Shown: positions 1-11,559 of the stretch, piece by piece | Position numbering within the stretch: position 1 is the first letter of the stretch | Layout: every line of letters begins with the position of its first letter | Assembly: GCA_051439425.1 (NCBI GenBank) | Contig: JBFRWD010000018.1 | Span: forward strand, 1 to 11,559 | DNA length: 11,559 nucleotides | DNA from: Synechococcus sp. | Lineage (GTDB): Bacteria > Cyanobacteriota > Cyanobacteriia > Thermostichales > PCC-7336 | Direction of reading: 5' to 3' | Translations under genes and position numbers: made by a program | The notes under the pieces: model-generated | The model's input: only the letters and a program-made list of their open reading frames with translations | Databases searched by the model: none | What the model was told of the DNA's origin: nothing

Positions 1-334
1 CCCAATAAGAATGGATTGACTTGCCTCCGGTGAAGACTTGAGCTGTTGGTTCGGGCAAGCCGTGCTCCTTCCAAAGTGTGCGCTGCTCTTCAATCGGCAA
101 ATCGTCATGCTCGATGAAGATTGCTCGCCCTTGAGTAATATCGCCATCGCTGTTGCCTCCACCATTCACCACGAAGTAGACGTTGACGCCCTGTGGTTGC
201 TTTAGCTGGGCCACCTTGGATGCGGGCAGGGTGAGTTTGCGCGGCTTACCTTCACCAATCAGTCGAAGGTTTACACGATCGTCCGCGCGATACCCTACCA
301 ACTCAAGCTGCTGCACTGCTGCTGGATGGGTCAT
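1..334 (-). CDS. Phage/plasmid primase, RepB'-like AEP domain (5' part only; runs off window). Not in the ORF track
   Basis: ATG at 334 overlaps the upstream stop (ATGA), with SD GGAGGTGA at 345-338. Translation MTHPAAVQQLELVGYRADDRVNLRLIG...NVYFVVNGGGNSDGDITQGRAIFIEHDDLPIEEQRTLWKEHGLPEPTAQVFTGGKSIHSYW contains the ExD (FIEHDD) and TGGKSxHxYW motifs of RepB-type AEP primases. Confidence 0.85.
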   Translation of the reverse strand, partial: MTHPAAVQQLELVGYRADDRVNLRLIGEGKPRKLTLPASKVAQLKQPQGVNVYFVVNGGGNSDGDITQGRAIFIEHDDLPIEEQRTLWKEHGLPEPTAQVFTGGKSIHSYW

Positions 335-573
335 CTCTCACCTCCCCGCTCTACCAGCCACATCTCGAACAACTTGCGAAATTCAGCGCGGGGAATGTTG
401 TAGAGAGGAGCTAGTCTGACAAGACGGAACCGACGCCGACATAGATTTGTATCGTTGGCGATCGCTTCGAACGACTGACACAGTTGGTCGTACTCTTCCA
501 GGCGCTGGTCAAGCAGGCCTACTACGATGGAGGCACTAGTGTCGTCCCTCACCGCATTCCGTCTAATATTCAA
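331..573 (-). CDS. Hypothetical helical protein (80 aa), translationally coupled to the primase
   Basis: TTG start preceded by AGGAG; its TGA overlaps the primase ATG. Confidence 0.7.
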   Translation of the reverse strand: MNIRRNAVRDDTSASIVVGLLDQRLEEYDQLCQSFEAIANDTNLCRRRFRLVRLAPLYNIPRAEFRKLFEMWLVERGGER

Positions 574-682
574 TTGGATCTCCTGCGGTACATGCCGCCG
601 TGAGGTTTACAGACAGGTGGAAGGCCATTGGGGTCAGAGCGGTGGCACCCGCTCTTTCGCCGTTAAATGGTCTTTCATCTTG

Positions 683-712
683 AACTCCCCTAAGGCCGGG
701 GAGTTTTTATTT
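683..712 (+). terminator. Inverted repeat AACTCCCC-N7-GGGGAGTT followed by a T-rich tail on + (possible intrinsic terminator or operator)
   Basis: Perfect 8-bp stem at 683-690/698-705 followed by TTTATTT. It lies just downstream of the RHH stop, but the T tail is on the antisense strand. Confidence 0.55.
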
Positions 713-874
713 GGAATGGAGATTGTACTGAGGCAAAGTCTCGATGAACTCGCTGACGATCTCACTCTTACTGGCACCCTTCACCGCACAGTGAATTTCC
801 AGGTTCCGGAGCTGAGCTTGCGATACGCGAACATTCAACTGACACGGTTCATCCGAACTCAAACAGGCGGTCAT
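707..874 (-). CDS. Ribbon-helix-helix (CopG/Arc-like) DNA-binding protein, 55 aa. Not in the ORF track
   Basis: MTACLSSDEPCQLNVRVSQAQLRNLEIHCAVKGASKSEIVSEFIETLPQYNLHSK: alternating beta strand LNVRVS, helix A, G-x-S-K-S-E-I-V turn and helix B, the RHH pattern. Heads the primase operon. Confidence 0.8.
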   Translation of the reverse strand: MTACLSSDEPCQLNVRVSQAQLRNLEIHCAVKGASKSEIVSEFIETLPQYNLHSK

Positions 875-877
875 GTC

Positions 878-932
878 TACATAGTTTAGATAGTTACATC
901 TCTAGTGTCGCGATGGAAAATATAATTGTCAA
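878..932 (-). promoter_or_regulatory. Putative promoter/operator region of the RHH-primase operon
   Basis: TTGACA on minus at 932-927; weak -10 (GACACT) at 17-nt spacing; short direct repeats ATAGTT at 881-886 and 890-895. Confidence 0.35.
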
Positions 933-1735
933 GAGTTTCGCTCGCATGCTTTGCGAAACTGCTCGATATCTGAGTATCTGACTAGGCGATAAAGGTGAGG
1001 CTTTTGGGTGTGTGGCTTTACCCTTTGGATCCGATAGGGGAAGCGCTCGTAAGGCTTGTCGCTTCCATGCCGACTAAAATGCTGTGCAATCGCGCCCCTT
1101 TTCGGGCCGTCATCAGGATCTTTCGATTCAATGAACCTGACTATAGCTGCTAGCCTTCCGCTGTACTCTTCCTCAACAAGGGACGCTAGTTCCTCTAGAT
1201 CTTCTACTTTGTAAGTTGTGCCATCGGGCCTTCTAATGAGCACACCGTCACCAAGTCCTCCGATGATTCTGTGCCCTTGTGGGAGCGATTTGGGCAAGTC
1301 AAATGGATCGAATGTTTGGGCGTGAAGAGCACCTACACCAGTTTCTACAGCCTTTTCCACAGCAGCCTTTGAACCTTCCAATCCCCAGAGTTCAAAAACA
1401 GGCTGCGCTCTCCCCTGCTCTGCTGACTTGGCGATTTCATACGGGCCGCGCTTCCAACGATCCGTGCTTGGGAGCGGCTCGAAGCTCTTAATTGCTTCAA
1501 GATCTGAAGGACTCGGCTTTCTCCTCGGATCGTGAATATCAAACCATGCAAGGATTTCCGTGAGAGCCCCTTTATAGATTAGCTCCGACTGGGGCTGCGC
1601 CTTAATCCCAGCAGCCTTAGACAATTCTGCGATCGCTGCTTCGAGTTCAGCGATTCGCTCCTCTAATCCTTGCTTTCGGCTTGGCGGCTGCCTGTTCTCA
1701 TCCGAACCTGCGCTCTCCGGCGCTGATGCTTTTTT
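929..1735 (-). CDS. C-terminal frame of a frameshifted Xre fusion (linker + coiled coil + unknown domain + possible C-terminal winged helix)
   Basis: The 231-aa ORF (TTG 1624) lacks a well-spaced RBS, but its frame stays open upstream to 1735, reading KKASAPESAGSDENRQPPSRKQGLEERIAELEAAIAELSKAAG. It begins exactly at the A7 run inside xre. Confidence 0.7.
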   Translation of the reverse strand, partial: KKASAPESAGSDENRQPPSRKQGLEERIAELEAAIAELSKAAGIKAQPQSELIYKGALTEILAWFDIHDPRRKPSPSDLEAIKSFEPLPSTDRWKRGPYEIAKSAEQGRAQPVFELWGLEGSKAAVEKAVETGVGALHAQTFDPFDLPKSLPQGHRIIGGLGDGVLIRRPDGTTYKVEDLEELASLVEEEYSGRLAAIVRFIESKDPDDGPKRGAIAQHFSRHGSDKPYERFPYRIQRVKPHTQKPHLYRLVRYSDIEQFRKACERNS

Positions 1736-1953
1736 TCAAAGTCTTCGGCCTCCAAATCGCTGAATAGGTCAGAGACGGCACAACCCAGCGCCTCCGTCAG
1801 ACGATGTACTTTAACAATCCAATCCAGGCCAGCTTTGCCCTGTTCCCAATTTCGGATGCTCACCTCCGTAACACCAACTGCCTCAGCTAGCTCGCGCTGA
1901 GTTAGATTCGCTTCCTTTCGAAGCTCGCCAATTCTGCTCACGGGGATACCCAT
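1663..1953 (-). CDS. Xre/Cro-CI family HTH transcriptional repressor (96 aa in frame 0)
   Basis: IGELRKEANLTQRELAEAVGVTEVSIRNWEQG...LTEALGCAVSDLF is a canonical HTH_3 pattern; transcribed divergently from the promoter at 2001. Confidence 0.93.
   Translation of the reverse strand: MGIPVSRIGELRKEANLTQRELAEAVGVTEVSIRNWEQGKAGLDWIVKVHRLTEALGCAVSDLFSDLEAEDFEKKHQRRRAQVRMRTGSRQAESKD
1701..1753 (-). promoter_or_regulatory. Putative -1 programmed ribosomal frameshift signal
   Basis: Internal SD GGAGG (1753-1749), 13-nt spacer, in-frame heptamer A_AAA_AAG (1735-1729), 5-nt spacer, stem GCGC-CGGAGA-GCGC (1723-1710) whose loop CGGA can pair with downstream TTCG (1706-1703). Confidence 0.6.
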
Positions 1954-1967
1954 AGGTTTGTTGTACT

Positions 1968-2030
1968 AGAAATATATCGTAAATTTCTTTTCTTAAACTA
2001 TTGACACCACAAAGAAGTTTTCCGTACCAT
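1968..2030 (+). promoter_or_regulatory. Rightward sigma70 promoter and candidate repressor operators
   Basis: TTGACA (2001-2006), 18 nt, TACCAT (2025-2030). Inverted repeat AGAAAT-N9-ATTTCT at 1968-1988; imperfect inverted pair CGTAAATTTCTTT (1978-1990) / AAAGAAGTTTTCCG (2011-2024). Confidence 0.7.
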
Positions 2031-2079
2031 CAAGTCATCAGCCGGACGACGCTACATACCCGGCGAAAGGATTTCAAGC

Positions 2080-2526
2080 ATGCAACTCTCTACTTTCTCC
2101 CCCGAAACTACCAAGCGCGAACTGCTGGAGTTCTGCAAAGGTCGCGTTCTTGGCTACAGCAAGCACTCGAAGCAAGGCAAGGCTGCACTGCTTGCGTTCG
2201 TCAATCGTTGGATTGCTGCTGAGAGCGTTGACGAGTTGATCGATGACGTTGAGCCGTCTGTTAAATACCTGAAATCTAGGGATTTTGATCGGCAGCCTAC
2301 TGAAGCACCCGCACCGGTTGCTCCTACAGTCGCCGCCTACACCGTCTATCTCGCCACCATCGTGGTTGGAACGCTGATTCTGTGGCTGTTGGACATCCCG
2401 CTACTGGCGCTCAAGGTCTGGCGCTTTGCTCAGCAACAGTGGATCGATGTTCGGCTGCAGTTGCAGTACGTCGAGTGGCCGCAAGTTTGGCTGCCGGCGA
2501 TGCAACTCGCAATTGTCAACTGGTAG
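2080..2526 (+). CDS. Hypothetical protein with N-terminal Rho-N/HeH-like motif and C-terminal transmembrane helix
   Basis: RBS AAAGGA. TTKRELLEFCKGRVLGYSK..KQGKAALL resembles helix-extended-helix domains; hydrophobic segment VAAYTVYLATIVVGTLILWLLDIPLLAL. Confidence 0.7.
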   Translation: MQLSTFSPETTKRELLEFCKGRVLGYSKHSKQGKAALLAFVNRWIAAESVDELIDDVEPSVKYLKSRDFDRQPTEAPAPVAPTVAAYTVYLATIVVGTLILWLLDIPLLALKVWRFAQQQWIDVRLQLQYVEWPQVWLPAMQLAIVNW

Positions 2527-2587
2527 ATCGATGGGCCTGGGCACGCCTTGAAACTGTCCGATCACCCTCACACAAAGGAGCGATCAA

Positions 2588-3151
2588 ATGAATGAAATCA
2601 GCCCAAAAAGTTACACCCGCATCTTGGCCCTGGCTTGTGCCGCTCGGGACTGTTTTCCCCGCGACCGAGCACTGCAGTACGTCGAGCACCAGCTTTTGGG
2701 CGAGCACGATGCGTGGGGGATCTCAGCCGGTAGTGAGCTCCTGTGGGCTGAGCGGTTCGTAAAGGAAGCTGGACACCCCGAGTACTGGAATCTGTCAGAG
2801 GAAGAGCGGCCCACGTTTGAGGCGTTGTGCGGCGACTTCAAATCGATGATCGAGGGAGAGCACCCGATCCTTAGCCCAGGCAGGGTTGAGCTATTAGCAA
2901 ATCGAATGAGGGAGAAGGACAACGAGAACTACTTGAAGTTACTTCTCTGTGCTGGATATGCGCTCAGCCAGGAAACGTTCGAGGCAGTGAAGAGAGCGAC
3001 CGAGCGCGAGCTGGTTTTGCAGGGACACGACGAGACAACCGCGCATCACGCATCACTCTATTTCATACAGCTAGCCCGGTCCCCGAAGAAGTGGGACCTC
3101 ACAGAGGAAGAAATCGAGTGGGTTGAGGAGTTCGCTGAGTCGCTGGATTAA
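2588..3151 (+). CDS. Hypothetical protein with an internally duplicated helical domain (187 aa)
   Basis: RBS AAAGGAG; repeated motif FVKEAGHPEYWNLSEEE / FIQLARSPKKWDLTEEE. Confidence 0.8.
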   Translation: MNEISPKSYTRILALACAARDCFPRDRALQYVEHQLLGEHDAWGISAGSELLWAERFVKEAGHPEYWNLSEEERPTFEALCGDFKSMIEGEHPILSPGRVELLANRMREKDNENYLKLLLCAGYALSQETFEAVKRATERELVLQGHDETTAHHASLYFIQLARSPKKWDLTEEEIEWVEEFAESLD

Positions 3152-3258
3152 GAACGCAACGGGGCTGGCATCCCCTCACCACTGCTCCAAAGTCAAAAGC
3201 GACTACTGACCGTGCAAAGTACGTAGCCGCCTGTAAACCTAAACCAAGGTCTAGCCCA

Positions 3259-3474
3259 ATGGTACACACAACAACAGTCACAGTTCAGCAACTCATGTCA
3301 CCGGCAGAACGGGCCCAAGATGCCATCAAACTTGCCCGTAAGGCACTTAACGAAATGAGTTGGGCTGCTAGTGAAGGCGATCTAGTTGAGGCGCTAGGAC
3401 ACGAGTCAGAGGTTTCCTGTCAGCTGTCGCGATTGGAAGGAATCATCTGCAGGCTGACTTACAAACAGCAGTAG
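3259..3474 (+). CDS. Small helical hypothetical protein (71 aa)
   Basis: AAGG upstream of ATG; amphipathic helices; collinear with the operon. Confidence 0.65.
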   Translation: MVHTTTVTVQQLMSPAERAQDAIKLARKALNEMSWAASEGDLVEALGHESEVSCQLSRLEGIICRLTYKQQ

Positions 3475-3537
3475 CCTCGCAGTCCTTATCAGCGACGTTC
3501 TGTTCCTCATCACATCAAACTTTCAAGAGGTAAAGTC

Positions 3538-3747
3538 ATGACTAATAGCCAAGCAAAAACTACAGCAACTGTTCCCTTATCAGCTGAAGATACAAGGCTA
3601 CTGGCCGCAGCACTCTGCACTTTGCAAGCGGAGGGAGTAACACTGATCTTGTCGGAGGCCGAAACCGAGCAACTAACACAGAGACTCGGAATCAAGCTGA
3701 ATTTTGATGATGCGCTCGCGACTGCCGAGTCATTCGCAAAGTCGTAG
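3538..3747 (+). CDS. Small hypothetical protein (69 aa), paralog of 6761..7000
   Basis: RBS GAGG; 20/44 ungapped identities with the minus-strand ORF at 6761. Confidence 0.75.
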   Translation: MTNSQAKTTATVPLSAEDTRLLAAALCTLQAEGVTLILSEAETEQLTQRLGIKLNFDDALATAESFAKS

Positions 3748-3786
3748 CCGTTCGCTATGAATGGTTAAGGGTCTGCGCCGAACCAT

Positions 3787-3836
3787 TAACCGGCTTACGG
3801 CAATGCTTACGGTACCTCAGTCTGGGGTACCGGTTA
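3787..3836 (+). other. Stem-loop after the early operon (possible terminator or RNA structure)
   Basis: GGTACCTCAG-T-CTGGGGTACC (3811-3831, one G-U pair); alternative pairing TAACCGG (3787)/CCGGTTA (3830); GCTTACGG direct repeat. Confidence 0.4.
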
Positions 3837-4365
3837 CTCGGCCCTCTACTGTGCCAAGCTGCTTTAATTCCCCAGGATGCAGGCATTTTTCTACATCCAA
3901 GCTTCGCAATGAACTAAATTCAAAGCAGAAATCATTATCCTTTTCTCAAGAGAGTATAGGTTTACTCCTGACAAGCAATTTAGCTGTCTGGTGCCTGACA
4001 AACATAATGCAAACTGTATGTGGAACCAACCTCTCTTCAATTCCCATTACTCAATACAGCATTGAAAATTCTGTGAAATCGTAGAGTTCCCATGACTGAC
4101 TGTTCGATTAGTGAATAATACGATTTCCTCTTTCTTGAAAGTTGCGTGTATTTTCGGACAGCCCATCCGAAGACTTTGGGGAATCGTAACGTATCACTAC
4201 ACTCCTTATCCGTTTGATCTGCTTGGTCTCTTGCAATCCCTTTTGCCCATAGACTGTAGGTAAGTGGTGCCTGAGTGGACTTTTTCAGTTCTATTCTATT
4301 TCTCCGGGCAACGTGCATCTTTGTTCCATTGCTCATGAGAATGTCTTGCGATCGAGCTACTAACC

Positions 4366-4890
4366 ATGGCAACCAAGAACACGTACCAAAATACTCTCAA
4401 AAAAGATTTTGGCATCAACAAGAATATCTCTGAGGCACTGACCGAAGAGCAATGTAAAGAATTACTGGAACGTCTTCAGAACGATGACGGTACTCTGAAT
4501 CTGGTCAGGTCTTTTATCGGCAAGAACAAAGAATTGTCGAAAAATAACAGTCAATACGGACGCCAACGAGAAGACGCCAAGAGAAAGTTAGAGGCCCTGA
4601 GAATTGAGTTTGATAATTATAAAGCTGCCGATGATGGGGGTAAGGAGACAGTCCCTGTAGAGCTGACCGAAGATATGAAGGCCCTGCAGGATGAAAACAC
4701 ACAGCTGAAGCTTGAGCTGTCAGCTTTAAAAGCCAATAATGATGATTTGATGCGCGACAACAGACACTTATCCAATCTTGTAAATCTCATCAAGCTTAGA
4801 ACGACCCAAGGCATCAGAAAAATGATTTCTGGGCCAGACTCAGAGGTCAAAAGGGAGCTAGCAAAATTTCTTGAATCCACTTTAGGGTGA
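4366..4890 (+). CDS. Coiled-coil protein (174 aa), gene 1 of the three-gene HNH operon
   Basis: Long ORF with heptads (LQDENTQLKLELSALKANNDDLMRDNRHLSNLV); its stop overlaps the next start (GTGA). Confidence 0.85.
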   Translation: MATKNTYQNTLKKDFGINKNISEALTEEQCKELLERLQNDDGTLNLVRSFIGKNKELSKNNSQYGRQREDAKRKLEALRIEFDNYKAADDGGKETVPVELTEDMKALQDENTQLKLELSALKANNDDLMRDNRHLSNLVNLIKLRTTQGIRKMISGPDSEVKRELAKFLESTLG

Positions 4891-5306
4891 GGCTTGACGG
4901 CATCGTGGCAAAAGCGAAGCGCACATACAGGGGAATGAGTTATCGCGAAGTACAGCGATCAAACTCTACATCACGCTCCCAGCTCTCAATGGAGCTGCAA
5001 AAAGAACTTAAGCACAACAGTTTTAGAAACGTGGGGTGGGATAACGTCATTGCTCTACATAACGAGATTGCTCGAATGCTTCACCTAGAGAGCATGTCTC
5101 TTGAAGAGCTCTACCTAGAAGCAGACCGAGTTGGCAATAAGTATTTGTCGAAGCAAGAGATAGCCTCTCACCGCCAGGCATTAGCCATAGAAGTTGATGC
5201 CATATCCCAAACACTTGATGAACTCTACCCTGCTGGCCCGCGAGAAGAGATCGACTTTTCAAAGACAGCTAGTACTGGCCGTTCTCGCAGAAGGGCTAGA
5301 CAATAA
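4887..5306 (+). CDS. Helical hypothetical protein (139 aa), gene 2 of the three-gene HNH operon
   Basis: Coupled on both sides (GTGA, TAATG); carries SLEELYLEADRVGNKY, also present in the HNH N-terminus. Confidence 0.85.
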   Translation: MRLDGIVAKAKRTYRGMSYREVQRSNSTSRSQLSMELQKELKHNSFRNVGWDNVIALHNEIARMLHLESMSLEELYLEADRVGNKYLSKQEIASHRQALAIEVDAISQTLDELYPAGPREEIDFSKTASTGRSRRRARQ

Positions 5307-5767
5307 TGAAAAATGACATTGATTTCGAAAACTTGTCTATTCAGGAGCTGTATCAAGCAGCGTCTCGGATTGGCAATAAACGCTACCATCGTTTGACAAC
5401 AAAGGATTTGGAGGACTACCGCCAGTACGAGAAGTGGCGGTATATCTGCGGTCAGAGTGAATGTGGAACCACCAGAGAAAGCCAAGAGTGGGTCAGAAGG
5501 CATTCAAGCCACTATTGCCCTGTCTGTGACCTGGCCTATCAGCGGAGCAGGGGCAGAAGTATTGACCACAAGTTGCCCCGAGCCAAATACCCCTGGCTGT
5601 CACTAAACTTCGATAATTTCTGGGTCATCTGTAGACACTGTAACCGTGAAAAGGGAGAAATGGATTGGCTAGAATACGAACATTTCATCTTCACCGAGCG
5701 TGAGCACCTCTATCCGCTAATCAGAAGTCAGCGCCCTTCAATCCTTCTTAGAAACCTCGCGACTTAA
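5306..5767 (+). CDS. Zn-binding HNH endonuclease (153 aa), gene 3 of the operon
   Basis: CPVC...SIDHKLPRAKYP...DNFWVICRHCNREKG: CxxC/CxxC zinc knuckle with D-H...N...N catalytic pattern. Confidence 0.92.
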   Translation: MKNDIDFENLSIQELYQAASRIGNKRYHRLTTKDLEDYRQYEKWRYICGQSECGTTRESQEWVRRHSSHYCPVCDLAYQRSRGRSIDHKLPRAKYPWLSLNFDNFWVICRHCNREKGEMDWLEYEHFIFTEREHLYPLIRSQRPSILLRNLAT

Positions 5768-5807
5768 GAATTGGCCAGCACATTTATGGCTGTTCCAGAC
5801 TGCAAAT

Positions 5808-5975
5808 GAGAGTGTTGACTCTCCTTCAATTCACTTGAGATTCGTTGATGGCAGTTCGGCTTGAAATCCCAAAGCCTCTTAGCCACAGGACTAAGATAAT
5901 CCCGAGCTCCGGATTCAGGGCTTGGGGTATGTTGCGATCACTCCCCGCTTGCTTTCAGCAAGCTCAGATATCTGA
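5808..5975 (+). other. Cluster of tandem hairpins downstream of the HNH gene (structured 3' UTR, ncRNA or terminators)
   Basis: Stems at 5808-5823, 5858-5876, 5877-5896, 5899-5928 (with G-U pairs favouring +), 5947-5963 and 5964-5975. Confidence 0.35.
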
Positions 5976-5979
5976 AACC

Positions 5980-6108
5980 TCAGTGGCAATGATAAGGCTG
6001 GCTTCCTGCATGACATCCCTGATTGTTAGTTCCCCCTGAATGGGATAACGACGGGCTTGCGAAGGCAAGAAAAGCTAAGGGTAGTAAGACTATGATGATG
6101 GCTTTCAT
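5980..6108 (-). CDS. Secreted YHYH-domain-type His/Cys peptide, 42 aa. Not in the ORF track
   Basis: MKAIIIVLLPLAFLAFASPSLS|HSGGTNNQGCHAGSQPYHCH: Sec signal peptide followed by the H-S-G-G-T...G-C-H...Y-H-C-H motif of YHYH-domain proteins; GGAG upstream. Confidence 0.85.
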   Translation of the reverse strand: MKAIIIVLLPLAFLAFASPSLSHSGGTNNQGCHAGSQPYHCH

Positions 6109-6222
6109 TCCTGCAACTCCAGTAACTGCACATCACCTCTTCTCTATTCTTCTAAAGGTGCTTTCATTTAGCAATTCTGGATTGCACAGTATTAGGGATT
6201 CCCAGTATTTTACTTCTCACTA

Positions 6223-6245
6223 AACTCCCTAGATCCAAGGGAGTT
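6223..6245. promoter_or_regulatory. Inverted repeat AACTCCC-N9-GGGAGTT between divergent genes
   Basis: Same arms and spacing as 683-705. Confidence 0.45.
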
Positions 6246-6300
6246 AGATCTCTGCTGCGTTGTCAATCCATTCCTACCAGTGAAGAGCTGCGGGAATACG

Positions 6301-6651
6301 ATGACCAGCAATCTAGAACGCCAATTCGAGTCACTGTGGCTTGAACTCTATCCAAGCATCGACCTTCACTCAGAGCACCGATTCCACCCCGTCAGACGTT
6401 GGCGATTCGACTATGCCCATCTGCCCAGCAAGACCGCTATCGAGCTTGAAGGTGGCGTCTATAGCCGTGGTAGACACTCTAGAGGCAAAGGGTTCGTGAA
6501 CGACTGCGAGAAGTACCTGCACGCTGCTGCAATGGGCTGGACTGTGTGCCGGTTAGCTACTGGGATGGTGAACGCTGACAACTTGCGGCTAGTGGCTGAA
6601 GCGATTGAGATTAGGCCGCCTGTGCTGTTCGATTGTCGATGGTGTCGGTAA
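6301..6651 (+). CDS. Phage PD-(D/E)XK-superfamily (DUF559/Vsr-like) endonuclease
   Basis: EHRFHPVRRWRFDYAH...IELEGGVYSRGRH...GFVNDCEKY..A...GWTVCR is typical of this phage family. ATG 6301 is preferred over GTG 6280. Confidence 0.85.
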   Translation: MTSNLERQFESLWLELYPSIDLHSEHRFHPVRRWRFDYAHLPSKTAIELEGGVYSRGRHSRGKGFVNDCEKYLHAAAMGWTVCRLATGMVNADNLRLVAEAIEIRPPVLFDCRWCR

Positions 6652-6724
6652 TACCGATGTCATCTCTATCCGGAAATTAATCTGTGCTGTTCTGGCTGTA
6701 ACCGTTGCTAGCTCTTGCTTTGCC

Positions 6725-6754
6725 AAGGGTGTCACTAGTAGTTACACCCTTTTC
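6725..6754. terminator. Probable (bidirectional) terminator between convergent genes
   Basis: AAGGGTGT (6725-6732)/ACACCCTT (6744-6751) stem with a short T run on +; located between the stops at 6651 and 6761. Confidence 0.55.
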
Positions 6755-6760
6755 CTCAAC

Positions 6761-7000
6761 CTACTTCCCCACCAAATCCTCCAGAATCGTGACTGCATCA
6801 TCCAGTGCCATCGTGCCGCCTAGCCCGTCTGCTAGCTGTTGGCGTTGCGTGTCAGACAACTTCAGTAGCACGCCTTCAGTTTGGAGTGTGAGCAAAGCTG
6901 CCGTGGCTTCCTGACGTCTGACTAGCGCCTCGCTGCAGATCTCCTCGGTCAAGTAGTGCAGTCTGAGTCGGTCGCTCTCCTTGCGGGTGGTTGCCTTCAA
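6761..7000 (-). CDS. Small hypothetical protein, paralog of 3538..3747 (start uncertain)
   Basis: TAALLTLQTEGVLLKLSDTQRQQLADGLGGTMALDDA aligns without gaps to the 3538 protein; TTG at 7000 overlaps the upstream TGA. Confidence 0.55.
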   Translation of the reverse strand: MKATTRKESDRLRLHYLTEEICSEALVRRQEATAALLTLQTEGVLLKLSDTQRQQLADGLGGTMALDDAVTILEDLVGK

Positions 7001-8367
7001 CAGTCGTTTTCTCGCCGATACCAACTGTAGTTACAAAGTTCTTCTGGCGAGAGTTTGTCGATGTGAATCATTCCTGCTGCTTCAAAGTCAAAGTCCTGAT
7101 CGGGGAAGTGATCGACCGTGTAGTCGTTATACACAGCCCTCTCCCAAATAGTGGGGCAGGGATGAACCCATCCATTGTCAAAAGCTGTTTGAATCTCTCG
7201 ATCGCTGAAATCCGGGTTACTGCCCTTGTAAATCTCGAGGCAGATTTCCTCTGATGAGTTTTCCTCGGTTGTATAACTCACCCCACTGAAGTCTGCGTCC
7301 TGAAGGTTGGCGCCAGACAGGTATGCGTCCTGAAGGTTGGCGAAAGCCAGGTCTGCGTCTTGAAGGTTGGCGAAAGACAGGTATGCGTCCTGAAGATTGG
7401 CTTCTAACAGGTCTGCGTCTTGAAGGTTGGTTTGTGGCAGGTCTGCGTCTTGAAGGTTGACTTGTAAGAGGTTTGCGTCTTGAAGGTTGACTTGTAACAG
7501 GTATGCGTCCTGAAGGTTGGCTTGTAACAGGTTTGCGTCTTGAAGGTTGGCGAAAGACAGGTCTGAGCCGGGTAGTTGTAGATCGCGTAGGAATGCCCCC
7601 GTACCTGGGAGCGCCCTGCCTGTATCACCGTCAAGCGCAACATCTAAACCCGCAAGACTTTGAGGTGATTGTCGAATAATGCAACTTAGATATTCACCAC
7701 CTCTTCGACAAAACCAAGGAAATCGCCACGGTCGTGACACCAAAAATTCGAGCGCCTCTTTCCTCCCCCCATTCCCCGATTGCCCTGACGCGCTAGTGAT
7801 GGTCTACCAAGCAGTAAACACATCTTGTTCGTGTCGAATATCCTGATTGGCAATGAATGAGATAACGGCGATAGCAATACCCACGCTACCCACTACTTCA
7901 AAGATTTCGAAAATCGCGAGACTTTTGAACCAGCGCAATGCAGCTTCGAGTATTCTTTCAACCCTGACAAACGGCCCCGTAACTGGAGCAACCTCACTCC
8001 TTAGCTGACGCTCGGCTGTGACCCAGTAGTATTCGTCTCGCCCCTCTTGGCGACCATCTATATCCCATAGGAATTTTGCCCGTTCTGCAATCAAGCGGTG
8101 TGTATCTTCGGGCCGGTACCTATTTGGGGGAGGGGCTCCCTCTGCTAATCGCTTCTGTACTTCAGCTTCTGGTCCCCAGTATTTGCGGCCACCATATCGG
8201 TTATCTCTAACGGTGCGCTCTACCCATCGCTGGAAGGGCGTTCTCCCGTCTTTGTCTTTGAACTGCGTCAAGACTTCAGATTCGGGGTCCCAGTACTTGC
8301 AACCGCCATCGTTGTATCGATGGACTATATTGCTGCTGTCTTTCGGGTAGCGTTTGTCGGCTGACAT
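6997..8367 (-). pseudogene. DUF2934-like + TM + pentapeptide-repeat protein (456 codons) split by one in-frame TAG at 7806-7804
   Basis: ORFs 7804..8367 and 6997..7743 are in the same frame. Read-through gives FTAW*TITSASGQSGNGGRKEALEFLVSRPWRFPWFC versus paralog LAAWQTITSAAEEPGSGGRIEALEFLNSRPWRFPWFC. IAERAKFLWDIDGRQEGRDEYYWVTAERQL matches the DUF2934 pattern. Confidence 0.85.
7281..7563 (-). repeat. Coding tandem repeat, about nine 30-nt units (xNLQDAxLxx)
   Basis: Recurrent TGCGTC(C/T)TGAAGGTTG on + every 30 nt. Confidence 0.9.
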
Positions 8368-8427
8368 GGCCGGAAAGGATTACTTGCTCCTAAAGTAATT
8401 AAATCGATTAACGAGCTTCCATGTTCG

Positions 8428-8454
8428 TTTATCACATCTTGGTGCTGTGATAAA
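8428..8454. promoter_or_regulatory. Perfect inverted repeat TTTATCACA-N9-TGTGATAAA (candidate operator)
   Basis: 9-bp perfect arms in the divergent intergenic region between 8367 and 8611. Confidence 0.5.
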
Positions 8455-8610
8455 AACTCATTCAGTTCTGCTTCCACTGCAGGCCAATGATTTGGCGCGC
8501 GCCCGGGCGGACCATCAGGGAAAGAGCGTCACGTCTTCCTCAAGTGAGTTTGAAAAGCTATAGGAAAGGATGGCAACCCGAGAGCGGGCGAATCCTTTAA
8601 GGAGCTGGGT

Positions 8611-8826
8611 ATGACACGCAAGACTGACGACGAGGGCTTCCGTATCTACACGAAAGAAGCTGTGAGAGAAGACAACCCACACCTATGGTCCGTGCTTATA
8701 TTTTGCTTGTTGTTTATCGGTTCATTGTGGTTGGGCGGAACCATCTTGAATTGGGCGAACTCTGCTCTCGATAAAATCTACCAGCCTACAGCCGACGAAT
8801 TTGGGCGTATTGAGCAGCGCGAATAA
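8611..8826 (+). CDS. Small single-pass membrane protein (71 aa)
   Basis: RBS TAAGGAG; hydrophobic LWSVLIFCLLFIGSLWLGGTILNW. Confidence 0.75.
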   Translation: MTRKTDDEGFRIYTKEAVREDNPHLWSVLIFCLLFIGSLWLGGTILNWANSALDKIYQPTADEFGRIEQRE

Positions 8827-8938
8827 CCAGGAACACGCCAACAAAACGTGTTACCTGAAGTCCCCATAAGGGCAGAAGGATAGCACTACAACTCCCAGGT
8901 TCTACACAACAACAGCTCATGAACAAGGTATCCAAATC

Positions 8939-10501
8939 ATGGATCCAACCGACACCACCTCTAAGCAACAGAGAAGGCGAGTTGCCCACCAGTTATACGT
9001 TAACCGTTCGCTGAGCAGCCAACCGGGCAATCAAGATGGAGACTGGGAAAAAGCCGAATGGCTGCAGGAAAGACCGGGCAAGCTGGTGTTGTTCCGTCTG
9101 AACAGCCGATTGATATGGATGGAGAAGCGATGGATAGAACCCTGCGATCGCTTTCTCCAAAAAGCCGCATTGCTGCACATTCTGAGTCTTGTCAGCTCAA
9201 TCAGTATCCTTCTAGCCATTGGATCGTTTGTGGTAGGCCAGGACTTTCGGCATGACAAGGAAGTATTGGCGGCATGGCAGACCATCACTAGTGCAGCAGA
9301 AGAGCCGGGCAGCGGAGGGCGGATCGAGGCTCTGGAGTTTCTGAATTCAAGGCCTTGGCGTTTTCCCTGGTTTTGTAGCAGAAGGCAGGACTATGAGGAC
9401 CTGAAATGCTTCATCCGACAGCCACGACAAAGCCTTAGAAATTTAGATTTAAGCGTAGATGAGGACTCAGCTGGGAGCGCTTATCTATTTGGAGTGCGAT
9501 TGCATCATTCCGATCTTGTTGCCGCTAATCTCACTAGGGCAGACTTCAGAGAAGCAGACCTCACTGGGGCTGACCTCACTAAGGCTGACCTCACTAGGGT
9601 ATACCTCGTTAGGGCAAAGCTCATTAGGGCAAACCTTACTGGGGCTAACCTCTTTAGGGCTGACCTCACTGGGGTATACCTTACTGGGGCAAACCTTACT
9701 GGGGCATACCTCACTGGGGCATACCTTACTGAGGCAGACCTCGTTAGGGCAAAGCTCATTAGGGCATACCTCATTGGAACAGACCTCACTGGGGCTGACC
9801 TCACTGGAGCTGACCTCACTGGAGCTGGCCTTAATGAGGCAAACCTCACTGGAGCTGACCTTAATGAGGCAAACCTCATTGGGGCAAACCTCACTGGAGC
9901 TGACCTTAATAAGGCAAACCTCACTGGAGCTGACCTTAATGAGGCAAACCTCATTGGGGCAAACCTCTCAGAGGCAAACCTTAATGAGGCAAACCTCATT
10001 GGGGCAAACCTCATTGGGGCAAACCTCTCAGAGGCAAACCTTAATGAGGCAAACCTCATTGGGGCAAACCTCTCAAAAGCAAACCTCTCAGAAGCAAACC
10101 TCAATGGAACTGGGGCAAACCTCAATGGAACTGGGGCTGACCTCACTGGGGCTGACCTCAGGGGGGCTGACCTCAGGGGGGCAAACCTCACTGGGGCAAA
10201 CCTCACTGGGGCTGACTTAAGAGAGGCAAACCTCACAGGAGCAAACCTCATTGGAGCAGAAGACCTCTCAGAGATAAACCTCTATGCGGCAAAATTCAGG
10301 GGGGAATACCTCACAGAGGAATACCTCACAGAGGAATACCTCACTAGGGCAAATTTTGAAGGGACATCCCTCGCTATGGCAAATCTCACCAACATCCTTT
10401 ACAACGACCAAACCATGTGGCCCGACGGCTTCGACCCACCAGAATCCTGCAGCATTGATGACCAAAATCCGCCCATAGATTCAGCAGATTGCACCGACTA
10501 G
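8939..10501 (+). CDS. Membrane-anchored pentapeptide-repeat protein (520 aa) with DUF2934-like N-terminus
   Basis: RRRVAHQLYVNR...GNQDGDWEKAE; TM LLHILSLVSSISILLAIGSFVVG; long A(D/N)LxG tract; C-cap ILYNDQTMWPDGFDP. Confidence 0.93.
   Translation: MDPTDTTSKQQRRRVAHQLYVNRSLSSQPGNQDGDWEKAEWLQERPGKLVLFRLNSRLIWMEKRWIEPCDRFLQKAALLHILSLVSSISILLAIGSFVVGQDFRHDKEVLAAWQTITSAAEEPGSGGRIEALEFLNSRPWRFPWFCSRRQDYEDLKCFIRQPRQSLRNLDLSVDEDSAGSAYLFGVRLHHSDLVAANLTRADFREADLTGADLTKADLTRVYLVRAKLIRANLTGANLFRADLTGVYLTGANLTGAYLTGAYLTEADLVRAKLIRAYLIGTDLTGADLTGADLTGAGLNEANLTGADLNEANLIGANLTGADLNKANLTGADLNEANLIGANLSEANLNEANLIGANLIGANLSEANLNEANLIGANLSKANLSEANLNGTGANLNGTGADLTGADLRGADLRGANLTGANLTGADLREANLTGANLIGAEDLSEINLYAAKFRGEYLTEEYLTEEYLTRANFEGTSLAMANLTNILYNDQTMWPDGFDPPESCSIDDQNPPIDSADCTD
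9510..10392 (+). repeat. Coding 15-nt tandem repeat (pentapeptide A[DN]L[TNIS][GER])
   Basis: GCAAACCTCACTGGG/GCTGACCTCACTGGA-type units; it also explains the repetitive shadow ORFs at 9459 (+) and 9505 (-). Confidence 0.95.
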
Positions 10502-10537
10502 CCCCTCTGCCCGACTTCGCAATCCAACAGTTGTACT

Positions 10538-10750
10538 GGCTCTGTCACACTAACTGGCAAGTAGTCTGAGCTGGAAGAAAAAGGAGATGGATAATCGACC
10601 CGTTTCCTTATTCTCGTCACCGCTTTTCAGCCGTAGTCATCAGTTACGCAGCCTGGCTCTACGATCGCACCTGCTTGAGCTACCGGGATGTGGAGGAACT
10701 CCTGGAACGGCGAGGCATAGCAGTTAGCTGCGAGACGGCTTTGTCACACA
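10538..10750 (+). mobile_element. IS6-family remnant: left end, truncated frameshifted transposase N-terminus, second IS6-like end
   Basis: GGCTCTGTCACACTAAC at 10538; ATG 10587 then +1 frame from 10609 YSRHRFSAVVISYAAWLYDRTCLSYRDVEELLERRGIAVSCET (IS6 HRF...WLY...LSYRDVEELLxERG motif); cut by GGCTTTGTCACACA at 10737. Confidence 0.85.
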
Positions 10751-10820
10751 GCTATTTGAGACCGCGAATGCTCGGATCTGCGCTGTCGACATTAAGGCTC
10801 CAACGCTTGCAGGGACGCCG

Positions 10821-11352
10821 TTAATTCAGAACGGCGTCCTCATCCTCATCGACGAAATCCGGCACAGCCTCCACTATCTGAATCTTCAGGGGGACTTGCT
10901 CGGGTTGCGTCTTGTAGAAACCACGGTGACGGCATAGTTTCTCAAGTGCTGCTAGCTTGTCGTGAAGCTTGACTTCAACGACCCTAACCGTGCCATCTGC
11001 TGTCTCCGTCTCACGCATTGTTACGCGCTGTACGGCGATCGCACTTTCCTGGGATAGCTCACTGCTGGACTTCACAACTATGCCGTTGTTATCCCAACTC
11101 ACTACATCAGTAATCCTGGAGAAGGCTATCGCCGTTAGCTCGCTAATGATGCTGTCTATGCTGACCTTGTTTCGCTCTCTGATCGCAGCCCATTCCTTCG
11201 AAAGAGCGGCTCCAACGTTAGCATTAGCTAGCAATCTAGCTGCAGTTACTTTTGCCGAGCCTGGCGCGTAACCAGCCCTAATCGCCGCTTGAGCACCGTT
11301 GAAGTCGAGCGGAAACTCCTCAATCCTGAGTCACTCGACTTCGGCAGGCCAT
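10821..11352 (-). pseudogene. terS: Terminase small subunit with disrupted 5' end
   Basis: The frame upstream of TTG 11234 reads IEEFPLDFNGAQAAIRAGYAPGSAKVTAARLLANANV (TerS HTH signature), then ELTAIAFS...VKLHDKLAALEKL. In-frame TGA at 11333; nearest ATG (11352, MACRSRVTQD*) is out of frame. Confidence 0.8.
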
Positions 11353-11559
11353 TCACATCAACTTCGGCACCCAAATCTCAACAACTTCAGCAGGGTGCAA
11401 TCGGTCATGGCGACAAGCAATATCCCCATAGTACGAATTACGGAGCAAAGCGACGATAGTTTGATTCATGAAGTAGTCGCCTCGTGAGGCTGTTGTAGTG
11501 GGCTGGTGAGCTTGCGCATCGACTCTCCCGTCAGTGAAAGACGCAAAGAATCGTGGACA

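Follow-up and report, generated by a model that had tools for sequence, protein, structure and literature searches.

We describe a locus of a metagenome-assembled Synechococcus genome (MAG) in which the gene for an HTH regulator continues, one reading frame away, into a long open frame. It lies in a window, meaning the whole stretch of 11,559 nucleotides that was analysed. The first gene, as read from the sequence, is a 96-aa Xre HTH ORF (1953-1663, minus strand). The -1 frame opens at AAA AAA GCA, immediately 3' of a TGA (1738-1736), and remains open for 268 codons until its stop at 931-929 on the minus strand. The features of the locus are as follows.

1954 to 2079, no strand assigned: divergent intergenic region with a promoter-like site and inverted repeats, which are candidate operators
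1663 to 1953, minus strand: zero-frame ORF of 96 aa, an Xre/Cro-CI-type HTH (about residues 7-66) plus a tail
1749 to 1753, minus strand: GGAGG, an internal Shine-Dalgarno-like (SD-like) pentamer 13 nt 5' of the heptamer, encoding part of L-E-A
1729 to 1736, minus strand: A7 run plus G, with the A7 at 1736-1730 and the heptamer A_AAA_AAG at 1735-1729
929 to 1735, minus strand: -1 frame, 268 codons plus stop, with linker, zipper and ORFan domain
1710 to 1723, minus strand: small hairpin of four G-C pairs, GCGC-CGGAGA-GCGC, with -4.8 kcal/mol, lying 5 nt 3' of the heptamer
After the slip site, minus strand: zero-frame tail, 21 aa, Arg-rich, with its stop TAG at 1665-1663
1610 to 1666, minus strand: zipper segment LEERIAELEAAIAELSKAA, hydrophobic at L24, I28, L31, I35 and L38 (spacing 4-3-4-3)
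1652 to 1663, minus strand: beside the stop TAG of the zero frame, GAGG (1663-1660) and, 5 nt later, an in-frame ATC (1654-1652)
1622 to 1624, minus strand: TTG without an SD, the first canonical start in the -1 frame, from which gene callers predict 231 aa

The 96-aa ORF belongs to a known family. It matches Pfam HTH_3 (PF01381) with an E-value of 7.4e-10 and 39.2 bits, above the cut-off of 23, and also exceeds the cut-offs of HTH_31 (37.8 vs 27) and HTH_26 (28.9 vs 22), whose matches extend to residues 59-65. Among PHROG families it matches phrog_3, 'transcriptional repressor' (4.3e-12). The -1 frame comprises an Ala/Ser/Pro/Glu linker (residues 3-23), a short zipper (24-42) and an ORFan part of about 225 aa. 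ATG is absent from all of its 268 codons, and neither ATG, GTG nor TTG occurs between 1735 and 1625. Joined at the A run, the two frames predict a fusion of 75 + 266 = 341 aa with the junction ...DFEKKASAPESAG. The initial annotation had proposed a short form of 96 aa and a long form of about 341 aa, the latter from a -1 frame opening after the TGA at 1738 and running to 929; these frames are present as described.

Several observations bear on whether the two frames form one gene or two. Upstream of TTG 1624, and running into it, the -1 frame encodes LEERIAELEAAIAEL. The 13 codons before this TTG (1663-1625) have a coding log-likelihood ratio (LLR) of +5.4, a value reached with P of about 0.001 in off-frame windows free of stops and 0.007 in antisense windows. 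A start at the TTG would remove four of the five zipper core positions, and a predicted helix (residues 20-41 of the -1 frame, from DSSP on a low-confidence model) straddles it. The linker and coiled coil that had been placed upstream of the TTG are found there, most of the short leucine zipper lying in those 13 codons. The TTG had also been dismissed as RBS-poor; it does lack an SD, but the argument is weak, given that the ATG of the HTH gene itself has none. Pfam hints of a coiled coil in the -1 frame are weak (E 0.1-2), and a predicted homodimer of residues 12-75 of the C-terminal part scores 0.02, which carries no weight either way. Over the 22-codon overlap, codon statistics are -2.87 for the -1 frame vs -0.76 for the zero frame, which does not favour the -1 frame and does not separate the two.

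An alternative, improbable in our view, holds that two genes share an operon, the first a stand-alone Xre regulator or antitoxin of 96 aa and the second an ORFan downstream of it, with the A7 run a coincidence. The ORFan could be a toxin, exclusion or defence gene, for which rexAB behind lambda cI is a parallel. Its start would be TTG 1624 or ATC 1654 behind the GAGG, with termination-reinitiation at TAG 1665-1663 as one conceivable route. The nearest HTH relative that the searches found, on an Argonema contig and 41% identical, is indeed a 77-aa stand-alone protein, and a search for longer HTH relatives found none. The HTH also matches antitoxin-type models below their cut-offs (NCBIfam couple_hipB: 7.4e-10, 38.6 bits, cut-off 71.65), through the HTH only; its match to RmrA N-termini in PADLOC, which states no cut-off, is likewise through the HTH only. 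An SD-like GAGGAG sits at the zero-frame stop, many genes in this genome lack an SD, the 231-aa protein is what gene callers report, and ordinary gene junctions elsewhere in the genome (C41, C92, C138 and C98) carry A7-A9 runs. Against two genes stand the coding score and zipper residues before the TTG, as well as the lack of ATG, GTG or TTG over that stretch. Including the zipper would probably require the non-canonical ATC 1654, and ATC start codons are very rare. At 7 of the 13 non-IS junctions whose canonical start could be judged, the downstream ORF has an ATG no more than about 70 nt from the upstream stop, whereas the -1 frame here (C18) has none. Moreover, we estimate the chance of an A7 in the 73-nt overlap at about 0.4%, on the basis of 477 A7 runs in 9.6 Mb of strands, and such a run would in addition need the right phase, the -1 direction and a GGAGG ahead of it. 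Finally, the C-terminal part matches no toxin or defence family. One split gene is the most likely arrangement, because the codons before TTG 1624 look coding and hold most of the zipper: linker, zipper and domain order make a sensible fusion, with coding sequence ahead of the first canonical start. Either way, gene callers have mis-annotated the locus as two genes, of 96 aa and of 231 aa from a TTG inside a helix.

The C-terminal 268 aa have no relative in the collections searched. A phmmer search of 1.84 billion representatives returned only the protein itself, as did a word-index search; viral contigs and 6 genomes of the family contained no relative, the ESM Atlas gave no usable match, and a metagenome DNA pattern that allowed any run of 6-10 nt at the tract found none. 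In a metagenome protein scan the single match was a pattern artefact in an unrelated 78-aa ORF. Among 400 genomes of the phylum only chance-level matches appeared; the best, which was the one inspected, was rplF, in line with a weak uL6 match in the PDB (E 0.16), and we treat it as chance. No Pfam family matched, even at E up to 10, and neither did any NCBIfam or PADLOC family (best Cas8c, E 0.023). An AlphaFold2 single-sequence model had a pLDDT of 40.2, too poor for a fold search. The lack of relatives takes away the one accepted computational test of programmed frameshifting, conservation of the heptamer and of the split, and weakens the case for it.

Three familiar architectures were considered and set aside. 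A cleavable repressor of the lambda-CI/LexA type would carry an S24 peptidase domain, and the C-terminal part contains none at the Pfam threshold just given. An insertion sequence (IS3, IS630 or IS1) is not indicated: DDE and rve domains have no match, the locus is single-copy and it lacks terminal inverted repeats, its one inverted pair (12 nt) not being at the ends. A type II toxin-antitoxin pair (HipBA, Xre-RES or RosmerTA) fits poorly, since the C-terminal part falls in no toxin family and the antitoxin match is below cut-off.

At the end of the HTH domain, codons 73-75 read GAA AAA AAG and contain an in-frame slip site of the X_XXZ_ZZN type. This A_AAA_AAG, which the initial annotation had located correctly, is the sole such site in the 73 nt over which both frames overlap. 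It is not a rare motif, with 22 in-frame occurrences in the 1607 long ORFs of the genome. The GGAGG that had also been noted is present 13 nt upstream, as the SD-like element of dnaX/IS3-type sites would be, assuming pairing with an anti-SD; the assembled MAG does not contain the 16S 3' end. Stimulatory SD elements lie about 10-14 nt 5' of the heptamer. In the genome's long ORFs, the chance of a GGAGG 8-16 nt 5' of a random coding position is 1.07%, and 0.59% at 10-14 nt; none of 54 in-frame A6[A/G] motifs in the 1607 long ORFs has one at such spacing. The support from GGAGG is weakened in that it was noticed post hoc, after stimulators had been looked for, and in that looser 4-mer SD cores raise the background to 8.2%.

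The 3' side of the site offers less. There had been claimed a GC stem with pseudoknot potential; a stem does lie 5 nt downstream, but it has only four pairs enclosing a 6-nt loop and is not above background, and inspection by eye found no downstream complement to the loop that could serve as a pseudoknot partner. Folding of the 40 nt that follow the heptamer gives -10.1 kcal/mol (z -1.27), which is equalled or bettered by 11% of shuffles and 19% of natural coding 40-mers from the same genome, and the 121-nt fold at the site has a z of 0.02. The analysis thus found neither a stable stem-loop nor a pseudoknot at 5-9 nt beyond the heptamer, and the description of the locus as a full frameshift cassette overstates it. 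Taken as a whole, the initial annotation is confirmed in part: its sequence facts hold, and its interpretation as a programmed cassette in a phage-type repressor has the layout right and is partly supported.

The length of the A run is itself a point of evidence. A sequencing or assembly artefact, in which the true sequence is A8 and the gene contiguous, is what one might suspect in a metagenome-assembled genome of only about 13x depth judged at contig level. We regard it as very unlikely. A Logan contig of 2059 nt from a second assembler, at depth 13.1, matches 1245-3303 without a difference or a gap and so reproduces the A7, for which the initial annotation had considered an assembly error as one alternative; the comparison is between assembled contigs from the same reads. 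Split patterns at A7 runs are also at background (4 of 477 vs 0.5% of random positions), which indicates that the MAG is not riddled with homopolymer errors. Contigs of the run showed no indel or A8 variant at the site, bearing in mind that contigs drop rare variants.

The genome provides further background for slipping. Its 38 tRNAs, in a MAG that is 96% complete, include 1 tRNA-Lys(UUU) and 0 tRNA-Lys(CUU); in a complete genome of the same genus (G004), the best 5 of 11 matches to the tRNA-Lys gene likewise comprise one Lys(UUU) and no Lys(CUU). The absence of Lys(CUU) means that it was not found with this query, and the tRNA set of the MAG is incomplete; as far as found, tRNA-Lys is UUU-only. 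In E. coli, the sole tRNA-Lys makes AAG shift-prone (PMC5009743), and A_AAA_AAG by itself yields more than 0.1% frameshifting (PMC4066793). Three IS elements in the same genome have A7/A8 -1 joints, among them an IS3-like element on C81 in which AGGAG is followed after 11 nt by an A7.

These data cannot separate a deliberate ribosome-slipping signal from a one-base loss, and the two are about equally likely. Programmed -1 recoding of one regulator gene is the reading we put forward, tentatively and at somewhat below an even chance. It is favoured by the GGAGG with its low background, by the frame layout, with the heptamer in frame where the HTH domain ends, by a -1 frame that has no ATG and is coding before its first canonical start, with a helix straddling that start, and by an A7 that a second assembler reproduces. 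The UUU-only tRNA-Lys and the three IS joints add two mechanistic preconditions. It is disfavoured by the missing 3' stimulator, by the overlap codon statistics and by base rates. Programmed genes make up 4302 of 206,991 predicted frame-shifted genes, mostly transposases, so that most frame-shifted genes in that survey are not programmed (PMC3711429).

The ordinary mutation that competes with programmed recoding, also a quite possible reading, would have removed one A from a contiguous 341-aa gene with GAA AAA AAA GCA (A8) through replication slippage. The gene would now be either a pseudogene of recent origin or a phase-variable one with a hypermutable on/off tract; its main product would be the truncated HTH protein of 96 aa, and a long form would arise only through unselected leakiness of the A run. 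Such runs are frequent in the genome, with 24 intact A8 tracts among its 1607 long ORFs, and on C43 a T7 run marks the break between the NACHT and NCH2 halves of a split NACHT STAND gene, for which there is no recoding rationale. The lack of 3' structure, a fully open 268-codon frame such as a recent event would leave, and a first zero-frame stop after 21 codons, a typical off-frame distance, all fit a lost base. The zero-frame tail HQRRRAQVRMRTGSRQAESKD, too, seems to resemble an off-frame reading of an Ala/Ser/Pro/Gly linker. Yet a GGAGG at stimulatory distance is expected at only about 1% of such sites, and the break coincides exactly with the domain boundary and has the slippery phase, for which chance gives 1 in 3. 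The contigs that hold the locus, which may have dropped rare variants, contain no A8 form. In lambda-type CI, loss of the oligomerisation part is selected against in lysogens, and the same would normally be expected of a prophage repressor here.

Programmed recoding has close models among IS3-family elements (IS911, IS3 and IS150; PMC5009743). There, too, a short HTH ORF (OrfA) can regulate alone and the zero frame stops soon after the slip site. Slipping at an A-rich heptamer joins OrfA to a longer -1 ORF to give OrfAB, and an SD-like element often precedes this heptamer by about 10-13 nt. The element on C81 is a bona fide example from the same genome. Unlike these elements, the locus has a downstream part that is no transposase, and while the stem of the C81 element (60 nt) reaches z -2.0, the Xre locus has no 3' stem or pseudoknot above background. 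The -1 frameshifting of IS1 InsA-InsAB' is a further parallel.

The locus likewise shares with E. coli dnaX (tau/gamma) the A_AAA_AAG heptamer, an upstream SD-like element and a sole tRNA-Lys(UUU) (PMC5389563, PMC5009743). The roles of the products differ: in dnaX the frameshift product is the short form and unshifted reading makes the long one, and here the long form needs the shift. The SD spacing in dnaX is 10 nt. A strong hairpin provides most of the stimulation there, with frameshifting in vitro falling from 84% to 20% on hairpin deletion and 50% left with the SD mutated (PMC5389563); the hairpin here is trivial.

We infer the slipping, its selection and the roles of the two forms from the frames, motifs, spacing, tRNA set and coding signal observed above. 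Standard decoding would yield the 96-aa HTH-only protein. Ribosomes whose P and A sites hold the Lys codons of A_AAA_AAG would slip back one base, with a single tRNA-Lys(UUU) apparently decoding both codons in this genome; base pairing between the GGAGG, 13 nt upstream, and the anti-SD would aid the slip, and no strong 3' structure would be involved. By analogy with E. coli sites that have an SD and heptamer and lack a hairpin, slip efficiency is expected to be low to moderate, about 1-20%. The slipped ribosomes would make the 341-aa protein: HTH, a flexible linker of about 20 aa, a leucine zipper of 2.5 heptads and the ORFan C-domain. This long form may dimerise via zipper and C-domain and, acting at the inverted repeats in 1954-2079, repress the divergent promoter. 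The short form, in excess and unable to dimerise, may act as a half-site competitor or be inert. Slip efficiency would then set a fixed short-to-long ratio, as it does for OrfA and OrfAB of IS3-family elements. In a minor variant, RNA polymerase slippage on the A7 would add one A and give the same protein.

The surroundings make a phage-type repressor plausible, as the initial annotation had it, on the strength of the PHROG families, the divergent region and terminase, HNH and primase-helicase genes on the same contig. In the divergent region, a consensus match to a promoter, TTGACA-18-TACCAT, lies at 2001-2030 on the plus strand before the 2080-6651 gene string (one such site found vs 1.1 expected), and repeat matches define inverted repeats at 1968-1976/1980-1988 and 1981-1990/2011-2020. 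The neighbouring genes at 2080-2526, 2588-3151 and 527-889 have no relatives in viral contigs, and the window contains no Rfam family and no tRNA genes. As in lambda CI, 434 and P22 C2, an N-terminal Cro/CI-type HTH is followed by a flexible linker and a presumably oligomerising C-terminal part, and the gene is divergent from an early operon with inverted repeats between. Unlike those repressors, it has no S24 (LexA-like) peptidase or other known C-domain, and the first rightward gene is not an HTH Cro as in the lambda-type layout.

A mobile-element regulator that depends on frameshifting has a precedent in FseA of the Mesorhizobium symbiosis ICE (msi172-msi171), a master regulator made only via ribosomal frameshifting across two ORFs (PMC5009743, PMC5882170). 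FseA differs in that its shift is +1, not -1, that it is an excision activator of another protein family, and that its upstream ORF is not described as being an HTH repressor by itself. A limited search of the literature found no recoding-dependent phage repressor; IS OrfA/OrfAB and FseA are the nearest precedents.

If the A7 arose by mutation, the locus is an ordinary broken regulator in a cryptic element and a warning that A8-to-A7 losses automatically yield perfect 'dnaX-type' heptamers. If the slip is programmed, the locus would encode a CI-like immunity regulator that needs recoding to reach its active form. The full proposal, doubtful as it stands, is that SD-stimulated, structure-independent -1 frameshifting at A_AAA_AAG fixes how much monomeric HTH-only protein a marine cyanobacterium's temperate or satellite-like element makes relative to full-length, zipper-dimerising repressor: the OrfA/OrfAB logic of IS elements used as a lysis-lysogeny or immunity switch, with a C-domain of a fold not yet seen. 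If true, this would provide a simple, host-translation-coupled means to fix the ratio of a DNA-binding competitor to the full repressor.

The split regulator gene lies on the minus strand of C18, an 11,559-bp contig that makes up the entire window, and its layout is as follows.

ATG 1953 to TAG 1665-1663, minus strand: 96-aa open reading frame (ORF call)
1753-1749, minus strand: GGAGG, 13 nt upstream of the heptamer
1738-1736, minus strand: TGA in the -1 frame, with AAA AAA GCA directly after it
1736-1730, minus strand: A7 run in GAA AAA AAG (codons 73-75 of the 96-aa frame), with the heptamer A_AAA_AAG at 1735-1729
1735 to stop 931-929, minus strand: -1 frame, open for 268 codons

The 96-aa frame carries an Xre/Cro-CI helix-turn-helix (HTH) at about residues 7-66 (HTH_3, E 7.4e-10, above the cut-off; PHROG repressor families). 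A -1 slip would yield a product of 75 + 266 = 341 aa, joined at DFEKKASAPESAG. This frame layout, the junction, and the GGAGG spacing, as described in the initial annotation, are all present in the sequence, and that observation is largely confirmed. The GGAGG has an alternative, trivial role available: a TTG in the +1 frame (1739-1737), 9 nt after it, opens a 13-codon mini-ORF read as MKKSISAGERRFG (1698-1753, minus strand).

The A7 run is reproduced at contig level. In the independent Logan assembly, a 2059-nt contig (depth 13.1) spans 1245-3303 with 0 differences and 0 gaps, and among the Logan contigs from the run containing the locus no indel is reported across 929-1953. The agreement rules out an assembler slip. 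A minority allele could still exist, since Logan works from the same reads and contigs mask rare variants. A sequencing error behind A7 is very improbable: besides the agreement over the site, a genome scan for homopolymer errors found the split ORF pattern at 4 of 477 A7 runs, near the level at random positions (0.5% of 47,824). The metagenome-assembled genome (MAG) is not riddled with homopolymer errors.

The locus is in all likelihood one split gene. The -1 frame contains no ATG, a property of 3.4% of 268-codon windows within long ORFs of the genome, and upstream of TTG 1624 it has no ATG, GTG, or TTG. The 13 codons directly upstream of this TTG (1663-1625), which encode LEERIAELEAAIAE, have a codon log-likelihood score of +5.4 (training set: 1607 long ORFs from the same genome). 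True coding windows average +2.7; among stop-free windows, about 0.1% of the off-frame and 0.7% of the antisense ones reach +5.4. Hydrophobic positions L24, I28, L31, I35, and L38 (L38 being the TTG itself) show the 4-3-4-3 spacing of a zipper. A low-confidence AF2 model places a single helix over residues 20-41, so a start at TTG 1624 would behead it. Codon statistics in the 22-codon overlap do not separate the frames (zero frame -0.76, -1 frame -2.87). Given the coding signal and the helix across the TTG, two separate genes are unlikely; they would require initiation at the in-frame ATC 1654 behind GAGG, the sole route and a very rare kind of start.

The signals at the joint are of unequal quality. 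Both the heptamer and the SD-like element hold up. GGAGG occurs 8-16 nt upstream of 1.07% of random coding positions (0.59% for 10-14 nt) and at that distance in 0 of 54 in-frame A6[A/G] motifs of long ORFs; loose 4-mer SD cores have a background of 8.2%. A convincing 3' element is lacking: the GCGC/GCGC hairpin there has -4.8 kcal/mol, the 40 nt 3' of the heptamer fold at -10.1 kcal/mol (z -1.27; equaled by 11% of shuffled sequences and by 19% of 40-mers from natural coding sequence), and the 121-nt fold has a z of 0.02. Inspection by eye revealed no downstream complement of the hairpin loop to serve as a pseudoknot partner. Only heptamer and SD remain, so the description of a full cassette was overstated; the accompanying interpretation is possible but unproven.

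The host appears equipped to slip. tRNA-Lys(UUU) is the only tRNA-Lys found among the 38 tRNAs of the MAG. In a complete genome of the same genus, the best 5 of 11 matches to the tRNA-Lys gene are one Lys(UUU), then Arg, Met, Gly, and Ser/Pro, with Lys(CUU) absent among these 5. In Escherichia coli, the shiftiness of A_AAA_AAG is put down to a sole tRNA-Lys (PMC5009743). The same genome has classical recoding sites, in which -1 joints at A-runs link HTH and DDE halves whose domains Pfam confirms: an IS3-like element (C81:608-1383; HTH_Tnp_1 and HTH_21, AGGAG-11 nt-A7, 60-nt stem z -2.0) and two IS630-like elements (C77:39488-40530 and C112:1230-2101; HTH and DDE_3, A8). In vitro, dnaX SD plus heptamer gives 20% frameshifting without the hairpin vs 84% with it (PMC5389563), and the heptamer alone exceeds 0.1% in E. 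coli (PMC4066793). Some long form is thus probably made whether the joint is programmed or mutational.

Programmed -1 recoding, with RNA polymerase slippage counted in as a minor share, is our tentative first choice, short of an even chance. It is favored by the GGAGG placement, which has a background of roughly 1% and mirrors the genome's own IS3 cassette; by an A7 in the phase needed for slipping (chance level 1 in 3); by a break exactly at the domain boundary; by the sole tRNA-Lys, the mobile-element regulator context, and the lack of an A8 allele among contigs. A plain A8-to-A7 loss or a phase-variable tract is nearly as likely. There is no 3' structure at the site, and the 1607 long ORFs contain 24 intact sense-strand A8 runs, any of which could give the same picture by losing one A. 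Cases classified as programmed make up 4302 of 206,991 predicted frame-shifted genes, for the most part transposases (PMC3711429). A STAND NTPase gene (C43:10145-12527) breaks in the +1 direction at a T7 run that separates NACHT from NCH2; its upstream frame (441 aa) has a weak HTH_3 match and NACHT, and its downstream frame (375 aa) has NCH2, the NACHT C-terminal helical domain, with the first ATG 742 nt in. The break, taken here as a base-rate example, probably reflects either a genuine frameshift mutation or an error.

C18 is one of 182 contigs of a 4.8-Mb MAG (96% complete), and the only sequencing run containing the locus is labeled marine sediment metagenome. The contig's tetranucleotide composition is in the lowest 4% among equal-sized genome pieces. 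Its genes for a small terminase subunit, an HNH nuclease, a primase/helicase fragment, and pentapeptide-repeat proteins (Pfam, PHROG) mark it as phage-like but incomplete. The pentapeptide-repeat proteins lie at 6997-7743 (minus strand, 248 aa) and 8939-10501 (plus strand, 520 aa). Most C18 ORFs (527-889, 2080-2526, 2588-3151, 3259-4084) match neither a Pfam nor a PHROG family, and three of these neighbors have no relatives in viral contigs (IMG/VR); judged by sequence, the whole element is unlike catalogued phages. Over 9500-11559, contig depth climbs to 40-118 from a level of about 12, and joints and loose ends are numerous, which suggests repeats common to other organisms or loci of the sample. 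At 1-351, the only listed contig (811 nt, depth 20) shows 5 mismatches and 3 nt missing at 316, within the primase/helicase-like fragment. It extends past the left end of the window and seems to come from a related strain or from another copy of the element.

By sequence comparison, the 268-aa C-part is an ORFan, with itself as the sole match among 1.84 billion representatives and in a word search of 5.8 billion clusters; no relative or family was found in viral contigs, metagenome contigs, 6 family genomes (0/6), Pfam, PHROGs, NCBIfam, PADLOC, PDB sequences, or the ESM Atlas. A set of 400 phylum genomes gave two matches no better than chance; of these, rplF was inspected, and an rplF gene is the top six-frame match (E 0.001 per genome, among 401 genomes). 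Residues 131-210 weakly resemble ribosomal protein uL6 (PDB phmmer, E 0.16); this likeness is the only recurring hint and is probably chance. Among 13 loci, the closest relative of the HTH, ranked by identity across most of its length, is a 77-aa stand-alone protein, 41% identical; no longer relatives were found.

The HTH gene has no SD before its own ATG and is thus possibly leaderless. Lambda cI is leaderless. The C18 regulator lacks an S24 domain and is therefore not of the lambda-CI type. A limited literature search, which does not establish absence from print, found no frameshift-dependent CI-like phage repressor. The locus shares heptamer, SD, and tRNA logic with dnaX, but differs in hairpin and product polarity. 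FseA, a mobile-element regulator made by frameshifting, is a precedent, although it uses +1 (PMC5009743). The locus works like IS3-type OrfA/OrfAB, but it is not an IS.

The AT-rich divergent region 1954-2079 contains a TTGACA-18-TACCAT site surrounded by a pair of overlapping inverted repeats, AGAAATATA/TAAATTTCT and AAATTTCTTT/AAAGAAGTTT. The long form, composed of HTH, linker, zipper, and C-domain, would dimerize and bind these candidate operators (1968-1988 and 1981-2020), which flank or overlap the promoter-like site (2001-2030), the putative driver of the 2080-6651 gene string. Without the zipper, the short form would bind weakly, compete, or be inert. In this manner, slip efficiency would fix the ratio of short to long form, as described for OrfA/OrfAB of insertion sequences (PMC5009743).

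Follow-up and report, generated by a model that had tools for sequence, protein, structure and literature searches.

Organization of the locus

We analyzed a window of 11,559 nucleotides (the whole stretch of DNA under study) from Synechococcus sp. and found three tightly packed genes on its + strand. g1 (4366-4890, 174 aa) codes for a predicted coiled-coil protein, g2 (4887-5306, 139 aa from a GTG codon) for a predicted helical protein, and the third gene (5306-5767, 153 aa) for a putative HNH endonuclease. The open reading frames bear out the GTGA and TAATG overlaps that an earlier note on this DNA had described. For g2, the GTG at 4905 (MAKAKRTYRGMSY) is nevertheless a likelier start than the overlapping GTG at 4887, because its homologs begin with MAxKKxKKRxFxGMSY in the family alignment. 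The codon at 4905 lies 14 nt past the g1 stop, which agrees with the commonest g1-g2 gap elsewhere (12 nt, 41 of 78 loci). The public gene call for g2 begins at the ATG of residue 17 and gives a protein of 123 aa. Scanning the window for Rfam families and tRNAs gave no matches, and a scan for promoters and terminators gave background-level signals only.

The window also contains phage-like genes: a primase/helicase piece, a cI-like HTH repressor and a small terminase (10821-11234, Terminase_2 1.6e-13). The terminase gene is encoded on the strand opposite the triplet, 5 kb away and beyond two pentapeptide-repeat genes. The earlier note placed the three genes in the cargo zone of a mobile element. 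This description applies at most to the present contig, as the phage-like genes of the window recur in none of 80 other loci that carry the cassette.

The two non-catalytic proteins

The g1 protein begins with a small helical domain (YGINKNIS...CKELL type), continues as a coiled coil whose length varies and ends in a conserved region. Its N-terminus occurs in two variants, represented by 27 and 40 of the 68 rows in family alignments A3/A4, with one row ambiguous. Conservation in the family is highest at residues 129-173 (4750-4884, + strand). L128, N132 and L135 are invariant, and K133, K136, N137, D140, I142, L144, L154, D158, E160, R162, F169 and G174 are each conserved in at least 90% of sequences. 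No Pfam or PADLOC family matched g1, a sequence search against the PDB returned only generic coiled-coil matches, and a protein atlas placed it only in unnamed cyanobacterial clusters.

The g2 protein has two parts. Its N-module (about aa 8-66; 4908-5084, + strand) is a basic three-helix unit with conserved residues R20, Q23, N26, K42, N48 and W51, and many proteins of 90-180 aa contain it, either alone or joined to other C-termini. The C-module (aa 64-126; 5076-5264, + strand) is a helical hairpin that contains the motif shared with the nuclease (aa 68-97; 5088-5177, + strand) and an acidic FPD..E.IDFS tail. An AlphaFold2 model with a mean pLDDT of 81 places helices at residues 19-30, 35-43, 51-69, 72-86 and 89-113. 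We identified 58 homologs of g2, every one unnamed or annotated as "hypothetical", and found no Pfam, PADLOC or PDB family match. Foldseek returned no match to the model at E <= 0.001. The best VIA-align matches (Z 5.4) were generic three-helix bundles with no clear fold relative, and NblA-like hairpins aligned with residues 68-118 at Z 4.0-4.4. These fold searches exclude no fold. Sequences of solved structures gave chance-level or generic coiled-coil rows only, and the protein atlas held nothing usable for the N-module. The earlier note did not recognize this architecture as a named system, and PADLOC-DB 2.0.0 agrees: g1 and g2 match none of its families at E <= 0.01.

The HNH nuclease

The third protein belongs to the HNH superfamily, with a PF01844 match over residues 71-117 that scores 23.4 bits against a gathering cut-off of 21.4. 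Its sequence contains the catalytic His with an Asp, the two Asn/His positions and the CxxC...CxxC zinc site. D87, H88, N104 and N113, which we take to be catalytic, and C71, C74, C109 and C112, presumably the zinc ligands, are invariant in a 68-row alignment (A6). In a separate 27-row alignment (A1), the same eight positions are invariant except C71, which is conserved in at least 90% of rows. The conservation of these predicted catalytic and zinc-binding residues argues for a competent nuclease. Fold matches include Cas9-HNH, Cap5 and Gme HNH (E about 2e-3). The best library matches to the core are PtuB-type models from PADLOC (PDC-M01B, 1.4e-11; PtuB, 1.2e-8), which cover only residues 41-126. 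The NCBIfam model TIGR02646 reaches E 0.026 and 14.6 bits, far under its cut-off of 52.15, and does not assign the protein to PtuB. The nuclease gene is present in one copy in the genome. A weak search for longer relatives in which the domain is fused to others found none, and no member of the HNH or g2 families carries experimental annotation.

A motif shared by g2 and the nuclease

The earlier note reported that residues 68-85 of g2 and residues 8-25 of the HNH protein share 10 of 18 identical residues, and that the similarity continues to a common "RQ". We confirmed both statements; BLASTP aligned the two proteins with 13/34 identities and one 3-residue gap (E 3e-5). The family profiles of g2 and HNH also align over this stretch (hhalign probability 89%, E 2.2e-6), and the two alignments together define the HNH copy of the motif as aa 7-40 (5324-5425, + strand). 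We scanned all six-frame ORFs of at least 40 aa in the 4.8 Mb genome with HMMs of each segment. Apart from g2 itself, the g2 C-module model matched the HNH N-terminus alone (E 0.022), and the model of the HNH N-terminus matched only HNH and g2 (E 0.15). By these sequence comparisons, the likeness exceeds what chance would be expected to produce. The motif is conserved among homologs in both family alignments. In the HNH copy, L15, G23, Y27, L30 and T31 are invariant and L12, F16 and A19 are conserved in at least 90% of rows (A6). Residues 1-50 of the HNH monomer model have pLDDT values of 42-57, so that confidence is low over the motif copy.

To our eye the motif resembles the DNA-binding helix-extension-helix of the SAP/HeH/Rho_N type. 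We dropped this identification: neither the two motif segments nor whole g2 gave such a Pfam match at a nominal E <= 10, a search in which HMMER filters drop most matches above about 0.1. The g2 model, in which the motif forms the opening helix of a long hairpin, also counts against it.

A predicted assembly on the g1 dimer

We predicted a complex of two copies of g1, HNH and g2, with the g1 dimer assumed and g2 as the scored partner. g2 docked on the g1 dimer with an ipSAE of 0.72 (runs 0.72, 0.72 and 0.65), and the best of three controls reached 0.02. Of 157 solved complexes, 116 pass the mark applied to ipSAE, as do 2 of 215 mismatched pairs; these counts are only a rough guide here because we used our own alignments and more than two chains. 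The runs share at least 64% of contacts, and the pLDDT of the partner is at least 67. We found no solved relatives of g1 or g2 that could make the docking score a memory effect.

The predicted interface packs the motif hairpin of g2 against residues 129-173 of both g1 copies (131-146 and 162-173 of copy 1; 129-155 of copy 2). The g2 residues in contact with g1 are 65, 69-73, 75-76, 78-79, 82-84, 86-87, 91, 95, 98-99, 102-103, 105-106, 109-110 and 113. Seven of the 13 positions identical in g2 and HNH (S71, L75, Y76, A79, G83, N84 and L87 in g2 numbering) make such contacts, and two more contact positions are conservative replacements (L72/I12 and V82/I22). Only four HNH residues touch g2 in the model. 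The earlier suggestion that the shared helix serves in docking is thus upheld in part: the model supports docking of the g2 motif hairpin on the conserved C-terminus of the g1 dimer, and for the HNH hairpin we infer docking on the same platform from its homology to g2.

We propose a model in which g1 forms a coiled-coil dimer whose last ~45 conserved residues would serve as a docking platform. The g2 hairpin would plug into this platform, as modeled, and the homologous HNH hairpin would do likewise. The basic three-helix module of g2 probably recognizes nucleic acid or another trigger. HNH would deliver the cut, and it would be active or targeted only once assembled on the scaffold.

Distribution and insertion sites

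The three genes travel together, as the earlier note anticipated for a functional unit. They occur in the same order and on the same strand in 78 of 80 cyanobacterial loci, with a g1-g2 gap of -16 to +15 nt in 73 of the 78. Of 400 genomes sampled from the phylum, the same 13 have both the HNH family and the g2 module, side by side, and the other 387 lack the cassette. The identity matrices of the three genes correlate pairwise with r 0.63-0.83, values reached in none of 500 permutations. The cassette is conserved across many cyanobacterial families and is patchy within genera (1/5, 2/9 and 1/8 genomes in the 400-genome sample). All 14 genomes with a match carry a single copy. The two exceptional loci both retain an intact HNH gene: L007 has neither g1 nor g2, and L072 has lost g1 and reduced g2 to its C-module.

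The flanks of the triplet are variable, and no gene beyond it is common to more than 20 of the 80 loci. Its nearest neighbors are mostly housekeeping genes. Upstream of the triplet, 20 loci have recA; downstream, xseA and xseB are each found in 18. In a Nostoc-like genus, the triplet occupies the recA-xseA interval in 13 of 40 genomes and another position in 3. Genome G464 has the recA-xseA site without the triplet and with little else missing, and its flanks are 91% identical in DNA to those of G429, which has the triplet. A PhdYeFM-ParE pair replaces the triplet in this slot in G449. The 127 nearest ORFs include small toxin-antitoxin genes (PemK 1, ParE 2, PhdYeFM 2, PIN 2) and one virion-type gene, for a baseplate protein, adjoining L064. 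No integrase or transposase recurs beside the triplet in the 80 loci, and none of them has a terminase or portal gene within 8 kb, as a packaging module would.

We also followed up the suggestion of proximity to defense islands. A PADLOC match at E <= 1e-15 was found for 18 of the 147 proteins up to 3 kb from the triplet and for 10 of the 150 proteins at a distance of at least 4.5 kb (Fisher p 0.11). This difference is not significant, the near proteins are longer, with a mean of 358 vs 242 aa, and the loci are related to one another. We therefore see no clear defense-island signal.

The hairpin module in phage and giant proteins

We compared the g2 family profile with 1.84 billion proteins. 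Positions ~63-130 matched portal fusions and giant proteins with E values of 6e-16 to 1e-4, and an HMM of the module matched loci L082, L083 and L084 at 7e-17 to 3e-13. We see the ~60-aa hairpin (sLEeLFxEADRIGNKYQT...FPD..E.IDYS) in Portal_Mu and Phage_portal_3 proteins, as part of a C-terminal extension, and within a 2420-aa protein with SNF2 and N6-methylase domains. The strength of these profile matches argues that the g2 hairpin and the module of these proteins are homologous. No g1-like partner was found in three viral loci bearing the module. g2 itself had no match in 50,697 GenBank phage records, and a search of IMG/VR found no family member, the best HNH matches there being 34% identical and confined to the core.

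Possible roles of the cassette

These observations identify a real, conserved and so far undescribed nuclease cassette with a supported assembly model. Given its distribution and context, the most likely role is that of a conflict system, either anti-phage/anti-mobile-element or addiction-type, and the defense or toxin-antitoxin role proposed earlier is plausible. Our favored reading, in which we place about even confidence, is that the cassette is a self-contained, horizontally mobile cyanobacterial accessory that encodes a scaffolded HNH nuclease complex and most likely acts in conflict.

A toxin-antitoxin arrangement is unlikely as the specific mechanism, though it accounts for several features of the cassette. 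HNH would be the toxin, and g2 would be a competitive inhibitor on the g1 platform or a mimic of the HNH interface. Infection or some other trigger would displace g2 and allow the nuclease to assemble or act. Because g2 and HNH bear the same docking motif, they could compete for one site; small toxin-antitoxin genes often lie nearby, and the PhdYeFM-ParE pair occupies the same variable slot. The g2 hairpin, however, contacts both g1 copies in the model. The intact HNH genes in 2 of 80 loci further suggest that HNH alone is tolerated, or is inactive without its scaffold. This pattern speaks against g1 and g2 as an indispensable antitoxin.

The phage homologs of the hairpin raise another possibility, which we regard as improbable. 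Some portal extensions and injected giant proteins carry the g2/HNH hairpin, so the g1 platform could bind them too. The cassette might then sense or capture phage virion proteins by docking-module mimicry, or it might be a domesticated piece of phage head assembly. In the case of capture, g1 could bind a hairpin-bearing phage protein as the phage enters or as the protein is made, and the bound protein could displace g2 or draw HNH to portal-bound or entering phage DNA.

Could the cassette simply be selfish, with HNH as a free-standing endonuclease of the homing type that carries the three genes into empty sites without host benefit? The patchy distribution, the difference between close relatives such as G464 and G429, the displaced triplet in 3 of 40 genomes of one genus and the wide flank variation among the 80 loci would all fit. 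We consider it quite improbable, however, since each genome has only one copy, no recurring integrase or transposase lies nearby, insertion sites differ between lineages in a manner ill-suited to site-specific homing, and two non-catalytic genes stay intact and co-evolve with HNH. A host repair or recombination factor working alongside RecA and exonuclease VII is very improbable. The linkage to recA, xseA and xseB that suggests it stems from one related genome group, and the slot is variable: relatives have a toxin-antitoxin pair or other inserts there, and G464 lacks the triplet. Most sampled genomes of the phylum also do without the cassette.

We give least credence to a phage or satellite packaging helper resembling HK97 gp74-type proteins, presumably HNH proteins that assist terminase at cos sites: the window has a small terminase, a primase/helicase piece and a cI-like repressor, the docking module ties to portal proteins, and the HNH of the cassette, like that of HK97, is minimal and probably acts only inside a multi-protein assembly, but the terminase recurs in none of the 80 loci and lies far off on the other strand behind the pentapeptide-repeat genes, no terminase or portal gene accompanies the triplet elsewhere, and the family turned up in none of the phage collections searched.

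The conflict-system reading remains the one we prefer. To our knowledge, cyanobacteria are poorly covered by experiments on phage defense and toxin-antitoxin systems. The cassette is compact (about 1.4 kb), both of its non-catalytic proteins fall outside any described family, and the small size of its parts suits them to structural and genetic study. It provides a concrete assembly model, with a coiled-coil platform and two clients that share one plug, and a module of ~60 residues that connects chromosomal host proteins to phage portal extensions. If this connection has a function, it would reveal how a nuclease reaches phage DNA or how phages load portal cargo. Should the cassette prove to serve nothing more than addiction or selfish spread, its shared-plug design would still be a clear example of modular assembly.

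Relationship to known systems

The proposed placement of two clients with the same short helical plug on a coiled-coil partner seems not to have been described so far. Among the literature matches listed there was no account of the cassette, and the motif strings returned only unrelated word matches among those listed. Colicin-type HNH DNases with their immunity proteins and type II toxin-antitoxin pairs combine an HNH or other toxin with a small partner in a tight operon. The cassette resembles them in that its HNH gene adjoins that of a small helical protein, and it shares a genomic slot with toxin-antitoxin pairs. It differs in that the confidently predicted partner of g2 is g1 rather than the nuclease, in its third, scaffold gene and in the persistence of HNH alone at two loci.

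The closest parallel to the nuclease is Septu PtuA-PtuB, including the PtuAB effector of type I-A retrons, which likewise pairs a small PtuB-like HNH effector with an assembling non-catalytic partner. PMC11811056 reports that PDC-M01, the source of the best model match, duplicates Septu calls. The cassette, however, has no ATPase: g1 and g2 match no PADLOC model and no Pfam ATPase domain, and neither qualifies as PtuA. Its partners are instead a ~175-aa coiled coil and a 139-aa helical protein, its HNH protein has an additional N-terminal docking hairpin, and the TIGR02646 score falls well short of the PtuB cut-off.

The "polyvalent" virion proteins fused to portal or MuF domains (Iyer, Burroughs, Anand, de Souza and Aravind, 2017, PMC5512222) have the ~60-aa hairpin in common with g2, and the available portions of that paper contain no description of the module. 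Those proteins are large and virion-associated, whereas g2 and HNH are small and chromosomal.

Organization and distribution of the cassette

The cassette consists of three + strand ORFs that code for a coiled-coil protein (g1, 4366-4890, 174 aa), a helical protein (g2, 4887-5306, 139 aa counted from a GTG), and an HNH nuclease (5306-5767, 153 aa). These coordinates reproduce the GTGA and TAATG overlaps that the earlier note described between the three genes. Because g2 homologues begin with the consensus MAxKKxKKRxFxGMSY, the likely g2 start in the window is the GTG at 4905, which lies 14 nt after the g1 stop, and not the overlapping GTG at 4887. The commonest g1-g2 spacing outside the window is a 12-nt gap (41 of 78 loci).

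We found relatives of the HNH gene on 208 stretches of species-representative genomes and used the best 80 of these as our locus set, in which 79 of 80 record titles name cyanobacteria. g2 was found in 79 loci of this set and g1 in 78. The g1-g2-HNH order and strand were identical in all 78 three-gene loci, which bears out the proposal that the genes form a unit. None of the remaining window proteins recurred in the 80 loci, generic pentapeptide repeats excepted, and flank clustering placed the most frequent neighbour after the triplet in just 20 of them. The identity matrices of g1, g2, and HNH correlate with r values of 0.63-0.83, a level reached by 0 of 500 permutations. The HNH family comprises at least 205 members (E <= 1e-3) and the g2 family 58; all organism names given for these members are cyanobacterial. 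We sampled 400 other genomes evenly across the phylum and found the HNH family in 13, with one copy each and a patchy distribution inside genera (1/5, 2/9, and 1/8). The g2 module was found in exactly the same 13 genomes, adjoining HNH. The view that the cassette is a conserved, accessory, single-copy unit is well supported by these observations.

Genomic context

The nearest neighbours of the triplet in other loci are mostly housekeeping genes of many kinds. Some small accessory genes are interspersed among them: PemK (1), ParE (2), PhdYeFM (2), PIN (2), XisI (5), XisH (1), Uma2 (4), NB-ARC/NACHT (4), and GmrSD (1). recA lies near the triplet in 20 loci, and xseA and xseB in 18 each, all from one group of related genomes. 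Among 40 genomes of a Nostoc-like genus, 13 carry the triplet between recA and xseA and 3 carry it elsewhere; the remaining 24 gave no match to triplet DNA (E <= 1e-30). In one genome (G464), the flanks align to 14 nt before g1 and resume 215 nt past the HNH stop, with 131 nt between. A PhdYeFM-ParE pair occupies the slot in place of the triplet in another (G449), and further genomes of the genus contain unrelated inserts of 2.2-2.9 kb there. Therefore, the cassette is a presence/absence element in a variable slot, and its adjacency to recA need not be functional. The variable recA-xseA interval is also seen at 1589-2147 of locus L130. In a second recurrent context, five loci (L024, L031, L069, L081, and L133) have an NB-ARC/NACHT STAND NTPase downstream; a VIT/VWA protein lies upstream in all four whose upstream side was examined (L024, L031, L069, and L081).

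The triplet had been placed in the cargo zone of a mobile element. This is possible for the window contig, where the triplet may sit in a mobile region because positions 1-6900 had no DNA-level counterpart in 30 relatives, including three from the same genus, and because the window contains phage-like genes on the - strand: an N-terminal piece of a primase/helicase (2-334), a cI-like HTH gene (1663-1953), and a small terminase gene (10821-11234). However, such a context is not general among the other loci. We did not detect significant proximity to defence islands: PADLOC matches (E <= 1e-15, three very long near proteins left out) accounted for 18 of 147 proteins within 3 kb and 10 of 150 at >=4.5 kb (Fisher p 0.11), in a comparison where near proteins are longer on average, many matches are generic ATPases or kinases, and loci are not independent.

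A motif shared by g2 and the nuclease

The earlier note pointed to a motif common to g2 and the HNH N-terminus, and it held up in pairwise alignment, family-profile alignment, and genome-wide HMM scans. Residues 67-97 of g2 and 7-40 of HNH share 13/34 identities (pairwise E 3e-5), and an hhalign comparison of the family profiles aligns this same stretch (probability 89%, E 2.2e-6). We scanned every six-frame ORF of at least 40 aa in the 4.8-Mb genome. An HMM of the g2 C-terminal module matched only g2 and the HNH N-terminus (E 0.022), and an HMM of the HNH N-terminus matched only HNH and g2 (E 0.15). In most of the g2-family proteins and other module carriers examined, the latter HMM also detects the C-module of g2. 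Family alignments confirmed that the motif is conserved in homologues, with the consensus sLEELFLEADRIGNKYqT..EI in g2 and L.ELF.LADK.GNKRYH.LT..DFEDY in HNH. Sequence comparison thus provides good support for a real, homologous motif in the two proteins.

The structural model of g2 is confident (mean pLDDT 81) and contains a three-helix N-module followed by a C-terminal helical hairpin, whose first helix and turn are the shared motif. In the HNH monomer model, the first 50 residues are of poor definition, with pLDDT values of 42-57, and the core is at about 80. The HNH protein scores above the Pfam HNH threshold (23.4 vs 21.4 bits), and its model resembles Cas9-HNH, Cap5, and Gme HNH structures with modest scores in a fold search. 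The catalytic residues D87-H88, N104, and N113 and four zinc cysteines are invariant in the 68-row alignment A6; the sole drop in the smaller 27-row alignment A1 is C71, at 90% or more. Judged by these residues, the nuclease looks catalytically intact.

Predicted docking of g2 on g1

g1 has a small N-terminal helical domain followed by a coiled coil of variable length. The N-terminal domain comes in two alternatives, with 27 of 68 rows of the YGINKNIS type, 40 of the EGWTKADA type, and 1 unclear. Family alignments show that the last ~47 residues are strongly conserved (LKKDNK.LKNIVD.IRLRLA.DTK.LLQYEDSEIRKALIRLF.WTLG).

For complex prediction, we combined two copies of g1 with HNH and g2, scored g2 as the partner, and matched the 68-row alignments by locus; the g1 dimer was an input of the prediction, not an outcome. 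g2 reached an ipSAE of 0.72 (0.72, 0.72, and 0.65 in individual runs) vs 0.02 for the best of three controls. In calibration, 116 of 157 solved complexes attain the score mark, as do 2 of 215 mismatched pairs; these counts are a rough guide here, since we supplied the alignments ourselves and modelled more than two chains. Contact agreement between runs was at least 64%, and partner pLDDT was at least 67. Replacing g1 with an unrelated protein gave a score of 0.00. Structure and sequence searches found no solved relatives of g1 or g2 that the predictor could have reproduced to reach this score. In the predicted interface, the motif hairpin of g2 (residues 65-113) contacts both g1 copies, at 131-146 and 162-173 in one and at 129-155 in the other; these stretches correspond to the conserved C-terminal platform. 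Of the 13 positions at which g2 and HNH are identical, seven are predicted contacts (S71, L75, Y76, A79, G83, N84, and L87), and two further contact positions are conservative (L72/I12 and V82/I22). The g2 hairpin is thus confidently modelled on the g1 C-terminus, which supports binding at the level of a prediction, and the docking role proposed for the motif fits this model.

Proposed role and comparison with known systems

We propose that the HNH N-terminus would dock on the same g1 platform as g2, and that the nuclease would take its active or targeted form in this scaffolded complex. Recognition of a nucleic acid or a trigger would fall to the N-module of g2, and the biological role would be conflict, either defence or addiction.

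A toxin-antitoxin reading, in which g1 and g2 restrain a toxic nuclease, has lower odds. Locus L007 (3395-3844) lacks both g1 and g2, and L072 (7723-8462) has lost g1 and retains g2 reduced to its hairpin module; both keep an intact HNH frame and catalytic residues. These loci fit better with a nuclease that is inactive without its scaffold, although they may represent recent decay. We also assign lower odds to roles of the cassette in homing or in DNA repair.

The HNH core is nearest to the PtuB-type effectors of Septu, with which PDC-M01 models overlap according to the available extract of PMC11811056. However, the defining ATPase partner of Septu is absent from the cassette and the HNH protein falls far below the cut-off of the NCBIfam PtuB-type model, so we rejected this identity. 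The HNH-terminase arrangement of phages was rejected because neither a terminase nor a portal gene lies near the triplet in other loci. g1 has no family in Pfam, NCBIfam, or PADLOC, with weak coiled-coil-type rows only, and g2 likewise has none, its single Pfam row scoring 16.4 bits vs a cut-off of 29.9. The earlier impression that the architecture matches no named system stands. We did not find the cassette or the motif described in the open-access full text searched. We regard the cassette as a nuclease effector with non-catalytic partners, and its predicted assembly through a shared plug is unusual.

The hairpin module in phage-type and large proteins

A search of 1.84 billion representative proteins with the g2 family profile gave 119 matches at E <= 1e-3, in which the two halves of g2 were also found separately. 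The N-module occurs alone or with different C-termini in many small proteins. The hairpin module is present in two Phage_portal_3 and two Portal_Mu proteins, always C-terminal to the portal domain, within a 2420-aa SNF2 and N6-methylase protein, and in several large proteins that have no Pfam domain. In these module-bearing proteins, the motif is nearly letter-identical (e.g., sLEDLFIETERIGNKYQT). A cysteine-rich knuckle, CxxGxxCGxxCIxxxxxC, lies shortly upstream of the module in four portal-fusion and related proteins (P0214, P0216, P0217, and P0224), and is present twice in P0214.

In IMG/VR, three contigs contain the module: one in a Portal_Mu protein of 989 aa with ParB_N and Mu F genes after it, one in a protein of 1686 aa, and one in a 121-aa ORF that adjoins a Mu F gene. 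For portal and MuF fusions, packaging into virions and injection have been predicted (PMC5512222, in the extract available, which makes no mention of the hairpin module). We found no HNH family member in IMG/VR and no g1-like platform in the 44 viral loci examined. g2 and the portal-extension piece had no match in 50,697 GenBank phage records, and the module was found outside the triplet in 0 of 400 sampled cyanobacterial genomes. In sequence, the plug is a wider module with a link to phage portal extensions.

Other features of the window

A 123-aa ORF just 3' of HNH (6280-6651, +) matches phrog_503, of unknown function (1.1e-28), and has a weak DUF559-type match (E 0.013); none of the 80 other loci has it next to the triplet. 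This ORF and the triplet are flanked by two ORFs in inverted orientation, 3538-3747 (+) and 6761-7024 (-), which code for paralogous small proteins (47% identity over 43 aa, E 2e-9). We found no inverted repeat at the DNA level.

The small-terminase region (10525-11559) is ~80% identical in DNA to two paralogues located elsewhere in the genome, on other contigs, and a ~200-nt piece of it (10525-10729) appears again on three additional contigs. The final 236 nt of the window match the middle of another contig at 99% identity, so the genome contains several related elements or repeats. Pentapeptide-repeat proteins encoded at 6997-7743 (-) and 8939-10501 (+) have a similar N-terminal part (RPWRFPWFC), and a 144-nt stretch is common to the two genes, in opposite orientation and at 70% identity. 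A pentapeptide-repeat gene paralogue (75-78%) is present on another contig.
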